This document shows positions 1 through 64,000 of a stretch of DNA of 64,000 nucleotides, one piece after another. The notes beneath the pieces are model-generated. The model did not search any database and had not been told where the DNA came from. It saw only the letters and a list, made by a program, of their open reading frames with translations. The position numbers and the translations under genes were made by a program. Each line of letters begins with the position of its first letter. The stretch's first letter is position 1. Location of the stretch: sequence record PZ534534.1; one strand, written 5' to 3'. This stretch comes from a phage.

Positions 1-554
1 AAAAGATTGCAAAACGTTATCAGAATGAAGAACAGATGGAGAAAACTTTCAAGTGGAAGCCAGGTTTCCAGCGTAATCATTCTAACGCTCGTGATCGTAA
101 GCATCCGGATAAGTGGTTAACACCGCCAAATGATGGCATTCAGGTTGGTGATGAGAAGGAGCTGTCACCTGGAAAAGATGGCAACTACATTCGAACTAAG
201 GAAGCAGGTCCAAAGGATGACAGCTATCTTGTAGATAAGGTTCTTGACGGTGTTGATGTAGGTGTTGACACTGCACGAAACCTTTTTCTTGGTTGGTATC
301 GCACAGGGTTTTTCGACATCAAGGCTATTCGTCGTGTTTGTGATATTAAAAAGTCTGCCTACGATGATGATTCCCTACATCGCACTCTGAGACAATACTC
401 AGAGAGATACGGTCATCCAGTTATCACTCTTGACGATATTAACGAAGTGATGTATCATGTAGAGGTTGTTGCAGGCAGGTTCGGTGATGCATATCTCGGT
501 ATTCTTTCTGCAAAGGATGAGGTAATGTTAAATAAGATTTACTATGAACGCTGA
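1..554 (+). CDS. hypothetical protein, possibly 5'-partial
   Basis: ORF track 36..554; the reading frame stays open back to window position 3, so the true start may lie upstream of the window. Confidence 0.35.
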   Translation, partial: KIAKRYQNEEQMEKTFKWKPGFQRNHSNARDRKHPDKWLTPPNDGIQVGDEKELSPGKDGNYIRTKEAGPKDDSYLVDKVLDGVDVGVDTARNLFLGWYRTGFFDIKAIRRVCDIKKSAYDDDSLHRTLRQYSERYGHPVITLDDINEVMYHVEVVAGRFGDAYLGILSAKDEVMLNKIYYER

Positions 555-753
555 GGGGCTATTAATGAATAATCCGGTAGCAAAGAACTGTAATAAATTC
601 AACAAGTCTGCGATTCACACTGACAGGAAAAAGAGTTGGTTTCCTGACATTGACGAGGAGCTTGAGAGTTACTTTGAAGATTTAGTCACCAATGCAGAGG
701 AGGTTGCGATTAAAGAATACGCAGACAGGCGAGATAAGGCCGGAATCTGTTGA
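544..753 (+). CDS. hypothetical small protein
   Basis: 69-aa ORF with GAGGGG Shine-Dalgarno about 8 nt upstream; overlaps the previous stop. Confidence 0.4.
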   Translation: MNAEGLLMNNPVAKNCNKFNKSAIHTDRKKSWFPDIDEELESYFEDLVTNAEEVAIKEYADRRDKAGIC

Positions 754-778
754 CAAAAATAATGTTACCTGATAAGAT
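750..778 (+). promoter_or_regulatory. sigma70-like promoter (TTGACA-17-TAAGAT)
   Basis: Consensus -35 with 17-nt spacer, read directly from sequence. Confidence 0.5.
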
Positions 779-829
779 CTGCAATATGATGTGATACAAT
801 TTTAACTTACGAGGTCTACAGGTAATGCT

Positions 830-1072
830 ATGTTTAAGGTTAAGCTCGTTTTTCGTTCCATGAATGAGGATTATTTAGAAGATGAAGGTGAATTTCGTGC
901 ACTGGATGATGCAATAGATTTTGCCAACGACTTAGCTTGTATGAATACGGGTTATGGGCTATGCTGTTGGGATGGTGGTGTTCAGATCGGTGATAGCAAG
1001 ATCTTCTACTTCTACCCTGAGCCTGATAACAAACAAATTAAGTATGTTTTATTTATTTGTGCTTTACAATGA
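830..1072 (+). CDS. hypothetical small protein
   Basis: 80-aa ORF downstream of promoter at 750. Confidence 0.4.
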   Translation: MFKVKLVFRSMNEDYLEDEGEFRALDDAIDFANDLACMNTGYGLCCWDGGVQIGDSKIFYFYPEPDNKQIKYVLFICALQ

Positions 1073-1359
1073 GGTTGTTTTCGTGTATCATGATGAATAT
1101 CCAATTTAAAGATGAATTTGATGGCTTTATCTCCGGATGCTTTGAAACAGGGTTCGGAGAAGACTGAGTTCCCCTTAGAGGGCTTGATAGTGCACCACAC
1201 TTAAAATGGTAGGGGCAGCCAGCACATGACGATGTGACCCCAGCCAACCTGTAATAAGGTCGAGCCAAAGTGCGGTAATGGGCTCTGGTAACCCACTTGT
1301 TGGGTCTTGCTGGTCTAGGACGCTGGACAAGTCGCAGGGAATACCACCCTGCGGCGAAC

Positions 1360-1388
1360 TTGACAATCAGTATTTGCTATGATAAAAT
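1360..1388 (+). promoter_or_regulatory. sigma70-like promoter (TTGACA-17-TAAAAT)
   Basis: Perfect -35, 17-nt spacer, TAAAAT -10, about 28 nt upstream of the ATG at 1417. Confidence 0.6.
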
Positions 1389-1416
1389 CCACCTATCACG
1401 TGATAATGGAGGAAAC

Positions 1417-1755
1417 ATGGCGGATACAACTAAAAAGCGTCGCCGTAGAGGCAGACCTCTGAAAGAGGAGTCCAACGCCATTCAGCTAGAGAAGAACATC
1501 CTTGATATGAAGGAATCTTTTATAGCGATGGTTCCAGAAGCTCACAAAGTTTTAAGAGAGCTGATGTTGGACCCGAAAACCAAACAAAATATTCGTCAAA
1601 GCATTGCAGAGTATGTTCTTGATAAGGCAGACCGAATGCAGGAAGAATATGATGAGATGTTCGGTGAAGAGGAAGAGGTGGTAGTAGAAGAGGCTGAAAA
1701 ACCAGCACCTTTTATGCCATTTACCACAGAAATACAGCCTGTTGGCAATAGTTAA
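1417..1755 (+). CDS. hypothetical protein with basic N-terminus and acidic C-terminus
   Basis: ATG at 1417 preceded by GGAGGA; N-terminus KKRRRRGRP; the ORF-track start at 1297 lacks an RBS. Confidence 0.5.
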   Translation: MADTTKKRRRRGRPLKEESNAIQLEKNILDMKESFIAMVPEAHKVLRELMLDPKTKQNIRQSIAEYVLDKADRMQEEYDEMFGEEEEVVVEEAEKPAPFMPFTTEIQPVGNS

Positions 1756-1764
1756 AATATTTTC

Positions 1765-1793
1765 TTGACAAACTTTGCTTAACAGTGTAATAT
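1765..1793 (+). promoter_or_regulatory. sigma70-like promoter upstream of tRNA cluster (TTGACA-17-TAATAT)
   Basis: Consensus hexamers with 17-nt spacer about 60 nt before the first tRNA. Confidence 0.6.
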
Positions 1794-1851
1794 TGTAAAC
1801 ATGGTCTCCCACCTTTTCTGGCGGCTAAGGTGTAAAAGAAAGCCACCCAGT

Positions 1852-1926
1852 GCCCTGTTAGCTTAGTGGATAAAGCAGCGGCCTTCTAAGCCGTTGACAC
1901 TGGTTCGAGTCCAGTACGGGGTGCCA
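1852..1926 (+). tRNA. tRNA-Arg (anticodon TCT)
   Basis: Cloverleaf folded by hand: acceptor GCCCTGT/ACGGGGT, anticodon loop CTTCTAA, T-loop TTCGAGT, CCA encoded. Confidence 0.8.
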
Positions 1927-1930
1927 AATT

Positions 1931-2017
1931 GGGGAGTTATCCCGTAGAGGTAGCGGTGTAGACTGTAAATCTATTGTCATTGCGACTCGGGTGGTTCGAC
2001 TCCACCACTCCCCACCA
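1931..2017 (+). tRNA. tRNA-Tyr (anticodon GTA), long variable arm
   Basis: Acceptor GGGGAGT/ACTCCCC, anticodon loop CTGTAAA, variable arm and T-arm GGTGG-TTCGACT-CCACC; layout matches bacterial tRNA-Tyr. Confidence 0.8.
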
Positions 2018-2131
2018 AATTTACATTTTTAAATGCATAAATCATACAGATAATGGCATTGATATTTATCGTCGTTTATACTAGTCACTAACTGCTCGAA
2101 AATCAGTGTCATTATCAGTATTGTTTATAAA

Positions 2132-2222
2132 TGAGGGTAGGGAGCAATGGTGCTCAAGCGGTCTTGAAAACCGTCCCGTTGAGGATGACTCGATGATGGT
2201 TCGATTCCATTACCCTCAGCCA
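2132..2222 (+). tRNA. tRNA-Ser (anticodon TGA), long variable arm
   Basis: Acceptor TGAGGGT/ACCCTCA, anticodon loop CTTGAAA, long variable arm, T-loop TTCGATT, discriminator G plus CCA. Confidence 0.7.
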
Positions 2223-2320
2223 TATTGTTGACCTTGTAATTAAGCGAAAGCCGGAAGCAGAACCGGATTATCAAATGTTACAGTCGTCATCGCCGACTAG
2301 CAACATGGTCAACATACTGA

Positions 2321-2417
2321 GCTAGGTAAGCCCTTTGGCAAGGGCGAGGATTTTTAATCCTGAAAATAGACGAGGTAGTCGTTGAATACATAGGTGGTTC
2401 GATTCCATCACCTAGCA
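2321..2417 (+). tRNA. atypical tRNA-like gene, anticodon loop TTTTTAA (UUU, Lys-like) with about 30-nt variable region
   Basis: Perfect 7-bp acceptor GCTAGGT/ACCTAGC, D-arm GCCC-TTTGGCAA-GGGC, T-arm GGTGG-TTCGATT-CCATC; anticodon arm imperfect; CCA not encoded. Confidence 0.45.
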
Positions 2418-2424
2418 CCTTTTT

Positions 2425-2500
2425 GCTGATGTAGCACAATTGGTAGTGCAATTGATTTGTAATCAATAGGTTGCAGGTTCGAGTCCTGCTATCAGCACCA
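2425..2500 (+). tRNA. tRNA-Thr (anticodon TGT)
   Basis: Acceptor GCTGATG/TATCAGC, anticodon stem ATTGA/TCAAT, loop TTTGTAA, T-arm GCAGG-TTCGAGT-CCTGC, CCA encoded. Confidence 0.8.
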
Positions 2501-2501
2501 T

Positions 2502-2576
2502 GGCCCTGTAGCTGGAAGGTTCAAGCAAGCGACTCATAATCGCCAGACGGTGGTTCAATTCCACCCAGGGCCACCA
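2502..2576 (+). tRNA. tRNA with CAT anticodon (Met, fMet or Ile-lysidine)
   Basis: Acceptor GGCCCTG/CAGGGCC, anticodon loop CTCATAA, T-arm GGTGG-TTCAATT-CCACC, CCA encoded. Confidence 0.8.
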
Positions 2577-2587
2577 AATAATAAATA

Positions 2588-2664
2588 CTCCGCGTAGCTC
2601 AGCTTGGTAGAGCGCCTGATTTGGGATCAGGAGGTCGAGTGTTCGAATCACTCCGTGGAGACCA
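2588..2664 (+). tRNA. tRNA-Pro (anticodon TGG)
   Basis: Acceptor CTCCGCG/CGTGGAG, D-arm TAGCTCAGCTTGGTAGAGC, anticodon stem CCTGA/TCAGG, loop TTTGGGA, T-loop TTCGAAT, CCA encoded. Confidence 0.85.
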
Positions 2665-2710
2665 CTTTCAGTTATACTTTAAACATATACAAACAAAAGG
2701 AACCTTTAAA

Positions 2711-2980
2711 ATGTATACACTTAAAATTGTAGAGCGTGTAAATCCAACCCATACTGTAGATTTTCGTGACGATTTCAATCCTCTGGCTGTAAATCTTCGA
2801 GAGTCATATCATGAACTCAGCTGCGATGCAGTGGTGGTCTTTTTTGAAGACAACTCTGAAGGGGCAGTAGCTTGTGTTGTTGATAGTGAGCAGAAGTTTT
2901 ATATTTACAGAGATGTAGATGCATACTTGATGAATGAAAATGCAGTTACTGTTAGAATCATCCACCGAGTGCCTCGATAA
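2711..2980 (+). CDS. hypothetical protein
   Basis: ORF track 2621..2980 overlaps tRNA-Pro; internal ATG at 2711 with AAAGGA RBS taken as start. Confidence 0.45.
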   Translation: MYTLKIVERVNPTHTVDFRDDFNPLAVNLRESYHELSCDAVVVFFEDNSEGAVACVVDSEQKFYIYRDVDAYLMNENAVTVRIIHRVPR

Positions 2981-3032
2981 GTATTAGTCTCCTTTTAGTT
3001 AGTTTCGATCTATTTAGGTTACTCAATTTTAA

Positions 3033-3067
3033 CCCGCCCCGTTAGCTGCATAGCTGCGGGGTTTTTT
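3033..3067 (+). terminator. rho-independent terminator
   Basis: GC-rich hairpin (CCCGCCCC...GCGGGG) followed by TTTTTT. Confidence 0.55.
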
Positions 3068-3085
3068 CGTTTCTGGAGCCTTAAA

Positions 3086-3484
3086 ATGATTTCAGTTTTA
3101 ACATGGCTGAGTAGGTATAAAGGGATCATAAAAGGTTTAGTTTTTGCAGCTGCGATAGGTACAGCTTATCTTGGGGCCGTGTATTGGTTTAACTCCAAGC
3201 TTAATGATGCCTACCAGGAGGGTGTGTCAGCAACAGAGTTAAAGTGGGAACGGATCCTTGATCAGCAACAAAAGCAGGCCGACAAGATTAAAATGGGCCA
3301 CGCAGAGGAGGTTAAAAACCTTGAAAAATCTCTTTCTGATCTGCAGGATAAATTAAATATAGCTGAGAGGGCAGGTAAAGAAAAGCAGATTATTTACCTC
3401 CAATCACCTGAGGGTAAGAAGTCAACACTCCCTGATCAGCTTATAGATATTTATAATGAGAGTATTAATCAGGAGGGTCGATGA
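3086..3484 (+). CDS. inner-membrane spanin (i-spanin, Rz-like)
   Basis: N-terminal TM helix (GLVFAAAIGTAYLGAVYWF) followed by charged coiled-coil region; overlaps the lipoprotein gene by 4 nt. Confidence 0.65.
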   Translation: MISVLTWLSRYKGIIKGLVFAAAIGTAYLGAVYWFNSKLNDAYQEGVSATELKWERILDQQQKQADKIKMGHAEEVKNLEKSLSDLQDKLNIAERAGKEKQIIYLQSPEGKKSTLPDQLIDIYNESINQEGR

Positions 3485-3768
3485 GAGTTGCTGCACTGTT
3501 TATTGTGTGCTTGTTATTATGTGGGTGTGCAACCAGCGTTGAGAGAGAATACAAGATTGACCCTCCTGATGTAGGAAGGTTGATTGTTAAACCCCCGGAA
3601 GGTGCCATGAAACCACCTGCTAAAGCTATGCCTTTGAAGAAAGGTGCGCCAGATGCAGTGAATTCTGGCATTATGAGGGATAATAATCTGTCTTGTAGCA
3701 ATGATAGAGCTAAATTGATCATTTTGCAAGACTATATTAGAACACTGTTTCCAAAGGAGAGAGGTTAA
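3481..3768 (+). CDS. outer-membrane lipoprotein spanin (o-spanin, Rz1-like)
   Basis: Signal peptide with lipobox-like LLLCGC, Pro-rich 95-aa product; classic spanin gene pair arrangement. Confidence 0.65.
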   Translation: MRVAALFIVCLLLCGCATSVEREYKIDPPDVGRLIVKPPEGAMKPPAKAMPLKKGAPDAVNSGIMRDNNLSCSNDRAKLIILQDYIRTLFPKERG

Positions 3769-4193
3769 TGTCTAAGATTTACGGACCGTGTTCTGAAAAG
3801 CAGAAGATGATCCTTGAAAACGATGCAGATATTTTGGTAATCGGCGGTGCCGCAGGGTCTGGCAAGTCGTTCCTCTTGCAATTGATGCCACTTAAAATTA
3901 TTGATGACCCCCACAGCTCTGTGGTTATGTTCCGAAGAACAACCCCACAGTTGGAAGGTGAGGGTGGACTATGGCCTAAAGCAGTAGCTATTTATAGTGA
4001 TCTGCCTGAAAACATTAAGCCAAAGTTCAGAGAGAAGGATCATAAGTTCATTTTTCCACGGTTTGATCCGAACACCGGCAAGTGGGATAGAAGCAAAAAG
4101 GGAGCTGTTGTAAAATACTGCCACATGGAGTATGTACAAGATAAGCTTAACCATCAAGGGCTTGAGTATACCATGGTTTGCTTCGATGAGGGT
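3768..4193 (+). CDS. terL: terminase large subunit, exon 1 (ATPase Walker A GGAAGSGKS, Walker B MVCFDE)
   Basis: Walker A/B motifs typical of terminase ATPase domain; ORF ends with in-frame stop immediately after the predicted 5' splice site (GAGGGT|TAATT). Confidence 0.8.
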
Positions 4194-5076
4194 TAATTTG
4201 TAGCTCTCGTAAAACCTCCCTAATTGCGGGGAAATCTTTATTATTGACACCACCAACCTGTCATGGTAACATGATAGAGGCTTCGAAGAGAGATCGAAGG
4301 TATGGTAACAGTGTGTTAATTTAGATAATCCGCAGCGAAGCATCCGAGAGGATGAACGTTCAACGACTAGTCGAAAGACGTAGAATCAAGCGATTCGAAA
4401 CGGGAGGGTGAATGTGTAATACTAAAAAATGTATGGATTGCCAAAGAGTTCTACCTATTGATGATTTCTTTTTATCATCTAAGAGCAAGGATGGATACTC
4501 AGGTACATGCAAGGAATGCTATATGTACTACAGGAAGGGTGGATCTCGTAAAAACAAAAATATGGTTAAGAGAGATGACGCAGCATTGTTTATTCAAGAC
4601 TTGCTGAAGAAAGGTGAACTTTTTGAATGCAAATCTTGTCATGAAAGTATGCTCGCTGATAGTTTTTACACAAAACGTGACTATGGTAAAGTATATCTGG
4701 TTACGAACAGGTGTAAGATGTGTGAAAAGTTTTATCAGATTGAGAAGAAATTTCACATAACAAAAGATGAATACTATCGTCTACTCTCAGATCAAGATCA
4801 TAAGTGTGCCATTTGTAGAATATCCCTTGATGAGTATAGGACGCAAGGGTATAGAGATTTCTTTTGTGTTGATCATGACCATAAAACTGGTGCTGTAAGA
4901 GGGTTGCTTTGTGATAAATGCAACAGAGCTTTAGGTTTCTTCCAAGAGGATGAGGAAACTATTCTTAGAGCGGCAGAGTATTTACACATTCATAAGATAT
5001 AGTCTGGTCTGCATGGAGACATGCAGCTGCCTGAAAATGGCGGGGCAAGACTAGCGACCTTGCCCGAACATAAACG
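4194..5076 (+). mobile_element. group I intron 1 (td-like) in terminase gene, carrying an HNH endonuclease ORF
   Basis: Begins TAATTT after exon-terminal U; 3' core CTGCATGGAGACATGCAGCTG...GGCGGGGCAAGACTAGCGACCTTGCCCGAACATAAACG closely parallels the T4 td intron core as recalled from memory; exon reading frames are restored across it. Confidence 0.7.
4412..5002 (+). CDS. intron-encoded homing endonuclease, endonuclease VII-like HNH zinc-finger type
   Basis: Motif CAIC...VDHDHKTGAVRGLLCDKCNRALG matches the recombination endonuclease VII / HNH pattern; several CxxC pairs; own RBS GGGAGGG. Confidence 0.8.
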   Translation: MCNTKKCMDCQRVLPIDDFFLSSKSKDGYSGTCKECYMYYRKGGSRKNKNMVKRDDAALFIQDLLKKGELFECKSCHESMLADSFYTKRDYGKVYLVTNRCKMCEKFYQIEKKFHITKDEYYRLLSDQDHKCAICRISLDEYRTQGYRDFFCVDHDHKTGAVRGLLCDKCNRALGFFQEDEETILRAAEYLHIHKI

Positions 5077-5393
5077 ACACAATTCGAATGGGAGCAGATA
5101 GACTATCTGATGTCTCGTCTGCGATCTCAGTCAAAGTATCCATCAAGAATGGTTATCAGCTGTAACCCCGATTCAGAACACATGCTTGCCAAACTGGTTA
5201 GATGGTGGTTGGACGATGAAGGGTATCCAGATCCGGAGAAATGCGGTAAGAAAAGATATTTTATCCGACGCGACGGTGAATTTATCTGGGGAGACTCTAA
5301 AGAAGAGTTGATAGAGAAATACACCACGGTTAACGGACTGGGTGTTGAGATCAAGCCAAGACCGTTGTCATTCTCGTTTATAGGCGCAACCAT
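5077..5393 (+). CDS. terL: terminase large subunit, exon 2
   Basis: In-frame continuation (TQFEWEQIDYLMSRL...SFSFIGATI) with no RBS at the internal ATG (5110); boundaries inferred from frame conservation and td-like intron ends. Confidence 0.65.
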
Positions 5394-6372
5394 TAAATGA
5401 TAGTGGCTTCGTGCAGAAATGCACGTCGAATAACTTCGTTAATTGCTGGGAAATCCGATTGCTAAACGGACAATCAGCAGCTATAATTACCCTTCCGAAC
5501 CTGTAGTAGGGAGATGTTTGAAATGAAAAATTTAGGCTTTTTAGGCTACAATCATTATTGTGCTACATACGATGGCAGAATTTACAGTCTGTATTCTAAT
5601 AAATTCCTCCATCCTAATGTGCAGAAAAAGACTGGCTATGCTATGGTAACTTTGTGCGAGGACGGTAAAAAGTTCCAAGTGCTCGTTCACAGAGTGATTG
5701 CTATGACTTTTGTTGATAATGACAATCCCAGCGTGAAAACTCAAGTAAACCACCTAGATGGTAATAAGTTGAATAACGCCGCATGGAACCTTGAGTGGAC
5801 AACGCCTGAGGAAAACACACATCACGCTCATGAAATGGGACTTAAAAAGGACTATGTCAATAAATACAGGTCCCTGGATGATGCCACTGCTCTTGAAATA
5901 TGTAGGCTGTTAGAACAAGGCGCAAGGGTAAAAGACATTTGTGAAATGTTCGGTGTCAATCAACCACTTGTAAGTGGTATAAAGAATGGCTCAGTATACC
6001 CAGATATTTCTAAAGAGTTTAACTTTAGAAAAGTGCCAACCTCTAATCGGATAAGTGAGCACAAGATAATAGGTATCTGCGAGGATCTTAGTGATAAGGT
6101 CTTGTGTGTCAATAAAATAGCTAAGAAGTGGGGAGTAAGTTTTAGTGTTGTTAAAGGAATAAAAGACCGTAAGACTTACACCTATATTTCAAACAATTAC
6201 GATTGGTAATGTAGTTCAACGACTATCCCGAGAGGGAGTAGGGCGCAAGCTTATGGCGCTCGAAAAGCGAAGCACCCTGAAATGGGTGGTGATATAGTCT
6301 ACTCTGCATGGTAACATGCAGCAGCACGTAAAGGTGCGGAAGGTGGTGTTGCGACCACCTTTGAATATAAGG
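5394..6372 (+). mobile_element. group I intron 2 (td-like) in terminase gene, carrying an HNH endonuclease ORF
   Basis: 3' core ACGACTATCCC...GGGAGTAGGG...GATATAGTCTACTCTGCATGGTAACATGCAGCAG plus P9-like hairpin AAGGTGGTgttgcgACCACCTT; the exon-3 frame opens only 2 nt before the predicted 3' splice site. Confidence 0.7.
5514..6209 (+). CDS. intron-encoded HNH homing endonuclease with C-terminal HTH
   Basis: Motifs VHRVIAMTFV...VNHLDGNKLNN...NLEWTTPEEN are the canonical HNH endonuclease signature seen in phage homing endonucleases. Confidence 0.85.
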   Translation: MFEMKNLGFLGYNHYCATYDGRIYSLYSNKFLHPNVQKKTGYAMVTLCEDGKKFQVLVHRVIAMTFVDNDNPSVKTQVNHLDGNKLNNAAWNLEWTTPEENTHHAHEMGLKKDYVNKYRSLDDATALEICRLLEQGARVKDICEMFGVNQPLVSGIKNGSVYPDISKEFNFRKVPTSNRISEHKIIGICEDLSDKVLCVNKIAKKWGVSFSVVKGIKDRKTYTYISNNYDW

Positions 6373-7177
6373 ATTCGATAATCCTGTCTGCCTGAGAGAT
6401 AACCCAGAATACCTTGCTTTCCTTGAAGGTCTACCAGAGCTGGAAAAAGCTCAGCTTCTCCATGGTAACTGGTTTGCAAAGCCTGAGGGTGCAAACTATT
6501 TTCAAAGATCTTTCCTTCGTGATGCCGATAGAGTACCTCTTGGGTCAGTATCTTGCAGGGCATGGGATAAGGCAGGAACCGAGAGAACTTCCGGTAATAA
6601 ATTTCCTGACTTTACTGCCAGTATTAAGGTAAGTAAAGATAGCGACGGCTTTTATTACCTGTCCGGTGATTATTGTCCTGAGAACGTGGATGACGGGAGG
6701 TATTCCACAGGTCTGGAAGGCAAGTTCTGTAAAAAGGCTGGTGAACGAGATGTGATCATCAGGAAACAGGCGCAGTTCGATGGTGATGATTGCATAATCG
6801 TCTTCTCTGTGGACCCAGGGCAGGCAGGTAAGAGTGAGTTCTTAACCTCCTCCAGATCCTTGCTTGCCGAAGGGTTCAGGGTTGAAGAAGACCCAATGCC
6901 TTCCAACAAGTCTAAACTGACAAGGTTCTCACCTTTTGCCAATCTTGCCCAACAAGGAATGGTGAGGATTGTAAAATCCAGTTTCCATCCTGATACTCTG
7001 GAAGCATTTCTGACTGAACTTGAAAAATTCAACGGGGAAAGATCAACATTTAACAGAAAAGACGACTGGGCCGACTGCGTAGCTTCTGCGATTAATTTCC
7101 TGGAGAAAGAGGAGGTAGCACTTCCTTGTGTGATTCCATCAATCTCATCACCTTCTATGTTCAAGCGTTTTATCTAA
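6373..7177 (+). CDS. terL: terminase large subunit, exon 3 (nuclease domain)
   Basis: DNPEYLAFLEG...LHGNWF... motif block typical of the terminase C-terminal nuclease domain; frame matches exons 1+2 for a total of about 515 aa. Confidence 0.75.
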
Positions 7178-7180
7178 GTG

Positions 7181-7209
7181 TTGCCAATCTTAATTAGATG
7201 TGGTACAAT
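7181..7209 (+). promoter_or_regulatory. sigma70-like promoter (TTGCCA-17-TACAAT)
   Basis: Hexamers with 17-nt spacer upstream of the portal gene. Confidence 0.5.
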
Positions 7210-7277
7210 AAAGTAATTGGAGATACTAGCCCTCTGACGAGGGCTATTTTGTTATACTGTTTTGAGGGGTAAAGCTT

Positions 7278-8834
7278 GTGTCCAAAAAGAACCGCAGGAA
7301 ACACAACGCCACAGCCAAAACTGTGAATAAATCTGGGAACGCAGGCGCACCAACTCATAATGTTCGTATGAGTGAGATCGGTTCTGGCGCACTTTCCCAA
7401 ATTATGGCAGAATCGCAATCTATGATGGTTGAGGAATTGCGTTGGCCTCAGCTGATTGCCACAGTGGAGACTATGAAATGTGATTCCACAGTTGCTACTG
7501 CCTTAGATACAAAATATGTTTTCATCACGAAAGCATTCAATGATTTTAAGATCCTTTATAATGTTAAAAGTGAAGACTCTAAGAAAGCTGCCGAGCTTAT
7601 AGAGTATTCTTTGCGTAATTTGGCAAACCAACAAACTCTTCGAGATATTGCAAGAAGCGCAGCTACCTTTAACGAGTATGGTTTTTCACTGTTTGAGAAA
7701 GTATACCGCAGAGAGAAAGAAGGTAAATATGCCGGGATGCTTCTTATTGATAAAATTGCATTCCGACCTCAGGCCAGCCTGTCCAGATCAGAGCCGTTTG
7801 TTTTTGACAAGAATAGTAGAACACTGACAGGTATTTATCAGTCACCTAATGCATTTCTAAACACTCAGAATGCACGCTGGGCTGGACCTCTTGCTGCAAT
7901 GCCTTCAAAAGGCTTTAATGAGCCTGAAATTTTCATCCCTGCTAAAAAGCTTATGCTCATGACCCTGTCAGGAACAGAATCTAACCCTGCAGGTGTGTCA
8001 CCGATGATAGGTTGCTACAGATCTTTCCGTGAGAAAGTTCTGATTGAAAACCTTGAGGTTGTTGGCTGTTCCAAAGACCTTGGTGGCGTGCTTGAGCTGA
8101 AAATTCCTTCCAATATTTTGAACAAGGCCAGCATTGACCCGAATTCAATGGAAGGGAGAATGGTTGCAGACCTTATGCTTGACGCAGCAAACGCCCATAG
8201 TGGTGAGCAAAGTTTCTTTATACTTCCGTCTGATAGAGATAAGTCTGGTAAAGAGCTTTACTCCATGACCCTGAAGGGGGTTGATGGTATGGGTAAGCAG
8301 TATTCGACTAAAGATTTGATTGATGCCCGTAAGAAGGCGATTCTTGACCGTTTCGGTGCTGGCTTTATTAACCTCGGTAACGATAACGTTGGATCCTTCT
8401 CTCTGTCTGAGTCAAAACAGTCTATCCATGGTCATTTTGTTCAGCGTGATATAGATATTATCACTGAAGCCTTCAATAAGGATCTTATTCCACAGCTTCT
8501 GGCATTGAATGGTATCATCCTTGAAGATGATGATATGCCTAAACTGAAACCTGGTCTGATTGAAGAGGTGGACATGGAGAGCTTCTCCAAATTTGTCCAG
8601 AGGATCGGTGCTGTAGGTTACTTGCCAAAAACTCCTGCAGTAATTAATAAGATTCTTGAAGTAGGCGGGTTTGATGAAAGATTTGACGAGGACATGGATC
8701 AGGAAGAGCTGATGAAGCTCTTGGGCCAGGACATCAGTAGGGCTGGTGATGGAATGGCTGCAGGATCCACTGGTAACGGCACTTCTAAGATGTCATCAAC
8801 CAGAGATAATTCCATATCCAACATGGAAAATTAA
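7278..8834 (+). CDS. portal protein (putative)
   Basis: 518-aa protein immediately downstream of the terminase, conserved portal position and size; GTG start with GAGGGG RBS. Confidence 0.65.
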   Translation: MSKKNRRKHNATAKTVNKSGNAGAPTHNVRMSEIGSGALSQIMAESQSMMVEELRWPQLIATVETMKCDSTVATALDTKYVFITKAFNDFKILYNVKSEDSKKAAELIEYSLRNLANQQTLRDIARSAATFNEYGFSLFEKVYRREKEGKYAGMLLIDKIAFRPQASLSRSEPFVFDKNSRTLTGIYQSPNAFLNTQNARWAGPLAAMPSKGFNEPEIFIPAKKLMLMTLSGTESNPAGVSPMIGCYRSFREKVLIENLEVVGCSKDLGGVLELKIPSNILNKASIDPNSMEGRMVADLMLDAANAHSGEQSFFILPSDRDKSGKELYSMTLKGVDGMGKQYSTKDLIDARKKAILDRFGAGFINLGNDNVGSFSLSESKQSIHGHFVQRDIDIITEAFNKDLIPQLLALNGIILEDDDMPKLKPGLIEEVDMESFSKFVQRIGAVGYLPKTPAVINKILEVGGFDERFDEDMDQEELMKLLGQDISRAGDGMAAGSTGNGTSKMSSTRDNSISNMEN

Positions 8835-8901
8835 AAATTATCAACACAGGGGGTTGCAAAACCTCCTTTGGCGTGATAAAATAATCCACATGGGGAATAA
8901 G

Positions 8902-9321
8902 ATGCCACAGGAAGAAATGATTTCCTACGAAATCATCTACGAGCCTGACACTAAAGATGCTCACGGTGAGTGGATGAGTAAAGACACCATCAAAAAGGCT
9001 AAAGATAACTGGGACGCAGCATACGCCGCAGGCCTAGTTTCTGAAAACCTTTTTCACTTGACCTCTACAGATGCTTTCACTATTGAAAAGACGTGGATTC
9101 AAGAAGAGTTTGATGTTGTAGTAATTGGCACTGAGCAGGTCATCAAGGCTGGCTCTTGGGTTGCTAAAGTTAAATACAATAATCCTGAACTATGGGAAGC
9201 TAAGAAGGCTGGCATTGTTGGTGGCCTAAGCATTCAGGCAACAGGTAATGTTGATGAAGAAACTGGTGAAATTACCAACGTAAACTTCGGAATCAGTGTT
9301 GTAGAAGAGGGCAATGAATAA
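8902..9321 (+). CDS. hypothetical head morphogenesis protein
   Basis: About 139-aa ORF between portal and scaffold; start codon uncertain (ORF track 8746). Confidence 0.35.
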   Translation: MPQEEMISYEIIYEPDTKDAHGEWMSKDTIKKAKDNWDAAYAAGLVSENLFHLTSTDAFTIEKTWIQEEFDVVVIGTEQVIKAGSWVAKVKYNNPELWEAKKAGIVGGLSIQATGNVDEETGEITNVNFGISVVEEGNE

Positions 9322-10298
9322 TGTCTGAAAAAACGATTACTATTAAAGAGAAGGGGATTGCCCTGTGCCATAAGGCGCAAGGCTATAGCGCTAACAACAG
9401 ACCTGTATCTCTTTTAATGAAGAGTGATCTTAAGCCTGAGCAGTTAACAGACGACATTGTTAAGGCACTTCGCCAAGTTACTGTGGAGCTTAGTTTTGAA
9501 GAATACCTGCGTCGTTTCTTCGATATGTGGTATGATGATGCTAAAGCACTTGCACACATGCTTGGTTTTGAGATTGAAGAGGAGGCTTGGGCTAAAGAGC
9601 ATCCTGATTGGGAATGGGCGCAAGCTGACGCAGAGTCTTGTATTGCATGGCTGGAAGAGCGTTGTGATAACGTGACCATTCATAAAGCTGCAAAAGAAGG
9701 CAAGCAGCTTAGTGTGGTAGATCAATACAGCCTGTTAAAAACACAACAGATTTTTGAACAAGTAACCGCTGATCTCTTCGATAAAGAAGGGAACCTGATC
9801 AAGGCGGTACAGGAACCTGCTGAGGTGGATAAAACTACCGAGGTGGATGATGTTGCAAAATCCGCAAATACCGAGGAGAATCCGGTGGACGTAACCAAAA
9901 CTAAAGAGTATCTGGATCTGCTGAAGCAAGTAGAAGAGCTGAAAGCAACCCAGAGTAAAGCTGAAGAAATCATCAAGGCCCAGGTTGAAGTTGAAAAAGC
10001 TAAAATGCTGACTAAGGCTCAAGCTTTAAGCTTTGTTGGTGAAGAAGATCACGCAACCCTGGTTAACTTCATGCTGGAAAAAGCTAACGAACCTATCGTA
10101 GCTATGCTGGAGAAAGCTCAAGCAAAAATTGAAGAGCTGGAAGCAGAGGTGCATAAAACTAAAGAAGAGTTTGCCACCACTGAACATGGTAATGATGGCG
10201 AACCTGTTGTGGATGATATTGCGAAATCCGCAGAAGAAATTCTTGCTGAAAACGTTGCAAAAGCACTTGCTCGTGCACGTGCAGAATCTAACAAATAA
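9321..10298 (+). CDS. scaffolding protein (putative)
   Basis: 325 aa, highly acidic, Ala/Glu/Lys-rich predicted coiled coil, located just upstream of decoration/capsid genes. Confidence 0.5.
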   Translation: MSEKTITIKEKGIALCHKAQGYSANNRPVSLLMKSDLKPEQLTDDIVKALRQVTVELSFEEYLRRFFDMWYDDAKALAHMLGFEIEEEAWAKEHPDWEWAQADAESCIAWLEERCDNVTIHKAAKEGKQLSVVDQYSLLKTQQIFEQVTADLFDKEGNLIKAVQEPAEVDKTTEVDDVAKSANTEENPVDVTKTKEYLDLLKQVEELKATQSKAEEIIKAQVEVEKAKMLTKAQALSFVGEEDHATLVNFMLEKANEPIVAMLEKAQAKIEELEAEVHKTKEEFATTEHGNDGEPVVDDIAKSAEEILAENVAKALARARAESNK

Positions 10299-10318
10299 GA
10301 CATTAACGGGGGAAATAA

Positions 10319-10708
10319 ATGATTACCGCTCAATATTCTGATATCGTGCTCGGCAAAGTTGATTCTAGCGATGCTGGCTACAATTTTAAAGAGATGGAAA
10401 TTACACTGACAGAGCACCACCATGCGGGTACTGTTGTAACAAAAACTGGCACTATCGCTAACGATGATGGCTCAGACGTTTATGGTGTTCTTGTAGACCG
10501 AGCTTTGGTAAAAGATGCAGGAAAAGTTCATCTTGCTGAGCCTCTGCAAACAGGTCAGAAATATAAACTGGTTGTTGCAGTTCACGGTGTTACCTTTGCA
10601 AAAGATAAGCTGCTGGGGTCTAACGGTGAAGCAGCTAAGCAGGCTGTTCTTGAAAAGCTGGAAGCTCTGGGTAACAAAGTTCACGTCCAGACTCTTGGTG
10701 AAGAGTAA
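10319..10708 (+). CDS. head decoration-like protein (putative)
   Basis: 129-aa protein directly before the major capsid gene, lambda D-like position; strong RBS. Confidence 0.35.
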   Translation: MITAQYSDIVLGKVDSSDAGYNFKEMEITLTEHHHAGTVVTKTGTIANDDGSDVYGVLVDRALVKDAGKVHLAEPLQTGQKYKLVVAVHGVTFAKDKLLGSNGEAAKQAVLEKLEALGNKVHVQTLGEE

Positions 10709-10756
10709 GTCCTAAATTGTTCGGGAAAATATTTAAGTTTTACTTTGGAGAAATAA

Positions 10757-11767
10757 ATGATTACTCGTAAAGATGAATTTGGCATTGTTGATTTAGGTGC
10801 TACTCTGGACCTTGTTCCACGTCAATTCCGCCTGATTACTGGTATGGATCTGTTCGAAACCCGTCTCGGCACCTCAACAATTGCTCAGATTGAGCGTGTT
10901 GATGAAGTTGTAACCGACATTCCGGCACGCCGTCGTGGTGGTGAGCGTAACTACGTTGGTAGTGAACGTGCTCAGGTTAAAAACCTGAACATCCCGTTCT
11001 TCCCTCTGGACAAAGGCATCACCGCAGCAGATGTTCAGAACTTCCGTCGTTACTTCACCCCTGATGCTCCGAAAACTGTTCAGGACGTAGTAACCCGCGT
11101 TGTTCGCCGTATCCGTGTTTCTCATGAAGCACTGCGTGAGAAAGCGCTGTTCCAGGCTATTCTGGGTAAATCCTATGCACCTGGTGACACAACCTGTCAG
11201 TATGACTACTACACTCTGTGGGGCGTAGATCAGAAATCTGTAGAAATCGATCCAGCAAAAGCAGATCAGGACCCGATGGAAGTTCTGGAAGACGCTCGTC
11301 TGCATATCGCCCTGCAAGCTGGTGACAACGCTGCTGGCTACCGTATCGTGGCTCTGTGCTCTCCTGAGTTCTTCAGTGCAATCACTCACCACCCTCTGGT
11401 AGAGCTGGCATACACCTACTACGGCTCTGCTCAGGAACCTCTGCGTCGTCGTCTGGGTGCTGGCGGTCAGGACAGCGTTTATCGTGTGTTCGAACATAAA
11501 GGTATCACCTTTATCGAAGATATCTCTGGCAATATTCCTAAGAAAGAAGCTCGCATTCTGCCGATGGGTATTGATCAGATGTTCCAGCTGCACTTTGCTC
11601 CGGCAGACGATGTTAACGAAGCAAATACTCCAGCACAGGAACTGTATATGTGGTATAAACACTCTGCATACCTGCGTGAAGAGAAGATTGAATCTGAAAC
11701 TTCTATGCTGGCAGTTAACACCCGTCCGGAGCTGGTTGTTAAAGTAACTCTGAAAAACGGTGGCTAA
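10757..11767 (+). CDS. major capsid protein (putative, lambda E-like position)
   Basis: 336 aa; gene order portal-scaffold-decoration-capsid; strongly biased high-expression codon usage; followed by a strong terminator. Confidence 0.7.
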   Translation: MITRKDEFGIVDLGATLDLVPRQFRLITGMDLFETRLGTSTIAQIERVDEVVTDIPARRRGGERNYVGSERAQVKNLNIPFFPLDKGITAADVQNFRRYFTPDAPKTVQDVVTRVVRRIRVSHEALREKALFQAILGKSYAPGDTTCQYDYYTLWGVDQKSVEIDPAKADQDPMEVLEDARLHIALQAGDNAAGYRIVALCSPEFFSAITHHPLVELAYTYYGSAQEPLRRRLGAGGQDSVYRVFEHKGITFIEDISGNIPKKEARILPMGIDQMFQLHFAPADDVNEANTPAQELYMWYKHSAYLREEKIESETSMLAVNTRPELVVKVTLKNGG

Positions 11768-11791
11768 TCACTAAGGTGATTCATCCCATAC

Positions 11792-11821
11792 GGGGAGGGG
11801 GTTCTCCCCTCCCCTTTTTAT
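11792..11821 (+). terminator. rho-independent terminator
   Basis: Perfect hairpin GGGGAGGGGgttcTCCCCTCCCC followed by TTTTTATTT. Confidence 0.75.
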
Positions 11822-11847
11822 TTATTAGGGTTTAACAGGAGTGTCCC

Positions 11848-12675
11848 GTGAAGAGAGCCGTATATCCAGTTGAGTATGATCCTCTATTAAGAGTTTTCAA
11901 CAATCAGTTAAGTTTTTATCAATTTTTAGCACAATACAATCCAGAAATCAATGTTGGTTTATCAGCTCTTCTGCCACCAACAGAATTCGTTATTGGCAGT
12001 GTTCACTATCCATGCAGAACGATTGTAGACTTCTTCCAGAAGATTGCAAAACACACAGGCCTGCCAATTGATACTGGTATTTCAACTATCCGTATGGGTG
12101 TTATTCTTCTGTTCTTCACAGAGAACCTTGATGAAAGCACTTTAACACTGCAAAGCGGGGATGTCAATATCACACTAACTCCTTCAGTGTTTAAAGAGGT
12201 AGATGCTGCTTTCCAAGTTTCCGTGGCAGAGGGCCATCTATGGGACCCTGTAGGGATGCCTAAAAAAGTGACCATAAACGATGAGCAATGCAACATTGTT
12301 TATGAAGAAGATACCCAAACTTTCACCATTGAGTGGCCTAAGAAACGTTCTCAGGTTGTAAATCTTGGACTGGTCTCTACGATAGCTCCACCGCCTGAAC
12401 CAGAGCCGGAGCCGCCTGTAGGTCCTACTGAACCTGGTGGTGACGGTGAAGTTACTGTAGCAGATCCGCAAGATGTGACTGTATCCTCTTCCTCATTTGT
12501 AGCCATTGAGAATAAGGATGAAATCCTTAAACAGGCCGCAGCTCTTAACAACGAAGATGACAAAAGTGGTTCAAAAGATGCACTTCAAGCCTTCGCTAAA
12601 GAGTACGGTGTTACCTTAAGTAAGGCAAAAACTTTCCAAAATATGATGAAAGATTTTGAGGCTGCACTGGCATAA
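11848..12675 (+). CDS. hypothetical head/neck structural protein with Pro-rich linker
   Basis: 275 aa, GTG start with AGGAG RBS; PPPEPEPEPP linker. Confidence 0.4.
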   Translation: MKRAVYPVEYDPLLRVFNNQLSFYQFLAQYNPEINVGLSALLPPTEFVIGSVHYPCRTIVDFFQKIAKHTGLPIDTGISTIRMGVILLFFTENLDESTLTLQSGDVNITLTPSVFKEVDAAFQVSVAEGHLWDPVGMPKKVTINDEQCNIVYEEDTQTFTIEWPKKRSQVVNLGLVSTIAPPPEPEPEPPVGPTEPGGDGEVTVADPQDVTVSSSSFVAIENKDEILKQAAALNNEDDKSGSKDALQAFAKEYGVTLSKAKTFQNMMKDFEAALA

Positions 12676-12683
12676 TTTTGTTA

Positions 12684-12718
12684 AGGCCCCTTCCAAATCA
12701 GGAATGGGGCTTTATTTT
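12684..12718 (+). terminator. putative terminator
   Basis: Imperfect hairpin GGCCCCTTCC...GGAATGGGGC followed by TTTATTTTT. Confidence 0.4.
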
Positions 12719-12734
12719 TACGAGGTATTTTCAA

Positions 12735-13355
12735 ATGGCATGGTATGAAGATGAAGAGATTATCCCGTCACCGCCTAACCATGATGGTGTAGTCGATACC
12801 CCAGAAGAACCACCAAAAGAAGATCCTGTACCTCCGGAACCTGATCCAGACCAACCTCTTATTAATATTATGAGGTTGTTACTTGGCAATGTTGATGAGG
12901 AAACCCTCCCTGATGAGGTAATTAAAACATTCCTTGACATGGAGAAGTTGAAACTAAATTATCCGGCAGATCCTGATAAGCTGCCCCTGCTTAAGTACAA
13001 TGTGCTTGTGCAGCTTGTGCGGTGGCTGATGATGCAGGAAGTGTCCAGTGGTAATGCAAGTATAACTTCCCGTCTGGAAAAAATAGGTGATGAGACCATA
13101 GAGATTCGTGGTGGATCTTCCTACGCCCAATGGAAGGATTTCCTTGATTGGCTGCTGGCACACCCAGACTATGTAGATTCTGAGCTAGATGCTTACAGCA
13201 GAATGATTATCATTGGTGGTGTTCGTGTAGACGAAGGAATTCGGGTTAAATTTAATGAAAACAGCAACGGACCGTTCGATGTCCAGGGGATTACACCTAT
13301 CAGTGGTCTAAATAACCAACCTCCTCGCCACCCAAGACGCAAACGCAGTTTTTAA
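12735..13355 (+). CDS. hypothetical structural protein (neck/head completion candidate)
   Basis: ATG at 12735 with GAGG RBS; acidic Pro-rich N-terminus. Confidence 0.4.
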   Translation: MAWYEDEEIIPSPPNHDGVVDTPEEPPKEDPVPPEPDPDQPLINIMRLLLGNVDEETLPDEVIKTFLDMEKLKLNYPADPDKLPLLKYNVLVQLVRWLMMQEVSSGNASITSRLEKIGDETIEIRGGSSYAQWKDFLDWLLAHPDYVDSELDAYSRMIIIGGVRVDEGIRVKFNENSNGPFDVQGITPISGLNNQPPRHPRRKRSF

Positions 13356-13361
13356 AAATTG

Positions 13362-13390
13362 TTGCTTTTGATGTATCTTTGTGGTAAAAT
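13362..13390 (+). promoter_or_regulatory. sigma70-like promoter (TTGCTT-17-TAAAAT, TGGTAAAATA family)
   Basis: -10 TAAAAT preceded by TGG; 17-nt spacer. Confidence 0.45.
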
Positions 13391-13408
13391 ACATTAGTGA
13401 GGGATATA

Positions 13409-13867
13409 ATGCTAAAGGTTAAATGTCAAACAAGGTTCAACCTAAAGCGTTTAGATCGCTTCTACAAAGAACTTGTGAGACTTGAAAGTAAAACAATAAC
13501 CTACGGCTTTTATGACGAACCTCACCCGTCAGGCTTAAATATGGCAACATTGGCAGCCATTCACAACTTCGGTTGGAACGGGCTGCCTGTTCGCAATTTC
13601 ATGGAGACAGCCTTTGCATTTCATAGTACTCAACTACAGACCTTGACAGAAAAATTGTTGAGAGCTATGGCTAGAGGATCAAGTGCAGAGGCTATTCTTA
13701 AGCAGATGGGGGACACAGGGGCCAAAGCTATCCAGTTTGTTATTGAGGCTGGGCAGTTTAGTAATCCTACTGTTAGTGAGCAGTGGGCACAAGAAAAGGG
13801 CTTCAACGAGGCTATGCGGCATTACGATGTGCTGCTTGAATCTGCAACCTTTAAAATCGGACAGTAA
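13409..13867 (+). CDS. hypothetical structural protein
   Basis: ATG at 13409 with GAGGG RBS. Confidence 0.4.
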   Translation: MLKVKCQTRFNLKRLDRFYKELVRLESKTITYGFYDEPHPSGLNMATLAAIHNFGWNGLPVRNFMETAFAFHSTQLQTLTEKLLRAMARGSSAEAILKQMGDTGAKAIQFVIEAGQFSNPTVSEQWAQEKGFNEAMRHYDVLLESATFKIGQ

Positions 13868-13882
13868 AAATAAGGGGGTTGA

Positions 13883-14308
13883 GTGGCAGCAGGTTATAAG
13901 CTGATAGGAAAGAACAGACTAATACCTCGTAAAACATTCAAAGGTCGCCACAGAGTGTATAACAAAACAGTTGGTGGCCCTTTTGCCAACGAGGGGTTAG
14001 AACTTGAGTATGAAGAGTTTGATGTCTTAGAGTGTGTTGTGCAGCCGTTGACAGGAAGGGCAGCTAAAGATTACTCCTCTCAAATAAACCCTGAAGGTGA
14101 CAGACAGTACGAGGCTTTTACAGTTTACTCTTCAACCAAGTTGTATAGTCCGGATGAAGGGACATATGCAATGGCTGATCAAATTCAACTTCCTGACATT
14201 CGTGGTGACTTGAAATGGTTTACCGTTTTAAAATGCGATGCATATGTTACCTCTGGTGGTGGGAGATATAGATTTTTTGTAGTAGAAGAGCCTGAAGGAG
14301 AAAACTGA
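13883..14308 (+). CDS. hypothetical neck/tail completion protein
   Basis: 141 aa; GTG start with AAGGGGG RBS. Confidence 0.4.
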   Translation: MAAGYKLIGKNRLIPRKTFKGRHRVYNKTVGGPFANEGLELEYEEFDVLECVVQPLTGRAAKDYSSQINPEGDRQYEAFTVYSSTKLYSPDEGTYAMADQIQLPDIRGDLKWFTVLKCDAYVTSGGGRYRFFVVEEPEGEN

Positions 14309-14859
14309 TGGAAGCTTTCGAAAAAGTTTTTTCTGATCTTGAAACAACCATTGCTAAGCTCGTCAAGGTTGCCACAGGAAGAACTGTAGTTCTGGCAGAA
14401 AGCTCTACCATACCGAAGCCGGAAGGTGAGTTTGTACTTTTACAAACCTTGGCGATCAATCCCACAACTTGGGAAGATAATGAGTTTCAAGATGCAGAGG
14501 GTAATGCTTACGTCACCCACAGTTACACTGTTACTTATCTGTTAACAGCTTATCGTGGCAGAGCATATGCTGCACTTAGCAGAGTATTGCAAGCAATAAA
14601 CCTTCCAATGTTTTATGACAAGTATTTCCCTCTGGGATCGTGCTTTGCCTACTCTAACAATTCAACAATCTCACCTCAAAGAGTGCCGTTGAATAAGCAG
14701 ACGTATGAAAATAGAGCCACTGTGATGCTGACATTTAACGTAAGGTTTGTTGAAACAGACATTGGGGCTTTTGAGGATCTTCAGGGAATTAAGGCTGAAA
14801 TAACCACACACTTCCCTTCACCCAATTCTGGTAAAGCGGTTACAGACAGTGGTCAGTAA
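14308..14859 (+). CDS. hypothetical tail-associated protein
   Basis: 183 aa, start overlaps the previous stop. Confidence 0.4.
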   Translation: MEAFEKVFSDLETTIAKLVKVATGRTVVLAESSTIPKPEGEFVLLQTLAINPTTWEDNEFQDAEGNAYVTHSYTVTYLLTAYRGRAYAALSRVLQAINLPMFYDKYFPLGSCFAYSNNSTISPQRVPLNKQTYENRATVMLTFNVRFVETDIGAFEDLQGIKAEITTHFPSPNSGKAVTDSGQ

Positions 14860-14931
14860 TCGTTATAATTGTGTAGTGTAATGATTACACTGCGTGTTTG
14901 ATATCCGTGCACAGATATTAAGAGGAAACAA

Positions 14932-16308
14932 ATGCCATATTTAGATAAAGTGGTAGATGTTACAGTTAACCTCGGAACCCAGCCTATTGACACTGTAGGT
15001 TTCGAAACTCCGCTGTTCATCGCTATCCACAACAACTTTACTGAGCGAGCTCGTGTATATGCTGAGCTGGATCAGATGGTGGAAGACGGTTTCGCACAAG
15101 GCTCTGCAGCTTATGAGTTTGCAGCAAAAGCTTTCGGCGGTGTATTCCCTCCGCAGTATGTTATGATCGGCAGACAGGCAAAAGAAAAAACCACTGTAGA
15201 TTTTAAAGGTATTGCTGCCGCAGCTGATACCGATGTCGTAATGACTATTGCAAAAGGTGGCTACAATACTTCTCTGATAGTGCCTATCTCTGGTGGAACA
15301 GGTGCAACTCAGATTGCAGAGTCCATGAAGACTAAAATCGAAGCAGATGATAACTTGGACGATATCACTGTAGCGGCTGAAGACGGTGTTCTCACCATCA
15401 CGGGTGACTGTACTGTTGGTTATCATACTGGTAACTATACAATCAAAAATATCGCCAATGCTGAAAAACCTTCTACAGTAGTTGATAAGATCAATGCTGA
15501 GCGTGACAATTGGTACTTCCTGTGCCATGAAGACCACACCGACATTGAAGCATGTGCGAAGTGGGCTCAGGCTAACTACAAGCTGCATGTCTACTCTACT
15601 GCAGAAGATGTGACTGGCAAAGATAATAACATCGCCACCAAACTGATGGCTGCACAATATGACAGTGTTGGCATGTACGATCCTCGTGCAGATAAGGACT
15701 TCCCGGAGGGTGGTATCATAGGTGCTATGGCATCCAACGATCCGTCTTACGGCGACAGCTTGCACTTAAAACAGATGCCAGGTGTGATTGCACCGTCTCT
15801 GACTTTAACTCAGCGTATGGCTATTTGGGAAAACCACGTTAACTTCTACAGAATGATTAACGGTGTTGGCGCTTTCTGGGAAGGTAAGTGTGCTTCAGGT
15901 CAGTATGCAGACGCTATTCGTTTTGCACACTGGATCAAGTTCAGATCTGAAGAATCTATGTTTGGGTACATGCATCGTCGCTCCAACATGGGTTTAAGCA
16001 TGAAGATGTCTGATGATGATCTTCCGGTTATCAAGTCTGTCCTGATGAACAACCCAATCAACACTGGCATTAAGAATGGTGCGATCCTGACAGGTTTCGA
16101 CGAAGACAATAATGTATTCTACGACCCGATCATCACAGTTCCTAAACGTGCAGAAATCCCAACCAATCAGTTGGCTGCTCGTGTTCTGGAAGGTGTGAAA
16201 GTAGAACTGGTGTATAACAACGCCCTGCACTTCGTCCGTATCCGGATCAACGTCCTTCTGGACAAAGTTGGTTCTAAATCCACCAATGCTGTTGCAATGA
16301 CTGAATAA
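14932..16308 (+). CDS. major tail protein, tail sheath-like (putative)
   Basis: 458 aa, strong RBS, codon-biased; positioned before the tube-like gene, chaperones and tape measure. Confidence 0.5.
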   Translation: MPYLDKVVDVTVNLGTQPIDTVGFETPLFIAIHNNFTERARVYAELDQMVEDGFAQGSAAYEFAAKAFGGVFPPQYVMIGRQAKEKTTVDFKGIAAAADTDVVMTIAKGGYNTSLIVPISGGTGATQIAESMKTKIEADDNLDDITVAAEDGVLTITGDCTVGYHTGNYTIKNIANAEKPSTVVDKINAERDNWYFLCHEDHTDIEACAKWAQANYKLHVYSTAEDVTGKDNNIATKLMAAQYDSVGMYDPRADKDFPEGGIIGAMASNDPSYGDSLHLKQMPGVIAPSLTLTQRMAIWENHVNFYRMINGVGAFWEGKCASGQYADAIRFAHWIKFRSEESMFGYMHRRSNMGLSMKMSDDDLPVIKSVLMNNPINTGIKNGAILTGFDEDNNVFYDPIITVPKRAEIPTNQLAARVLEGVKVELVYNNALHFVRIRINVLLDKVGSKSTNAVAMTE

Positions 16309-16318
16309 GGAAGCCTAG

Positions 16319-16792
16319 ATGGAAACTCAAATTTTAACTCCTTATGCGTATGACCCTAAAAAGGTCAAACTGTATCTGATGCAGCAGCGTGTCACTGGCT
16401 TCGCTGCTGACACCAAGATTGTTGTTTCAAGAAACGAAGACAACATTTATCCTCACGTCGGTGTGGATGGTGAAATGTCTGCGGCTCTGTCCCGTAACCA
16501 ATCCGGTGTTATGACTGTATCTTTGCAGAACACTTCTGTATGGAACGCTTACCTTTCTGACTGGCAGAAACAGGCATCTATTACTGGCCTGGTATTCTTC
16601 CCGGTTCTGCTGGAAGGTAGCCAGGGCCCTGGTATTTCCACAATCGGTTGGATCCAGAAACAGCCTGACCTGACTTACGGAACCGAAGTAGGTCAACTGG
16701 ACTGGGATATCGGTATTCTGGATGCATGGCTCAACCGTGATAACATCACTGGTGCTCTTACTGGCCTCGCAGGTCTTGCAGGTATTATTTAA
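16319..16792 (+). CDS. tail tube-like protein (putative)
   Basis: 157 aa directly after the sheath-like gene and before chaperones; followed by a terminator. Confidence 0.45.
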   Translation: METQILTPYAYDPKKVKLYLMQQRVTGFAADTKIVVSRNEDNIYPHVGVDGEMSAALSRNQSGVMTVSLQNTSVWNAYLSDWQKQASITGLVFFPVLLEGSQGPGISTIGWIQKQPDLTYGTEVGQLDWDIGILDAWLNRDNITGALTGLAGLAGII

Positions 16793-16810
16793 GGGCACAC
16801 TTTAGCATAA

Positions 16811-16837
16811 GCCTCACCTTCGGGTGGGGCTTTTTGC
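16811..16837 (+). terminator. rho-independent terminator
   Basis: Hairpin CCTCACCttcgGGTGGGG followed by CTTTTTGCTTTT. Confidence 0.65.
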
Positions 16838-16882
16838 TTTTATGGTTTTGACACACGTTCTTGAATTGCTTGAAAGGTTAAA

Positions 16883-16911
16883 TTGACAATGCACCATAAT
16901 CATGGTAAAAT
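16883..16911 (+). promoter_or_regulatory. sigma70-like promoter (TTGACA-17-TAAAAT, TGGTAAAATA family)
   Basis: Consensus -35 and -10 with 17-nt spacer upstream of the chaperone gene. Confidence 0.6.
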
Positions 16912-16954
16912 ACACAAATATGGTGCACAACATGACTAATAAGGATGCTATAAA

Positions 16955-17428
16955 ATGGCTATAAACTTTAGACCTACAACAGAGATTGATTTAGCAGGGC
17001 ACAACTTTGTGATCACCCACTGGGGGCCGATGAAAGCAATGAAAAACATGCCTAAAATCGGTAAGATTGTGGCTGTCCCGCTAGGTGCTATCGGTGGATC
17101 TATTCTCTCAGGTGGTCAGAATATGGCAGAGGTCCTTCCTACAGCCCTGGCTTACCTGTTCCAAGAACTTGATGATAACTCCATTGAAGAGCTATTTAAA
17201 ATCTTGTTCGAAGATATTACCGTAGATGGTGTGGATAGGCTTAACCCGGATGTTGTGTTTGCAGGGCATCTGCTGGAGATGATTAAGCTGGCAGGTAAGG
17301 TTCTGGAGGTTAACTACGGCTGTTTTTTCACACAAGACGGTTTAGGAAGCCTTCTGGAGATGTTACAGCAGATGGGTATGATTCAGCAGGTGAACAATCT
17401 GGATCAGACTCCGGAAGAGCAGGAATAA
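16955..17428 (+). CDS. tail assembly chaperone (lambda G-like)
   Basis: 157-aa acidic protein directly upstream of the tape measure gene; contains a slippery heptamer near its 3' end. Confidence 0.6.
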   Translation: MAINFRPTTEIDLAGHNFVITHWGPMKAMKNMPKIGKIVAVPLGAIGGSILSGGQNMAEVLPTALAYLFQELDDNSIEELFKILFEDITVDGVDRLNPDVVFAGHLLEMIKLAGKVLEVNYGCFFTQDGLGSLLEMLQQMGMIQQVNNLDQTPEEQE

Positions 17429-17688
17429 GCAAGGTTGTTGTGAGGGCCAGTGAGTGGGCAGCCAAGAACAGTTCACTAAACTGGTTCGACTTTCTTTGGT
17501 GCAGGGTGCTCAAGAATTTCAAAGGGGAAAATTTTGAATCGCTAAATCTTGCAGATATGGCGTATTTCCTGAAGCTATGTGAGTATCTTGATATCGAAGA
17601 ATTCCTAGATACCGTCCAAAACAGGGAAATGGAGCGGGAGCAGAAGGCTGCCGCAGCTGCTGCGAAAGCTAAGCGCAGGAGAGGATAA
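16955..17688 (+). CDS. tail assembly chaperone frameshift fusion product (lambda GT-like)
   Basis: Downstream ORF (17440..17688) has no independent ATG or RBS, lies in the -1 frame and overlaps the upstream ORF, as in the lambda G/GT paradigm. Confidence 0.5.
17323..17329 (+). promoter_or_regulatory. programmed -1 ribosomal frameshift slippery site (T TTT TTC)
   Basis: X XXY YYZ heptamer in the zero frame of the chaperone gene; the -1 frame is open from 17314 to 17688. Confidence 0.55.
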
Positions 17689-17692
17689 TCTA

Positions 17693-17728
17693 AGGGCCGG
17701 ATTCCTTTTCTGGGATCTGGCCCTTTTT
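17693..17728 (+). terminator. rho-independent terminator
   Basis: Hairpin GGGCCGGAT...ATCTGGCCC followed by TTTTTATT. Confidence 0.6.
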
Positions 17729-17742
17729 ATTATGAGGAAACC

Positions 17743-20079
17743 ATGGCTACAAACAAAATAGTTGCCACAACAGTCAACAAGATTGGCTTTGAGATAGAGA
17801 ACTCCTCCTACAAAAAAGCTGTAGAGAAAATTCGCAGTATTGGGAGGGAGTTCAGGAAACTGGGCGAGGATTTTAACTCAGCCAACCCCATGAGTAGATG
17901 GCAGGCAGTGGCGGTTAAAACTCAGCAGACAATGCAACGTGTTGCCAGACAACAATCTCAAGCAAATGCTAAACTGCACAGGGAGAGCGTTGCTCAGGCT
18001 AAGAAAGAGGCTGCAGTAAAGGCTGCAATAGAGCGTAGGGAGAATGCAAGACGTAGGCAAGCTGTAGGCAATCTTACCGCCAAAAACCCAGAGATGGCTA
18101 GGATGCGTAAGTTCTACCAGCAGCAAGCTAAAGAGGCTAAAAAAGCTGCCAAATCTGCACCAGTATCCTATGGGGGTTATAAGGCACCTAAGGCAAGAGT
18201 TCTTGCTAACGCCAAGTCTTTCAGATATATTCCAGGCAACCCGAACATGGGTGGAGTGGCTTCAGATCCTAATCTTGTGAAAGCCCAGACCGCTGCCATG
18301 AATCGTTATCATAGACAGCTAAGAAGAGACAGTAAAGCTGGTATGGATAATAGGCTTATGTCGGATCGTGAGGCAAGGAGAACCCACCTCTACAACTCCG
18401 CGATAAGACTTTCTGCCAAGTATGGGGCCGGATTCCGTGGAAGCTTGCCAGGATACTCAGAGTTAGAGTCCAGGTTTGCTCGCGGGGAGATGAAGAAGTC
18501 AACCTTTAACGCCCACCTGTCAGCGCTGCAGTCTGGGTTTAAAAGCGCCACCAGCCAAACGCTTACACTAGGCGATGCCATGAGAGACTTACGTAGATCT
18601 GTTATTAATGCAACAGCTGCGTATACAGCTTTTTCTGGATTTGCTGCAGTTAATAGATCCGGTCACATGATGGAGGGGGCAAGTGCTGCTCTTACTGCTG
18701 TTACTGGAGATCCAAACAAAGCTAACAGTGAGGTTGCGTTTGTCCAGCAAGAGGCTATGCGTCTTGGTTTTGATCTCAAATCTGGTCTTCAAGGTTACGC
18801 CCAGATGTCGGTAAACGCCAAAAACCAGATGACAAATCAGGAAGTGCATGAGCTGTTTTCTGCATACTCCCAGTATGCTGCTGCTTATGGTGCCGATGAG
18901 GTAAAATACCAGCGCGGTATTATGGCAATCCAGCAAATGCTCGGTAAAGGGCAAGTAATGTCCGAAGAACTGAAGCAACAACTTGCTGAAGCATTGCCTG
19001 GTGCATACGAACCTTTTATCAAGGCCACCAAAGAGGCTTTTGGTCTTTCTGAACTCTCCATGGATCAGTTCATGGACATGATGAAGAAAGGTGAGGTTAA
19101 AACAGCCAAGATCATGAAGTATGTGGCTAAGTACATGAACGAGGCATCTGCAGCTGGTTATGAAAGAATGCAGAAGTCTAACGTGCTGGCAGAAAACAGA
19201 CTGAAAACCTTCATCGAACTGACTCGTCAGAAACTGTTCACCCGTTGGTCTGACGAACTAACAGAGTTCTATTATACACTGATCCGCACGGGTGAGACTC
19301 TGCAATTTGTGTGGGATGCCTCTGGTGATTTTGTTAGCGGGTTTGTGAGAGGCCTTAACTGGGTAGTTGGTGAACTAAACAACACTATAGTCAAGATCCG
19401 CATGTTTTTCCTTGAATGGGGGATTAAATGGGGGTTCATAACAGCCAAGACGAAGGAATATTCTGAAGAGCTTCATGACACCTTTAGCTATGCTAAATGG
19501 GCAGGGTTTGCTGCTGCCATCATGCTGGTCGTCAACGCCCTAACAAAAGGTTTTGTCATGGCATCTATGCTTGTAAAAACCTTTAAATTCCTTAACTCTC
19601 TAAGGGGTGCAGCTGGAGCAGCGGGTGCCGCTACTACAGAAGGATCTGGTGGTGGAGCTCCGGCAGGAAAAGGTGGAGGTGGCCTCAAGACACCTGGTGG
19701 CAAAGTTGGTCTGCTCGGTAAGCTGGGCATTATCGGTACAATACTAAGCGCCGGGGAATTATTTAATGACCGTTACAACCCACTAAGTGAAAGAAATCAG
19801 CAGCTGGATACTATCAGCGATATGATTCGCAAAGATATCATATCGGGAGGTAACGGGTTTGTTAATCCTTTGGACACCTTACCGGGCGGGACTCTTCCGT
19901 TGCCGGGTGGCCCTGGTTTTGCTTCTCAATTAAGAACTATGGAAATGCTACCTTTAGAGATCAGTGATGGGAAAATCACGATTTCAATAGATGAGGGTGA
20001 GTTTAACAAAATATTTGATGCAAAACTTGAGTGGGAGAACAATAAAGATATCAACTTCATGTCTACCGACCTTTGGTAA
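17743..20079 (+). CDS. tail tape measure protein
   Basis: 778 aa, basic Ala/Gln-rich coiled coil N-terminus, conserved tape-measure core block (QQMLGKGQVMSEELKQQLAEALPGAYEPF), Gly-rich C-terminal region. Confidence 0.85.
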   Translation: MATNKIVATTVNKIGFEIENSSYKKAVEKIRSIGREFRKLGEDFNSANPMSRWQAVAVKTQQTMQRVARQQSQANAKLHRESVAQAKKEAAVKAAIERRENARRRQAVGNLTAKNPEMARMRKFYQQQAKEAKKAAKSAPVSYGGYKAPKARVLANAKSFRYIPGNPNMGGVASDPNLVKAQTAAMNRYHRQLRRDSKAGMDNRLMSDREARRTHLYNSAIRLSAKYGAGFRGSLPGYSELESRFARGEMKKSTFNAHLSALQSGFKSATSQTLTLGDAMRDLRRSVINATAAYTAFSGFAAVNRSGHMMEGASAALTAVTGDPNKANSEVAFVQQEAMRLGFDLKSGLQGYAQMSVNAKNQMTNQEVHELFSAYSQYAAAYGADEVKYQRGIMAIQQMLGKGQVMSEELKQQLAEALPGAYEPFIKATKEAFGLSELSMDQFMDMMKKGEVKTAKIMKYVAKYMNEASAAGYERMQKSNVLAENRLKTFIELTRQKLFTRWSDELTEFYYTLIRTGETLQFVWDASGDFVSGFVRGLNWVVGELNNTIVKIRMFFLEWGIKWGFITAKTKEYSEELHDTFSYAKWAGFAAAIMLVVNALTKGFVMASMLVKTFKFLNSLRGAAGAAGAATTEGSGGGAPAGKGGGGLKTPGGKVGLLGKLGIIGTILSAGELFNDRYNPLSERNQQLDTISDMIRKDIISGGNGFVNPLDTLPGGTLPLPGGPGFASQLRTMEMLPLEISDGKITISIDEGEFNKIFDAKLEWENNKDINFMSTDLW

Positions 20080-20087
20080 TAAACTGT

Positions 20088-20112
20088 GCAGGGGGGGCTC
20101 CGGCCCCCTTTA
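20088..20112 (+). terminator. rho-independent terminator
   Basis: Hairpin GGGGGgctccggCCCCC followed by TTTATTTTAT. Confidence 0.6.
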
Positions 20113-20123
20113 TTTTATCGGTG

Positions 20124-20152
20124 TTGTAAAAACGGCTATTTTATGATACAAT
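20124..20152 (+). promoter_or_regulatory. sigma70-like promoter (TTGTAA-17-TACAAT)
   Basis: Hexamers with 17-nt spacer upstream of the first post-tape-measure gene. Confidence 0.45.
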
Positions 20153-20185
20153 ATCTAGATGGTATCGGAGTGTCCTGGAGAGGTT

Positions 20186-21070
20186 ATGCCAAGCAATATA
20201 GTTGATGAAAAAGACCTGTACAAGCCTCAAGAGGTTAAATCTCCAAAGGCTGAAAAGGCAGAGCAGCAAACTGAAAGCGATGTAAAGTACACTATGTTTG
20301 TCAGCGGTCTTAACTATGGTGGTCGCAATACGGAGATGAAGGGTAAAAACTTTACTAACGATCTTGCCATTATCTTCGACCAGGTTGAGAACTATTCTTT
20401 CAAACATTCTGTTGATAAAACTAGTTTTGCAGTGGAAGATAAGTCTACCCTGTCAGACCACGCTGTAATTAAAGATGGTGTATTTTCTTTTACTGGTAGG
20501 GTAAATACATCACCACATATAATCTATGAGCAAAACTACATTGACAGGAATACTGACTCTAAAAACCCTGCAGCATCTATGCGACCGGGCGCTGCACTGG
20601 AGGCTTTGACTGAGATCATTAATAAGCGCCAATTGGTTTCTTTGGTTACCGAGGAAAGACTCCTTGAGAACTACATTATAACCAGCCTTTCTGCCAGCAA
20701 GTCTGTTGGTGAAGGTGCTGCAATGGTTTTTGATGTAGAACTTACAGAGTTCCGCACATTCTACTTGAACAAGGTTGTTAATGCAACTGTATACAGCAAT
20801 CCTAAGAAAGTAGGCAAGACCCAACAAAAAGGTGCTGTCAACGACTGTAAGAATGGTAGTAACGTAGGTAACAAGAGGGACACAGGAGCATTCGCAGACA
20901 CTGCATCCACAAATGCTGCAGAGGAGTGGCAGCCATACAAATCCATGATGTGGACAGATGAAAACGGTGTTACCCAATCGGCTGCGGATTGGTATTATCA
21001 GGAATATGGAAGACCTTCTACCATAGTCCCATCTGAGCAGGGGAACTACAACAAAGTTAACGGGAAATAA
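20186..21070 (+). CDS. hypothetical baseplate/distal tail protein
   Basis: ATG at 20186 with GGAGAGG RBS (ORF track start 20159); first gene after the tape measure. Confidence 0.4.
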   Translation: MPSNIVDEKDLYKPQEVKSPKAEKAEQQTESDVKYTMFVSGLNYGGRNTEMKGKNFTNDLAIIFDQVENYSFKHSVDKTSFAVEDKSTLSDHAVIKDGVFSFTGRVNTSPHIIYEQNYIDRNTDSKNPAASMRPGAALEALTEIINKRQLVSLVTEERLLENYIITSLSASKSVGEGAAMVFDVELTEFRTFYLNKVVNATVYSNPKKVGKTQQKGAVNDCKNGSNVGNKRDTGAFADTASTNAAEEWQPYKSMMWTDENGVTQSAADWYYQEYGRPSTIVPSEQGNYNKVNGK

Positions 21071-21082
21071 GGGGAGCGTATA

Positions 21083-21463
21083 ATGGAGCTTAAAGATTGG
21101 TGCATAATCACCTTTGTGTGGGACATTGACGGCTTTCCTGATCAAACCATGCGTGTTGTTTTAGACAACGAAACGTATGAAATGCGTATGCAATGGAATG
21201 AGAGGGATGAGTCCTGGTGGTTATCTCTTGGTCCGGTAGGTGACAGCCCTTTAGTAACCAGAAAAGTAACAGCTTGTCAAGATATTTTAGACGGACTGCA
21301 TTACCGAGATGATTTACCGAAAGGTAGACTGATGGCGCTGTCGTTTAAAGACGATCAATATTGGGGCAGGGTTGGAAGATATAACCTTGGGGCGAGATCT
21401 GAGCTACAACTTGTATACGGCACCCCGGTTGATCTTTACAAGGAACAGCAAGGGTTAGAATAA
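21083..21463 (+). CDS. hypothetical baseplate protein
   Basis: 126 aa, tightly packed with flanking baseplate genes. Confidence 0.4.
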   Translation: MELKDWCIITFVWDIDGFPDQTMRVVLDNETYEMRMQWNERDESWWLSLGPVGDSPLVTRKVTACQDILDGLHYRDDLPKGRLMALSFKDDQYWGRVGRYNLGARSELQLVYGTPVDLYKEQQGLE

Positions 21464-22467
21464 TGGCGGAGTACAGACGTAGAACATGGCGATTATTGTT
21501 TGGTCGTCCTGTAGAACATGGCGGTAAATCAAAAACCAATATCCCAAAATCTGTTGAAAAGAAAGGGGAGAGTGATTCCGGAGTTTATGAAGTTAGCTCT
21601 GACACTGGTGCTGCCAATATAGAGTTTGACATACAAAAGGATAATACCAAAGAGCCAAACAAAGGTTATGTGACAGTTTACAACCTGTCTGACGATACAG
21701 TTAACTATCTGGATATGCATCAGGCTGATGCCCTTGCAGTTATGTTTGAAGCTGGATATGATGATGAGAACCAGTTAATATTCTCCGGAACTGTAGAGTT
21801 TGTTGAAGACAGATGGGAAGGTCCGACCAGAAAAACTAAGTTCATCTTTGGAGATGGTACTGAGAACATTATTAAGTGCCAAAGCACAAGATCTTATCAG
21901 AAAGGTACACCTCTGAACTCTGTGCTTAATGACCTGCTGAAGGATATGAACTTGCCAAAAGGTAGGGTTGTGGGTTTTGGAAACCAGACTTTGCAATACT
22001 CTATGGCTTTCTCTGGAAACACTGCAGAGAACCTCCGCAGGTTTGCAAGGCTGACCAACTCCACATTTAGCGTTCAGGATGGAGCTTTGTATTGGACCAA
22101 GGTTGGAAAAAGGTTCAAAGACTCTGTGTTTGAAATAAGTGCAGAGTCTGGGATGCACGGATCGCCTACCCCTAAAAACCCAGAACCTGCTAAAAAACGA
22201 AAAGCTAAAGCTGCTGCCAAAGGCGGTTCGACATCTAAAAAGAAAAAGAAAAACCCGAGAGAGGATGTTGGCCTTACTGTAACCACATGCCTTAACGGAG
22301 CTATCCTCCCAGAGTCCACTATTTATCTTAAAAGCAAGCAATATACAGGATTCTATAAGGTGATCACGGTGCATCATAAGGGCACCATAGAAGGAGGTGA
22401 TTACACTACAGAGCTTGGCCTTGGGGAAACAGTGGGTGGAGTTGTTGACAAAACTGAGGAGGTATAA
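21463..22467 (+). CDS. baseplate hub-like protein (putative)
   Basis: 334 aa, position upstream of the spike gene; Lys-rich internal linker. Confidence 0.35.
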   Translation: MAEYRRRTWRLLFGRPVEHGGKSKTNIPKSVEKKGESDSGVYEVSSDTGAANIEFDIQKDNTKEPNKGYVTVYNLSDDTVNYLDMHQADALAVMFEAGYDDENQLIFSGTVEFVEDRWEGPTRKTKFIFGDGTENIIKCQSTRSYQKGTPLNSVLNDLLKDMNLPKGRVVGFGNQTLQYSMAFSGNTAENLRRFARLTNSTFSVQDGALYWTKVGKRFKDSVFEISAESGMHGSPTPKNPEPAKKRKAKAAAKGGSTSKKKKKNPREDVGLTVTTCLNGAILPESTIYLKSKQYTGFYKVITVHHKGTIEGGDYTTELGLGETVGGVVDKTEEV

Positions 22468-23144
22468 TGGCAATAAATAGGAAAGATGCTGCTGTAAGAT
22501 CCTTCATAGAAAAAATAATGAGGGACTACCACACCAGTATCAGGGCCAGAGTTGTCAGTGTAGACTACAGTATCCCTTCTGCATCTGTGCAGCCAATAGC
22601 TGAAACCACGTTTGATGACGGAGATGTGGAGAGATACCCCCTTATCTATGACGTTCCAATTCAGGTGATGTCTGCAAACAGCGGAAAGGCAAGGTTAACA
22701 CTTCCTATTAAGGCCGGAGATGTTGTAGGATTGCAGTTTTCAGAGAGGAATGAAAACAATAACGACGATCAACAAACTCACGGCCTGTTTCCAGGGTGGG
22801 CAATCACCTCCGTTCATTCAGACTCAAACGCTTTACAGATCGATCCTGATAACGTAGAGTTATGGAATGATAGGGTTTATTTTAAACTGACACCTTCTGG
22901 CGATTTTGAGCTTCAGACACCGGGTGGAACATTACGGTGCGACAGCAGCGGGGAGTTTTCTTTCACTAACGGTGCTGCCAATTTGCGAGCTGCTGTGGAT
23001 GGAAATATCAGAATGAATGGTGCCACAATAGACCCATCTGGTAGAATTATAACTGCTGCTGGCGTGGATTTGGATTCATTCTATGCAGAATATAAAGGTC
23101 ATACCCACTCTTGCCCTGATGGCGAGACAAGTGGACCGCACTAA
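22467..23144 (+). CDS. baseplate central spike protein (P2 gpV / Mu gp45-like, putative)
   Basis: 225 aa; beta-rich spike-like sequence ending in a His/Cys-rich apex motif (YKGHTHSCPDGETSGPH). Confidence 0.5.
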   Translation: MAINRKDAAVRSFIEKIMRDYHTSIRARVVSVDYSIPSASVQPIAETTFDDGDVERYPLIYDVPIQVMSANSGKARLTLPIKAGDVVGLQFSERNENNNDDQQTHGLFPGWAITSVHSDSNALQIDPDNVELWNDRVYFKLTPSGDFELQTPGGTLRCDSSGEFSFTNGAANLRAAVDGNIRMNGATIDPSGRIITAAGVDLDSFYAEYKGHTHSCPDGETSGPH

Positions 23145-23156
23145 TAGAGGGCTTTC

Positions 23157-23873
23157 ATGGCTACGCTTTATAGTGATATATTGATGGACCCACAGACAGG
23201 CGATTTGGCGATAGACAAAGGTCTTGAGTTGATAGATTCAAACCAGGTAAGTCTGCGCCAGCGCTTGTGGATGAGATTTAATACGTGGAAGGGGAGCTGG
23301 TACTTTGACGAGCTGTTTGGCTTCCCTTATATGGACTTTCTCAGCAAGAAGGTCATGAAGACTGTTCTTGATAACAAGATTATGGAAGTGGCAAGACAAG
23401 AGCCGGATGTGCTAAACATCATAAACTTCCAATCCACCATGGATAGAAGATCGAGAACATACCAAGCGTTCTTTGAGGTTGTTACCAAAGAGAACGAGAT
23501 TGTAAGGCTGGCTTTTGTAGGTCTTGATCAGTTCACCTACCCACAGCCTGATTCTGGGACAACCTCCCTCTGTGATGATGAGGGTTGGATTAAGTGGGCT
23601 AATAAACTGTACTATCTGATCAACTTCAGATTGCCTAGAACCGGAGATGCCACATGGTGGAACCAGTATGCTGGTCCTGAGATGGAAAACCCGATCCCTG
23701 TAGGCTCTCTGTTGACTCAGGATAAAGATCTGCTGATGACTGAGGCAGAACAAACCATTAACCGCAATACCTGGACGCTTGCTCCAGATGAGCGCGAATA
23801 CTCTGGTGTTATTGCTACCTCCAATGATGAGGCTATTGCCAACCAGTCTGGTCGTGCTATTGATGTTAACTAA
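23157..23873 (+). CDS. hypothetical baseplate protein
   Basis: 238 aa in baseplate gene run. Confidence 0.35.
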   Translation: MATLYSDILMDPQTGDLAIDKGLELIDSNQVSLRQRLWMRFNTWKGSWYFDELFGFPYMDFLSKKVMKTVLDNKIMEVARQEPDVLNIINFQSTMDRRSRTYQAFFEVVTKENEIVRLAFVGLDQFTYPQPDSGTTSLCDDEGWIKWANKLYYLINFRLPRTGDATWWNQYAGPEMENPIPVGSLLTQDKDLLMTEAEQTINRNTWTLAPDEREYSGVIATSNDEAIANQSGRAIDVN

Positions 23874-23882
23874 GGAGAAATC

Positions 23883-24551
23883 ATGGCTGTAGCTTATCCT
23901 ACAATACCAATTCCAGATCTTGAAGATGCAGAAACAGTCCTGAGTGATGACTTCTTGGTTGTCAACCAGACTGATGGGACAAGAAAGGCTAAGATTGACG
24001 ATGTTGTCAACGATCTTAGCATCACTAAGATAGTCTATTTCACAGAGGGTGGTTATCTTAAGAGCAAGAAGGACTTTGCTTATGATCCAGAAACTAAGCG
24101 CTACTACACGTGGAACGGGGATTATCCTAAAATAATCCTCCCAGACTCCACTGTAGAGGGTGCTGGGGGTGTGTCTGCAAATGCCTGGTCTGTTTTTGGT
24201 GAGCTTGCTGCAACTTCTTCTGGCAGAATAGTTGATTACGGATCTATCGGTGGTCAGCTTGATATGGATCTTGAAGTTGCGGATACCTTTAAGGTTCGAC
24301 TAACTTCAAATACCACAATCTCTTTTGAAAATCAAACAGAAGGTCTTGAAGGGGTGGCGAGGACTATAACCGTATGCATTACTCAGACCTCTGGCGGCAA
24401 CAAAGTCTATTGGCCTGGTAATGTTAAATGGTCCTACGGAAGAGATCCTATCCTAACATTTACAGCTGGTGCAACAGATATTTTCAAGTTGGAAACCTAC
24501 GACAACGGGTTAACTTGGTACGGGGCACTGATTATCGCAGGAGCTATCTAA
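23883..24551 (+). CDS. receptor-binding protein with conserved N-terminal particle-anchor domain
   Basis: N-terminal 100 aa share a recognisable pattern with the N-terminus of the 27186 fibre (F.EGG.L....DFAY.......Y.W.G..P...P). Confidence 0.5.
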   Translation: MAVAYPTIPIPDLEDAETVLSDDFLVVNQTDGTRKAKIDDVVNDLSITKIVYFTEGGYLKSKKDFAYDPETKRYYTWNGDYPKIILPDSTVEGAGGVSANAWSVFGELAATSSGRIVDYGSIGGQLDMDLEVADTFKVRLTSNTTISFENQTEGLEGVARTITVCITQTSGGNKVYWPGNVKWSYGRDPILTFTAGATDIFKLETYDNGLTWYGALIIAGAI

Positions 24552-24552
24552 G

Positions 24553-27150
24553 ATGCGTATTCAACACAACATTGATAACGTATTTCAGATGATTGAGGGG
24601 CACAGGAAGTGCCTCGATAACAACACAGGTATTACCAACACACCTACACAAAATAAGCTAGTAAACCCTGATGGTCTTATAGCTGCAGGGTGGGCAGGTA
24701 ATAAGATAAATAACGATTGGGCAATGCATGAGTCCCAAGCTGTGTTGATTCTGGGATACATTGAAGCATACAGGGCATCGAAAAGCGATTTCTATCTGGA
24801 TAGGGCAAAAGATGCTTGGGAAGCTTACAATAGTCATCTTCTGGGTGCATATGCCGTAGAAAGTAAAATGCAAAGATTGTCCCACTACCCTCTATCCACA
24901 GATGGGGTTCCATCACACGGTGGGTTTAAAGATGTGGTGGTGTCTTTTACCAACGGTAGAGGAAAAATCCCAGCTGGATCTCCGACATGGGGGGAATACC
25001 TGGACAAGGCATTCCAAGCGTATAACGGTGTGTTAGGAAGAAACACTGTAGACTCTGATGTTTACGGTGGCACAGATGCTAACCCAGATTGGACAACATC
25101 CGGATTAAGTTGGTGGGTTGAGTGGTACATAGCATGGGATGGTAACCGCTATTGGGCTAACGGTAGCATAGCCGACAGTGGTCATACGTCTGTAGAGTTC
25201 GGCACAATCCAATTACAAGATAAGGGTGTTACAGGCAGCCACAAGGTGACCTATTGTGTAAGATTACCTCAGGAGCAGGGTGGATCGGTGATACCTGCAG
25301 GATCCCCTGTAATTGTAAATCCTATAAACGTGGTTGCAGATAATCAGGCCCCAGAGTTGGACGGGGAAGAAATGTGGTGTGACGCTTGTTATCAACTCTA
25401 CACCTTGACAGGTGAGGAAAAGTATTACACCGCGTTTGAACAGTCTTACAACAAACTGCTTAATTTCAGTGATATAAACGCCTACGACAAATTGTTTAGA
25501 AAGACCACGTTGATTAAGGCACCGTTTACAGATGGTACTTGTCTTGTTGCAGGAACAGTTCCTGTCATGAGCAGGGACAGTGACGGGTATATCAATTTTA
25601 GAATGAACGCACGCCAGCCTTGCGAAATAATCCAAAAAGGGACTACATACAAAATAGGCAGAGATGCTGAAATTGTTATGAATTTCGGAGGAGAGGGGGT
25701 TCTGTTCCAGCCACATTTCATCCTTAATGATGGCAACAATAACAAAAAACAGTACAGGATAGGGGTTCCTTTTGGAAGGGCAGAGGTAACAGAAATAGTT
25801 GCCAAGGTTACCGATTTCGTAGAGGTGGTTGGTAAAGACGGTAATCCGTATCTCTTACCTAAAGAGGAAAACATTGCCGTAAGCGGTGGTGCTAGTGTTA
25901 GTATGCAGTATGATACCGACATTTACAACCACTCTGACAACTTCACCCGTTGTAATATAGCAAGAGGTAAAGTAACTTTCAATTTTGGAAGAGAGATTTC
26001 TTTAAACTCAGTAACTTATCGATCAGATGATGAGATGGTAAGGGTCAAATTTCTTGACAAAGACAGGTGGTTATGGTATGCTGATCTATATGCCACCAAT
26101 GGACAATGGATAACAGAAACTCTTACTCTAGGAGATTTCAAACTAGATCCGACACAACCTCATCACACCGAAGAAGAGATTAAACCTTTCTTTGCTAATC
26201 CTAAGGGACTAACCTCTGTAGATTTCAGTCTAAGCGACAGGCAGATAGGTAATGGCTTGTTTGATCTGTATTGCGTCAACACGCTGCCGCAATTCTATAT
26301 TGCAGATAGGGATGCTTATCTAATCTGGTTTAGCGTGTGGATGGCAAGCAAGACAGAATCAACCGCTAAGGTTGGCGATTGCTATGTCAGAAACTACAAG
26401 CAAGGTGCATACAGGCACACACCGGGTGTGTTCCCTGCCGGAAAGGTGATAGATAAGGAAAACTATCTCTTAGAGGAAAAGCCAAATTGGCCCTACCCTG
26501 GCATGCAATACCCAGCAGTCTACTGCATGGGTGCAGAAAACATAGATCGCCATAGATTGTCAAATACAATAGGCTTTCTGTATGACGCTCAAGTCTGGTA
26601 TAATAATACATTTAGGACAGAGGGTCCAGTTGCCTCACGTTATGTATGGCAGAGAGGCAATGAAGGGTTGACTGGTTGGTGGGAGATGGTAGATAACTCT
26701 AAGCTCCAGTCAAGATCTTTTGTTGCTGCGTGCCGCACAATATATGAGCTCAAGAAACATAAAGAACCTGTTGATGAAAGACTGTTCCTGTTCTGCCAGA
26801 AATGGGCATGGTTCCTCAACAGATTCCAGTCATCTCATTCAGGAAATCTGCCTACAGACTTTAACACCTCTGGGGGATACTCTTATCAAGACAGAGGGGA
26901 CAGGATGTGGGTGGTAGGTGAATGGCTTGCAGGTTGCTGCTGGCTAGGTCTGTGCGGGTATTCAGAGACAATACCTCAAATAGATATTGTTGTAGAAGCC
27001 TGTGTGAAGCTACTGCAAAAGCACCACTTCATTAATGGGGATAATATTTTAAACGGCTGCTGGGCAGTTTCTGATCCGGTTGGCTATCACTCTGGCGAAA
27101 TCCTTCGCGGTCTGGGTCTTTATGCTCAATACCGTGGATTGTACCTTTAA
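24553..27150 (+). CDS. large tail-associated protein, putative polysaccharide depolymerase (tailspike-like)
   Basis: 865 aa immediately following the anchor-domain protein; Trp/Tyr-rich sequence suggestive of a carbohydrate-active fold; function inferred, not demonstrated. Confidence 0.4.
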   Translation: MRIQHNIDNVFQMIEGHRKCLDNNTGITNTPTQNKLVNPDGLIAAGWAGNKINNDWAMHESQAVLILGYIEAYRASKSDFYLDRAKDAWEAYNSHLLGAYAVESKMQRLSHYPLSTDGVPSHGGFKDVVVSFTNGRGKIPAGSPTWGEYLDKAFQAYNGVLGRNTVDSDVYGGTDANPDWTTSGLSWWVEWYIAWDGNRYWANGSIADSGHTSVEFGTIQLQDKGVTGSHKVTYCVRLPQEQGGSVIPAGSPVIVNPINVVADNQAPELDGEEMWCDACYQLYTLTGEEKYYTAFEQSYNKLLNFSDINAYDKLFRKTTLIKAPFTDGTCLVAGTVPVMSRDSDGYINFRMNARQPCEIIQKGTTYKIGRDAEIVMNFGGEGVLFQPHFILNDGNNNKKQYRIGVPFGRAEVTEIVAKVTDFVEVVGKDGNPYLLPKEENIAVSGGASVSMQYDTDIYNHSDNFTRCNIARGKVTFNFGREISLNSVTYRSDDEMVRVKFLDKDRWLWYADLYATNGQWITETLTLGDFKLDPTQPHHTEEEIKPFFANPKGLTSVDFSLSDRQIGNGLFDLYCVNTLPQFYIADRDAYLIWFSVWMASKTESTAKVGDCYVRNYKQGAYRHTPGVFPAGKVIDKENYLLEEKPNWPYPGMQYPAVYCMGAENIDRHRLSNTIGFLYDAQVWYNNTFRTEGPVASRYVWQRGNEGLTGWWEMVDNSKLQSRSFVAACRTIYELKKHKEPVDERLFLFCQKWAWFLNRFQSSHSGNLPTDFNTSGGYSYQDRGDRMWVVGEWLAGCCWLGLCGYSETIPQIDIVVEACVKLLQKHHFINGDNILNGCWAVSDPVGYHSGEILRGLGLYAQYRGLYL

Positions 27151-27154
27151 CATA

Positions 27155-27175
27155 GGGGGCTGTTTGCCCCCTTTC
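27155..27175 (+). terminator. rho-independent terminator
   Basis: Hairpin GGGGGCtgtttGCCCCC followed by TTT. Confidence 0.55.
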
Positions 27176-27185
27176 AGGAGAAAGA

Positions 27186-30100
27186 ATGGCTGATATTAAA
27201 GTTGTCAGAATTGAATCTCTTCCTGCCACTACCGCAGTGACAGAGGATGATTACCTGGTTGTTCAACAACCAGACCTGACTCGTCGTGTAAAAATTGGCG
27301 ATGTTGTCCATGTGGATGGGACTGTTTCTCATGTAATCTCCTTTAAGGAAGGTGGTAAGTTAAACGGCCCAATGGATTTTGCCTACTTCGAAGAGGAAGA
27401 CCTCTACCTGCGTTGGAAAGGCGAATTTCCACACACTGTTCCTGCACTGTCTTCACCGTACGCTGATGGTGGGATTACTGACGCTGCATGGATGGTATAT
27501 ACTGACCCGTCCCTAAGGGAGGAGCTGGAATCTACCATTGGCGCATCTATGATCATGACAGCCGAAGGGCAGTCTGTCCAGGATGTAATGGATGTTACTG
27601 TTCAGACAGCTAACGATGCTAAAGCACTTGCACAGCGTGTAGATTTTGGTACAGTGCACACTGTAGGCGATGTTATTCACCTTGATAACTTTGTTGGCCC
27701 TGCAGTTATTGAAGAGGGAAGAACTACCAACTACCCTTCTGTAGCAGCTGGTGAAAAATTTCTGAACGGTGTGGTATCTCGTCGTGATACTACAACTGTT
27801 GATGGTATTTTCCGTGGCGCTACCACCGGAGCTATGTACACCATTGCAGTAACCAACGGTGTAGCAACAACAAAAAGAATAGCACTTCGTGATGAATTTA
27901 AACGCCTAGAGACAAATAACCCAACAAGAACAGTTATCCGTGCTGGAGATGATTTAAATACGGCAGGGTACTTGCAGCTTGATGCAACAGGCCGTTGGGG
28001 TATGTGGAACCAACAAACAGCTTCGTGGCAACCTCTTGCTATAGAGCAAGGCGGCACAGGGGCTAGAGATGCCGCTGGAGTCCGTATCAATATCGGTGCT
28101 TTCTATAAGCAGCGTGCTGCGCTTGATGCAAATTTCAATATCAATAATTTGACTGGTAATCAGGATGGTATATACTACCAGCCGATGACTGCTAATGCAA
28201 CTGAGGCAAATGGTTACCCTGCAGGTTCTGGTGCTGGTCACTTGATTGTTTGGCAGAACAATGCTAACGGCGGTACAGGGTGTCGTCAGGAATACTATCC
28301 ATTCTCTAACGTAGATGTTTGGTATTTGAGAACCTATCAGGCCAACACAAATCAGTGGACTGCATGGCAGCCGATGGTCAGACCTCGTAACGATGATACC
28401 TTCAGATCTCATATTGGCCTTGGTAAAAACAACTCGCCAGCCTTCGGGCACCTTTACTTAGCTCAATACTCGGGAGATGTTAAATCGGCCTCAGGTATTC
28501 TCCATGGAGATAAATATAATACTGACGGTGTCCTTGAGCATGGATATAGGATCTATTCTGAGGTAAGAAACGACAATAAGGCTTGGTTGACAATCCACCT
28601 GCACAAAGGTGCAAAAGGATCTGAAACTCATAGATATTTAGGTTTACGCGAAGACGGCGTGTTAGACTGCCCTAAATACATGCAGGTTGGGGATCTTACT
28701 GGTCAGCTGACAAACTGGGGACTTGGAGAGTGGATTCGTAGTTCAGGAGCAGAAAGAGGCTTCTGGGGGTCCAAGAAAGCCGCCAAGATGGTCGTCTGGG
28801 ATGGTGGGATGGATGAGTCCGGTAACGGCACTCTGGAATGGGGTGTTTATAACAACCGGAAGGCCAAGTGGGAACCTTTATCTCACGCCGCAGGTGGCAC
28901 TGGGGCTACAACCCTGGCAGATGCTCAGAATCTGTTCAAAGTTCCTATAGCTGCGGGTGTCAAAGATTTCTTAACACTGCCAAGAACTGCAGGGATGGAA
29001 GATGGGAAATACTACCCAATCATCGTTAGAACAGATCCGTACTATGCTCCAGCAACTGGTACTGATATTACCATAGTTACCAGATCGTCATCCGGCAGTG
29101 ACCCTATGAACTGCGCTACTCTGCAGTGCCATTACAGAACTGGGGGCTGGACAGACAGAGGAGACTCTTTCTACGGGGTAGTAAATTTCTACCAGAATGA
29201 AAAAGCACTTCTTGGGATGGTTGCTCCAACAAGGGGTAAACAAGAGTATGTTGCTTTCTATGTAGAGGCTCGTGCTTTCCCTGTCAGCGTATACGCAAGT
29301 AGAAATGTTGTAGAAGTGTTTACCAGAGAGCAAGATTACCAGGTCGGAGCTGTAACAGACAATCAGGACGGTGTTAAGTTTGTTGCGCCTCTCCAGTCAG
29401 CAGATTTGAATCTTGCTGTTCTTGGAGATAACAATACCAACACCAGACCTATTGTTGACTTCAAAGGTACCTCTGGGTTCTACACTGGCGGCGGCACACA
29501 GTGGCACTATATAGGCACTGCTGAACGCTATGCGGTGATGAGCAAAATGAACATGCCTAAAGTCGAACTATGGGCTGACGGTATTGACTATTTGTGCTAT
29601 GGCAGCCCTAGAAAGGCGTTATTCTCTAATGCAGGATTCCAGTGTGCATCAGATGGAACAGAGGATCTAACTAACGGTACGTTTACCTCTAAATGCGGTA
29701 ATGGTGCTGGCCTCAAAGGTCAGGCAGAGTTCAGATCTACCCCAGAAGCTGGTCAAGTTATTGTTCGCGATGTTGTGGGCACAGCTCACAGATTCTACAA
29801 TTTCAACAAAGACGGTACTTTCTCGGCCCCTGGTGGTTTTGTATGTCATACTGGTGGAGACTGGAACAACCAGTTTGGGTCTAATAACCCGTCAAAAATA
29901 ATGGCGGGTAATGTTAACGGACCAGAAGGCTCGATGGTTGTTGGTGGACTGTCTGTGGCGTTCTCTGGAAACTATGCTTTCCAAATGGCTGGACGCCTTG
30001 ATCAGTTATACACCAGATCTATCGAGGGTGGTAACCATAGAGCGTGGAACAAGGTCATACAACACAGAGGGCAAGGTCTGGGGATTAATGACCTTAACGA

Positions 30101-30986
30101 CTACAAAGGGGATAGGGAAGGTTTTTATCATCAGGAGGCCAATGCTCAAGCCACACCTGATAGAAACTACCCATGCTCCCGGGCAGGTACGCTTATCGTG
30201 TACAGGAACTACGCCAATGTTCCAGAGAGTTGCGTACAGGAGTATATATCATATCTTGGGGAAAAATTCCTGCGTTATGGAACAACAATAGGTAGTGTTT
30301 TCACATGGGGACCTTGGCAGCAGCTTGGTGGTAAGGGAATTACTCTTAAAACCGCAGGTTCCAATCTTGACCCAGAGTTCATGATACATACAGGTGGTGG
30401 GACCGATGTTACCAACACTTCCAACATGCCTTCTAATACAGGCAGAATGTACTACTGGGGTAATGGCGCAGACAGGAAGAACGTGCTTGAGTTTCAGATA
30501 AACGACAACGCTACATCTGCCAGTTGGGTATGGCATTGTGGTGCTAAGACAGATGAGGCCAAGTCAAGGTACTTTGCTGTCAACGGCGTAGTAGAGTGCA
30601 CCGCTGTCAGCCAGAGCTCTGACCGTGACCTGAAGGATAACATAGAGGTTATTCCTAACGCGTTGGAAGCTATCCGTAAGATGAAAGGCTATACCTACAC
30701 TCTAAAAGAGAATGGTATGCCTCACGCGGGGGTAATTGCTCAAGAGGTTATGGAAGCATTGCCTGAAGCGGTTGGTTCTTTCGTGAAAAGGAAAGAGGTT
30801 CCTGGTCCTACTCAAGATGGTATTCCTCTGATGACCGAGGAAAGATTCTATAATGTTGACTATGCGGCTGTAACAGGATTGCTTGTTCAGGTTTGCAGAG
30901 AACAAGATGATAAAATAACCGCCCTTGAGGAGCAGGTTAAAAAATTGACAGAGGTTGTTACTGGGTTGCAAGAGAAACTGAAGTAA
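27186..30986 (+). CDS. long tail fibre with C-terminal intramolecular chaperone (peptidase S74) domain
   Basis: C-terminal block SDRDLKDNIEV...GYTYTLK...GVIAQEV is the hallmark of the self-cleaving chaperone domain of endosialidases and T5 L-shaped fibres; N-terminal anchor domain shared with the 23883 protein. Confidence 0.8.
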   Translation: MADIKVVRIESLPATTAVTEDDYLVVQQPDLTRRVKIGDVVHVDGTVSHVISFKEGGKLNGPMDFAYFEEEDLYLRWKGEFPHTVPALSSPYADGGITDAAWMVYTDPSLREELESTIGASMIMTAEGQSVQDVMDVTVQTANDAKALAQRVDFGTVHTVGDVIHLDNFVGPAVIEEGRTTNYPSVAAGEKFLNGVVSRRDTTTVDGIFRGATTGAMYTIAVTNGVATTKRIALRDEFKRLETNNPTRTVIRAGDDLNTAGYLQLDATGRWGMWNQQTASWQPLAIEQGGTGARDAAGVRINIGAFYKQRAALDANFNINNLTGNQDGIYYQPMTANATEANGYPAGSGAGHLIVWQNNANGGTGCRQEYYPFSNVDVWYLRTYQANTNQWTAWQPMVRPRNDDTFRSHIGLGKNNSPAFGHLYLAQYSGDVKSASGILHGDKYNTDGVLEHGYRIYSEVRNDNKAWLTIHLHKGAKGSETHRYLGLREDGVLDCPKYMQVGDLTGQLTNWGLGEWIRSSGAERGFWGSKKAAKMVVWDGGMDESGNGTLEWGVYNNRKAKWEPLSHAAGGTGATTLADAQNLFKVPIAAGVKDFLTLPRTAGMEDGKYYPIIVRTDPYYAPATGTDITIVTRSSSGSDPMNCATLQCHYRTGGWTDRGDSFYGVVNFYQNEKALLGMVAPTRGKQEYVAFYVEARAFPVSVYASRNVVEVFTREQDYQVGAVTDNQDGVKFVAPLQSADLNLAVLGDNNTNTRPIVDFKGTSGFYTGGGTQWHYIGTAERYAVMSKMNMPKVELWADGIDYLCYGSPRKALFSNAGFQCASDGTEDLTNGTFTSKCGNGAGLKGQAEFRSTPEAGQVIVRDVVGTAHRFYNFNKDGTFSAPGGFVCHTGGDWNNQFGSNNPSKIMAGNVNGPEGSMVVGGLSVAFSGNYAFQMAGRLDQLYTRSIEGGNHRAWNKVIQHRGQGLGINDLNDYKGDREGFYHQEANAQATPDRNYPCSRAGTLIVYRNYANVPESCVQEYISYLGEKFLRYGTTIGSVFTWGPWQQLGGKGITLKTAGSNLDPEFMIHTGGGTDVTNTSNMPSNTGRMYYWGNGADRKNVLEFQINDNATSASWVWHCGAKTDEAKSRYFAVNGVVECTAVSQSSDRDLKDNIEVIPNALEAIRKMKGYTYTLKENGMPHAGVIAQEVMEALPEAVGSFVKRKEVPGPTQDGIPLMTEERFYNVDYAAVTGLLVQVCREQDDKITALEEQVKKLTEVVTGLQEKLK

Positions 30987-30993
30987 CTGTTTT

Positions 30994-31019
30994 GCCCTCG
31001 CTTCGGCGGGGGCTTTTTG
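30994..31019 (+). terminator. rho-independent terminator (CGCTTCGGCG family)
   Basis: Hairpin CCCTCGCttcgGCGGGGG with UUCG-type loop followed by CTTTTTGTTTG. Confidence 0.65.
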
Positions 31020-31025
31020 TTTGTA

Positions 31026-31054
31026 TTGCGTATTAACTTAAAATCTGGTAAAAT
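31026..31054 (+). promoter_or_regulatory. sigma70-like promoter (TTGCGT-17-TAAAAT, TGGTAAAATA family)
   Basis: -10 TAAAAT preceded by TGG; -35 weaker. Confidence 0.4.
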
Positions 31055-31085
31055 AGCTATCATGATTGTTTAACCCGGAGGCACA

Positions 31086-31676
31086 ATGTTTTTATGGGAA
31101 AGGCCTAGATATCTTCCAGATATTAGATTGGAGCTGCTGGCAGATATTGTTACGTTTAAAAGTCCATTTACAGGTAAAACGCAAAAAGTAACCTATGCCA
31201 CACCTAACTGGAAAGGCACTTTGACGGTCTCCAATATCAGCGAGTCACAGTTGCTAGAGCTTAAGAGCTTTGTTGATCAGGTGTATAAAGATGGAAACAT
31301 CTTTCTTATTAAAACTTACGGTCACTCAGTAACAACTAATGAGCCAATCGCCCTTGGGCCTACTGGTAACGACGATTTTTTGAAGACGGTCGGATGGGAG
31401 CCAAACAGAGACATAGCTAGAGCTGGGGATAAAATATCTGTCAATGATGAATTGAAAGTGGTAACAGCTCCAGTGCGTAGTGATGGTGTTGGGTCTGCTG
31501 TTATAGGCATATCTCCAAGACTTAGAAAGCCTATTGCCGCAGGGGACACCATGAAGATAATAACTCAATCTCCGAAGGGTAGGTTTCATATCAGAGATAT
31601 TTATAAAATTAAGCAAAAAGTCGATGCTATGCAAAAAGGTGATAATATAGTTATCAACTTCTTTGAGGATTTCTAA
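31086..31676 (+). CDS. minor tail protein (tail-tip complex, first gene of J-type module)
   Basis: 196 aa, first of three small genes preceding the J-like gene. Confidence 0.45.
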   Translation: MFLWERPRYLPDIRLELLADIVTFKSPFTGKTQKVTYATPNWKGTLTVSNISESQLLELKSFVDQVYKDGNIFLIKTYGHSVTTNEPIALGPTGNDDFLKTVGWEPNRDIARAGDKISVNDELKVVTAPVRSDGVGSAVIGISPRLRKPIAAGDTMKIITQSPKGRFHIRDIYKIKQKVDAMQKGDNIVINFFEDF

Positions 31677-31677
31677 G

Positions 31678-32229
31678 ATGATCAGAGCGCCATTAGATAA
31701 TTTATTTCTTGAAAAGCTGGAGCTTGATGGTGTTGAGATCTTAATTGCTGCAAAGCTGGAGCTACCGACAGGAACTGTCAGGGTGTGCTCAGGCACTGGT
31801 GTTGTAGTAATTGAGGGGCAACATTTTATAGGGATAGGTGGATCAGCAACGTTAACTGCTGTGTCTGAGAAAGATGCCACCAACTTCGGATCTGTGGTAG
31901 CGACATTGAACGGGTTTGATCCTAAGTATGTGGGTGATCTGCTGAAGACGGAGTATTCTGGTTGTCGTGCCACGTTGTACATTACCGCTATGGAGAATGG
32001 TCTGCCTGTTACAACTAATGGCTTGTTTGACGGCCTTATAACAGATATGGCTATTCAGACAGGCGAGAATAGTGCTTTGTCCATATCCATCTCCTCCATC
32101 TTCAACAGCTGGTTAAGAGGTTTTCCTTATCGGTACACGGAGGAAAGCCACAGCTCAAGAAACGATAACGACAGATTTTTTAAATATGTGGATCAGGTGG
32201 CGAGCCGCCCGATCATTTGGGAGGTTTAA
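31678..32229 (+). CDS. minor tail protein (lambda L-like position)
   Basis: ATG at 31678 with GAGGAT RBS (ORF-track TTG start at 31663). Confidence 0.45.
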   Translation: MIRAPLDNLFLEKLELDGVEILIAAKLELPTGTVRVCSGTGVVVIEGQHFIGIGGSATLTAVSEKDATNFGSVVATLNGFDPKYVGDLLKTEYSGCRATLYITAMENGLPVTTNGLFDGLITDMAIQTGENSALSISISSIFNSWLRGFPYRYTEESHSSRNDNDRFFKYVDQVASRPIIWEV

Positions 32230-32654
32230 TGAGCACACATCCTCGTTTAGTGGATTGGCAAGAAAGATTGTGGAAAGTGTTTGACGAAGAGGCCACCATA
32301 CCTTTTGAATGGGGATTCCACGATTGTTGCACCTTTGCGGCTAAGTGTGTTGATGCCCAATACGGAACAGATTTTCTTTCTAACTTTGAAGGAACGTATA
32401 AAACAGAGTTGGAAAGCAAAAGATGGTGCATGCTTCGTTTCAAAACCACACACCTGCCTACTATTTTTGATCTCTTTATGACTCGGCTGGATACTCCTAA
32501 ACAGGCTCAGCGTGGAGATATTGTCATTTTCGAAGGTCTGAACGGGCTCACCGCTGGTGTGTTCTGGAACAACCAGATTTGGGCTAAAGGTGATAAAGGG
32601 GTCTTTATGTTCGACATGAAAGATTCTATCGTTGTTGATGTCTGGAGGTATTAA
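32229..32654 (+). CDS. minor tail protein, putative NlpC/P60-like (lambda K-like position)
   Basis: ATG at 32229 with GGGAGG RBS; conserved Cys/His (FHDCCTFAAKC) consistent with a papain-like peptidase domain. Confidence 0.45.
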   Translation: MSTHPRLVDWQERLWKVFDEEATIPFEWGFHDCCTFAAKCVDAQYGTDFLSNFEGTYKTELESKRWCMLRFKTTHLPTIFDLFMTRLDTPKQAQRGDIVIFEGLNGLTAGVFWNNQIWAKGDKGVFMFDMKDSIVVDVWRY

Positions 32655-35600
32655 TGCCAATTGCAATGATTGATAACATCGTTGCTTCTGCAAGATCTTC
32701 AAGTTATGACTGGAACGCATCCAAGGCAGCTCTGGCTGACAGCCTGAACACTGTTACCACCAGAACTCTGGATAAGATTTTCGAGGGAAACAAATCTTAC
32801 AGAAGTCAGCAAGATAGACAAAAGCTTCTCAGATCTTCTGCTGCACCTTGCTCTGTAGTGTATGGGAAGACACGTACATCTGGATTGCTTGCGTTTTTGG
32901 AGCAGGACAGGGACAGAACCCTTCATTGTGCTATTGTTCTTGCCAATCACCCTCTGGAAGGTATAGAAGATATACTTATCGACGGTAATCCTATTTCTTC
33001 GTATGGGGATTTGGTATCGTGGGAGCTACATAACGATAGAAAAACCTCTGATCCTTTCATGGGCACACACTGCCCATCGTGGTCACCGGACATGATAGGT
33101 AGAGGGATCAGTTGGCTACGGGTCAGCTTTAGGTTTGACCCTAACAAGTTTCCTTTTGGGTTGCCAAACGTCACACTCGTCAAGGTTGGTAAAAAATGCT
33201 ATGATCCTCGCACTAGTAAAGAGGTGTATACCAATAACGCTGCCTTGGTGATTCTGGACTATTTAAGAACGTACCTTAAATGTCCTGACGAAACCATCAA
33301 CTGGGAGTCCTTCAAGGAGGCTGCCAACATATGCGACGAGGCTGTAAGAAACGCAGACGGAACCAGCGAGCGTCGTTACACAATTAATGGCGAGTTCGAT
33401 ATGGATGAGGCCCCAGCAAGTATTATGGCAGAAATGCTGAAAGCTTGTGGCGCAGATCTCAGCTATGTAGCTGGTAAGTATGGTTTGCTGGTTGGTGCAT
33501 ACTATGGCCCGGCAACAATGACACTGAGTGAGGATTGTGTCTGTGGTGAGGTCAAGATCTACCCGGAAGCCTCATTTGACAAAAGATCCAACACAATAAC
33601 CGGCAGATTCACTAGTCCGACCAAAGGGTATTCTGAAACAGATTTTCCATCAGTGTTTGTCCCAGAGTGGATAGAGAAGGATGGAGAAAGAAAGATAATC
33701 GATATAGACTATCGCTTTGTTACCAGCCCTTATCAAGCTCAGCGTGTTTCTGCAATCTTCTTAAGACGCGCGAGAGCTGGCAGGATTATTGAAGTCACCT
33801 GCAATATGCGAGGTTTTAAATTTAAACCTGGTCGTTACGTTACAATGAACCTTCCAAGTATAGGTATAGTGGGCCAAGAAATGAGGGTTCTTGAATGGGA
33901 GTTTACCAAAAAGGGTGGTGTCAAGGTAAAACTTCGTCAAGATGCTAAAGAGTGGAATGATGCCACAGGGCAACTTCCGGATTCTGGCAATGTAGATATT
34001 CCGATATCTCCATCTGGTGTAGCTCAACCGCAAAACTTCAGATACTCCGTTCTCCAAGCTGGGGAAGTAACTCACGGTGTTTTGGCTTGGGACAACGTTG
34101 GGACTTACGCTCAAAATATTGTGCAGGTAAGAAAGAACGGAGAGATTGTTTGGACAGCACAGACAGTTGAGCAGTTTGTCAGAGTAGAAGGTTTGACCAA
34201 AGGGTCATACACAGCAACCGTGGTTGCAACATCTTATAAAGGTGGTGTATCTCCAGAAGCGTATTGTGAGTTTAACATTCAGGCACCTGAAGCTCCGGTT
34301 TCTGTAGAGGTTAAGCAAGGATACTTTGCTATCACCTTGATTCCGCATAGTAGGGATTTAGCAAGTGTTAGCACCCAGTATGACTTTTGGACATCCGGTA
34401 TGACAAGGTTGCCAGACACCAGTGATGCAACCGTTACTTCAAACGCCACCCGTATGGGTGTTGGTTCAACTTGGACATCTGAAGGTCTGCAGAACGATAA
34501 GGTTTATTATTGGTATATTCGAACCACAAACGCTTTTGGTAGTTCTCAGTTTGTAGAATGCGCTGCACGCTGCTACACCTCTATTGAGGATTTGATGCCT
34601 CAGATAGATGCTGAATTCAAAAAGACAGAAACTTATAAAGAGTTGATGAGCACTTTGGATTCCTCTATTGAAGAGGTTGAAAATCGTGTCACAGAACTTA
34701 ACAGGTACATGGATGGTAGGGTAGATGAAGCGTTCCAGCAACTTGGGGACAGAATAGGTGCGGTAGTTACAGAAACAACTCAGAAGTTTGAAGATGTCAA
34801 TGGTAACATTACAGCGCTGGATAGGAAACTTGTTGCTGCACAGAACAAATTCACCAACGATCTGAACACTGAAAGTGGCAGACTGGCATCTCTAATCGAG
34901 ACAACCAATAAAGCAACTACTGATCTTCTGAACAAAAAGACAGAGGCTTTAGATGAGAAATTGGTTGCCGCCAAAGGTGAGCTGGTAGAGCAGATAGGGG
35001 GAGTTGAGAGCGGGTATTTAGCCGGAGATAAAACTCTGGATGGTAAGATCAATACTCAGAGAACAGAACTTGACGCAAGCATCTTGAGCACTAACCAAGC
35101 CACTGTAGATCTTTTGAACAGGACATCTGAAACTCTGGATCAAAAGATTAGTCAGACAAACGCGACGGTATCTAAAAACTATACCACCCTTGACGGCAAG
35201 ATAACTACCGCAAAAACTGACCTCAACACCTTGATTGCCAATACCAACAAGGCCACCACTGACTTGTTGAATCAGAAAACATCTGCACTGTCAGAGCAAA
35301 TAACTTCTGCACGTGGGGAGATCTCTACCAACAAGCAAGCGATTGATGCTTTGGATGGAAAACTGACCTCCACAAAAACAGCGCTGGATGCTACAATTTC
35401 CGATACCAACAAAGCCACTGTGGACCTTATCAACGGCACAGCGTCAGCTATTCGTCAAGAACTTGCTGTCGCTAAGCAGGAGATCATCAATGATGTTGGG
35501 GATGTATCTGAGCTTAGGGCTGCAGTAGCTACAACATCTAAGGCTGTAACCGACTTAGAGGGTAAAGTAAATGCTCAATGGGGCACAAAAATACAGGTAG

Positions 35601-36493
35601 ACTCCGCAGGGAATAAATATGTTGCAGGTATCCAGTTGGGGATGGAAGGGTCTGGGGGCCAAGTTCAATCCTACTTCATGGTTAGTGCAAACAACTTTGC
35701 GGTATACAACCCCGGAAATGGAACAGCAACCCTTGCTTTCGCAATCAAGAACAACCAAGCGTTCTTGAAAGACGCTTTTATAGAGAATGGCACGATCTCT
35801 TCTGCCAAGATCGCACAAGAAATTTCGTCAAACAACTACGATGGCAACGGGTACCATAAATACGGTTGGTATATTAACAAGAACGGGCACGCCCAATTTA
35901 TGGATGTATGGGTGAAAGGCAACATCAACGCCAGTTCTGGTAACTTCACAGGGGCAGTTAACGCCACCAGTGGTACCTTCCGTGGGGATGTTTATGCCAA
36001 TAACGGTAGCTTTAGGGGCACCATAGATGCAACCGGAGGTACCTTCCGTGGGCGTGTAGAGGCTTCTGTTATTCGTGCTAACCAGTTCGAAGGTGCAATA
36101 GTTGCACACAAGACCTACGGTGACTGTCCTCCAGTATACAACTCTCAGCAGCAGGTTTGCCGTTGGAGATGGAGATACGTGGATAACGTTCAAGGACAAG
36201 GTAAGAACGTAACATTCTTCTTTAAGCTTAACGGAACTCTAGGAGGCTCCCAGTTGAATGTGTGGATAGCGGGGCACCAGTTGCTCGCTGGCAAGAAGTA
36301 TGGTAACGACAACGATGGTATGTGTGCAGTCGGGATAACAGGGCTGGGTGAACAGACCATAGACATTATTGTTGAAATTTACACACGCTGGTCCACCTCA
36401 GCTATAACAGGTGTTACAATATCCTGTCCTACTGTGATAGTAAGTCGTTCAAACTCTAGCTTCCAGGGACCTTGGAACGAGTCTCACGACTAA
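32654..36493 (+). CDS. host specificity / central tail fibre protein (lambda J-like)
   Basis: 1279 aa; blocks GYFAITLIPH, YYWYIRTTNAFGSSQFVE and WGTKIQVDSAGNKYVAGIQLGMEG...SANNFAVYNP match lambda J blocks recalled from memory; long heptad-like repeat region. Confidence 0.8.
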   Translation: MPIAMIDNIVASARSSSYDWNASKAALADSLNTVTTRTLDKIFEGNKSYRSQQDRQKLLRSSAAPCSVVYGKTRTSGLLAFLEQDRDRTLHCAIVLANHPLEGIEDILIDGNPISSYGDLVSWELHNDRKTSDPFMGTHCPSWSPDMIGRGISWLRVSFRFDPNKFPFGLPNVTLVKVGKKCYDPRTSKEVYTNNAALVILDYLRTYLKCPDETINWESFKEAANICDEAVRNADGTSERRYTINGEFDMDEAPASIMAEMLKACGADLSYVAGKYGLLVGAYYGPATMTLSEDCVCGEVKIYPEASFDKRSNTITGRFTSPTKGYSETDFPSVFVPEWIEKDGERKIIDIDYRFVTSPYQAQRVSAIFLRRARAGRIIEVTCNMRGFKFKPGRYVTMNLPSIGIVGQEMRVLEWEFTKKGGVKVKLRQDAKEWNDATGQLPDSGNVDIPISPSGVAQPQNFRYSVLQAGEVTHGVLAWDNVGTYAQNIVQVRKNGEIVWTAQTVEQFVRVEGLTKGSYTATVVATSYKGGVSPEAYCEFNIQAPEAPVSVEVKQGYFAITLIPHSRDLASVSTQYDFWTSGMTRLPDTSDATVTSNATRMGVGSTWTSEGLQNDKVYYWYIRTTNAFGSSQFVECAARCYTSIEDLMPQIDAEFKKTETYKELMSTLDSSIEEVENRVTELNRYMDGRVDEAFQQLGDRIGAVVTETTQKFEDVNGNITALDRKLVAAQNKFTNDLNTESGRLASLIETTNKATTDLLNKKTEALDEKLVAAKGELVEQIGGVESGYLAGDKTLDGKINTQRTELDASILSTNQATVDLLNRTSETLDQKISQTNATVSKNYTTLDGKITTAKTDLNTLIANTNKATTDLLNQKTSALSEQITSARGEISTNKQAIDALDGKLTSTKTALDATISDTNKATVDLINGTASAIRQELAVAKQEIINDVGDVSELRAAVATTSKAVTDLEGKVNAQWGTKIQVDSAGNKYVAGIQLGMEGSGGQVQSYFMVSANNFAVYNPGNGTATLAFAIKNNQAFLKDAFIENGTISSAKIAQEISSNNYDGNGYHKYGWYINKNGHAQFMDVWVKGNINASSGNFTGAVNATSGTFRGDVYANNGSFRGTIDATGGTFRGRVEASVIRANQFEGAIVAHKTYGDCPPVYNSQQQVCRWRWRYVDNVQGQGKNVTFFFKLNGTLGGSQLNVWIAGHQLLAGKKYGNDNDGMCAVGITGLGEQTIDIIVEIYTRWSTSAITGVTISCPTVIVSRSNSSFQGPWNESHD

Positions 36494-36502
36494 CCTTTAA
36501 AG

Positions 36503-36528
36503 CCCCGCTTCGGCGGGGTTTATTTTTA
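36503..36528 (+). terminator. rho-independent terminator (CGCTTCGGCG family)
   Basis: Perfect hairpin CCCCGCttcgGCGGGG followed by TTTATTTTTAT. Confidence 0.75.
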
Positions 36529-36536
36529 TGCTCAGA

Positions 36537-36565
36537 TTGACTATTGTTACAAAATTTGGTAAAAT
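36537..36565 (+). promoter_or_regulatory. sigma70-like promoter (TTGACT-17-TAAAAT, TGGTAAAATA family)
   Basis: Near-consensus hexamers, 17-nt spacer. Confidence 0.55.
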
Positions 36566-36598
36566 ACCTTGTAGAGATTTTCATACCGGAGGAGTGAC

Positions 36599-38089
36599 GT
36601 GGCTAAGTATGGATTGACAGAGGCTGGTTTCGTTATACCAACCCTAAATGACCTAATCGTTGAAACTAAGCAAAGCCTGATCCGTGCTTTTGGCGAAAAC
36701 TTCAACGTACAGAGTAACTCCGTTGCAGATAAGCTGACCACTATCTTCAACGAGCGAGAGTATCAACTTATTCTTATGGCAGCATCTGTATACGCATCAC
36801 AGACGCTGTATGGGGCAGAAGGTATTTACCTAGATGAGCTTCTTGGAAGACAAGGTATTTACCGAAGAGGCCGTTCTAAATCATCAGGTACCTGCCAGTT
36901 GACAATCAACACAACTGTGCCGTACAATATGATTTATGATTCCAAAACTTATACGCTGGACAGTGGCAACTTTGTTCTTAGCAACGATGTGCAAGTAGCA
37001 GGGAATCTTATTGCTCACAGAATAAATGCCCCAGACCTAAGGATTGGTAAATACAACTTTCAAATTACCAACCAGACAGATGGAAGTATCAAAACAAAAA
37101 GTCTGGTTTTAACAGATAAGTCTCTGGACTCTTCTGATCTGCCAAGCTTTTACGGAGAGATTAAGCAGTTCATTGTCGATAATACAACCCTGTTGAACGA
37201 CGATTTGATTCAGATAGATATGTTGACAGGAACGTTGTGGATAGGGTACAATTCGAATCTTGATCAAGTTGGACTTAATAGTAGAGTAGATTTCAGAGTA
37301 TCCCCGATTGTAGGGGAAAGAACTATCACACTGGATGTTATCGCTAACGAGGCGGGTGAGTTGTCAAGAGAGGCAGAAACCGTGACAACAATGTCACCTA
37401 CTCCCAGTGGATTTATCAAGCTTACCAACCGAGAAAGATTCAATGAGGGCAGGGATGTTGAGAAAGACTCAGAGTATCGCTTAAGAGCTTCCAGCACAAA
37501 ACAGTTAACATCTAAGGCTACCCGTCCTGCAATCCTTAGCGCTGTAAGCGAGGTGAAAGGTGTTGAGAAAGTGAGAGTGTTCTCCAATAACACCGATAAA
37601 ACTGATGCTAAAGGTATACCCCCTTACAAGTTCCAAGTGGTTGTGTTTGGTGGTGCAACGGAAGACATTTGCCAAGCACTTTACCAAACTATAGCCTGTA
37701 CGAACAGGACTTATGGTAATATTTTCTACGATGTCACTACATCTGACGGTCAAACTGAAAGAATTTATTACTCCAAGGCAAACACCTACCGCCTAGATGT
37801 AAGAATTACCTACTCCGGTGCTGCGCTTTCTACAACCGAAAAAGATGCCATTATAGAGGCTCTTTTGCAGGTTGTTAACGGACTGGATGTTGCAGATACG
37901 TTGTATAATATCCAATTGGTAGGTGCTGCATCTGCTGCTGTGTCAATAGGCAGATTTAATAGGCTGGTAATTCAAGTTAAATCCGTAGGAGCTTCTGATG
38001 AAGCTTACACTACAAACGATATTGTTGCGAACATGACCGAGGTGTTTGACCTCGACGAAAGTAATATAACTTTCCAACAAACTATTTAA
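36599..38089 (+). CDS. baseplate J-like protein (Mu gp47 / P2 gpJ family, putative)
   Basis: 496 aa; N-terminal block ...LYGAEGIYLDELLGRQGIYRRGRSKSSG... resembles the conserved baseplate-J signature; GTG start with GGAGGAG RBS. Confidence 0.6.
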   Translation: MAKYGLTEAGFVIPTLNDLIVETKQSLIRAFGENFNVQSNSVADKLTTIFNEREYQLILMAASVYASQTLYGAEGIYLDELLGRQGIYRRGRSKSSGTCQLTINTTVPYNMIYDSKTYTLDSGNFVLSNDVQVAGNLIAHRINAPDLRIGKYNFQITNQTDGSIKTKSLVLTDKSLDSSDLPSFYGEIKQFIVDNTTLLNDDLIQIDMLTGTLWIGYNSNLDQVGLNSRVDFRVSPIVGERTITLDVIANEAGELSREAETVTTMSPTPSGFIKLTNRERFNEGRDVEKDSEYRLRASSTKQLTSKATRPAILSAVSEVKGVEKVRVFSNNTDKTDAKGIPPYKFQVVVFGGATEDICQALYQTIACTNRTYGNIFYDVTTSDGQTERIYYSKANTYRLDVRITYSGAALSTTEKDAIIEALLQVVNGLDVADTLYNIQLVGAASAAVSIGRFNRLVIQVKSVGASDEAYTTNDIVANMTEVFDLDESNITFQQTI

Positions 38090-38100
38090 GGCGGCGAGAT

Positions 38101-38787
38101 ATGGCAGAGATTAAGTCGGATGTTAACCACATCCACACTCTGCCAGATTTTGTTCAGGGAGGTCTTGACTACCTGCCTGGAGATTTTCTGGCTGAGAAGG
38201 TTAATTTAGTCACATTCTTAACCGTATACCTTAAAAGGTTGGAGGATGTTGATAAGATGCTGGTAGGTTTGGCTGAAGGAAGATTGCTTAACAATGCCAG
38301 CGGAAGATACCTTGACGAAGTTGGTAATCAACTTGGTATTCTTAGGAATGGACTTTCAGATGCTGATTTTCGTGCCACACTAATTATTCAGCAGGCCGCA
38401 GCATCAAGGGGCGGGACTCGCGAAGATGTCATCTCCACCTTGCGACAATTGTTCGGAAGAGACAATTTCGATACGTGGAAAGGAGACAACTTCAGGTTTG
38501 ACATAAATATTAGAAAAACTTGCTTTGACATATTGCAGTCTATCGATCAGATCTTAGATATGCTACCATTACCTTGTCATTTGCGTCTTACAGAATCGCA
38601 AGGGCAAGCTTTTGGTTTTGAAGGGGACTCTACAGCTCTTGGCTTCGGATCAGTGTGGGAAGAAAACCAATTCGGAGTTGGTGGGCTGGCTACTTTGCTG
38701 TATGTTCCTGACGTAAGACCTGATTGGGACACCACAACCATTTATTGTGAAAGTATTACAGTAAACGCAACTAGACAGGAGGGTTAA
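38101..38787 (+). CDS. baseplate wedge protein (P2 gpI / Mu gp48-like, putative)
   Basis: 228 aa immediately after baseplate J-like gene, conserved gene order. Confidence 0.45.
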   Translation: MAEIKSDVNHIHTLPDFVQGGLDYLPGDFLAEKVNLVTFLTVYLKRLEDVDKMLVGLAEGRLLNNASGRYLDEVGNQLGILRNGLSDADFRATLIIQQAAASRGGTREDVISTLRQLFGRDNFDTWKGDNFRFDINIRKTCFDILQSIDQILDMLPLPCHLRLTESQGQAFGFEGDSTALGFGSVWEENQFGVGGLATLLYVPDVRPDWDTTTIYCESITVNATRQEG

Positions 38788-40859
38788 TGGCAACAGCTAT
38801 TTTTAAACCTTACCGTGATTACTCTACAATGGCTGCACGGTTTCATTACCGCACAGTTCAGGATACTGCCGTTCCTGGTAGGGATTATAATCATGTTGAG
38901 GGTGATGTAACTATCCCAATTGGGGCAACCAGTATTGAGATCCCAGTGGAAATTGTTGACAAATTACCCAACAGGTTGCCAAGAAGCTTCTTTATGGAGT
39001 TTTCATCAAAATCTCAAGGGGTGATGATTGGAACACAAAGGGCGAAATGTACAATAGTTTCAGATGAGAATCTTGACAGGATATCTTGGGATACTGTTGA
39101 GGAGAGAATGTTTCACCCAAGGTATTGGGTTACAACTACTCAGCAGACTGAAAGTACCTGTATTGTTGCAGATAACAACTGTTGTATTAACCGTTTAGTG
39201 TCAAGAACATATGGAGGTATGGCTGGGTGCATTTGGGAAACAGTTGACAAGTATGACCATTTCGGTATTGGGTTTGATGATCACTATGAGATGAGAAACA
39301 CCAAGCTTTGGTTCAGAATGTCAATAACCAATGCCAGCAACTTCTCCACCCCTGAAAAGATGATTATGACTGTAGACCTTGTTGATGGCACAATCATCTA
39401 TGTTCCTTTAGCTCAATATGCTGTCAGCATCTCAGAGGATAAGAATGTTGCAGAGATTCATATTGATTTCGAGGACTGCGTCGGGATGGATCAGAACAAC
39501 AACATGATGGGTGTTGATCCTCGACAGGTGAGAAGGATTTTAATACCGCTTATGCCTAAAGACTGGGTAAGTAATAGCACAGACCCGAGAACGGAAAATG
39601 TAGAGTGTGAGTTGCGCCTAGATCTGCTCCAGCCAGACACAGGCTGGAAAATGATGCAACTTAACAATATTCAGGTTAAAGAGCACGACGTTGGGATCTG
39701 CACCGCATATGACGATATGTGGAACGTATCTCCTTTAAGGGTGTTGAACAATATCAAGCGTCTGGGCTATACCGGAACCATAAACCATTATGTTGGTATG
39801 AGTCATTATTATGACTACACATGGTCAGGAACCCAATGGTCTATAAACAGAACAGGGGCGCTAAACGCTGCAGCTTATAAATGGCATGATGATTTTATGT
39901 ACAATGCCAAACGACATAACTTCGACGTTATGCAATCTGTAAGTTTTGAGCTTTTCAGCGATGCCTGCCCGTTGGAATGGACCCAAAGAGACTGGAACGA
40001 TAACTACGCTAAAACAGGGTATACACCCTGTAGCTACCTCCTGTCTCCAACCATTGAAGAGGGTATGAATTTCCTTACTGCAGTATTTAAGAATTTTGCA
40101 TCAGCCGCTATGAGAAACAACCTGCCAGTGATTATGCAGGTTGGTGAACCGTGGTGGTGGTACAATACCGATACTCGTAGACCTTGTATTTATGATTACC
40201 CTACAAAGCAGGCGTTTTATGATGAGACAGGTGAGTATGCATTAGATATTGGGACTATTGACGATCCTAAAACTGGCGGTGTTTACGACAAGTATGTAGC
40301 ATTTTGTCGTGGTAAGCTTGGCGCTCGTATTGCGGCCATTTCAAAGGCAATAAAGGCACACGCTGCATCAGCTCAGATGACAGCTCTGCTGTTTTTCCCA
40401 ACCATTATGGAAACAGAGCTTACGCAAAAGCTGAACCTTGCTGACCAATATAAAAAAGAAGCAGGTGCTCTTGATTTCTTCTGCACCGAGTGCTACGATT
40501 GGGTGATGCAGGGAGGTATTGAAAAGGCAAAAGAGTCTGTAAACATACCTATCGTTAAGTTAGGTTGGCAACCGTCTGAAATACAATACCTTGCAGGGTT
40601 CGTTCCTAGTAAAGAGCTTGCTCCGGTATATGGCTACGACCCAACCAGGAATTACCAAGAATTTTTATGGAGATGTATCTGCGGAAACATGGCAACCATA
40701 GAGTATAGATACCCTGAGGTAAAACAGTATGTGTGGGCATACCCGCAAGTAATGTCTGACAGCATCACTGTTACAGCCAGAGATTCTACCGTGCTTCATA
40801 TGGGGCAGGTTGCTCTGAAAGGGTATGTAGAAGATGTTGTCCCTCCAGACTTCTCATAA
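38787..40859 (+). CDS. tail fibre/spike protein with N-terminal Calx-beta-like domain and putative glycosidase-like C-terminal domain
   Basis: N-terminal pattern DYNHVEGDVTIPIGATSIEIPVEIVDKLPN resembles Calx-beta; Trp-rich C-terminal region (QVGEPWWWYNTD). Confidence 0.4.
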   Translation: MATAIFKPYRDYSTMAARFHYRTVQDTAVPGRDYNHVEGDVTIPIGATSIEIPVEIVDKLPNRLPRSFFMEFSSKSQGVMIGTQRAKCTIVSDENLDRISWDTVEERMFHPRYWVTTTQQTESTCIVADNNCCINRLVSRTYGGMAGCIWETVDKYDHFGIGFDDHYEMRNTKLWFRMSITNASNFSTPEKMIMTVDLVDGTIIYVPLAQYAVSISEDKNVAEIHIDFEDCVGMDQNNNMMGVDPRQVRRILIPLMPKDWVSNSTDPRTENVECELRLDLLQPDTGWKMMQLNNIQVKEHDVGICTAYDDMWNVSPLRVLNNIKRLGYTGTINHYVGMSHYYDYTWSGTQWSINRTGALNAAAYKWHDDFMYNAKRHNFDVMQSVSFELFSDACPLEWTQRDWNDNYAKTGYTPCSYLLSPTIEEGMNFLTAVFKNFASAAMRNNLPVIMQVGEPWWWYNTDTRRPCIYDYPTKQAFYDETGEYALDIGTIDDPKTGGVYDKYVAFCRGKLGARIAAISKAIKAHAASAQMTALLFFPTIMETELTQKLNLADQYKKEAGALDFFCTECYDWVMQGGIEKAKESVNIPIVKLGWQPSEIQYLAGFVPSKELAPVYGYDPTRNYQEFLWRCICGNMATIEYRYPEVKQYVWAYPQVMSDSITVTARDSTVLHMGQVALKGYVEDVVPPDFS

Positions 40860-40871
40860 TCAGGAGATAAA

Positions 40872-41912
40872 ATGTCAAAACCTAGTTTTCCATTAGAGAT
40901 TTGGGCAGAGGAGGATCAGGTTCTGCCTAACACCCACAGACAGAACAGGCTACGCCCGATTGATGATTTGTGGAGAAAAGGTTGGGATCTTGGTCAAAAG
41001 CCATCCTGTGAAGAACTTAACTATATTTTCAATATGCTCGGAACTTGGGCAAAATACATTGCTGACGAGCAGATCCCCGCTCAAGAAGGCCGTTATCTGG
41101 TACGTGATAATAACTTGAGCGATCTTTTGAACATCCCTGTTGCCCGTAGAAACCTTGGGATTATCACTAAGGAAGAGGCAGACGCCAGGTATGTAAAAGT
41201 TACAGGTGATACAATGACAGGCCCCTTGGGGTTGCAACGTATCAACTTTAAAGCTGCCGAGACAGATAAGGCTTGGATAGAGACAACTATTGGCCCAGAT
41301 AAGACAACTCTCGACTTTGGGTTAAGTGATAATACCGGGTCGTTTGATGATGGTGGTACATCTACAGTAGATGCGTTTCGTTGGAGATTCCAGCCAACTC
41401 AGCCGGATATTAATCCAGAGTTCACTTTGATGTACCTTAACGCGATCACGGCTAATCGTGCGCTGTTGAAAGTGGTAGGCAATGTTGAAGTTGTCGATAA
41501 CATGAGGTGCAATAACCTTACTATCAGCAATACAGCAACATTCACCAACTGTAATGTGGCTAGTCAGTTGACGGCTGGGTCAGTATATGTTAATGGTGGT
41601 GCAAGTTGTGACAGTATGGTTGTAAGAAGCCAGCACTGTGTTGTCGGTAACAGAAATGTGGTGCGCTCCGTGAATGGAGTGACGGCTAACGGTAACGGTG
41701 ATGTAACGATCACTATCCCGCAGACAGGTGTGCAAGACATCAGAATCGGTGCAAGACTTGTGGACGGCGTTTCTGAATCTCCAATCCGCAACGGCTACGT
41801 TGTCACAGGCTGGCATTTCGGTGACAAAAAAGAGATGCGTGGTTCAACCTACTGGGCAGGACCTTTACAAAAACTTGTAAATGGTCAATGGATCACTGTT
41901 AATTATGCATAG
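40872..41912 (+). CDS. tail fibre protein (paralogue A)
   Basis: 346 aa; paralogous to 42927..43970 (same N-terminal PLEIWA.EDQVL and C-terminal QKLVNGQWIT..YA ends); followed by a Tfa chaperone gene. Confidence 0.6.
   Translation: MSKPSFPLEIWAEEDQVLPNTHRQNRLRPIDDLWRKGWDLGQKPSCEELNYIFNMLGTWAKYIADEQIPAQEGRYLVRDNNLSDLLNIPVARRNLGIITKEEADARYVKVTGDTMTGPLGLQRINFKAAETDKAWIETTIGPDKTTLDFGLSDNTGSFDDGGTSTVDAFRWRFQPTQPDINPEFTLMYLNAITANRALLKVVGNVEVVDNMRCNNLTISNTATFTNCNVASQLTAGSVYVNGGASCDSMVVRSQHCVVGNRNVVRSVNGVTANGNGDVTITIPQTGVQDIRIGARLVDGVSESPIRNGYVVTGWHFGDKKEMRGSTYWAGPLQKLVNGQWITVNYA
41868..41897 (+). repeat. 30-bp direct repeat copy 1 (3' end of fibre paralogue A)
   Basis: CAAAAACTTGTAAATGGTCAATGGATCACT identical to 43926..43955. 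Confidence 0.9.
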
Positions 41913-41926
41913 ATCGGAGGACTAGC

Positions 41927-42511
41927 ATGAAAATACTTCAAGAGTTTAAACTTTACCAACCGGGATCTGGCGAATACTACTCCAACAAGGAAACCAAGGA
42001 GCTGACCCCTCAAGAGGTCGAGGATTACACCGCATACACTGGGTATTTTTTACGTAATGATGATGGTGATTGGTATGTGCAGTCACGAACATTACGACAA
42101 GAAAATCCAGGGTGTATCTTCCTACTTGTTGACGAGAAGGGAATTCTTAAGACATCTACAGAAGAACCTGATGCCTTATGGCCTGCTCCAGGTCTTCGTG
42201 TGGTTATCGCCAAAAAAGAAGAGGTACCAGAAAACATTATGCTTCACCACGACGCTTTGCGTTTAGTTGGTGATGAATTTGTCACAGACAATGAATTCTT
42301 TGTTCAACAGGCAGAGGGTGTCATAGAGACAGAACTTGCTTGGGCTACTGCTAGAATTGGTGCCTATCAAGACATGATTGACCTTGAATATGATCTTACT
42401 GATGACCAGAAACGTAACATCAGAGATTTGAAAATGTACAGGGTAAAACTTCTTGAAATAGATACATCTAAAGCCCCTGACATTTTCTTCCCGGAGCGAC
42501 CTACCCTCTAA
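41927..42511 (+). CDS. tail fibre assembly protein (Tfa chaperone)
   Basis: C-terminal block DQKRNIRDLKMYRVKLLEIDTSKAPDIFFPERP matches the conserved Tfa C-terminal signature (W..YR..L..vD.s.AP.I.WP..P). Confidence 0.7.
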   Translation: MKILQEFKLYQPGSGEYYSNKETKELTPQEVEDYTAYTGYFLRNDDGDWYVQSRTLRQENPGCIFLLVDEKGILKTSTEEPDALWPAPGLRVVIAKKEEVPENIMLHHDALRLVGDEFVTDNEFFVQQAEGVIETELAWATARIGAYQDMIDLEYDLTDDQKRNIRDLKMYRVKLLEIDTSKAPDIFFPERPTL

Positions 42512-42522
42512 GAGGAGGTGTT

Positions 42523-42837
42523 GTGGAGTTGGATTTGGCGGCATTGTACGGTATCTGCATGGGTACCGTTGTCCCGATCTGTGTATGGGCTTTCAACCAG
42601 TGGCACACCAAATGGAAAGGCATTTCCAAGAGGTTGGATGAGCTGGAGAAAGACCTCATCTTAGTGAAAAACAGTATGGTTACAAAAGATAGACTTGATT
42701 CCGTTATCGAGACTCGGTTAAGCAAGCTAGAGGCCGATATTAACGACCTTAAGCAGGATGTCAGGACAGATGTCTCCGGCATCCGAGCTGATGTACAAAA
42801 GATTTTGCACATGCTCGTAGAGCATAGTAAAAGGTAA
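42523..42837 (+). CDS. small membrane protein (single TM helix plus coiled coil) embedded in the fibre locus
   Basis: GTG start with AAGAGGAGG RBS; TM segment LAALYGICMGTVVPICVWAF; own terminator downstream. Confidence 0.5.
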   Translation: MELDLAALYGICMGTVVPICVWAFNQWHTKWKGISKRLDELEKDLILVKNSMVTKDRLDSVIETRLSKLEADINDLKQDVRTDVSGIRADVQKILHMLVEHSKR

Positions 42838-42846
42838 ACAAAGGTC

Positions 42847-42880
42847 AGAACGGAAAGGACTCCGTTCTTGCATTTTGTTC
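42847..42880 (+). terminator. rho-independent terminator
   Basis: Hairpin AGAACGGAaaggacTCCGTTCT followed by TGCATTTTGTTC. Confidence 0.55.
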
Positions 42881-42896
42881 TCTAAAGTGTTAAAAT
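42868..42896 (+). promoter_or_regulatory. sigma70-like promoter (TTGCAT-17-TAAAAT) for the second fibre cassette
   Basis: Hexamers with 17-nt spacer; overlaps the terminator tail. Confidence 0.45.
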
Positions 42897-42926
42897 AGTC
42901 CTAAGGAATTTTCTCAGGAGAACGTG

Positions 42927-43970
42927 ATGACTAAACCAGTTATCCCTCTTGATATTTGGGCCAATCAGGATGTTGTGCTTGAAAATACGGGAGAGTTGAA
43001 TAAATCTCAACCAAAAAAAGAAGAGAGATTGAAAGGTTGGGATATGACACAAAGAATGGCATGTGAAGTTGTTAACTTTGAACTTCACATGCTTTCTGCG
43101 TGGTTGAAGCATTTAACAGAAGATGTTGTCCCAGGATGGGATAATAGATTCTTAAGGGTCACTAATAATCTAGCAGACGTTCCAGACAAAGCTGCTGCAC
43201 GTCAAGTTCTCAATGTATACTCACCTGAAGAAATGGACGATCTATATGTTGACAAGTCTGGAGACATAATGACTCAGACTCAAACTTTAGGTCTTCAAAG
43301 AATCGAGTTTGCATCTGCGTCAACAGACAGTGCGGCAATATATACCACCATAACTCCAGACAAGACGACGATGGATTTCTGGATTATGGACAACATCGGT
43401 GGTGCTGACGGCACAGACCTTGATGATCCTTCTCACCAAATAGATGGGTTCCGTTGGAGATTTCAACCTTCTGGTGGGCAGCCTGTGTTTTCAGCTATGA
43501 AGCTCAATGCTATAACTGCCAACCGTGCAAGACTGGCTATCCAAGGAAATCTTGAATGCAACGATGCAAAAAGTTCCTCTGCAAATGCCAATGCGGTCAC
43601 GATACCAAGAGCCACTGTTAATGGACAACAATCCTGCGGAAGCGCTCAAATAGGTGGAAGAGTTGATTGTAACGATGAAACCGTCAGGGGCCAATATGCA
43701 ACAGTTGGTGGAAGAAACGTGGTCCGCAGGGTAAATGGTAACGGCGCAGACAGTAGCGGTAACCTTACTATCCCTATGCCTAGCAGAGGGGTTGATGATG
43801 TAAGGATAGCAAACCGTTTTAAAACCACCTACAGAGAGTCAAGAGTCTACCCTGGACATGTGATGTGCTCTGGTAACTACGCTTATAAACACCCTTATCA
43901 AGGTGATTACTGGACAGGTGCTATCCAAAAACTTGTAAATGGTCAATGGATCACTATATCTTATGCTTAA
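42927..43970 (+). CDS. tail fibre protein (paralogue B)
   Basis: 348 aa; ATG at 42927 with AGGAGAA RBS; paralogous to 40872..41912. Confidence 0.6.
   Translation: MTKPVIPLDIWANQDVVLENTGELNKSQPKKEERLKGWDMTQRMACEVVNFELHMLSAWLKHLTEDVVPGWDNRFLRVTNNLADVPDKAAARQVLNVYSPEEMDDLYVDKSGDIMTQTQTLGLQRIEFASASTDSAAIYTTITPDKTTMDFWIMDNIGGADGTDLDDPSHQIDGFRWRFQPSGGQPVFSAMKLNAITANRARLAIQGNLECNDAKSSSANANAVTIPRATVNGQQSCGSAQIGGRVDCNDETVRGQYATVGGRNVVRRVNGNGADSSGNLTIPMPSRGVDDVRIANRFKTTYRESRVYPGHVMCSGNYAYKHPYQGDYWTGAIQKLVNGQWITISYA
43926..43955 (+). repeat. 30-bp direct repeat copy 2 (3' end of fibre paralogue B)
   Basis: Identical to 41868..41897. Confidence 0.9.
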
Positions 43971-43981
43971 AAAGAGGGTAA

Positions 43982-44248
43982 ATGAAACTAACTCAGTTTT
44001 TATGGGGACTGGTTGCGGCATCTGATGACCCTACGAAAGTGTCCCAATCTAAGCTATGGTCGAACATAGGCATGGCGGTGATGACTGGGGGGTTTATTCA
44101 TATGGGGGATAATGATACGCTTCCTGAATGGTATGCGTGGATATACGCGCCTTCAGTAGCTTGCCCCCAGCTTATTAGCAAATTCATCTCGCTCCGGTGG
44201 GGTTGCCAGCACCCTGACCACGTTAAAAACGAAGAGCAAAAAGCTTAA
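43982..44248 (+). CDS. hypothetical small protein downstream of fibre paralogue B
   Basis: 88 aa with hydrophobic N-terminal segment; occupies the position where a fibre chaperone would be expected but lacks the Tfa signature. Confidence 0.35.
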   Translation: MKLTQFLWGLVAASDDPTKVSQSKLWSNIGMAVMTGGFIHMGDNDTLPEWYAWIYAPSVACPQLISKFISLRWGCQHPDHVKNEEQKA

Positions 44249-44257
44249 GGAGAAATC

Positions 44258-46003
44258 ATGGCGCAAGACATGACAAGCTTTGAGCAGGCGGTAGATCAAG
44301 TAATTGTTGATTCTGAACGTTTGCACCTGATTGTCAACGGTAACGCTGTGGATGAAGTTGTCGTAGAGGATGGGACCACCATCCCTACGGTACGAAAAGC
44401 CATGCTTGACACCCTTTATTTTAAAACGCCACCGATCCCTTGGGCGTATGGTGCATCCACAACAGTTTTTAACCAGCTGTACGAGTTTAAAGGGGACACA
44501 GGCCCTCAGTGGTGGTACGCTCCCGCAGCATCAAAATCTAACCCGGTTAGAATGCCAGCAGATCCTTCACAATCTCCAAACTGGAGATTATATACCGATT
44601 CTGCAGTAATGGCAAAATACTACGCAAAACTTAACAGTCCGAGGTTCGAAGGTGACCCGCGAGTACCTACGCCTCCAATGGACGACAAATCCGAGTCTAT
44701 AGCAAACACAGAGTTTGTTGTTGACTATGTGGATAGCATATTTGAAGCCATGGAGGGAATGAAAGTTACTGTAGGATCTTTGGTGGTAAAAGGTCTTACA
44801 GAACTTGCTAACACTATAGTTGGTGGCACACTCACCTTACATGGGCCTGTTAATGGAGCAGATTCTACTGCACGCTTCAGGAACCTAATCCTCACGGCAA
44901 ATACTTCTACACTTACTTTTGCGTGGAGTGATCCTAAGCATGCAGACTGGAGAAGCACAGAGCTGCAACCTCATGAAGTGTCCACCCACAGGGTTATAGC
45001 TGACACTATAACTTCTGGGAAACCAGTGGCTAATAATAACGATGTGCATTTTGATGGTCTAGGTAATAACTTTTTTGACTACGTGTACATTCGTGGTAAT
45101 GCCATGAAGGCAGCAACCGAACCGACATTGCAGGTAGATGGAACCACCAGGGTTAAGAACCTTGAGGTGACAGGCACTGTTACAGGGATAACCTACTCTG
45201 TCGATGGCACCATGATTTACCCTAGCTATATTGAAAGCACGGGGGACGCATTAATAAATGGTGATTTAGAAGTTGGCGGATCTGTAGTTATTCGAGGTAC
45301 AGCCTCTATCCAAAACATAGCTCTGAATACCCTAAGAGTCAATGAGCGTGCAACTTTTGAAGGGGAAGGGCTTACAGCCAACAAAGGTGTAATTACCGAG
45401 CTGACAACCACTACTTTAACTGCAACAACTGCAAACTCTGAAAACTGCAACGTTACCAGAAACTTGCAGGTAAATGGAGATGTTAGTTTAAACGCAGCAG
45501 GGACGGGCACCACCTACCTTCACAACCTTGAAATATCCGGCACAGTGACTGGGTGGCTGCCAGACTTCTCTAATGTCAACTTTGTTTGTAATGGCATTAA
45601 CTCCAGTGGCAAGATAACCACCTCTCAAGAAATTGAGGCGGGTAAAACCATTACTGCCCCTACTTTCCACGCAGGAAAGGTAGATTTTGATTTAGAGGAG
45701 GTTGACGCGTCCAGTGGGACATGGACACCTAACGGGCAGGCCAGTATGTATGTTGTCCACGCGAAAGGGGATTTTACAATAGGACAATGGCCTGGTACAT
45801 CAGCGGAAGATAAACCTTATCCATTCACTGCGGTTATCTATGTCATTCAGGATGCTGTAGGTCACAACGTGACTTTGCACGATAAGTATGCTATCCTGTC
45901 GGCAACGCCTGTTATTAATAACAAGGCTAATAGTGTTACCTTGCTGCAATTAACATATTGTGGTGTTGGTGATATCGTAGACGTAGTAATTGCACAACGT
46001 TAA
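44258..46003 (+). CDS. tail fibre/tailspike protein
   Basis: 581 aa, Thr/Gly/Asn-rich beta-rich sequence with repeated ...TG.V.G... segments typical of fibre shafts. Confidence 0.5.
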   Translation: MAQDMTSFEQAVDQVIVDSERLHLIVNGNAVDEVVVEDGTTIPTVRKAMLDTLYFKTPPIPWAYGASTTVFNQLYEFKGDTGPQWWYAPAASKSNPVRMPADPSQSPNWRLYTDSAVMAKYYAKLNSPRFEGDPRVPTPPMDDKSESIANTEFVVDYVDSIFEAMEGMKVTVGSLVVKGLTELANTIVGGTLTLHGPVNGADSTARFRNLILTANTSTLTFAWSDPKHADWRSTELQPHEVSTHRVIADTITSGKPVANNNDVHFDGLGNNFFDYVYIRGNAMKAATEPTLQVDGTTRVKNLEVTGTVTGITYSVDGTMIYPSYIESTGDALINGDLEVGGSVVIRGTASIQNIALNTLRVNERATFEGEGLTANKGVITELTTTTLTATTANSENCNVTRNLQVNGDVSLNAAGTGTTYLHNLEISGTVTGWLPDFSNVNFVCNGINSSGKITTSQEIEAGKTITAPTFHAGKVDFDLEEVDASSGTWTPNGQASMYVVHAKGDFTIGQWPGTSAEDKPYPFTAVIYVIQDAVGHNVTLHDKYAILSATPVINNKANSVTLLQLTYCGVGDIVDVVIAQR

Positions 46004-46012
46004 TATATATCT

Positions 46013-46040
46013 AACCGCTCCTGACGGGGCGGTTTTCTTA
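46013..46040 (+). terminator. putative terminator
   Basis: Hairpin AACCGCtcctgacgggGCGGTT followed by TTCTTATCT. Confidence 0.4.
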
Positions 46041-46053
46041 TCTGGAGAACACA

Positions 46054-49000
46054 ATGCTTCCAATCCCTTTGCTAAAACTTGGTCGTCATTTCCTCGATAA
46101 GAGGGGTGGAATTAAGGAACTTGCTGTTCTGTCATACCCAATAGACAACAGTGATGGTACAAGCAACACAGTATCCTATGTAAATAGCTTAGCTATACTT
46201 TTTGATGATGGTCAGCTTAATATTACTGGCTATAATAGGTTCGGAGAGTGTCGGACTGGAGATCTTGATACAATAAACTATCCTAATGAGGCAGCTTGGA
46301 ACGTAGACCATGTTTGGAGAGCTGACCGTGCATTTGTAATCCGCACATTCGATAATAAATTTTTCTATATTGGTTGCACAGCTGGTCTTATCGGATCGGA
46401 GGCAGCAGGTGGAAACGATGTTTGTGTCAGAGAGTGGACACCTTTGCCGGAACAGATCGTAACAGGGTTGCATTTGGACACCCATCCTGAGAGACTTGTT
46501 GAAGTAATGGGTGGCGTAAACAATACCGTGTGGGTAATTGCTGCACCAGAGGCTGATGGTATGCTTCACCTGTACGGCTCTGGCAATAATACTTACGGCT
46601 CTCTTCATGTTGACAAAAGTCAACACGCTACTCCAGTTAAGATCGGTGAAACATCTGAAAGTCCAGAGACAGGTCCTTGGAAAAATCCAAGAATTAATTG
46701 TGAAGTTCATGACAACTCGGTTATTTTTGGTGGTCCTAACGGATTCTGGATTGCAGGTTACGACTTTCTGAGAAATAACAGTAGAAACGACCTTGTTTGG
46801 CCTCCTGTGCAGATTACTCGTAACGATTTGAGGGGCATTCCTGCAGATGAGGAGTGGAAAGGGTTTATGTGTGGTCCTAACGGGGCAGTAATTGCTACAC
46901 AGAGGATGCATAGACCCGATGACCAGCAGCTTGTTAACGTATTTTATGGTCAAAACATTTGGGGAGATGATACATGGCGGGAACTGAATATCACCTACAC
47001 CCATGAGGTAATGATGGCTCGTGGGTACGGCACAAGTGGCATTTTCTTCAATAATGGCACTAAGCAGTATCGTGGGTTCTCTCGCAACTTATGTAATGAT
47101 ATTGGTGCACAATCTGCAAACAATAGTCCTAGGGCCGATTTTATCCACTATCAAGCTCTTGCTACAGCTAAATATGTTGAGCAACGCCTGCCAGTCAGCT
47201 GGACAGAGAGTGTTTATTTCCAAGGCATCCACAGAGAAGGTTTCTTAGGTACCTTTACTGTTGTTAATGGTAAACTTTGGTGGTCAGGTATCCCAAGGGG
47301 AAGTTTTACAGGATCTAATAACCTCTTTGGCGGCAGACTTAACAGCCAAGGGTTCACAGAGATTCCGGAGAATTGGTATAAAAATGTCCCGGTAGACAGT
47401 TGGGGTGTTGAGGATATTTTCGACGTTAACGGTGTTAGCAGCGTTAGCAATATTTACATTGGTGACACGGTCAAGATGAAATTGAAGCCTCAGCCAGAGG
47501 GGGCTACGTTCATTATTGACAAGATTGAACTGGTAAATGCTGCAGGCACGGTTGTTACAGATGCAAATTACCAATTCTCCACCAACTGGAACCACGGAGG
47601 GGCCAATGAAGTTGTTGTCACCCAGTATAACAGAAATGTTAACAGACGTGGCCTGTACTCTGTAAAAATAACCTATCATGACAAGCATGGCACAGGCAGA
47701 ACCCATACGACAAGGACTTTGAACTGGAACACCATAGTTCCTGCGTACCCGTCTGATGGTAAATGGCATACTGTCGGTAGAAACAAACAGTTCCATGTTA
47801 ATGATACTGTATACTTTGGGCTGAATGGGACCCAGCCTGCAGTAGAAGGGGATACATCGTATATGGTCAGACTCCACAGAATGGATGCTGGATCAGTCAC
47901 TTATGATGTGACCCAAGAGATCTACGATCAAAGACGCGCCACGTATGACAATATTGTGAAAACACAAGCCTTGTGGGAGTTCAATCCTAATGGCAAGGGT
48001 GGTAAAATGTTGCAGGTTAATGAGCAGAACGGAACGTCGTTGACTGTTCACGAACACCCAGACCCTTGGCCTGATCCTGGAAAACCTCACCCAGGAGCTC
48101 GTACACTGAAAATTGTCAGCCATGATGCAGGGTATTTCGGAATACGCTGGGAAGCTACAGTAAGATATGTCGACGGGACAACAAACAACATAGGGATTAC
48201 ACTTGGCGGCACTAGTGAAGATAACTCGCTGAAAATTGCCTACACGCCCAGAGGTATCTCTATTGATAATATGGATGTTGTTCGCAATGGTTACGGCGAT
48301 GTGAATGTCAAAGTTACTCTTGGCGAACATCTTGGTGGGGAAAGGATCATCATGTATGCCTTTGATCATGATCCACGCACCAATGGAACTTATGCAAATC
48401 AGGCATGGAGTTACCTGATAAATGCACCTGAGCCGAATACTAAAGAGTTCTACTATGGTATGAAGCGAGATGTGTGCAAGAAAACAGGAACACATGACTG
48501 GATTGCTATCTGCGTTAAAGATGAGCGCACAGCTTGGGATGAGCCTGTTAACAGATGGTTCATAGGTATTCCTACCAGAAGTGATAAGTATGTCGCAGAA
48601 TATATTGTATGCATGGGCGGTACCAACCTAAACATGTGTTGGAACGAAGATGTAAACAAATACTCTGATTATGACTATATGAGGGATTACTCTTGTAATT
48701 TGTGGTTTAACCAAACTACAGGTTACCCTCCAAGACAGGCGAGAGTAAACCCTGCAATCTTCACAGACACGCAGGTTTTCTTGACAAAACAGGCCAACGA
48801 GGTCCAGACCTTCAAGAACAAATACGACCCTAATAAGTGGTTCTATAACTGCTATGGGGCATTTTTCTGGGGACCTGGAGAATTACCTGGTGGTGGCTCT
48901 TGTTTTGAGGCTGCAACTTACGCCAGTGACAGATTTATGGGCCAGGTCAAGAAATACAAGATAATTCCAGGGCCTGAAACTTTAGGCAACGCTGTCGACC

Positions 49001-51681
49001 CCTATATCATCATGAGTGATCTAAGATCGAACATGGATGGAACATCCATATCTATGCAAGTTCCGGTAACAAACGGATACAAGCGTGTTGTGATGATCAT
49101 TAAGTGCGATCTGATAGGTAAGCAAGTTCTTGCAGAGAACGGAACTTCCACCCACCTATTTGAGACTGCTCTGCACTATCAGTTTGCTGATTCACCTTTT
49201 GCAGGGGATAAGAGAATATCTGACACAGACGCTGTGCGATGCAAGAAATTTATGCTAGGTGGTGGGTGGTGGTGGTATGAATTTGACTTAACAGACAAAT
49301 TCACCGACACGTCTAAAGTAGTGACGGGGCTTCGTCTAGACCTTGGCGAAAACATGCACAAAAGTGTTTGTGATGGCACCTACGGTGACCCAACAATCTA
49401 CTTAAAGTATGTCTCTTTTGAGCACCCAGAGGATGTTGTTTATGGTCCAAAACTGAGACTGTTTGGCAATTGGATTGCTAAAGACAGGGTAGGTATGGGC
49501 AAGAAGGTAAGAGGCTTCTTAATAGATGCCGGTACAGAGGACATGCTAGTCAATGCAGTGTGGCCTGAATTACCTGGGACTCAGTGGAACAACTCAGCCA
49601 AATCTATAAACTGGTTCAATATCCACAGGGCTATGTGGACAACCAACTGTTACCTGTGGAAAGAGCTGAATGACGGCGCTTTCGGGTTCACAGGCGGCAG
49701 AAGAATGGCAATCATTTGCTGGACAACGTTGCAAAGATGTTATGACCATGACTACGAGATTGGAGGTAGGGCATGGAAAAATATTAGGGATAGAATCATA
49801 ACCAACTTTGCAGATCCTAACGGTGGTGGAGCGTATGGCTTCGACTGCAGCAGGCTCATCCATTTGAACGGATCCTCTGCCTACAAGAAAGAAGGTTACT
49901 CTGGGTCTATGATAGAATGGGGCCTGGTGAAAGATGCTCGCGTGCTGATGGGTCAACAACTTGCTGCTGCAATAGGTCCTAATGCAGTGCAATCTGTTAA
50001 ACCTGCGTGGTTTGATATCCCATTGTGGTCATCCGGTACACCAGGAACTGCTGCAATCAACCCTACCACGGGGGATCTGGAAATCTCTTGGGAGGACTTG
50101 AAGCAGGTTGGAGGCTGGGATAAAACAGGGTATCAGGTCCAGTGGTGGAGGGCTGATGGATCTTTAGCCGCTGATGAGTTTGTTAAGGACAATTTCTACA
50201 CCATGTCCTCTGCAAAAGCACAGGAATTGTTCGGTCAGGCAACTCCGTCAACGATCACCATGTCTATGTGCTGTAAAGACAACAGGACTGGAGCTTTGGG
50301 GCCAAGGGTTGCTAAAGTTTTCTCAGGTATTAAATGGAATCTACCTGTCCAAAGTATTTCATGGAAGCAAATAGGTGATAACAAGCTGCTGGTTACCCCT
50401 GCCTGTCAGTTCAACGCAACTCTTAACGTTGATCCTGCTGTTGCGGCAAACTCAGCTAAAGCTTCTGACTTCTCTGTGTCTAACACTGCTATGGCAGATG
50501 TGAGGAAGATTGACACGCTGAACGCCAGAATTACCTGTAAAAACACTTATGGCACATTCCAAATCATCAACAACTTCACAGATGCTGATTCTAAGGTAGT
50601 GAGGACAGCAAGCCAGACTCTGAGTTTAGGAACTCTGGCCTATGCGGCACTGATCACCGAACAGTCGGCAACACTCCAAGGAGGCGGTGTAGGCAAGTCC
50701 ATTGCAACACCTGTGTGGAAGCCAAATGAGTGGGTTGTGTTTGATTTGACTGTGGACTTCTCCAGCGATAATAACTGGACATGGGTAAGGAATTGTTTGT
50801 CACAGTTGATGGGCGGTCCAAGCTCCGTTAGTGATAGTCACGACTCTACTGACCCGAGTGTGTTCCAGGTAGGTAAAACTCACCCAGAGACTGGAGAAAC
50901 GTTGCCTGACAGGAAGTATGCGTTGGTTTGCATCTCTTACGGGAAGGCAGATGTCACATTCTCAGGGACACACACTTATAACGGAACTTACAACTTCTCA
51001 AGGAAGTATAGTCTCAAAGCAGGGAACATTATAGACGAGGTCGGTGTGCTGTATAATCCGGGCAACGGCATAGGGATTGTGGGCGGTAAACTGCAGATGC
51101 AGGAACCTTCTATCACCCCTTCCAACGTATCCGGGATTAGAAAGACTTGGGAAAGTAGTAATACCAACATTGCAACAGTGGATGCCACCACAGGGCTGGT
51201 AACATTTAAAGCTACTGGGAATGTCACCATAAAGTTTGTAGTTAGAGATGATGCAGGCCGCAAAACGTCTTCAACATCGTTTACTGTCAGACAGATGGCA
51301 CCTCAGTGGTTTATTTGGGAAGGAAATCCTCTTGACGGGGCTTACCCTAGACCTGCAGGAACGTCCAATATGAGGGTCTTTACCGGTCCGGTCATGAACA
51401 ATCCGACCACAACCACCAACCCTACATTTTTTGGTGCTTACATACCTGAAATTATTGGCCTACCAAGGAACCAGATACAACTGCTTTTCGGAGCAGGTGT
51501 TGATGGTCTAGCCACTTTTGGGTACAGTGACAACATTGATGCAGCCAGAAGCTCGGGTTGGATTGGATTTAAGTTTCAGTGGAACCCTGGTGGTAGAACA
51601 TTAGGTGTTGCAAGCATAGGTGTTATGCTACCTGGTAACCAGCAATACCATCTCGAAGCTTATACAAACTTCCCTAGTTAA
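46054..51681 (+). CDS. giant tail-associated protein (1875 aa) with RCC1-like repeats and Ig-like (Big_2-like) domain
   Basis: N-terminal repeats of GxNxxGxxG type (GYNRFGECRTGD, GSGNNTYGSLH); C-terminal segment NIATVDATTGLVTFKATGNVTIKFVV resembles bacterial Ig-like domain group 2. Confidence 0.55.
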   Translation: MLPIPLLKLGRHFLDKRGGIKELAVLSYPIDNSDGTSNTVSYVNSLAILFDDGQLNITGYNRFGECRTGDLDTINYPNEAAWNVDHVWRADRAFVIRTFDNKFFYIGCTAGLIGSEAAGGNDVCVREWTPLPEQIVTGLHLDTHPERLVEVMGGVNNTVWVIAAPEADGMLHLYGSGNNTYGSLHVDKSQHATPVKIGETSESPETGPWKNPRINCEVHDNSVIFGGPNGFWIAGYDFLRNNSRNDLVWPPVQITRNDLRGIPADEEWKGFMCGPNGAVIATQRMHRPDDQQLVNVFYGQNIWGDDTWRELNITYTHEVMMARGYGTSGIFFNNGTKQYRGFSRNLCNDIGAQSANNSPRADFIHYQALATAKYVEQRLPVSWTESVYFQGIHREGFLGTFTVVNGKLWWSGIPRGSFTGSNNLFGGRLNSQGFTEIPENWYKNVPVDSWGVEDIFDVNGVSSVSNIYIGDTVKMKLKPQPEGATFIIDKIELVNAAGTVVTDANYQFSTNWNHGGANEVVVTQYNRNVNRRGLYSVKITYHDKHGTGRTHTTRTLNWNTIVPAYPSDGKWHTVGRNKQFHVNDTVYFGLNGTQPAVEGDTSYMVRLHRMDAGSVTYDVTQEIYDQRRATYDNIVKTQALWEFNPNGKGGKMLQVNEQNGTSLTVHEHPDPWPDPGKPHPGARTLKIVSHDAGYFGIRWEATVRYVDGTTNNIGITLGGTSEDNSLKIAYTPRGISIDNMDVVRNGYGDVNVKVTLGEHLGGERIIMYAFDHDPRTNGTYANQAWSYLINAPEPNTKEFYYGMKRDVCKKTGTHDWIAICVKDERTAWDEPVNRWFIGIPTRSDKYVAEYIVCMGGTNLNMCWNEDVNKYSDYDYMRDYSCNLWFNQTTGYPPRQARVNPAIFTDTQVFLTKQANEVQTFKNKYDPNKWFYNCYGAFFWGPGELPGGGSCFEAATYASDRFMGQVKKYKIIPGPETLGNAVDPYIIMSDLRSNMDGTSISMQVPVTNGYKRVVMIIKCDLIGKQVLAENGTSTHLFETALHYQFADSPFAGDKRISDTDAVRCKKFMLGGGWWWYEFDLTDKFTDTSKVVTGLRLDLGENMHKSVCDGTYGDPTIYLKYVSFEHPEDVVYGPKLRLFGNWIAKDRVGMGKKVRGFLIDAGTEDMLVNAVWPELPGTQWNNSAKSINWFNIHRAMWTTNCYLWKELNDGAFGFTGGRRMAIICWTTLQRCYDHDYEIGGRAWKNIRDRIITNFADPNGGGAYGFDCSRLIHLNGSSAYKKEGYSGSMIEWGLVKDARVLMGQQLAAAIGPNAVQSVKPAWFDIPLWSSGTPGTAAINPTTGDLEISWEDLKQVGGWDKTGYQVQWWRADGSLAADEFVKDNFYTMSSAKAQELFGQATPSTITMSMCCKDNRTGALGPRVAKVFSGIKWNLPVQSISWKQIGDNKLLVTPACQFNATLNVDPAVAANSAKASDFSVSNTAMADVRKIDTLNARITCKNTYGTFQIINNFTDADSKVVRTASQTLSLGTLAYAALITEQSATLQGGGVGKSIATPVWKPNEWVVFDLTVDFSSDNNWTWVRNCLSQLMGGPSSVSDSHDSTDPSVFQVGKTHPETGETLPDRKYALVCISYGKADVTFSGTHTYNGTYNFSRKYSLKAGNIIDEVGVLYNPGNGIGIVGGKLQMQEPSITPSNVSGIRKTWESSNTNIATVDATTGLVTFKATGNVTIKFVVRDDAGRKTSSTSFTVRQMAPQWFIWEGNPLDGAYPRPAGTSNMRVFTGPVMNNPTTTTNPTFFGAYIPEIIGLPRNQIQLLFGAGVDGLATFGYSDNIDAARSSGWIGFKFQWNPGGRTLGVASIGVMLPGNQQYHLEAYTNFPS

Positions 51682-51691
51682 CAGGAGGCAA

Positions 51692-51726
51692 ATAAAAAGG
51701 GGCCAGACGGCCCCTTTCTTTTTATA
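51692..51726. terminator. bidirectional rho-independent terminator between convergent transcription units
   Basis: Perfect hairpin GGGGCCagacGGCCCC flanked by an A-run upstream and a T-run downstream. Confidence 0.75.
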
Positions 51727-51727
51727 A

Positions 51728-51928
51728 TTAGTAATATTCCCAACACGACCCATCTTCAGACGGCTGGACACGCTTACCTTCATGATCGACATAGGTGTAA
51801 CCACAGCCTTCACAGATAACAGGGGCCGCATAACCTTCCTTCCACTGGTCCTCTGTGATCAGTCCTTTCAGATCTCCGCAGTCACGACCAAACAACTCTT
51901 CAGAACAATCTTTGCAAAAATCAGCCAT
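51728..51928 (-). CDS. small Cys-rich zinc-ribbon protein
   Basis: 66 aa with two CxxC pairs (CKDC...CEGC). Confidence 0.45.
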   Translation of the reverse strand: MADFCKDCSEELFGRDCGDLKGLITEDQWKEGYAAPVICEGCGYTYVDHEGKRVQPSEDGSCWEYY

Positions 51929-51931
51929 TTC

Positions 51932-52378
51932 TCAGTCCTCGCATTTAACAAATTTTTCTACAGATCCACCAAGCACAGCTTGTTGTTTAATGGCACTTTC
52001 TTCATCATAGTGGATAGATTTATGTTCCGTACCTCCAAACTTACCTGTGTGGAAGGTGTGCACCCAAATCTCTTTAGGAAGGGATTTATTCTCTTCCTCC
52101 ACCAACTCCCACATACCCCACAAGTGATCTGCGATATCTCTGATGAAATATCCCTCACCGAGGTTTGTATTCACACTATAAGCTGATTCGTGATCTCCGC
52201 AAATATAACGGAAGGCAGTGTACTCTTTACCTGGTGTGAAGTGAGTGTCCATTAGTATAGCTGTTAAAGAATAAGGGTCTCGAAAGCCTAAGAACTTTAG
52301 TTTAACAATTTCGACATTTACATCCGCAAGATTATCCATGACGATCTCCTCTGTTCGGTTGGTGAGATAATCATACAT
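51932..52378 (-). CDS. hypothetical protein
   Basis: 148-aa ORF contiguous with neighbouring minus-strand genes. Confidence 0.45.
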   Translation of the reverse strand: MYDYLTNRTEEIVMDNLADVNVEIVKLKFLGFRDPYSLTAILMDTHFTPGKEYTAFRYICGDHESAYSVNTNLGEGYFIRDIADHLWGMWELVEEENKSLPKEIWVHTFHTGKFGGTEHKSIHYDEESAIKQQAVLGGSVEKFVKCED

Positions 52379-52503
52379 AGATCTGGTGTTGGTGTCAAGT
52401 TTAATTTTAAGCGATTCTGGGGGGGTATTTTGTTCAGGAGGGTAATCACACAGGGTAGGGCAATTTATGAAGGCACAGGCCTCGTTTGAGGCCTTAAAAT
52501 AGG

Positions 52504-52884
52504 TTATGACGCTTTGACGTAGCGCTCTGACAAAGCTGGGAAGCCAAAAGCAGTACCTATACTACCGTATGCTACCCACCATTGAAGTTCATCGTGACAC
52601 CATTTTCCGATCAGGAAGGTGCTGGGGTAGCGGGTCAGTATTTTGGCATAAGCTTTAGGGTCTGCATCCTCTGGGATAATGATACTTGGAACATCTTTGT
52701 TATGACCACAGCAGCAGTTTAGAGTTTTCAATCCTGCCGCCCATAGACTCATGATAGGCTTAGCCATGCACTTATCAAGGCACACACGTTTTTTGCCGTC
52801 ACGGAGCTTTTTAGGCACATCAACGATAACATTTTGATGCTTGGCACCTTTCACTTTCCAATTATAGGATTTACACTTGCACAT
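52504..52884 (-). CDS. hypothetical Cys-rich protein
   Basis: 126 aa, multiple Cys clusters (CKCK, CCCGHN). Confidence 0.45.
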   Translation of the reverse strand: MCKCKSYNWKVKGAKHQNVIVDVPKKLRDGKKRVCLDKCMAKPIMSLWAAGLKTLNCCCGHNKDVPSIIIPEDADPKAYAKILTRYPSTFLIGKWCHDELQWWVAYGSIGTAFGFPALSERYVKAS

Positions 52885-52914
52885 TTAATCAGTCTCCATC
52901 TAGAAAGCAATACT

Positions 52915-53061
52915 TTACTTAAAATCTTTGTCACCTATTACGATTGCACGAATCCACTCATTGTGATGTTCAATGGCGGTAAGGTGTAACATAATGCAGT
53001 GATTGTCATTACCAAACACGGTGCGGTAAGCTTTAGCAGCACCATGATATAACTTCCACAT
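52915..53061 (-). CDS. small hypothetical ORF (48 aa), not in supplied ORF track
   Basis: Hand-translated from the minus strand in a 197-nt gap between same-strand genes. Confidence 0.25.
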   Translation of the reverse strand: MWKLYHGAAKAYRTVFGNDNHCIMLHLTAIEHHNEWIRAIVIGDKDFK

Positions 53062-53081
53062 CAGGTAATGATATCTTCGCC

Positions 53082-53561
53082 TCATGGCTCTTTCTCCGGT
53101 TCAGGATCTGGGTAATCTTCAATAATAAAGGGCCATCCGTTCCGCTTAGCCTCAGACTTGTACTCAATCTCCTTCATTGCAAACTCTAACTGATTCTTAG
53201 CCGGAATACATGCCGGAGAATCATCAATCCAGATATCTGGGTAGATATCAAACTGCGCCAAGTAGGCTGCCTTCTGCACACCGCCTGTGTAGAACACACC
53301 AACATCGAGCTCCTTGCGCCAATACTCAATGTCTACATTGTCTTGAGTAATGAATCGGAAAGTCACAAGGTAGACTGTCCACCCCTCCTTCTTCAGATCC
53401 CTGATCAGGCGGGAGAAGATGAAAGGGCTCGCATTAAACGTTCCATCAAAGTCGATGGCAATGATGTGTGTGCCGTGGCGAGTCTCGTATGGATTGCTTG
53501 TGGTAAGATTACTGTAGTTAAAAGGAACTTCTTCCCCGCAGTAGCTGTAGTCCATATTCAC
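53082..53561 (-). CDS. HAD-superfamily phosphatase-like protein (putative nucleotidase)
   Basis: Motif IAIDFDGTF matches HAD motif I (DxDGT). Confidence 0.5.
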   Translation of the reverse strand: MNMDYSYCGEEVPFNYSNLTTSNPYETRHGTHIIAIDFDGTFNASPFIFSRLIRDLKKEGWTVYLVTFRFITQDNVDIEYWRKELDVGVFYTGGVQKAAYLAQFDIYPDIWIDDSPACIPAKNQLEFAMKEIEYKSEAKRNGWPFIIEDYPDPEPEKEP

Positions 53562-53833
53562 ACCTTCTCGTTGATAAATTTACGGGCGGTTTGGTGGGTT
53601 GTTTCTGCTGTCTTCAGAATGATATTAATTTTATTGTCAAGATCATTCATCTCTGCAGTTAGTTCAGGAATCTCTCCGGCATGCATAGTGAAATCATACA
53701 TAGACATGCCCAGAATCTCATTGATGCGACGGTTGCATTCTGCAGCACGCTGGTTCATTTTCCAAGCTAACACCAAAGCCTCCTGCGTAGCCTCTAGTGC
53801 AAAATCTAATACGTCGGCCTCTTCTTTCGTCAT
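53558..53833 (-). CDS. hypothetical protein
   Basis: 91-aa ORF, 4-nt overlap with downstream gene. Confidence 0.4.
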   Translation of the reverse strand: MTKEEADVLDFALEATQEALVLAWKMNQRAAECNRRINEILGMSMYDFTMHAGEIPELTAEMNDLDNKINIILKTAETTHQTARKFINEKV

Positions 53834-53892
53834 CTCAGTCTCTCCTGTTGTATTGTTGTTGGTAGGTGCATGAATACCTTATAACTCACCTT

Positions 53893-54423
53893 TTATTCAA
53901 ACTGTAATAGCAAGTCCACTACCGCGCTAGGTCTGTCAACAAATTCCCCAGGTCCACATGCCCACAGAGGGTATCCGTCTACATACCGCCAAATCCAACC
54001 TGCGGTGTGGAGTTCGAGCAGGGCAGTGCCGTCCTTACTGTCAACCACTCTTTCCCACAGTGTCGGGCAGCGAAGCTTGAGGACCGGATCACCTCCCTTA
54101 TACCCGTCCATGTAGATACCCATTGCAAAGTTCAGCATCATCTTTTTGTGCACTGATCTCTTACTGAGGGTGCTCATCACTTCCTCTTTGTGAATGTTTG
54201 TAAGCTTCTCTTTGGCTACCCGCAGATCGTTGCAACCATTGTTCAGCAGATCTTCCAGACACTTGATCCGAAGGTCGTGAATGTCTTTGTCGTGTACCGT
54301 TGGCACAGGGTCGTAGCGGTATAGCACTGTTGATACAAGGTTGCTCGGGTGTGGGTCTGACAGCAACCCATACCCAATGTCTCTGTCAAGCTTTCCTGTG
54401 TTGTAAGCCACATTGACCGCCAT
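53893..54423 (-). CDS. hypothetical protein
   Basis: 176-aa ORF in minus-strand operon. Confidence 0.4.
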   Translation of the reverse strand: MAVNVAYNTGKLDRDIGYGLLSDPHPSNLVSTVLYRYDPVPTVHDKDIHDLRIKCLEDLLNNGCNDLRVAKEKLTNIHKEEVMSTLSKRSVHKKMMLNFAMGIYMDGYKGGDPVLKLRCPTLWERVVDSKDGTALLELHTAGWIWRYVDGYPLWACGPGEFVDRPSAVVDLLLQFE

Positions 54424-54425
54424 GA

Positions 54426-54671
54426 CTATAGCTCCACTAGCAAAGTGCTTTCAAAGTGCCGTTCATGCAGACCGTTGTAAGGGACCACTTCCACAACACC
54501 ATCACGGACATACGGGGCCATCATAGTGGTATAATCTCCAAACGGGTTGGTATTGTCACTAACCACAACCACCTTCTGCCCTTCCTTGGCAGAGTGCCAA
54601 ATAGATCTGCACTTCATCAGGTGTTCTAGAGCTCCAGGTAAAATTTTGTTACGTTCTTTACGGGTCTTCAT
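54426..54671 (-). CDS. hypothetical protein
   Basis: 81-aa ORF. Confidence 0.4.
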   Translation of the reverse strand: MKTRKERNKILPGALEHLMKCRSIWHSAKEGQKVVVVSDNTNPFGDYTTMMAPYVRDGVVEVVPYNGLHERHFESTLLVEL

Positions 54672-55117
54672 AACAGGTATAGCTCCTTATGAAAGTGGTC
54701 TTTTAATTTCTCACTGAGAAACTTCTTGATACCTTCCTCTAAAGTGTTTTCGATGTAGTCCAGCTTAACTGCTTCGATGGACATATCATAGATTGCCAGC
54801 TCTAAGCTGTCAAGTCCCATCATAGCATGAACCATAAGATTTTCATCTTCAGATACATTCAGGGGACTTCCTATAACATCTGTAGGTAGGATAGTTTCCC
54901 AATTATTCTGAGCGGTAGTTCTCCCGCCATCTACTTTACGGCGCAGTTCGAATGTGTTCTTAGTGTAGAACACTTCATAAGAAACGATACGACTGTCACT
55001 CTCATAATAGACGAAGTTCAGGTAGGATCCTAGCCGCAGTCGGCAAACTTCCACCCCAAACCATTGTTTCTTATAAGAATTCAGGCTAATGCTGTCGCAT
55101 TCACGTTTGCTCAACAC
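54668..55117 (-). CDS. hypothetical protein
   Basis: 149-aa ORF. Confidence 0.4.
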   Translation of the reverse strand: MLSKRECDSISLNSYKKQWFGVEVCRLRLGSYLNFVYYESDSRIVSYEVFYTKNTFELRRKVDGGRTTAQNNWETILPTDVIGSPLNVSEDENLMVHAMMGLDSLELAIYDMSIEAVKLDYIENTLEEGIKKFLSEKLKDHFHKELYLL

Positions 55118-55133
55118 GGTTATCTCCTTTTTG

Positions 55134-55367
55134 TTAATCTTCGTAAATCAGGATTTCTGCTTTAGGTTTTCGTGCTTTCAGGTCCAGCTCTATCCAGTGC
55201 ACCATAGCTGTTTCAAGAAAAACAGCCTGTATGCATCCGTCTTCAGCGTGCCCTACCAGCATAACAAGATCTTCACCTTCATCATCTGCATCACGAACAT
55301 ACAAAATCTCTCCAGATTCAAAGTCTTTCACAACCTGATTGCTGGATAATTTACGAATTTTTGCCAT
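55134..55367 (-). CDS. hypothetical acidic small protein
   Basis: 77-aa ORF. Confidence 0.4.
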   Translation of the reverse strand: MAKIRKLSSNQVVKDFESGEILYVRDADDEGEDLVMLVGHAEDGCIQAVFLETAMVHWIELDLKARKPKAEILIYED

Positions 55368-55368
55368 A

Positions 55369-55632
55369 TCAGAAACCCTCTAAAAAGCTCTTGTAGAAAA
55401 TAATCTCAGTATCCACACCAGTCACAATCTTGTCGTTCCTGATTTCATCTGTAAGATAGGTGTCAAAACGCAGCACCTGTGTGGTATTGTCACACATCCA
55501 CTCGGCTGTGACCATGGCAAAAATCTTAGCATCTTCATTATCCGGTGTGAATGTTACCACCTCACCGCATTTAAACTTTTCGATAGGTTGCGTGTTAGCT
55601 TTTGGTTCTGCAATAGTGATTTTTGTAGTCAT
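55369..55632 (-). CDS. hypothetical protein
   Basis: 87-aa ORF. Confidence 0.4.
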   Translation of the reverse strand: MTTKITIAEPKANTQPIEKFKCGEVVTFTPDNEDAKIFAMVTAEWMCDNTTQVLRFDTYLTDEIRNDKIVTGVDTEIIFYKSFLEGF

Positions 55633-55898
55633 TACTCTTCCTTCATAGTTTCACCAAATACTTCGATACGAGCGTCAAGCTCTGTTGCTTTCAGCTCCCC
55701 AACAAAATCTTTCAGTTCTTTCTCGTCAAGATCGTATGCCCACACACAAGATGAGCATGCAGATTTCACGATTAGCAGTGTAGATACACGGCCTGACTCT
55801 GTAATCATGCTCACAATGGTTCCTACAGGGAACGTGTTGATAGCTTTTTTAACTGGGCGTTCAGCTTTAATTACTACCTCTGTTGCCATAAATACCAT
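55632..55898 (-). CDS. hypothetical protein
   Basis: 88-aa ORF; the antisense + strand ORF 55588..55956 is Ser-rich and judged spurious. Confidence 0.4.
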   Translation of the reverse strand: MVFMATEVVIKAERPVKKAINTFPVGTIVSMITESGRVSTLLIVKSACSSCVWAYDLDEKELKDFVGELKATELDARIEVFGETMKEE

Positions 55899-55904
55899 CC
55901 TCTC

Positions 55905-57386
55905 TTACTTAGCGTACTCGATTAATTCCACAGTTTTCCCAAAGCTCGGGATATAATTTTTATTATACCCTTCGGTGAGAACCCATAAAGTATCGTACTT
56001 TTTCCACTTGTTGTCAACAGCCTTTTGTTCAAAGTTATGCTCAAAGTAGAGGTCGGTAAGGACGATGACATCTTTTGCATTCGGTATGTTAGCATCCAGA
56101 TACTCGAACACGCAGGCGGCTGTTGTGCCCCATGTTGAGTGGACCTCATAGTTAATCATCTCATCGATGTTACCGCGAGTGTATACTTTAACCTCTCCAA
56201 CCTCCGTTGACCAACAGAACATAGTAACCTTAAACTCTTTATACAAATTGCACAACCCGGTGATCTCATTGAACATTTTCTTTAAAGTTCTTTGTGAGAT
56301 CGACCCAGAAACGTCTAAAGCCACTACAATATCTATAGTGTTTTCCGGATTACGACCAGGAACAATAACGTGTTGATTCTTGTTTATAGCTCCAACTTTT
56401 CGCATTGTGGTGGTCAAAGACCCAGATCGGCGACCAGGTTTTCTGTAGGTTAACTCAGCCTTTCTTTTAGATAACATACGTTGCTTAATAATATCTATAT
56501 AATTGATTACAGGCTTGCCTCTGTTTTTGACAAACTCGCGCACCGCCTCGGGGCAACGACCTCCTGAAGCTTGCATTGCTGCTTCCAACATGTCACCAGA
56601 GTCCTGCATGGCCTGATCTTTGTCAGATTGACTGATTACTGGTTGCGGCTGATCATACCCCATAGCCTTTCCAAGATCATCACTAGTGCCACCGTTCCCG
56701 CTCATGTGATCATCGGTTTGTCGTTTATCTCCTTGGGAGTTCTCACCTTTACCGTTCTTACTTTTACCGCCATTCTGATCTCTTTGTTTATCAAGAACTG
56801 CATAGACGTTCTCAGCAATCCATCCATGAAACCTCATGTCGCAGTAGCAATTAGCTAAGAAGCCAAAAGGCTTACCTTTTACGAACTCAGTGCTTTTCCC
56901 CTTCGGGAAGAAAACACAAGGAGGCTTGCTAAAGTCAACCACAAGACCTGTGTTGATAACGTGATCACAAGCAATATTGAACAGTTCCGGCTCAAAGCTT
57001 TTACCACGGACCAGATGATCACAGATAATATGCCCCACCTCATGTGACAGAAGAAAGGCCACCTCTTTCACAGATTTTGGGGAATAGAAAACCTCAGCCA
57101 TCTCAAACTGCTTGTCAGTCAGAGATGCTTTAAGAATGGTTTTACGCTCATCCGCCAACCCCATAATGAACTCAGGGCTGTAGTAGATGCGTTTATGGTC
57201 GGTTGCCATGGTGGAGCACCATGTGTGGTTTTCTACGAACTGCAACCCTGACAGTAGTGTGCCATAAAACGGCAGCTTTTCAAGGAGATACATACGTGCA
57301 GCCTGCAACATTCTCAGGGCATCATCTTTCTGCGAGGCAATGATTTCTGAACTTCTGCTATCCATTAAAACTCCAGAAGGGGCCAT
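55905..57386 (-). CDS. vWA-domain protein with N-terminal HExxH metallopeptidase-like domain
   Basis: HEVGH zinc-binding motif followed later by a vWA MIDAS motif (VVALDVSGS); family normally partnered with MoxR-type AAA+ ATPases. Confidence 0.7.
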   Translation of the reverse strand: MAPSGVLMDSRSSEIIASQKDDALRMLQAARMYLLEKLPFYGTLLSGLQFVENHTWCSTMATDHKRIYYSPEFIMGLADERKTILKASLTDKQFEMAEVFYSPKSVKEVAFLLSHEVGHIICDHLVRGKSFEPELFNIACDHVINTGLVVDFSKPPCVFFPKGKSTEFVKGKPFGFLANCYCDMRFHGWIAENVYAVLDKQRDQNGGKSKNGKGENSQGDKRQTDDHMSGNGGTSDDLGKAMGYDQPQPVISQSDKDQAMQDSGDMLEAAMQASGGRCPEAVREFVKNRGKPVINYIDIIKQRMLSKRKAELTYRKPGRRSGSLTTTMRKVGAINKNQHVIVPGRNPENTIDIVVALDVSGSISQRTLKKMFNEITGLCNLYKEFKVTMFCWSTEVGEVKVYTRGNIDEMINYEVHSTWGTTAACVFEYLDANIPNAKDVIVLTDLYFEHNFEQKAVDNKWKKYDTLWVLTEGYNKNYIPSFGKTVELIEYAK

Positions 57387-57398
57387 TGGCCCCTGTCA

Positions 57399-58439
57399 TT
57401 ATTTAACGTGTTTGAAAATACCTGCCAACTCGGTCATTGTCATGCGGGTGGTCTTCATAAGATCTGTCATAGCTTTCTCCATAATTGGAGATACTACCAT
57501 AAAGTTTCCTTTAGTGAAACCTTTATTCCAGTCGGTCACCAACAGGGGTTTAAGTCCAGCTCCAAGACGTTCACCAGTTAAAGCACAGCATTTGCGAATA
57601 TACGAACTCTTAAATTGGCTGAATGACAGATCAACTTTCATACCTACATCGTAGAACGTTTGACAATAGAAAGTGTAAGCTTTGGCAATCTCAACATCAT
57701 CAGGTAGTGCAGGAACCTCTTCTGTAAGCTCCTCTTCGACCTCCTGAGTCTCTTTTTCCTCTTCATGCACCTGTTGCGTCATTTCTTCAATCTCTTCTGT
57801 GATAGGCTCGTTTACAATGTCGGAAATGTGCTTCTTGGGTGCACGATAAGTAACTTTAGACATCGGTAGCATATCTTCCTCCTCTTCTTCGTCAAAGAGT
57901 GCTAGTTTATCCTCTTCCGTTCCATATTGCAAGATGAAATCTTCAAAAGTATAATCACCTTTCAATTTCTCCATACGCTCTTCGCTCAGGTGGAGCATCA
58001 TCTGCTGGACAATTTTTCGATCAGTTTCGTCTTTAATCAAGACTGCAGTCTTTTTATCTACCAGACAGTCCTTTAGAGAGTTGCATCTCAATCCCACCAC
58101 ACAACAGTTATCAGCCGCATAAGGACCTTCATCATCTATCCGCTCCAGAGATGGGTAGAAAGGATTCCCCAGCCCGTTTTCATCTGTGTGCATGTCAAAA
58201 GGTATAAGGGTATAGTCGCATACTCCATCTCCTAAAAGTTTTTTACCAAATAGGAGGTATTCTTCCCATGACAGGTCGAACTCTATATCTCGTTTCCGTG
58301 CGTTATTCTGTTTGCGTCTATATTTTTTGAGCAAGCGCTCTAACTCTTCTGGTGTATAATATTTTTCAAGATTCATGAGTCGTCTCTCGTGCTCTGTAAG
58401 TGAAGAAATCGTATCAATTGTCTCAACAGATGTCAACAT
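57399..58439 (-). CDS. hypothetical protein with N-terminal His-Me finger (HNH-like) nuclease-like motif and acidic linker
   Basis: Pattern CDYT...SLERIDDEGPY..NC.....CN..K resembles an HNH nuclease core; poly-Glu linker; ATG at 58439 (ORF-track TTG at 58442). Confidence 0.45.
   Translation of the reverse strand: MLTSVETIDTISSLTEHERRLMNLEKYYTPEELERLLKKYRRKQNNARKRDIEFDLSWEEYLLFGKKLLGDGVCDYTLIPFDMHTDENGLGNPFYPSLERIDDEGPYAADNCCVVGLRCNSLKDCLVDKKTAVLIKDETDRKIVQQMMLHLSEERMEKLKGDYTFEDFILQYGTEEDKLALFDEEEEEDMLPMSKVTYRAPKKHISDIVNEPITEEIEEMTQQVHEEEKETQEVEEELTEEVPALPDDVEIAKAYTFYCQTFYDVGMKVDLSFSQFKSSYIRKCCALTGERLGAGLKPLLVTDWNKGFTKGNFMVVSPIMEKAMTDLMKTTRMTMTELAGIFKHVK
57840..57868. repeat. 29-bp inverted repeat, left arm (inside minus-strand gene)
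   Basis: Exact reverse complement of 59702..59730. Confidence 0.9.
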
Positions 58440-58450
58440 CAAAAACGTGT

Positions 58451-58479
58451 TGACTTTACTCTAACTCCACAATATAGTG
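58451..58479 (+). promoter_or_regulatory. sigma70-like promoter (TTGACT-17-TATAGT) in divergent intergenic region
   Basis: Hexamers with 17-nt spacer about 40 nt upstream of the ATG at 58519. Confidence 0.55.
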
Positions 58480-58518
58480 CACCCATTCGAAAGAAAACTA
58501 ACATAGGAGCACTTACTT

Positions 58519-59418
58519 ATGGCAAATCTTAACAGTTTTAGTACGCGGTGGAAACAGGACATAACAACCAATCTTTCAGCTGGGGACATCCTTTCTGCAA
58601 TTTACGAGGCTTTAGATGATAAAGCTACTTCAAAAGCGGTTTGTACCAACCCATTAATTCCTATAGTGATGAAGGTTATTGAGCGTAGATTGGTATCTGG
58701 GTCTGATAAGTGGACATATTTAGATAATGAAGGACACACCTATTCCAATGGGTATGTCGATATAAAAGTAGAATACGCGGTATCATACCGCCGGAGCGGT
58801 TCTGTAACTTTCAACTTCTCTGGAGGTTTTCGATCTCTGGCTACCTCACCTTTTGTTTCCTCAGAGGAGAAGTATGAGCTGCCATTTCTTTGGATGATGG
58901 CTAACGCGACAGGAAAAACCCCCGTTAGCATCCGAGTAAAATACAACTACAACGGATCTAGTAAGATCTATGCCGAAAGTGTCTCAGCAAGTTTTTATTT
59001 TGTGATGGGGGATGGAATCCTCAAACATATAAAGATGTGCGATATGCATGATGTTATAAATGAAGTGACTGATAAGAATGTTCTAGTGAAAGACCTCAAC
59101 AATTTTTATACACCTGGAGACTATTACGTCAGCCGTCCGCTGTGCATCTTTAATGCCGCACACCCTCTAGGTGAGTATTTGATCGCCAATAGCGATATTG
59201 CCAATAACCGCTTCGAGGTAGCAAGAGTTCAGAATGAGGTATTGACATCTTGCAAGAGCGGTGATAAGTTTACCGAAGAAGAGATGGGTGTTTTAGAAAT
59301 GATGGGATATAAGTGTAGCCTTTGGGTAGATGAGGTGTTTAATGATTGCATCTATGGACAGGATATTTACCCATTAAAGAAGTATACTGATACAAGTTTA
59401 ATTTATGCGAGGGTTTGA
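58519..59418 (+). CDS. hypothetical protein
   Basis: 299-aa ORF, first gene of + strand block. Confidence 0.45.
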   Translation: MANLNSFSTRWKQDITTNLSAGDILSAIYEALDDKATSKAVCTNPLIPIVMKVIERRLVSGSDKWTYLDNEGHTYSNGYVDIKVEYAVSYRRSGSVTFNFSGGFRSLATSPFVSSEEKYELPFLWMMANATGKTPVSIRVKYNYNGSSKIYAESVSASFYFVMGDGILKHIKMCDMHDVINEVTDKNVLVKDLNNFYTPGDYYVSRPLCIFNAAHPLGEYLIANSDIANNRFEVARVQNEVLTSCKSGDKFTEEEMGVLEMMGYKCSLWVDEVFNDCIYGQDIYPLKKYTDTSLIYARV

Positions 59419-59693
59419 CTATGATGAAGGCATGTGGTAATGTATATTACGTCGGTGAACATGTTCAGGCAGACAGTGTGTGGAAATCTATTAAGTCCAC
59501 CACTGACGATGCCTTTCTGAGTGGACTATGTTTCCCCAATCCGGGAGACATCCTCCCTCATCCTGGAGATTTTGTTGTCAACAAGATGGACGGTTATACC
59601 GTGTGCCTGATGGTTGAAAAAATCTTTTTAGACACTAGACACAATCACCGTCTTGTGTTAAAATTTCAAGAATGTAAAATGACAATTGCCTAA
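59415..59693 (+). CDS. hypothetical protein
   Basis: 92-aa ORF overlapping upstream stop by 4 nt. Confidence 0.4.
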   Translation: MTMMKACGNVYYVGEHVQADSVWKSIKSTTDDAFLSGLCFPNPGDILPHPGDFVVNKMDGYTVCLMVEKIFLDTRHNHRLVLKFQECKMTIA

Positions 59694-59701
59694 GGAGACC
59701 T

Positions 59702-59730
59702 TACCGATGTCTAAAGTTACTTATCGTGCA
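59702..59730. repeat. 29-bp inverted repeat, right arm (spans start codon of 59707 gene)
   Basis: TACCGATGTCTAAAGTTACTTATCGTGCA; exact reverse complement of 57840..57868. Confidence 0.9.
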
Positions 59731-60063
59731 GCTATTTACTGCAATGAACACCCAATCAATAATGATGGTCACTGCCTTTTTAAAGAAAATCAATTGGGCT
59801 GTATTGTCCTCCCTGATGAAGGGGAAGGTTATCTGATTGCATTGACAGGGTTTGAACCTAAGGCTCTGGAAGCCAATCTGGACTACCTGGTAGAAGAGGG
59901 TGCTGCAGACCTGGTTGCCAATGGCCTCTCCATAAGCCTTGACGAAGTAGAGCGCTTCATGGGCAATTACCGTGTAGTGCGTGAGTTTACTATCGAGGTG
60001 GAAACTCCCGAGTGGGGTAGCCATGAAACTAATGCCGAAGAAAAAGAAGAGGAGGTAGAATAA
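59707..60063 (+). CDS. hypothetical protein (N-terminus MSKVTYRA)
   Basis: ATG at 59707 preceded by AAGGAG RBS (ORF-track start 59686). Confidence 0.45.
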   Translation: MSKVTYRAAIYCNEHPINNDGHCLFKENQLGCIVLPDEGEGYLIALTGFEPKALEANLDYLVEEGAADLVANGLSISLDEVERFMGNYRVVREFTIEVETPEWGSHETNAEEKEEEVE

Positions 60064-60320
60064 TGAAAGTGCAGATCTTGACTAATGCCGAGAAGATGTT
60101 TATTGAAGATACACCTTTTGAAGCTGGTGAGCTACAGTTCGTTTATTTTGTTGACTTAGATAAGGTGTTTCCTGCACTGAATCTAGGTTTGGATGAAGTT
60201 CCTCATAAGGTTTTGTGCCAAGTTGTTCGTGCCTTAGCGGCAGAGGGGGAGTTCCACACCCTTCAAGATGTCCAGACCTACGGGTATCTTGAACTACAAC
60301 GAGAAGAAGAGGTGGACTGA
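60063..60320 (+). CDS. hypothetical protein
   Basis: 85-aa ORF. Confidence 0.4.
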   Translation: MKVQILTNAEKMFIEDTPFEAGELQFVYFVDLDKVFPALNLGLDEVPHKVLCQVVRALAAEGEFHTLQDVQTYGYLELQREEEVD

Positions 60321-60322
60321 TA

Positions 60323-60703
60323 ATGGCTCAGTGGAAGACAACAGTTGACCTTCATGATCAGTGGTTAGGACGCATCACTGAAGACGGGAAGCTAGTGGAG
60401 TGGGACAATAAGCATGTTAGCGAGTTGGCAAGTATTGTGGCTGGCAAGTTACGCTCCAAGTTCCCTGAACAACTGGATCCTGATAGTTCAAAGTTCGATC
60501 CTGAGTTAGAGGATGTTGTATACTACTTCGACACCGTTGATGACTACGACGCGTGGTTTGCAGCACGGGAGCTTTACCCACAAGGCTCTGCTATGCGCCA
60601 GATGGAAGAAGATTATCCTCCGTGTGAGCAATTCAATAGTGCAATGACTTGCCTCTATGATTGGGCAGATAAGAACCTTGTCTGGATTCGGACTGCATTT
60701 TAG
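60323..60703 (+). CDS. hypothetical protein
   Basis: 126-aa ORF. Confidence 0.4.
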   Translation: MAQWKTTVDLHDQWLGRITEDGKLVEWDNKHVSELASIVAGKLRSKFPEQLDPDSSKFDPELEDVVYYFDTVDDYDAWFAARELYPQGSAMRQMEEDYPPCEQFNSAMTCLYDWADKNLVWIRTAF

Positions 60704-60747
60704 TGGGCAGGAATGGCGGCAAGGATGCTGCTTAAGGAGTAGTAGAG

Positions 60748-61017
60748 ATGTTATACCAGCAATATGAACTTCGTGCAGAAAAAGAGTTAAATTTTGACAA
60801 AGATATTCACAGATATTATTATGGGAAAGTTAGAGGGCAAGCAAGAAAGTGTACTCCAACACTCTTTTATGCCAGCAGACGACTAGCGCCAGAAGAGGCA
60901 ACAGCAGAAAGGGTTGCGTACAACTGGAGAGTCACGTATGATATTGACAGATTCGATGTGATATCTGTTTTGGAAAACTTTGAAAACACTTACACACAAG
61001 TAGAGGACTTTTACTAA
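60748..61017 (+). CDS. hypothetical protein
   Basis: 89-aa ORF. Confidence 0.4.
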   Translation: MLYQQYELRAEKELNFDKDIHRYYYGKVRGQARKCTPTLFYASRRLAPEEATAERVAYNWRVTYDIDRFDVISVLENFENTYTQVEDFY

Positions 61018-62201
61018 TGTCAAGAAACGTATTCGAAAGTGGTCAAATCACTGTCCGTGAGTTGCCAGCTATTATTCAGTTTGCCCAACGTCATAGCCGA
61101 TCTGTCCTAATTTTGGGACCAATGGGTGTGGGTAAAAGCCAGGTGATGAAGCAGATCGCTGATAATATGTTCGGTGAGCGAGATGACAACCTTGTTGACG
61201 TGCGACTGTCAGATAAAGATCCTGCCGACTTATCTGGGCTACCTATCCCTGTAGAAGCGGATGGAACTACACGTACAGTGTTTGCAATTCCAGAATTTTG
61301 GCCTGCGGATCCTGACTGGAGCGGAATTATCTTTCTGGATGAGCTCACTCATGCAGATAACTACCTGCAAAAGGTTGCAATGCAAATTATGCTTGACCAC
61401 AAGTGCGGCACCTATGCATTCCCTAAAGGTTCTGTTTTTGTGGCTGCGGGTAACCGTTCTACAGATGGTGCGGTTCTTTCGGCGCTCGAAGCCCCTCTGG
61501 CTAACCGTTTTATCATTGTAGAGGTTACAAGCAATGCAGAGGTGTTTATTGAGGACTACGCATTCCTCAACGGGGTTCACTCCTCTGTAATTGGGTATCT
61601 GAAAAGAGTTCCATCAGCTATTGATAATTATGAGGCTATGGCTGAGATTAATTGTCCATCTTTTGCCACACCACGATCTTGGGTTGCTGCATCTGACATC
61701 TTGCACGATTTTGACAGCGGTATTATTTCTGACGCTATGGCCCGTGTTCTTCTACAAGGTGCTATTGGTCACACTGCAGCGGTAGAGATCTGGACTTACC
61801 ACACCAAGAAACGTAATTTACCGGAAATCGGTCGGATTATGGCAGGTGGCTGCAAAGAATACGTAGGTCCTAAGCAGCCAGACATTTTGTGGATTCTTGG
61901 ATCTGAAGGTTGTATCGCTATTCGCAATATGATGGAAAATGCAAGTATCTCAGACGAAGATCTTGTCAGCTGCGTGGCAAACTTCCTCGATTTCCTTTGG
62001 GAAAACTTCAAGGACGAGAACCGAGATTTTGTATTCTCAGTCTTTATGGCGATGATGAAACCTAATGCCTTAGGAAATGCCTTGCTTATCGGTAAAGGGC
62101 GTGACAAGATTGTTGCTCAGCTGATCAAAGCATACCCAAACCTGATGAAGATTGTAAAAGAGTTTGGTGAAGAGTTTAGCGCCATTTTGGCTAAAGCTTA
62201 A
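61017..62201 (+). CDS. AAA+ ATPase, MoxR-like
   Basis: Walker A GPMGVGKS and Walker B IIFLDEL with overall MoxR-type layout. Confidence 0.8.
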   Translation: MSRNVFESGQITVRELPAIIQFAQRHSRSVLILGPMGVGKSQVMKQIADNMFGERDDNLVDVRLSDKDPADLSGLPIPVEADGTTRTVFAIPEFWPADPDWSGIIFLDELTHADNYLQKVAMQIMLDHKCGTYAFPKGSVFVAAGNRSTDGAVLSALEAPLANRFIIVEVTSNAEVFIEDYAFLNGVHSSVIGYLKRVPSAIDNYEAMAEINCPSFATPRSWVAASDILHDFDSGIISDAMARVLLQGAIGHTAAVEIWTYHTKKRNLPEIGRIMAGGCKEYVGPKQPDILWILGSEGCIAIRNMMENASISDEDLVSCVANFLDFLWENFKDENRDFVFSVFMAMMKPNALGNALLIGKGRDKIVAQLIKAYPNLMKIVKEFGEEFSAILAKA

Positions 62202-62211
62202 GGGGGGTTGT

Positions 62212-62592
62212 ATGGCTAAAGTAGGTAAGCGGGGAAACTACCTGGTGGTATTGACCGAGGAGCCGGAGAAGGAGTACGAATGCAGCTCCACTTGCGTGAT
62301 CGATATCCGAGAAAAAGATGTAGATGAAGTCTGGTTTAAAATATTGGACGCTTGCGATAGCAGTGATTATTTCTTCATTTATGTCAACGATAAGGCTGGA
62401 TTCTTCCATGACGACGGAGAGTTGCCGTATGAAATCTATGAACTTGTAGAGGCTTGCCATCGTGGAGATGCGGAGTTGTTTGGCCTACGGCTGAAAAGCG
62501 GTAAATTCTTCTATCAAGATGAGTGCATGAATCTTCATAACTTTGTAGAGGGAACTTGCAACGATGGAGAGATTTTGGCACACTACGATTAA
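62212..62592 (+). CDS. hypothetical protein
   Basis: ATG at 62212 with GGGGGG RBS (ORF track 62164). Confidence 0.4.
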   Translation: MAKVGKRGNYLVVLTEEPEKEYECSSTCVIDIREKDVDEVWFKILDACDSSDYFFIYVNDKAGFFHDDGELPYEIYELVEACHRGDAELFGLRLKSGKFFYQDECMNLHNFVEGTCNDGEILAHYD

Positions 62593-62604
62593 TTTCTAAG
62601 ACCT

Positions 62605-62628
62605 CCCCCGCTTCGGCGGGGATTTTCT
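62605..62628 (+). terminator. rho-independent terminator (CGCTTCGGCG family)
   Basis: Hairpin CCCCCGCttcgGCGGGG followed by ATTTTCTATTT. Confidence 0.65.
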
Positions 62629-62641
62629 ATTTGGAGTCATT

Positions 62642-63142
62642 GTGAAAATTAAGATCTTTGCTATTATTTTGAGCGCACTTTTATCGCTGCCTGTTGTTGC
62701 AGCACCAAAACAAAAAGTATATCATACTTGCAAGCCATCAGATACTAAGGAAAACATTCTGGCATGCAATATCTACAGGGAAGCTAGAGGAGATGGCACG
62801 ATGGGTATGCTGGCATCTGGGTTTGCCACACTAAACAGGAAATCCCACCCTAAATACCCAGACACTATAAGAAAGATTGTCTACCAACCTAACCAGTTTT
62901 CGTGGACAAACCACGGCAAAACTTTTAAGGTGACAGAAAAAGATTCATGGGATCACGCTAAAAGTCTTGCAAAGATGCTTCTAAAGGTCTATAATAACAA
63001 CCATGTTGCATACATGGCTATGGACATAACAGGTGGAGCAACACACTACCATACAACCAAAGTACGACCGAAATGGGCAAAAAAGATGCAGAGGACAGCT
63101 CAATTCGGGAGCCATATCTACTACAAGGAGCGCAATAAATGA
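62642..63142 (+). CDS. secreted cell-wall hydrolase, SleB-like (putative endolysin)
   Basis: N-terminal signal peptide (MKIKIFAIILSALLSLPVVAAP); block CNIYREARGDG...ATLNRKSHPKYPDTIRKIVYQPNQFSW matches the SleB-type cell-wall hydrolase signature. Confidence 0.65.
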   Translation: MKIKIFAIILSALLSLPVVAAPKQKVYHTCKPSDTKENILACNIYREARGDGTMGMLASGFATLNRKSHPKYPDTIRKIVYQPNQFSWTNHGKTFKVTEKDSWDHAKSLAKMLLKVYNNNHVAYMAMDITGGATHYHTTKVRPKWAKKMQRTAQFGSHIYYKERNK

Positions 63143-64000
63143 TTGTAAACAGTAATGAAACTAAAGCGGTACTAACCGGGAATATGGAGGTCACCAGGGG
63201 CTCAATTTCTCTGAACAAAGAGACTTTTGGGCTAATCATTAAAGGGATTTACGAAGATAAGGTGCTGGCAAGCTGCCGTGAACCAATCTTCAATGCCGTG
63301 GACTCCCATGTTGAGTCTGGACGGGGTGATGTACCGATCATTATTCACTCTCCTACAGACCTTGAACCATACTTCTTTGTGCAGGACGTTGGATTGGGCA
63401 TGTCAGAAGAGATGGTCCGCAACACTTTCATGAATCTCGGGGAGTCAACCAAGCGCAACAGCAACGCTCTGGTAGGTAATAAAGGTGTTGGTTCAAAGGC
63501 TCCGTTCAGTATGGTGGACACTTTCGATGTTATCAGTGTGCACAATGGTGTTGAAAGCACATATCTATTGTTCTTGGATCAGGGTATCCCAAACGTTACC
63601 AAGATCCGTGAGCGGAAGACTGAAGAGCACAACGGGGTAAAAGTTCAGTTCCATGTTAAGAAAGAGCATGTCCTGAAATATCGCACTGCTATTGCGTCAT
63701 GCCTACGCTATGCAAAGTTTCCGTTTACCGTTACCGACCCTATGACCAGTAAGATGCTGGAAGGTGATAAGGTTGAGGCGCAGTATCACTACGAGAAGGA
63801 TGGTTGGAAAATGACCATCCTGAAAGGTTATACCAGCTCTGATGAGAGCCGTGTGGTGATGGGACACCAACCTTACCGCTCTAAGTTTCTGGAAACATTG
63901 ACAGACTACCCTGCAATCTGTGTAGAGATCCCTATCGGGGATTGCAATATTAACCCTGGGCGCGAATGGACCATAGAGGGGCACGACGATGGTGGATTCC
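63139..64000 (+). CDS. rIIA-like protein with GHKL-type ATPase motifs, 3'-partial (runs off window)
   Basis: Hand-translated ORF absent from ORF track (no stop in window); motifs EPIFNAVDS (N-box), DVGLGM (G1), GNKGVGSKAPF (G2). Confidence 0.5.
   Translation, partial: MIVNSNETKAVLTGNMEVTRGSISLNKETFGLIIKGIYEDKVLASCREPIFNAVDSHVESGRGDVPIIIHSPTDLEPYFFVQDVGLGMSEEMVRNTFMNLGESTKRNSNALVGNKGVGSKAPFSMVDTFDVISVHNGVESTYLLFLDQGIPNVTKIRERKTEEHNGVKVQFHVKKEHVLKYRTAIASCLRYAKFPFTVTDPMTSKMLEGDKVEAQYHYEKDGWKMTILKGYTSSDESRVVMGHQPYRSKFLETLTDYPAICVEIPIGDCNINPGREWTIEGHDDGGF

Follow-up and report, generated by a model that had tools for sequence, protein, structure and literature searches.

Here we describe a conserved, covarying and strand-specific RNA structure which, as comparison across phage genomes demonstrates, is shared horizontally by phages that are otherwise unrelated. 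The window, by which we mean the whole 64,000-nucleotide stretch of phage DNA analysed (record PZ534534.1), carries one copy at positions 1233-1290 (70.5 bits, E 6.5e-17 with the covariance model built here). A first-pass annotation had proposed that 1073-1416 could encode a small structured RNA, and both this match and compensatory changes across many unrelated phage lineages support that proposal. On our reading, the plus strand from ~1170 to 1357 would encode a structured, non-coding RNA some 170-190 nt long. From the comparative evidence we put the chance that it is a stand-alone small RNA, belonging to a new family which virulent phages of Gammaproteobacteria have passed on horizontally, at slightly better than even.

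Layout and base composition of the locus

The phage of the window is rV5-like (Vequintavirus), and by BLAST its segment 1000-1450 is 99.6% identical to phage rV5 (DQ832317). The spacer follows the rV5 layout, with ORF75 (window 830-1072) on one side and ORF74 (1417-1755) on the other, and a cluster of seven tRNA genes identified by ARAGORN and Rfam lies downstream of ORF74 at 1852-2664. The region 1073-1416 had been described as GC-enriched and free of any plausible ORF, and each description fits part of it. GC content reaches 55.0% at 1168-1358 against a window mean of 44.2%, a value equalled by only 0.34% of 191-nt windows, but the full span, at 47.1%, lies in the top 16% and is unremarkable. 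In the same way, 1168-1416 is without a credible ORF and is the truly non-coding part of the span, but its first ~95 nt are covered by a 32-aa ORF at 1069-1167, which is annotated as naswa_25 in phage naswa, has shrunk to MKDEFDGF in subgroup-B rV5-like relatives and lies outside the RNA motif. The predicted promoter at 1063-1091 could start a transcript carrying both this small ORF and the RNA (Table 1).

The impression of several stable hairpins did not survive comparison with shuffled sequence, the folding energies giving z = -1.74 for 1095-1360, -0.69 for 1168-1358 and -1.05 for the minus strand. The thermodynamic case for structure was therefore dropped, z values of -0.7 to -1.7 being not significant, and because their stability is no better than that of shuffled sequence the hairpins alone would not make the region interesting. 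The hairpin that had been singled out, GCAGGGaataccaCCCTGC, is present at 1334-1352 and extends to a longer stem, but it forms part of a lineage-specific 3' decoration outside the conserved core. The consensus promoter placed at the end of the region was correctly called (11 of 12 matches, with extended TG) and is already annotated as P74 in the rV5 record; it is a separate feature that stands between the RNA and ORF74.

Table 1. Features of the RNA locus in window coordinates.
Feature	Position	Strand	Description
Promoter candidate, sigma-70-like	1063..1091	+	TTTACA-17-TATCAT, 10/12 matches; predicted
32-aa ORF	1069..1167	+	MRLFSCIMMNIQFKDEFDGFISGCFETGFGED; ATGA overlap with ORF75 stop; naswa_25 in phage naswa; putative coding
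5' leader, two small hairpins	1171..1211	+	CCCU/AGGG 1172-1182; AGUG/CACU 1189-1201
5' domain, helix P1	1212..1241	+	GGGG 1212-1215 with CCCC 1238-1241; encloses asymmetric loop CAGCCAG and inner hairpin
Inner hairpin of P1	1223..1227 / 1232..1236	+	CACAU/AUGUG, loop GACG
Helix S1, 5' strand	1242..1246	+	AGCCA; partners U1279 and GGCU 1281-1284
Hairpin Pa	1247..1260	+	ACCU/AGGU, loop GUAAUA; 98.9% of cells paired
Conserved 18-nt junction/loop	1261..1278	+	C GAGCC AAAGUG CGGUAA
Helix S1, 3' strand	1279..1284	+	U, bulged G1280, GGCU; G1280 (column 48) invariant, unpaired
3' hairpin a	1291..1305	+	ACCCA cuugu UGGGU; lineage-specific
3' hairpin b	1313..1328	+	GUCUAG GACG CUGGAC; GACG loop same as in inner 5' hairpin
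Terminal 9-bp hairpin	1331..1355	+	GUCGCAGGG aauacca CCCUGCGGC; contains the 1334-1352 hairpin
Promoter P74 of ORF74	1360..1388	+	TTGACA-17-TAAAAT, extended -10; annotated in DQ832317
ORF74 5' UTR	1389..1416	+	Shine-Dalgarno GGAGG 1408-1412; ATG at 1417

Spread and structure of the core

A BLAST search of 1000-1450 against 50,697 phage records matched 805. The rV5-like matches, 119 records, extend over the full query, whereas about 680 T4-like records match only the 43 nt at window ~1240-1282, at 91-97% identity. A core of ~45 nt with ~95% identity, located within window 1233-1290, is present in about 800 GenBank phages, its carriers including T4-likes, rV5-likes, phAPEC8-like phages, the N4-like Pylas, Kagunavirus, Klebsiella siphophages and Pseudomonas syringae phage KIL1. 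Further members were gathered by exact-pattern scans of IMG/VR together with one metagenome scan and were scored with the covariance model, giving 90 copies (58+32) at 45-79 bits from about a dozen lineages, a collection in which, the search patterns having been derived from the core, invariance of the core is partly built in, diversity is under-sampled and diverged members are missed. The lineages comprise T4-likes (three sequence types), rV5-likes (two subgroups), Phapecoctavirus phiWec188, the Klebsiella phage Pylas, Kagunavirus EcoPhCCP1, KIL1, Klebsiella siphophages of 46-48 kb, and the uncultured contigs L038, L056/L229, L224, L194 and L290. The model detects no second copy in the window, where the next match (52948-52994) scores only 12 bits (E 0.73); tandem copies occur in the T4-likes L041, L043 and L285, and also in L229/L246.

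A bacterial origin was considered and rejected. The pattern GTCGAGCCNNNGNGCGGTAA matched at least 120 bacterial contigs, all within GC-rich coding genes such as that of cysteine synthase (VEPTSGN). Re-scoring of 100 of these contigs (L058-L157) gave at most 23.5 bits, whereas true copies score 45-79 bits. The 5,426 E. coli genomes contained no match to the rV5 or the Kagunavirus copy. The patchy distribution of the sequence among phages does show horizontal movement of the element between them, but the notion of a mobile-element remnant, raised in the first-pass annotation, finds no support, as the element is intact and highly constrained.

Pairing and invariance were evaluated over 44 distinct core sequences. 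In helix S1 the bases immediately before ACCUG pair with those immediately after CGGUAA, leaving a single invariant G bulged out, and the helix encloses hairpin Pa and the 18-nt segment C-GAGCC-N6-CGGUAA. Its three inner pairs are formed in 44 of 44 distinct sequences and each is represented by three to five pair types (AU22/UA9/UG6/CG5/GC2; CG26/GC8/UA5/AU4/GU1; CG36/GC7/AU1). None of 500 column shuffles reached the observed covariation score, and sliding the partner strand by 1-3 columns left 19-48% paired, compared with 89% in register. The S1 helix contains G-U or U-G pairs in 24 cells, the flanking column pair 11:51 counted in; read on the opposite strand these would become A-C mismatches, which assigns the signal to the plus-strand RNA. 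Hairpin Pa varies as GCCA/UGGU in KIL1 and GCCU/AGGC in copy 2 of the T4-like L041, with a loop consensus of G-U-R-N-N-A.

Eight alignment columns (C29, C34, C41, G42, G43, U44, A45 and A46) are invariant in 44/44, and the 45-nt junction has about 13 invariant positions. A 2-bp helix, CC/GG, could form between 1265-1266 and 1274-1275; no sequence contradicts it, its bases do not vary, and it would make the core at 1242-1284 a small three-way junction. All-against-all column covariation within the core yielded no further supported pair or pseudoknot. Minimum free energy folding prefers an alternative helix, GAGCC:GGCUC, which competes with S1 in many copies, and a fold constrained to contain S1 and Pa lies about 7 kcal/mol above the minimum. 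The alternative was rejected in favour of S1 because it lacks two-sided changes and fails to form in 5-10 of 27 sequences.

Flanking domains and genomic context

On its 5' side S1 is abutted by helix P1, which covaries between lineages and closes a variable sub-domain. The first hint of an RNA came from this domain, which differs in sequence between T4 (GGGAA..[CCUCAU..AUGAGG]..UUCCC) and rV5 (GGGG..[CACAU..AUGUG]..CCCC) yet keeps the same pairing. Among the rV5-likes, for which the 5'-domain pairs were read directly from the sequences, P1 is GGGG/CCCC in the window and GGAAC/GUUCC in subgroup B, while the inner hairpin is CACAU-GACG-AUGUG in the former and CUACG-GACG-CGUAG in the latter, four of the five pairs having changed on both sides. 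Other forms of P1 are GGGAA/UUCCC in T4, GGGAG/CUCCC in the T4-type L021, AAAGG/CCUUU, AAAGC/GCUUU and AAAGA/UCUUU in Klebsiella-type T4-likes, GGAG/CUCC in KIL1, and GAGG/CCUC versus GAUA/UAUC in L056/L229. Within the T4-likes one inner base pair has been deleted on both sides together (CUCA/UGAG to CUA/UAG). The 5' leader is near-identical in rV5-like subgroups A and B and starts directly downstream of the subgroup-B promoter; at 1171-1211 no covariation is seen among the rV5-likes, the sequences being too alike.

The 3' part, comprising the hairpins at 1291-1305, 1313-1328 and 1331-1355, is lineage-specific. The decisive feature is the core at 1242-1284, which is deeply conserved and covarying and does not include the terminal hairpin. 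Hairpin a is truncated in an rV5-like metagenome contig (L281) that retains the rest of the RNA, and is dispensable. In hairpin b one-sided changes preserve pairing (U1316 to C in rV5, L019 and L250; A1327 to G in L019), and in the terminal hairpin the loop changes from AAUACCA to AACACCA while the stem is preserved. In its place subgroup B carries another hairpin, GCUGG-GGACGGA-CCAGC. The terminal hairpin may form the 3' end of the RNA or act as a stabiliser; it is not a canonical intrinsic terminator, being absent from the terminator scan and followed by GAACTTGACAATC with no T tract.

Outside the T4-likes the element is usually found in or beside tRNA clusters, on the same strand as the tRNAs. 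In phiWec188 it is flanked by tRNA-Thr and tRNA-Gly and in KIL1 by tRNA-Met and tRNA-Arg, the KIL1 record also placing a minus-strand hypothetical CDS over it. The nearest tRNAs are 100-700 nt away in Pylas and in L030, L033, L034, L042, L049, L037, L038 and L224, and in the window the first tRNA lies 570 nt downstream of the element. At other loci the element has the look of an independent transcription unit: putative intrinsic terminators, read by eye from the sequence, follow it in L038, L239, L056 and L194, and a promoter follows it in L241 and L223. In subgroup-B rV5-likes (L037, L266, L267 and L258) a strong promoter, TTGACA-17-TATACT, precedes the conserved 5' end by about 20 nt and a P74-type promoter comes after the 3' end of the RNA. 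Some loci are arrays of small-RNA cassettes in which each unit is flanked by long bracket stems, a feature typical of RNase III sites. Such bracket stems, in phages other than that of the window, also contain strings resembling boxA.

In the T4-likes (Tequatrovirus, Mosigvirus, Jiaodavirus and Kanagawavirus) the element occupies the coding strand immediately 5' of a vs.8 homologue, and its upstream neighbour varies between denV, Ip4 and an ipIII-like gene. The T4 core copy, at 64852-64909, lies between denV and vs.8; vs.8 is annotated from 64912 and the core is filed as coding. In RB3 a 1-nt insertion breaks the in-frame vs.8 extension seen in T4, and vs.8 starts at a downstream ATG. The window has no vs.8 homologue, and beyond a Walker-A motif vs.8 itself resembles nothing in Pfam or PDB. 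The genes downstream of the element are unrelated between lineages, its orientation is always that of the neighbouring genes and tRNAs, and it is near homing-endonuclease-rich tRNA regions.

Identity and possible role of the RNA

A covariance-model scan for known RNA families, also suggested in the first-pass annotation, returned no Rfam family for 1073-1416: Rfam 15 (4227 families) gave nothing there at E<=1 over 6 kb, and at E<=10 with relaxed filters on 206 nt only chance miRNA and snoRNA fragments of 9-12 bits, the same being true of a T4-like copy. ARAGORN and the Rfam tRNA model found no tRNA in 1073-1416, and the RNase P and T-box models revealed no homology. A full-text literature search returned no description of the RNA element, PMC13096335 dealing with another subject. 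From these comparisons the family is probably new; we do not claim a new mechanism.

We propose that the RNA would be transcribed rightward from an upstream sigma-70 promoter, together with or next to the phage tRNA operon, and that it would accumulate as a discrete, stable RNA whose ends we place from promoter and hairpin predictions. It would then act free rather than as the leader of the next gene, since most of its contexts lack a consistent downstream ORF. T4 species 1 and 2 RNAs (rnaC and rnaD), small stable RNAs from the tRNA cluster of T4, offer a parallel, as they too are phage non-tRNA RNAs of about 120-190 nt, encoded in or beside tRNA clusters on the tRNA strand. They have no sequence or structure relation to the present RNA, however, and the T4 copy of the motif is 6 kb away, before vs.8. 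Kinship was rejected after a filter-off covariance scan of T4 62000-76000 found only the vs.8-flanking copy (73.4 bits), with a best E of ~0.5 for rnaC/rnaD.

The main rival to a free-acting RNA is a cis-acting leader, either a riboswitch or a protein-binding operator, that would control vs.8 in the T4-likes and ORF74 plus the tRNA operon in rV5. Orphan riboswitch candidates and tandem aptamers such as the glycine riboswitch share with the motif a small junction, invariant unpaired nucleotides, covarying helices and occasional tandem arrangement, and in T4-likes the motif also sits in a 5' UTR. The conserved aptamer with covarying helices that a riboswitch calls for is present (S1, Pa and P1 covary), the density of about 13 invariant nucleotides in a 45-nt junction is that of aptamers, tandem copies are typical of cis-acting ones, and the position directly 5' of vs.8 is kept in T4-like genera despite the changing upstream gene; in L038 a terminator, again read by eye, follows the element and precedes a gene. 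A riboswitch-like leader is in these respects a possible fit to the T4-like arrangement and the tandem copies. A consistent 5' UTR position before related genes is confined to the T4-likes, however, and in general the motif has neither a consistent class of downstream gene nor an identifiable expression platform, as well as no Rfam match. In the window ORF74 has its own promoter, P74, which separates it from the element, and vs.8 is absent; in at least five other lineages the element lies between tRNAs, in cassette arrays, or with a terminator or promoter 60-120 nt further on; the downstream genes are not homologous to one another, and no conserved alternative helix involving a terminator or a Shine-Dalgarno sequence was detected. 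We consider a leader unlikely. Nor is the element a boxA/nut antitermination site: the boxA core consensus is GCUCUU(A/U), no GCTCTTW occurs within 3 kb of the window element, and the window's 16 sites are about as many as chance would give.

A self-cleaving ribozyme or processing signal that cuts polycistronic tRNA/small-RNA or mRNA transcripts would suit a compact junction core with invariant unpaired nucleotides located in multi-RNA transcription units that need processing, and between denV and vs.8 in T4. The motif resembles hammerhead, twister and twister-sister ribozymes in size, junction architecture and density of invariant nucleotides, but its junction strands (0 nt, CGAG and UAA) do not fit the hammerhead core, the models for hammerhead, twister, twister-sister, pistol, hatchet and HDV gave no match even at E<=10, no conserved candidate cleavage dinucleotide was identified, and units of the cassette arrays are already flanked by stems of the RNase III type. 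We regard this reading as improbable. Readings without an RNA can be effectively excluded, whether coding sequence, DNA site or chance. Small ORFs of 30-71 aa do occur on both strands of the region (for example 1112-1204 and 1278-1382, and on the minus strand 1175-1366 and 1053-1268), and both the T4 vs.8 annotation, with the motif as its N-terminus, and the KIL1 minus-strand CDS run across the motif. The substitutions, however, are compensatory in helices rather than codon-like, 1-nt and non-triplet indels break every frame, no such ORF is conserved between lineages, and ~95% conservation between phages sharing no other DNA is incompatible with an accidental, neutral spacer. A replication origin, a recombination or homing site, or an operator acting at the DNA level would agree with the patchy, horizontally transferred distribution and the proximity to regions rich in homing endonucleases, but not with helices that tolerate G-U and U-G pairs or with an orientation that never departs from that of its neighbours.

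For the stand-alone RNA, the invariant single-stranded nucleotides held on the S1/Pa/P1 scaffold would bind a partner common to distant hosts, which might, purely by our conjecture, be a protein, a tRNA or ribosome component, or a small ligand. The presence of the same unpaired nucleotides in phages of hosts from Escherichia to Pseudomonas suggests a conserved partner or an intrinsic chemical function, and the tRNA neighbourhood suggests translation, tRNA biology or counter-defence. One specific version, argued from analogy and in our estimation distinctly unlikely, is that the invariant C-GGUAA-N-G and GAGCC nucleotides let the motif engage a universally conserved part of the machinery of translation or of tRNA. 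It might do so by capturing the tRNA 3'-CCA end or elbow, or by mimicking the 16S 530 loop or an anticodon arm. As a decoy or modulator it would then shield phage translation, for example from tRNA-targeting defence nucleases.

Several known elements invite such analogies. In 16S rRNA the 530 loop of helix 18 reads ..CAGCAGCCGCGGUAA directly before U534. The motif likewise has AGCC...CGGUAA directly 5' of the 3' nucleotide of the closing pair, and CGGUAAU is identical in the rV5 and T4 copies, but its GCC and CGGUAA are separated by 4-6 additional nucleotides, a hairpin is inserted on the 5' side, and no partner for a GCC pseudoknot was found in it; the resemblance could be chance. RNA elements that bind CCA ends include RNase P RNA L15 (GGU) and the T-box antiterminator bulge (UGGN), and the motif similarly presents a GGU that never varies and seems to be unpaired, in a structured RNA whose genomic position links it to tRNAs. 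Pairing of the motif with tRNA 3' ends is offered here only as an idea. An anticodon-arm mimic and the UAA/GAN module are further candidate likenesses. Engagement of the translation machinery, if true, would account both for the retention of the core in phages infecting E. coli, Klebsiella, Salmonella and Pseudomonas and for its movement alongside tRNA genes.

If our main interpretation is correct, T4, which has been studied more than any other phage, and hundreds of phages that are candidates for therapy (rV5-like, T4-like, phAPEC8-like and Klebsiella phages) carry an unrecognised, constrained RNA gene, one that reference annotations hide inside vs.8 in T4 and under a spurious ORF in KIL1. 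Retention of a 45-nt core at ~95% identity across otherwise unrelated phage families implies a strong common selective target. The link to tRNA clusters makes an old question, the role of the non-tRNA RNAs in phage tRNA regions, testable by T4 genetics.

Gene annotations that overlap the RNA motif

In two phage genomes the conserved structured RNA motif lies within an annotated protein-coding gene (see table). The hypothetical protein gp159 of phage KIL1 is annotated on the strand opposite the tRNAs and spans the motif, and is probably a spurious ORF call. The vs.8 gene, which directly follows the motif in T4-like phages, probably has its start placed ∼110 nt too early in the T4 reference, with the motif thereby included; in RB3 and others the start is a downstream ATG (MRTFLTGPY...). 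The vs.8 product contains a Walker-A-like GRQSGKS together with an hhhhDE motif, and has no Pfam or PDB relative.

Features discussed in the text and their coordinates (L-numbers are compared phage loci with their own numbering)
Feature	Sequence	Coordinates	Reference record	Strand
Hypothetical protein gp159, KIL1	L244	589-831	NC_030934 16228-16470	minus
RNA motif within gp159	L244	about 707-764		
vs.8, T4 reference	L180	2254-2913	NC_000866 64253-64912	minus
T4-like 3′ domain (examples)	L007	4288-4345		
	L002	2544-2600		
Cassette array	L178 (phiWec188)	1434-1720		
Motif locus, Kagunavirus/Jerseyvirus-like	L241	9195-9330		
	L223	2020-2148		
21-nt identity	window	1108-1128		
tRNA-like call	window	2321-2419		
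Group I intron model match	window	4184-5026		
Group I intron model match	window	5384-5635		

Further features of the window

The 21 nt AAAGATGAATTTGATGGCTTT are the same in rV5 subgroups A and B, whereas the ORF containing them encodes 32 aa in one subgroup and 8 aa in the other; the conserved unit may be a micro-ORF or a nucleic-acid signal. Elsewhere in the window, ARAGORN called a “tRNA-???” of 99 nt whose anticodon has four bases (atcc). It scores 35.5 bits against the Rfam tRNA model, and the rV5 record carries no annotation for it; this call may represent a pseudogene or a tRNA interrupted by an insertion or intron. Matches to the group I intron model were also seen in the terminase large-subunit gene, the first scoring 48.5 bits, just below the gathering score of 50, and the second 19.8 bits; the rV5 annotation gives this gene as three joined pieces, ORF64ABC.

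Surroundings of the motif in other phages

The 3′ domain of T4-like copies contains two hairpins whose loops include A(N)GGA, ACAU-GGAUGAAUU-AUGU and GCC-AAGGAA-UGGC, directly followed by the vs.8 Shine-Dalgarno sequence. Both hairpins are reminiscent of CsrA binding sites, for which the SELEX consensus is RUACARGGAUGU.

Small-cassette arrays adjoining tRNA genes include the motif among their units in other loci (L030, L033, L034, L042, L049, L178 and L231). Each cassette has a variable insert of 50-80 nt between two long, imperfect inverted repeats that serve as brackets, ACAACAGGTAAGAGCATT ... AGTGCTCTT(T/A)(C/T)CGTTGTG. The bracket on the 3′ side carries a boxA-like string of consensus GCUCUU(A/U). 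Copies of single cassettes, 90-100% identical, are present in HK620, Salmonella phages, Vibrio pYD38-A and Klebsiella Magnus, which are unrelated phages.

Downstream of the motif, Kagunavirus/Jerseyvirus-like phages have a promoter-like TTGACA-17-TACTTA, then a unit of ∼70 nt and finally a strong terminator (CCCGGCC..GCCGGGATTTTTTTT). This downstream unit is conserved in the absence of the motif in some 440 records of phages of Salmonella and E. coli, and could represent a further small RNA.

What the first reader, a model, noticed from the sequence alone, without database searches (positions are those of the whole stretch)
1765..2664. Promoter-driven cluster of seven tRNA genes including one atypical tRNA-like gene
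Seven tRNA-like cloverleaves (Arg-TCT, Tyr-GTA, Ser-TGA, an atypical one, Thr-TGT, CAT-anticodon, Pro-TGG) are packed into 0.8 kb behind a consensus promoter. The element at 2321..2417 has a perfect acceptor stem and T-arm but an imperfect anticodon arm with a UUU (Lys-like) loop and a variable region of about 30 nt, which is inconsistent with a normal type I tRNA-Lys. It could be a non-canonical tRNA, a suppressor or a decaying pseudogene.
Basis: seen in the sequence. Interest (0 to 1): 0.5.

Follow-up and report, generated by a model that had tools for sequence, protein, structure and literature searches.

The report
Conserved non-decoding tRNA-like RNA in phage
Among six ordinary tRNA genes of an rV5-like E. 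coli phage sits a seventh, five-armed tRNA look-alike that is kept intact across a whole phage subfamily but has an anticodon arm too short and too changeable to read codons, so it is probably a tRNA mimic with an unknown job rather than a tRNA or a dead gene.

Summary
ARAGORN finds seven genes at 1852-2664 behind a TTGACA-17-TAATAT site at 1765-1793. The odd one, 2321-2419, is called "tRNA-???" and passes the Rfam tRNA threshold (35.5 bits against 29).

The window is a Vequintavirus (100% identical to phage APECc02). I collected about 33 distinct homologues from Vequintavirus, Avunavirus, Seunavirus, Mydovirus, Henunavirus and unclassified metagenomic lineages.

- **Fold is maintained.** All 620 cells of 20 cloverleaf pairs are paired, 11 pairs carry compensatory changes, and the tertiary 19:56 elbow pair switches G-C to U-A. 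This is not a decaying pseudogene.
- **The "anticodon" arm is never canonical.** It is 14-16 nt instead of 17, and its loop differs between genera: UUUUUAA here, UUUAUAA, C-N-N-CCA, N-AUCAA-R elsewhere.
- **The linkers are invariant.** G-AAAA and AUACAUA flank a free-varying extra hairpin.
- **It is not a decoder.** The UUU "Lys" loop is lineage-specific, and the GenBank labels (Lys, TERM, OTHER, ???, or none) are annotation artefacts.

Best reading: a processed, L-shaped tRNA mimic. Its function is untested. I favour a decoy for tRNA-targeting immunity, or a charged carrier that does not decode. No paper or separate Rfam family describing it was found. It is dispensable in phage V18.

The parts
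1765..1793 (+). sigma-70-type promoter-like site TTGACA-17 nt-TAATAT upstream of the cluster
   Evidence: 10 of 12 matches; best site in 1400-3200, but the number of such sites in the region is not above the shuffled expectation
1852..1926 (+). tRNA-Arg(UCU), canonical, CCA encoded
   Evidence: 67.8 bits
1931..2017 (+). tRNA-Tyr(GUA), class II (long variable arm), CCA encoded
   Evidence: 29.9 bits, just above the gathering score; RefSeq labels it tRNA-Pseudo-GTA
2132..2222 (+). tRNA-Ser(UGA), class II, U1-A72, CCA encoded
   Evidence: not reached by the Rfam tRNA model at gathering; tRNA-Sec model 40.2 bits, below 47
2321..2419 (+). the atypical tRNA-like RNA (whole gene: acceptor to discriminator A2417 plus CC)
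   Evidence: homologues
2321..2327 (+). acceptor stem 5' strand, pairs with 2410-2416
   Evidence: 7 of 7 pairs; 5 of the 7 pairs show compensatory changes across 31 homologues
2330..2345 (+). D arm: GCCC-TTTGGCAA-GGGC, preceded by A8 A9. Position 8 is A and position 14 is U, the reverse of the usual U8-A14
   Evidence: 3 of 4 pairs covary. D-loop G19 covaries with T-loop C56 (G-C in 20 sequences, U-A in 11)
2347..2361 (+). truncated 'anticodon' hairpin AGGAT-TTTTA-ATCCT (15 nt against the canonical 17), flanked by the invariant G2346 and G2362
   Evidence: The arm is 14-16 nt in every homologue and the loop is not conserved
2362..2368 (+). conserved 5' linker GAAAATA (family consensus G-AAAA-N-N), single-stranded
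   Evidence: invariant columns in alignments A1 and A2; unpaired in all folds
2369..2383 (+). extra (variable-region) hairpin GACGA-GGTAG-TCGTT. Its sequence and length vary freely between genera but it is always a hairpin
   Evidence: A-T to G-C compensatory change between this phage and the Avunavirus homologues; C-G to T-A within Seunavirus
2384..2392 (+). conserved 3' linker GAATACATA (ATACATA invariant in the family)
   Evidence: All tRNA-like hits found with a pattern for the D arm alone also carry ATACATAGG
2393..2409 (+). T arm GGTGG-TTCGATT-CCATC
2410..2419 (+). acceptor 3' strand ACCTAGC, discriminator A2417, then CC followed by a T run. The final A of CCA is not encoded here; most other genera encode U73-CCA
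2425..2500 (+). tRNA-Thr(UGU), canonical
   Evidence: 76.2 bits
2502..2576 (+). tRNA with CAU anticodon (Met, or Ile2 if lysidine-modified; BASEL genomes annotate it as Ile/ATA)
2588..2664 (+). tRNA-Pro(UGG), 82% identical to T4 tRNA-Pro

Best explanation
The region is a tRNA operon of an rV5-like (Vequintavirus) phage. It holds six working tRNA genes and one member of a conserved family of tRNA-like non-coding RNAs found so far only in phages of the subfamily Vequintavirinae and in unclassified metagenomic relatives.

Shown:
- The RNA has a real tRNA fold: acceptor stem, D arm, T arm and the D-loop/T-loop elbow.
- It carries a shortened anticodon-like hairpin and a fifth hairpin set between two invariant A-rich single-stranded linkers (G-AAAA... 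and ...AUACAUA).
- The fold is held by selection across genera and within the genus.
- The anticodon-like loop changes in length and sequence between genera.

Inferred:
- It is transcribed with its neighbours and cut out by the normal tRNA machinery (RNase P at G2321, 3' trimming, CCA completion by the host enzyme).
- It folds into an L shape.
- Its anticodon arm is one or two nucleotides too short and its loop is not conserved, so it does not decode on the ribosome.
- It most likely acts as a tRNA mimic. It offers a genuine acceptor/T-arm/elbow surface, plus a family-specific junction module, to a tRNA-binding partner.

My preferred partner is a host tRNA-targeting immune nuclease, with the RNA acting as decoy or competitor (about 0.35). 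Second is an aminoacyl-tRNA synthetase that charges it for a use outside decoding (about 0.25). Neither role has been tested. The confidence given (0.7) is for the statement that this is a selected, non-decoding tRNA-like RNA and not a canonical tRNA or a pseudogene; it is not for any particular partner.
For: - **Identity of the window:** 100% identical to Escherichia phage APECc02.
- **Family:** about 33 distinct homologues from Vequintavirus, Avunavirus, Seunavirus, Mydovirus and Henunavirus isolates and from metagenome lineages. None was found in 185,579 bacterial and archaeal genomes with the motif that is invariant in every family member.
- **Structure:** 20 cloverleaf and tertiary pairs are 100% paired in 620 cells, against 34-47% when the partners are slid. 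Eleven pairs carry double changes. The covariation score is 0.449 against 0.174 in shuffles (0 of 500 reach it). The 19:56 pair is G-C in 20 sequences and U-A in 11.
- **Extra hairpin:** always present, with compensatory changes.
- **Selection within the genus:** 6.1% variable sites in the element against 20-25% in the adjacent spacers, and all six variable sites fall in structurally neutral positions.
- **Anticodon arm:** 14-16 nt in every member, with loops UUUUUAA, UUUAUAA, C[ACU]NCCA, NAUCAAR or GUGAUA. By contrast, ARAGORN calls a tRNA-Thr with a tgt anticodon at the expected position in the window and in all seven comparison loci.
- **Acceptor end:** G1-C72 in 29 of 31 and C2-G71 in 31 of 31. 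U73 plus an encoded CCA is found in every lineage except Vequintavirus and Avunavirus.
- **Distinct from ordinary tRNAs:** my covariance model gives 85-118 bits to members and 35 bits or less to ordinary tRNAs, class II ones included.
- **Not recognised by Rfam:** the Seunavirus, Mydovirus and Avunavirus members checked get no Rfam hit at E <= 0.01.
- **Plausibility of a decoy role:** tRNA-cleaving defences (PARIS AriB, Septu) and rescue by phage tRNAs, possibly through competition, are documented (PMC12409363, PMC13096335).
Against: - No expression, processing, charging or phenotype data exist for this RNA. I found none in the literature searched.
- The decoy and carrier roles are inference only.
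- In this phage the loop UU-UUU-AA together with A73 matches the two main LysRS identity elements (my recollection of the identity rules). A decoding or chargeable Lys role specific to this lineage therefore cannot be excluded.
- The element is dispensable. Phage V18 carries a deletion that fuses the 5' half of tRNA-Tyr to the last 47 nt of the element.
- The collection of homologues relied partly on patterns containing ATACATAGG, so more divergent members without that motif would have been missed.
- The 3' CCA is incomplete in the Vequintavirus and Avunavirus copies.
Confidence: 0.7

Rival explanations
1. It is a working but structurally unusual tRNA-Lys(UUU). LysRS charges it through U34-U35-U36 and A73, and it reads AAA/AAG. 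Its odd body (4-bp anticodon stem, 31-nt variable region) would make it resistant to host nucleases that attack tRNA-Lys, such as PrrC and PARIS AriB.
For: The 7-nt reading of the loop, U-U-UUU-A-A, follows the Y32-U33-NNN-R37 pattern and is close to the E. coli tRNA-Lys loop CUUUUAA (E. coli loop from my own knowledge). The discriminator is A only in the UUU-bearing lineage. The rV5-like cluster has no other tRNA-Lys. BASEL and other genomes annotate the element as tRNA-Lys. AriB cleaves tRNA-Lys(UUU) in the anticodon stem, and a variant T5 tRNA-Lys escapes it (PMC12409363).
Against: The arm is 15 nt, not 17. The anticodon would sit one base-pair layer too close to the elbow, and the hairpin prefers 5-6 bp with a 3-5-nt loop. 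Sequences 93% identical (Avunavirus) have UAU with U73 or C73, and other genera have 6-nt loops. The loop is therefore not behaving as a conserved anticodon. L101 carries a normal tRNA-Lys(ttt) as well as its copy of the element. The final A of CCA is not encoded.
Confidence: 0.15
2. It is a decaying tRNA pseudogene: a former class II or Lys tRNA that picked up an insertion and is drifting.
For: Many GenBank records label it tRNA-OTHER or leave it unannotated. CCA is incomplete in this lineage. It is lost by deletion in phage V18.
Against: All stem cells are paired across 31 distinct sequences, with 11 pairs carrying compensatory changes and a covarying tertiary pair. Invariant linkers persist across at least five genera. 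Variability is three to four times lower than in the flanking spacers.
Confidence: 0.03
3. It is a suppressor or recoding tRNA that reads a stop codon or a four-base codon.
For: ARAGORN proposes a four-base anticodon 'atcc'. Some records label the element tRNA-TERM, and the Henunavirus homologue is annotated 'tRNA-TERM suppressor' because its 7-nt loop holds UCA. Rfam tRNA-Sec gives that homologue 37.6 bits.
Against: The ARAGORN fold uses an all-A-U stem that is absent from the homologues and puts A at position 33 (my reading). The window's loop holds no stop anticodon. The UCA-type loops have A33 on 4-bp stems. The tRNA-Sec score is below the gathering score of 47, and the 8/5 acceptor/T arrangement and 6-bp D stem of tRNA-Sec are absent.
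Confidence: 0.03
4. It is only a cis-acting processing or termination signal: a tRNA-shaped RNase P or RNase E entry site, or a weak terminator, with no role as a free RNA.
For: The T arm and acceptor strand followed by a T run scores as terminator-like. The A/U-rich single-stranded linkers resemble RNase E sites (inference).
Against: A processing handle would not need an invariant junction module, a covarying elbow pair, or the conserved U73-CCA end seen in most genera. Neighbouring tRNAs already supply RNase P sites every 80-100 nt. The T run after the gene is absent in other genera.
Confidence: 0.07

Closest known systems
Class II (long-variable-arm) bacterial tRNAs: Ser, Leu, Tyr and tRNA-Sec
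   Same: 7-bp acceptor stem, D arm, T arm with a TTCGATT loop, an elbow pair, and an extra stem-loop between the anticodon and T arms. It sits in a tRNA operon and ends in N73-CC(A).
   Different: The anticodon arm is 14-16 nt instead of 17, and its loop is not conserved. The extra hairpin is held by 7-9-nt invariant single-stranded linkers instead of stacking directly on the core. Positions 8 and 14 are A and U, the reverse of the usual U8-A14. There is no 8/5 arrangement or 6-bp D stem as in tRNA-Sec. Rfam tRNA and tRNA-Sec models miss most members.
Phage T4 small stable RNAs, species 1 and 2 (rnaC, rnaD), in the T4 tRNA cluster
   Same: Small RNAs encoded among phage tRNA genes that are not tRNAs (annotation). 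From my own knowledge they are tRNA-like at their ends, are presumably cut out by the tRNA processing machinery, and have no known function.
   Different: No sequence similarity: 56% or less in global alignment, which is background. T4 RNAs are 119-139 nt with a different architecture. The covariance model R1 returned only tRNA genes in the T4 locus, at 25.5 bits or less.
Non-proteinogenic or regulatory tRNA-like molecules of bacteria (Staphylococcus cell-wall tRNA-Gly; Bacillus cereus tRNA-Other, PMC3399842)
   Same: tRNA-shaped, genomically encoded RNAs that are kept out of normal decoding but retain acceptor-end features.
   Different: Those have a canonical cloverleaf size. This family has a truncated anticodon arm and a fifth arm. 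Charging of the phage RNA is untested.
Phage tRNAs used against tRNA-targeting immunity (T5 tRNA-Lys/Thr/Asn against PARIS AriB; T6 tRNA-Tyr against Septu; PMC12409363, PMC13096335)
   Same: Encoded in a lytic coliphage tRNA cluster. The local loop resembles tRNA-Lys(UUU), which is an AriB and PrrC target. Competition by phage tRNAs has been proposed.
   Different: Those are decoding-competent tRNAs with a few protective substitutions. This RNA is not built to decode, and no defence phenotype has been tested.
tmRNA tRNA-like domain and eukaryotic or viral tRNA mimics (mascRNA, MHV68 vtRNAs, plant viral TLS)
   Same: An acceptor/T-arm mimic that is processed by tRNA enzymes without acting as an adaptor.
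   Different: No mRNA-like module, and no G3-U70 (pair 3:70 is U-A, C-G or A-U). ARAGORN reports no tmRNA. Rfam matches to mascRNA-menRNA in this region overlap the CAT tRNA, not the element, and are far below gathering.

Membership tests
Canonical elongator tRNA (Rfam RF00005 sense) | 7-bp acceptor stem closed by a discriminator and CCA | tested here: met
   7 of 7 pairs in the window and 100% paired in 31 homologues. CCA is fully encoded in most genera; only CC is encoded here.
Canonical elongator tRNA (Rfam RF00005 sense) | T arm with a T-Psi-C loop, and a D loop whose G19 pairs with C56 | tested here: met
   GGTGG-TTCGATT-CCATC. The 19:56 pair is kept as G-C or U-A.
Canonical elongator tRNA (Rfam RF00005 sense) | 5-bp anticodon stem with a 7-nt loop (U33, purine 37); 17 nt in all | tested here: not met
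   15 nt here (5 bp + 5 nt, or 4 bp + 7 nt). 14-16 nt in every homologue, several with A at position 33 or a 6-nt loop.
Canonical elongator tRNA (Rfam RF00005 sense) | the anticodon is conserved among orthologues | tested here: not met
   UUU, UAU, NCC or UCA, or no triplet frame at all, in different genera. ARAGORN calls tRNA-Thr(tgt) in the window and in all seven comparison loci.
Canonical elongator tRNA (Rfam RF00005 sense) | variable region of 4-5 nt, or a 10-24-nt arm joined directly to the core | tested here: not met
   31 nt here and 38-41 nt elsewhere, with 7-9-nt unpaired conserved linkers on both sides of the hairpin.
Canonical elongator tRNA (Rfam RF00005 sense) | score at or above the Rfam gathering threshold | tested here: inconclusive
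   The window copy passes (35.5 against 29). The PVP-SE1, Mydo and Av-05 copies give no hit at E <= 0.01, and the Henunavirus copy hits only tRNA-Sec below threshold.
tRNA-Lys(UUU) | UUU anticodon and A73 (LysRS identity set, from my own knowledge of the literature), in a decoding-competent body | tested here: inconclusive
   UUU in the 7-nt reading of the loop and A73 are both present, but the body is not canonical. Charging cannot be tested with these tools.
tRNA-Sec / stop suppressor tRNA | UCA, CUA or UUA anticodon; for Sec, an 8/5 acceptor/T arrangement and a 6-bp D stem | tested here: not met
   The loop is UUUUUAA. The arrangement is 7/5 with a 4-bp D stem. The Rfam tRNA-Sec model does not reach the element in the window.
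tmRNA | tRNA-like domain with G3-U70 plus a tag-peptide reading frame | tested here: not met
   ARAGORN reports no tmRNA. Pair 3:70 is U-A here. At 97 nt there is no room for a reading frame.
T4 rnaC / rnaD stable RNAs | sequence or structural homology to T4 species 1 or species 2 RNA | tested here: not met
   Global identity of 56% or less. Model R1 returned only tRNA genes in the T4 locus L185.
tRNA pseudogene | loss of pairing and neutral drift relative to the flanks | tested here: not met
   100% pairing with 11 compensated pairs. 6.1% variable sites against 20-25% in the spacers.
New Vequintavirinae tRNA-like RNA family (defined here) | cloverleaf core + A8/U14 + short anticodon-like hairpin between G26 and G44 + AAAA linker + hairpin + AUACAUA linker + T arm | tested here: met
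   The window copy scores 105.4 bits with model R1. Members score 85-118 bits and ordinary tRNAs 35 bits or less. Alignments A1 and A2.
Anti-defence decoy RNA / charged non-decoding carrier | binding to or inhibition of a tRNA-targeting nuclease, or aminoacylation in vivo | not testable with these tools
   Inference only, from the anatomy and from published context.

The most novel reading that the evidence does not exclude
The element is the founding member of an undescribed family of phage tRNA mimics: a five-way junction with a conserved A-rich module. These RNAs are matured and perhaps aminoacylated like tRNAs but are built not to decode. They would serve either as RNA decoys or inhibitors of host tRNA-cleaving immune nucleases, or as dedicated aminoacyl carriers. 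The lineage-specific 'anticodon' loops, together with the discriminator (UUU + A73 here; NCC + U73 + G1-C72/C2-G71 in Seunavirus and Mydovirus), would then act as recognition elements for a synthetase or a nuclease rather than as anticodons.
Probability: 0.35. Interest if true: 0.8.

Novelty: new variant of a known kind. Interest (0 to 1): 0.58.

Why it matters
Phage tRNA genes are now seen as weapons against tRNA-cleaving bacterial immunity. A tRNA-shaped RNA that selection keeps folded but unable to decode would extend that picture from replacement tRNAs to RNA mimics, and would give a defined 100-nt object to test.

There is also a practical point. Nearly 200 deposited genomes annotate this gene inconsistently as tRNA-Lys, tRNA-TERM/suppressor, tRNA-OTHER or tRNA-???, or leave it out. 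That distorts tRNA counts, codon-usage arguments and claims of suppressors for therapeutic coliphages and for Klebsiella, Salmonella and Erwinia phages. The covariance model built here separates the family cleanly from true tRNAs.

Tried and rejected
- **ARAGORN's four-base anticodon 'atcc'.** Rejected. It rests on an ATTTT/AAAAT stem that does not exist in the homologues and puts A at position 33.
- **Homology to T4 rnaC/rnaD.** None.
- **Origin from a particular phage tRNA paralogue.** Inconclusive. With the insert removed, the core is 63-71% identical to many different tRNAs (Cys, Arg, Gly, Thr), which is generic.
- **Host origin.** No match to the motif that is invariant in every family member in 185,579 bacterial and archaeal genomes.
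- **More distant relatives.** The relaxed pattern CATAGGNGGTTNGATTCC found only class II tRNA-Tyr-like genes. The D-arm-only pattern found only chance hits apart from members that also carry ATACATAGG.
- **Kissing interaction between the anticodon-like loop and the extra hairpin loop.** UCCA/UGGA in Seunavirus and GCCA/UGGC in phage 4MG look compensatory. However, the Mydovirus group varies its loop with no partner change, and rV5 has no complement. Left as unexplained (my reading).
- **Type III antitoxin (pseudo-ToxI) mimicry.** This is known from the related phage phiTE (my own knowledge). The element is single-copy, not a tandem repeat (one R1 hit in the window). Not pursued.
- **Literature.** The rV5 genome paper lists six tRNAs and does not mention this gene. 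No paper on Vequintavirinae tRNA-like RNAs was found.
- **Proteins.** No protein searches were needed. The minus-strand ORF 2287-2466 (59 aa, TTG start) overlapping the element was disregarded as a mechanical ORF.
Full report
**1. The observation.** ARAGORN finds seven genes on the + strand:
- Arg-tct, 1852-1926
- Tyr-gta, 1931-2017
- Ser-tga, 2132-2222
- an undetermined "tRNA-??? (atcc)", 2321-2419
- Thr-tgt, 2425-2500
- CAT-anticodon tRNA, 2502-2576
- Pro-tgg, 2588-2664

Rfam's tRNA model reaches 2321-2417 at 35.5 bits, above its gathering score of 29. The alignment needs a 26-nt insertion in the variable region and lacks one position at the top of the anticodon stem. A TTGACA-17-TAATAT site lies at 1765-1793. 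The element alone folds into a five-arm cloverleaf at -34.2 kcal/mol, with z = -4.1.

**2. Where the window comes from.** The 1051 bases around the cluster are 100% identical to Escherichia phage APECc02 and 98-99% identical to many rV5-like phages of the genus Vequintavirus. Deposited genomes label the odd gene in at least five ways: nothing, tRNA-OTHER, tRNA-Lys, tRNA-TERM, or tRNA-???(atcc). The rV5 genome paper lists six tRNAs and omits it (PMC3606486).

**3. Relatives.** I used BLAST at low stringency, motif scans of IMG/VR and of metagenomes, and a check of 185,579 prokaryotic genomes. These gave about 33 distinct homologues. They come from:
- Vequintavirus
- Avunavirus (Av-05, 18-1-2)
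- Seunavirus (PVP-SE1, 4MG, EspYZU15, KE22 and others)
- Mydovirus (KB57, Mydo, KPP-1, Ro1 and others)
- Henunavirus (pEp_SNUABM_01, Hena1)
- several unclassified metagenomic lineages (L101, L104, L191, L193, L194, L201)

No cellular genome carries the motif. In the isolate database the family occurs in about 170-190 records. Every record whose taxonomy I fetched is Vequintavirinae. Eighteen records labelled "Campylobacter phage" are near-identical to E. coli phages.

**4. It is a maintained structure.** I used a 31-sequence alignment (A2). On it, all 620 cells of 20 pairs form standard pairs: 7 acceptor pairs, 4 D-stem pairs, 3 unambiguous anticodon-stem pairs, 5 T-stem pairs, and the tertiary 19:56 pair.
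- Eleven pairs show changes on both sides.
- Partners slid by one to three columns pair in only 34-47% of cells.
- No shuffle out of 500 reaches the observed covariation score.
- The elbow pair switches from G19-C56 (D loop TTTGGCAA, T loop TTCGATT) to U19-A56 (TTTGTCAA, TTAGATT) in 11 sequences.

That tertiary switch is strong evidence for a true L-shaped fold. The fifth hairpin is present in every member and shows compensatory changes within groups, such as ACGA/TCGT against ACGG/CCGT, and C-G against T-A in Seunavirus. Among nine rV5-like sequences the element has 6.1% variable sites. The two flanking spacers have 20-25%, Thr has 7.9%, and Tyr and Ser have 13-16%. The six variable sites fall at position 9, in the hairpin loop, at a G-U/G-C position, at a U-A/U-G position, and in the tail. 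A decaying pseudogene is therefore excluded.

**5. It is not built to decode.** The hairpin in the anticodon position is flanked by the invariant G26 and G44. Its length is never the canonical 17 nt:

| Lineage | Stem and loop | Loop sequence |
|---|---|---|
| Vequintavirus (this window) | 15 nt: 5 bp + 5 nt, or 4 bp + 7 nt | UUUUUAA |
| Avunavirus | 15 nt | UUUAUAA |
| Seunavirus, Mydovirus, L104 | 16 nt: 5 bp + 6 nt | C-[A/C/U]-N-C-C-A |
| Henunavirus and related metagenomic lineages | 15 nt: 4 bp + 7 nt | N-A-U-C-A-A-R (A at position 33) |
| L191 | 14 nt | GUGAUA |

In contrast, ARAGORN calls a tRNA-Thr with a tgt anticodon at the expected position in the window and in all seven comparison loci.

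The best-conserved non-core parts are instead the two single-stranded linkers: G-AAAA-N-N after the hairpin, and AUACAUA before the T stem. My 3'-side patterns required that motif, so I ran an independent check. A scan with a D-arm-only pattern returned no tRNA-like hit that lacks ATACATAGG. Positions 8 and 14 are A and U in all members, the reverse of the usual U8-A14.

**6. The acceptor end.** G1-C72 is present in 29 of 31 sequences and C2-G71 in all 31, while pairs 3, 4 and 6 vary. U73 followed by an encoded CCA is present in every lineage except Vequintavirus (A73, CC then U) and Avunavirus (U or C73, then ACA). This suggests that the 3' end matters for processing, CCA addition and possibly charging.

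From my recollection of E. coli identity rules:
- U73 + G1-C72 + C2-G71 + C35-C36 is the GlyRS set. The Seunavirus and Mydovirus loops keep N-C-C-A invariant.
- A73 + UUU is the LysRS set, and rV5 has both.

This coincidence is a lead, not a result. The core with the insert removed is only generically similar (63-71%) to many tRNAs.

**7. What it is not.**
- It has no similarity to the T4 stable RNAs rnaC and rnaD.
- ARAGORN reports no tmRNA.
- Rfam gives no hit at E <= 0.01 to the PVP-SE1, Mydo and Av-05 copies. The Henunavirus copy gets only a sub-threshold tRNA-Sec hit of 37.6 bits, against a gathering score of 47.
- A covariance model built from A2 gives 85-118 bits to members and 35 bits or less to every ordinary tRNA in 185 kb of phage tRNA clusters, class II tRNAs included. 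It finds one copy in the window.

**8. Likely mechanism.**
- *Shown:* a conserved, selected, tRNA-shaped RNA gene in a tRNA operon, with a non-canonical, non-conserved anticodon-like arm and a conserved junction module.
- *Inferred:* co-transcription from the promoter at 1765; 5' cleavage by RNase P at G2321; 3' trimming and completion of CCA; an L-shaped fold with an extra arm; exclusion from decoding because the anticodon arm is short.

As for function, I favour a tRNA mimic that engages a tRNA-binding protein. Published work shows that E. coli defences cleave tRNAs: PARIS AriB cuts tRNA-Lys(UUU), Thr(UGU) and Asn, and Septu cuts tRNA-Tyr. It also shows that phage tRNAs rescue infection, possibly in part by competition (PMC12409363, PMC13096335). 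A decoy role is therefore my first choice at about 0.35. A charged, non-decoding carrier is second at about 0.25. A lineage-specific decoding tRNA-Lys with a nuclease-resistant body cannot be excluded for this phage (about 0.15). The element is not essential: phage V18 carries a deletion that joins the 5' half of tRNA-Tyr to the last 47 nt of the element.

**9. Novelty and verdict.** I found no paper and no separate Rfam family for this RNA. It is a new variant of a known kind (tRNA-like RNAs and non-canonical tRNAs of phages). Its structure is well supported and its function is unknown. Interest is moderate to good: it is a clean, testable candidate for an RNA-level player in the tRNA arms race, and it corrects widespread mis-annotation.

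Noticed in passing
window 2018-2131: The 114-nt spacer between tRNA-Tyr and tRNA-Ser folds into a long, roughly 15-bp hairpin (-25.8 kcal/mol, z = -4.0, 0 of 200 shuffles as good). It is nevertheless among the most variable stretches in rV5-like genomes (20% variable sites). It could be an RNase III-type processing site or another small RNA.
   Followed up: partly
window 2223-2320: The 98-nt spacer before the element is closed by GTTGACC/GGTCAAC and holds two inner hairpins (z = -2.6). It has 24.5% variable sites among rV5-likes.
   Followed up: partly
window 2132-2222 and 1931-2017: tRNA-Ser(UGA) starts with U1-A72 and is missed by the Rfam tRNA model at the gathering score (tRNA-Sec model 40.2 bits, below 47). 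tRNA-Tyr only just passes (29.9 bits) and is labelled tRNA-Pseudo-GTA in RefSeq. Both class II tRNAs of this phage are atypical, and both are more variable (13-16% variable sites) than the tRNA-like element.
   Followed up: partly
L004:1118-1194, L007/L008:1051-1125, L006:1053-1126 (Seunavirus and Mydovirus loci): The tRNA gene immediately 5' of the element also has aberrant anticodon loops in some phages. ARAGORN reports 'tRNA-??? (agat)' and 'tRNA-??? (ga)', meaning 8-nt and 6-nt loops, or a different anticodon (Ile-gat, Arg-gcg). A second gene with unstable anticodon loops therefore sits next to the first.
   Followed up: no
L207:1482-1583; L193:2541-2639; L002:1499-1583: Further unannotated tRNA-like RNAs in related clusters. 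There is a 102-nt five-arm cloverleaf ending in ACCA in Klebsiella phage KP13-26. A 99-nt RNA with two T-arm-like hairpins lies right after the element in metagenome contig L193. An 85-nt one with a 6-bp anticodon stem is in Av-05. ARAGORN calls none of them.
   Followed up: partly
L207:3031-3105 and L194:7862-7934: A tRNA with a CUA anticodon (called tRNA-Pyl; an amber-suppressor type) occurs in Stephanstirmvirinae-like Klebsiella phage clusters.
   Followed up: no
L223:847-943 (Escherichia phage V18): A natural deletion fuses the 5' half of tRNA-Tyr to the last 47 nt of the element and removes tRNA-Ser. tRNA-Pro is also not annotated in that genome. The element is therefore dispensable for growth of that isolate.
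   Followed up: yes
window about 3776-4213, 4429-5019 and 5166-6215: In the APECc02 annotation the terminase large subunit is split into two ORFs with an 'endonuclease VII' gene between them. This may be a homing-endonuclease or intron-type interruption.
   Followed up: no
L184:1971-2321 and 3772-4326 (APECc02, just upstream of the window's start): Genes annotated as a putative RNA ligase, a phosphoesterase, Sir2 and a nucleotide pyrophosphohydrolase lie a few kb upstream of the tRNA cluster. An RNA-repair or anti-defence neighbourhood would fit a conflict over tRNAs.
   Followed up: no
phage database records MG0656xx ('Campylobacter phage C12, A12a, A147 ...'): Eighteen records labelled Campylobacter phages are 99-100% identical to this E. 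coli rV5-like region. They are probably mislabelled or contaminant assemblies.
   Followed up: no

Follow-up and report, generated by a model that had tools for sequence, protein, structure and literature searches.

Dispersed lysis genes in an rV5-like Escherichia phage, with a spanin pair abutting the large terminase gene

Dispersed lysis genes are textbook knowledge for T4. Comparable layouts have been described in phages closer to the one considered here: in CB7 (CB7_252/253), rV5 and PVP-SE1 the spanin genes adjoin the large terminase gene, outside any lysis cassette (PMC7344957), and SP6 and VP4 have also been cited for a similar spanin arrangement. The spanin census (PMC6139136) includes the rV5 pair, and a separate lysin and a putative holin have been described for the same phage (PMC3606486). 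Kropinski 2013 names the gp085 lysozyme as the rV5 lysin and proposes as holin a remote protein with two transmembrane domains (ORF 129), "as in phage T4" (PMC3606486). For LL12, one endolysin (gp90) was annotated along with the spanins gp66/gp65, and no holin could be identified (PMC6658697). Every element discussed below is therefore already in print (Kropinski 2013; Kongari 2018; LL12 2019; Buttimer 2020); the dispersed layout has been published for rV5, LL12, CB7 and PVP-SE1, and the finding as stated changes little. Cocktails for biocontrol and therapy make wide use of rV5-like phages, and a signal-peptide-bearing Hydrolase_2 protein has been conserved from the Vequintavirinae to T5.

The window analysed here is a stretch of 64,000 nucleotides (sequence record PZ534534.1). 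Its source is an rV5-like Escherichia phage of the genus Vequintavirus: positions 2600-7400 are 98.4% identical over their whole length to Escherichia phage vB_EcoM_HdK5 and 98% identical to many further rV5-like phages of this genus, and the window corresponds approximately to positions 640-64,640 of rV5, in reverse complement. The RefSeq annotation of rV5 and the HdK5 annotation around the matching region served as annotated proxies. A first-pass annotation of the window had described the lysis functions as dispersed, with spanin genes next to the terminase gene and a secreted SleB-like hydrolase, in a different transcription unit, as the only recognisable muralytic enzyme. This was right as an observation and incomplete as an interpretation. 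The spanin pair, its overlap with the terminase gene and the dispersal all stand, while the role of the SleB-like protein as sole muralytic enzyme does not hold for this type of genome; the layout is an ordinary one that has already been published.

The spanin genes and the large terminase gene

The spanin genes and the hairpin that precedes them were located as follows.

3036-3067, + strand: terminator-like hairpin followed by a U6 run, found by consensus scan (RNA fold -16.9 kcal/mol, z -2.97), with a putative terminator function
3086-3484, + strand: i-spanin (Rz-like), 132 aa; PHROG 4297, membrane helix, orthologue of rV5 gp068
3481-3768, + strand: o-spanin (Rz1-like), outer-membrane lipoprotein precursor, 95 aa; PHROG 1267, lipobox, orthologue of rV5 gp067

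Both spanin assignments were recovered by PHROG search, the i-spanin ORF matching phrog_4297 (E 4.2e-49) and the o-spanin ORF phrog_1267 (E 1.3e-22), each labelled "Rz-like spanin". The two proteins are identical to rV5 gp068 at 127/132 positions and to rV5 gp067 at 94/95 positions, respectively, and RefSeq gives both of these the label "Rz-like spanin". As sequence matches, these family assignments and identities are far above chance level.

The two genes share 4 nt, ATGA, the i-spanin reading frame ending ...GGT CGA TGA with the next ATG inside. The o-spanin gene in turn ends in a TAA (3766-3768) whose last A is the A of the large terminase ATG at 3768 (TAATG; ...AGA GGT TAA TG). Purine-rich, Shine-Dalgarno-like runs precede both downstream starts, GGAGGG in the case of the o-spanin and AAGGAGAGAGG in the case of large terminase exon 1. 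The pair thus lies directly 5' of the terminase gene with overlapping stop and start codons, as the first-pass annotation had proposed. Since PMC6139136 still classes an 8-bp overlap as separated, the 4-nt overlap places this spanin pair in the "separated" architectural class, as in T4.

The other neighbours of the spanin genes are a small protein of PHROG 8729 and tRNA genes, seven of which lie upstream at 1852-2664. No holin or endolysin family (Pfam, PHROG) was matched by any ORF tested in positions 1-9000, in agreement with the earlier statement that neither function is encoded nearby, and no contiguous lambda-type cassette (holin-endolysin-spanin) is present at the spanin locus. It is in this sense that the lysis genes are dispersed.

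The terminator-like hairpin ends 19 nt 5' of the i-spanin ATG, and no sigma-70-like site was found between the hairpin and the i-spanin gene, so that the spanins and the large terminase (TerL) are probably transcribed by read-through of the hairpin. The T4-type late-promoter motif TATAAATA was not enriched (3 matches versus 2.4 expected), and none of its matches was usefully placed. The motif CATAACCACAC, which flanks the HdK5 lysozyme gene, had no relevant match within the window.

Hydropathy analysis of the i-spanin gives one hydrophobic segment only, at residues 14-32 (best 19-aa window, KD 1.80), and the protein lacks cysteine; one N-terminal transmembrane helix with type II topology is predicted. 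In the AF2 single-sequence model (pLDDT 73.5), a helix covering residues 12-101, and therefore taking in the hydrophobic segment, is followed by a linker and a second helix at 115-130, with low confidence for linker residues 106-112. The model suggests, with moderate confidence, a largely alpha-helical periplasmic domain of two helices and a linker, which is the usual i-spanin layout.

The o-spanin N-terminus reads MRVAALFIVCLLLCGC followed by ATS, with the lipobox LCGC at 13-16 (L13-C14-G15-C16). With Ala, and not Asp, at position +2 of this lipobox, the protein is predicted to be an outer-membrane lipoprotein, in a rule-based reading of the N-terminus; the lipobox expected of an o-spanin is thus in place. 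A lipobox is also kept, as LVGC, in the Seunavirus homologue. From Cys16 the mature protein has 80 aa, of which nine are proline, and one further cysteine (C72); it is short and proline-rich, as expected of an o-spanin. Through C72 the pair also follows the rule of at least one periplasmic cysteine, which is true of 507/528 spanin systems (PMC6139136).

A small terminase was considered for the two ORFs before TerL and was ruled out by the membrane helix, the lipobox and the spanin PHROG matches. For annotation, this means that in rV5-like phages the two genes preceding TerL are spanin genes and not a small terminase gene.

The large terminase gene itself is split, and was mapped as follows.

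3768-4193, + strand: large terminase exon 1; Pfam Terminase_6N and PHROG 9526 (E 4.6e-76)
4194-5076, + strand: TerL group I intron 1, with an endonuclease VII-type homing endonuclease ORF at 4412-5002 (Rfam, Pfam)
5077-5394, + strand: large terminase exon 2 (tblastn; PHROG 979)
5395-6373, + strand: TerL intron 2, with an HNH homing endonuclease ORF at 5514-6209 (Rfam, Pfam HNH_3, PHROG 59)
6374-7177, + strand: large terminase exon 3, nuclease domain (Pfam Terminase_6C; PHROG 9453; tblastn)

These exon limits are approximate, as they were set by tblastn with an uninterrupted Seunavirus TerL. Intron 1 was detected as Rfam Intron_gpI at 4184-5026 with 48.5 bits, just under the gathering score of 50, and its ORF matched Pfam Endonuclease_7 (E 2e-21). 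Intron 2 was detected as Intron_gpI at 6083-6321 with 35.7 bits, also under the gathering score. Terminase introns have been described previously (PMC6658697; PMC3606486). In rV5 the inter-exon gap matching intron 1 is only about 319 nt, and the endonuclease VII ORF present in the window is absent.

A probable lambda-type lysozyme beyond the window, and holin candidates

The enzyme that would remove the cell wall at lysis is most probably encoded about 7 kb beyond the window edge. In rV5 (gp085) and HdK5 (HdK5_00161) we found a 156-aa lysozyme with no N-terminal hydrophobic, signal or SAR segment. Its top PDB match, end to end, is 1AM7 ("LYSOZYME"; E 3.4e-56), which we take to be lambda R. In HdK5 the gene is on the opposite strand, 10,060 bp upstream of where the i-spanin gene starts, approximately at window coordinates -7444 to -6974. 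Because the gene falls outside the window, it was missed by the first-pass annotation. Of the 115 phage records that contain it, about 110 belong to the rV5-like group; 119 records contain the spanin pair. Judging from these relatives, the lysozyme gene is probably present in this isolate too. An enzyme with a reported 98% identity to the rV5 lysozyme, LysECP26, was active after purification: it lysed Gram-negative cells with a permeabilised outer membrane (PMC9728275). We assume that LL12 gp90 is the same lysozyme as rV5 gp085. RefSeq and the PHROGs apply the name "endolysin" to two different proteins, of which the lambda-type enzyme alone is backed by biochemical data.

The presence of this enzyme bears on the mechanism. 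It had been suggested that a secreted endolysin could imply holin-independent or pinholin-type lysis. No such mechanism is needed, given that the relatives carry a cytoplasmic lysozyme of the lambda R type and that a soluble cytoplasmic endolysin would call for a hole-forming holin.

The gene next to the lysozyme encodes a 68-aa protein with a signal-peptide-like N-terminus, which appears to be secreted rather than holin-like. Of a canonical holin-endolysin cassette elsewhere in the genome, the endolysin is thus found in rV5 and HdK5, but its neighbour does not look like a holin. When the holin search was widened beyond the spanin locus, none of ten small membrane proteins taken from an rV5-wide scan matched a PHROG holin family. 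Among the ten were the protein encoded next to the lysozyme (68 aa), the products of window ORFs 42523-42837 and 43982-44248, and gp124, Kropinski's candidate with two transmembrane domains. Besides gp124 and window ORF 42523-42837, rV5 gp178 and gp086 and the small membrane proteins of Seunavirus and Certrevirus are holin candidates.

The SleB-like hydrolase and the proposed course of lysis

At the other end of the window, a second type of predicted muralytic enzyme was mapped next to the rIIA gene.

62606-62631, + strand: GC hairpin with a UUCG loop and a T-rich run behind it, some 10 nt ahead of the SleB-like start, found by scan (fold -14.0 kcal/mol, z -1.86, weak)
62642-63142, + strand: SleB-like (Hydrolase_2, PF07486) peptidoglycan hydrolase, predicted to be secreted, 166 aa, homologue of rV5 gp002
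63139-64000, + strand: 5' part of rIIA (rV5 gp001), running off the window; its ATG overlaps the SleB-like stop

The protein matches the full PF07486 profile (70.4 bits against a cut-off of 27; E 2.1e-19) as well as the SleB structures 4F55 and 4FET (Bacillus SleB catalytic domain). Y45-x-E47-x-R49 is invariant across six phage homologues. Within the YRE-ARG motif, E47 lines up with a Glu that is the catalytic residue of SleB, the one of YGESRGE in 4F55 and 4FET. The AF2 single-sequence model of the protein (pLDDT 47) was too low in confidence for use.

The N-terminus reads MKIKIFAIILSALLSLPVVA followed by AP, and residues 3-21 are hydrophobic. An n-region MKIK, an h-region of 16-17 residues rich in L, I and F, and a V-V-A followed by A-P that fits the -3/-1 rule are the features of an export signal. 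By manual reading, this N-terminus looks like a cleavable Sec signal peptide and not like a Gly/Ala-rich SAR anchor, which bears out the signal peptide of the first-pass annotation. The signal-like segment is kept in the homologues from Seunavirus, Mydovirus, a Certrevirus-like phage, a phi92-like phage and T5 (T5.083), and a signal-peptide SleB-like protein has been described by Buttimer 2020 (PMC7344957).

Within the window, the SleB-like protein does appear to be the only recognisable muralytic enzyme, as a search of ten large proteins of tail and baseplate gave no other muralytic Pfam domain; in this type of genome it is not, as rV5 and HdK5 carry the lysozyme of the lambda R type. Its stop overlaps the rIIA start in an ATGA (63139-63142). 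The gene belongs to a proposed transcription unit, 10-1-238-164, together with rIIB, helicase, primase and DNA polymerase (PMC3606486), and this company of replication genes suggests early or middle expression.

We consider it probable, taking the reading as a whole, that lysis in this phage depends on a spanin operon of the separated type and on a lysozyme of the lambda R type, encoded outside the window, as the lysis enzyme, with the SleB-like hydrolase as an accessory. The N-terminal helix of the i-spanin would hold it in the inner membrane, with its helical domain reaching into the periplasm, and the o-spanin, carrying lipid on Cys16, would be directed to the outer membrane and reside in its inner leaflet. 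As lambda Rz/Rz1 and T4 PseT.3/PseT.2 suggest by analogy, the pair would bridge the periplasm and fuse or disrupt the outer membrane after removal of the peptidoglycan. The spanin genes head the packaging/structural block, which is presumed to be late, and are translationally coupled to each other (ATGA) and to TerL (TAATG); from this position and coupling, the spanins should be made with the packaging and virion proteins and wait harmlessly until lysis. Removal of the wall would most probably be the work of the cytoplasmic lysozyme whose gene lies some 10 kb upstream of the spanin genes, released by a putative holin. The SleB-like hydrolase would then serve as an accessory muralytic enzyme in the periplasm. 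It would be translated together with rIIA/rIIB, and it is conserved throughout the Vequintavirinae and in phages outside them, including T5.

That the SleB-like protein is itself the true endolysin, exported by Sec, with lysis either holin-independent or triggered by a depolarising pinholin, seems to us improbable, even if a good number of observations agree with it. The conserved Glu motif, a signal peptide kept in six lineages and the label "endolysin" of PHROG 938, to which the protein belongs, all fit such a role, as does its standing as a core gene, conserved in each genus of the Vequintavirinae, while the other type of lysin changes from genus to genus (lambda-type in Vequintavirus, M15-type peptidase in CB7 and Septuagintavirus). 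Expression of the CB7 homologue reportedly had a toxic effect, with the data not shown in that paper (PMC7344957), and no holin was identified in LL12 of this genus (PMC6658697). Moreover, in NINP13076, DP and POP18 an ORF for a membrane protein of 51-62 aa directly follows the SleB-like gene. The sister groups with this small ORF are Seunavirus, Mydovirus and the Certrevirus-like phages, and in the first two it lies directly upstream of rIIA/rIIB. These products have one clear hydrophobic segment each by hydropathy scan, with a second, weaker one by eye; their PHROG labels are "unknown" or "membrane protein", and the one of Certrevirus has been proposed as a class II holin (Buttimer 2020, PMC7344957). 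The conservation, the toxicity in CB7 and the small membrane ORF of the sister groups are compatible with a real role in lysis. Such a partner is missing from the window, however, where the SleB-like stop runs straight into rIIA, and tblastn against the window, rV5 and the part of HdK5 used here gave no homologue (best E 0.37), as did BLASTP of the small ORF against rV5 gp124 (E 0.27). Further, nearly all genomes of the genus carry a complete cytoplasmic endolysin of the lambda R type, and an enzyme nearly identical to the rV5 lysozyme is active in vitro (PMC9728275); it is because the relatives carry the lysozyme and LysECP26 is active that the SleB-like hydrolase is more probably an accessory than the primary endolysin. 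Early expression, as predicted from an operon shared with rIIA/rIIB and the replication genes, and T5, which keeps a signal-peptide homologue (T5.083) although its endolysin, an L-alanyl-D-glutamate peptidase, is a different enzyme (PMC7344957), argue in the same direction.

Two further readings share much of this evidence. The SleB-like enzyme might act as a co-lysin, pre-loading the periplasm and becoming effective on depolarisation, as is reportedly the case for the Sec-exported Lys44 of phage fOg44, while the lambda-type lysozyme exits through holin holes. All the points in favour of a SleB-like endolysin apply here too, and the two genes coexist in almost every genome of the genus; a Phapecoctavirus phage (Stephanstirmvirinae) has likewise been reported with both Phage_lysozyme and Hydrolase_2 proteins (PMC10793346). 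We nevertheless regard this arrangement as doubtful, since redundancy leaves the linkage to rIIA/rIIB, rather than to late genes, unexplained. Also unlikely, in our view, is that the SleB-like protein is no redundant lysin but a conserved second muralytic system, core to every Vequintavirinae genus amid repeated swaps of the "classical" endolysin, and derived from an ancestral Sec-endolysin/pinholin-like pair or serving a wall remodelling tied to rII, of which Vequintavirus lost the membrane partner, the hydrolase becoming translationally fused to rIIA. The preferred reading, with an accessory hydrolase, accommodates the overlap of its stop with the rIIA start, its place in a unit of replication genes and the T5 homologue that persists beside a different endolysin.

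Comparison with known systems

The muralytic enzymes have close counterparts. The lysozyme of rV5 and HdK5 differs from lambda R/1AM7 and from LysECP26 in that it is not flanked by a recognisable holin. The SleB-like protein belongs to Pfam Hydrolase_2, as do Bacillus SleB (4F55, 4FET), CB7_83 and T5.083, and the phage members have the signal peptide in common. Unlike Bacillus SleB, the window protein has no peptidoglycan-binding domain and is predicted to be secreted into a Gram-negative periplasm, and its substrate cannot be the muramic lactam of spore cortex.

For the spanins, the nearest relatives are rV5 gp068/gp067 (ORF 67/66), the "rv5" spanin families of Kongari 2018 (PMC6139136), which are orthologues found at the same site before an intron-split TerL and show no difference of substance from the window pair. 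The T4 pair PseT.3/PseT.2 is likewise separated, with a stop/start overlap, and unlinked to the holin and endolysin genes; as in the window, the T4 i-spanin lacks cysteine and the capacity for disulfide formation resides in the o-spanin, which has two periplasmic cysteines in T4 but one here. The T4 pair does not lie beside the terminase gene, whereas the window pair does, and the likeness is one of architecture and not of a shown sequence relationship. Lambda Rz/Rz1 have the same predicted topology, an inner-membrane type II protein with an outer-membrane lipoprotein, and the same predicted function in the final step of lysis. The lambda genes, however, are embedded and form part of a contiguous S-R-Rz/Rz1 cassette, while the window spanins are separate genes that lie, in the relatives, about 10 kb from the endolysin gene.

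Finally, in the Seunavirus phage KE22 the pair lacks a periplasmic cysteine, where the window o-spanin has C72, and a 33-codon ORF is annotated in the KE22 record between the o-spanin gene and TerL. The spanin-TerL neighbourhood is kept in KE22 with an o-spanin only about 40% identical to that of the window, and this points to an old association of the spanin genes with the large terminase gene.

Small proteins screened as holin candidates

The small proteins screened as holin candidates include the three below, one of them encoded outside the window in the lambda-type lysozyme region of a relative (stretch L004).

L004 9687-9893, - strand: 68-aa protein adjoining the lambda-type lysozyme (rV5 gp086)
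Window 42523-42837: 104-aa protein (rV5 gp031; PHROG 5345, labelled function unknown)
Window 43982-44248: 88-aa protein (PHROG 1322, "membrane protein")

The rV5 annotation of gp086, a member of PHROG 4641 (labelled function unknown), notes a transmembrane domain. The 68-aa protein has an N-terminal hydrophobic stretch ending in VFA|GE, with two cysteines in the C-terminal 45 aa. It resembles a small periplasmic protein, either secreted or tethered to the membrane, and not a typical holin; possibly it regulates lysis. The two genes of the window are flanked by tail-fibre genes, and neither product matched a holin family. The 104-aa protein carries a membrane helix at its N-terminus, and on visual inspection the remainder resembles a coiled coil.

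Lysis genes in related phages

In three sister phages an ORF for a membrane protein of 51-62 aa was found directly 3' of the SleB-like gene, which encodes a secreted Hydrolase_2 enzyme. Positions are those of stretches L005 (NINP13076), L009 (DP) and L008 (POP18).

3452-3625: NINP13076 (Seunavirus)
3452-3607: DP (Mydovirus)
3423-3611: POP18 (Certrevirus-like)

These ORFs encode one clear and a second, weaker hydrophobic segment, PHROG lists them as "membrane protein" or "unknown", and in NINP13076 and DP they are followed by rIIA. The ORF is not annotated in the DP record; no equivalent was found in the window or in rV5. The SleB-like CDS of Klebsiella phage DP lacks its N-terminus because it is annotated from 3064; an alternative upstream start at 2917 (ORF 2917-3447) gives back a signal peptide like those of the homologues.

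The spanin pair of Seunavirus KE22 (3600-4288 of its stretch, L010) keeps the lipobox LVGC, and a periplasmic cysteine is missing from both subunits; KE22 therefore belongs among the rare spanin systems lacking disulfide capacity. Among the relatives, about 18 GenBank records (MG0656xx) titled "Campylobacter phage", with C. jejuni given as host, are ~98% identical to the E. coli rV5-like phage of the window, and this host attribution looks doubtful.

Hairpins, a tRNA-like gene and the split terminase gene

GC-rich hairpins followed by T-runs lie ~10-20 nt ahead of the start codons of the spanin pair (3036-3067) and of the SleB-like gene (62606-62631). The rV5 and HdK5 annotations show no terminator at either hairpin; both could attenuate expression of the downstream genes. 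Between tRNA-Ser and tRNA-Thr, at 2321-2419 (99 nt), ARAGORN predicted a tRNA-like gene whose anticodon has four bases (atcc); its Rfam tRNA score is only 35.5 bits. Its counterpart is annotated as "tRNA-OTHER" in HdK5 and is not annotated in rV5.

The large terminase gene (TerL, 3768-7177) is made up of three exons separated by two intervening sequences, each with a homing endonuclease ORF.

About 3768-4193: exon 1
4412-5002: EndoVII-type ORF, first intervening sequence
About 5077-5394: exon 2
5514-6209: HNH ORF, second intervening sequence
About 6374-7177: exon 3

The intervening sequences matched group I introns at 48.5 and 35.7 bits, both below the gathering score of 50. Terminase introns as such are already in print. 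The HNH ORF appears to be missing in other relatives, and the first gap of rV5 TerL is only ~319 nt, without the EndoVII ORF that the window has.
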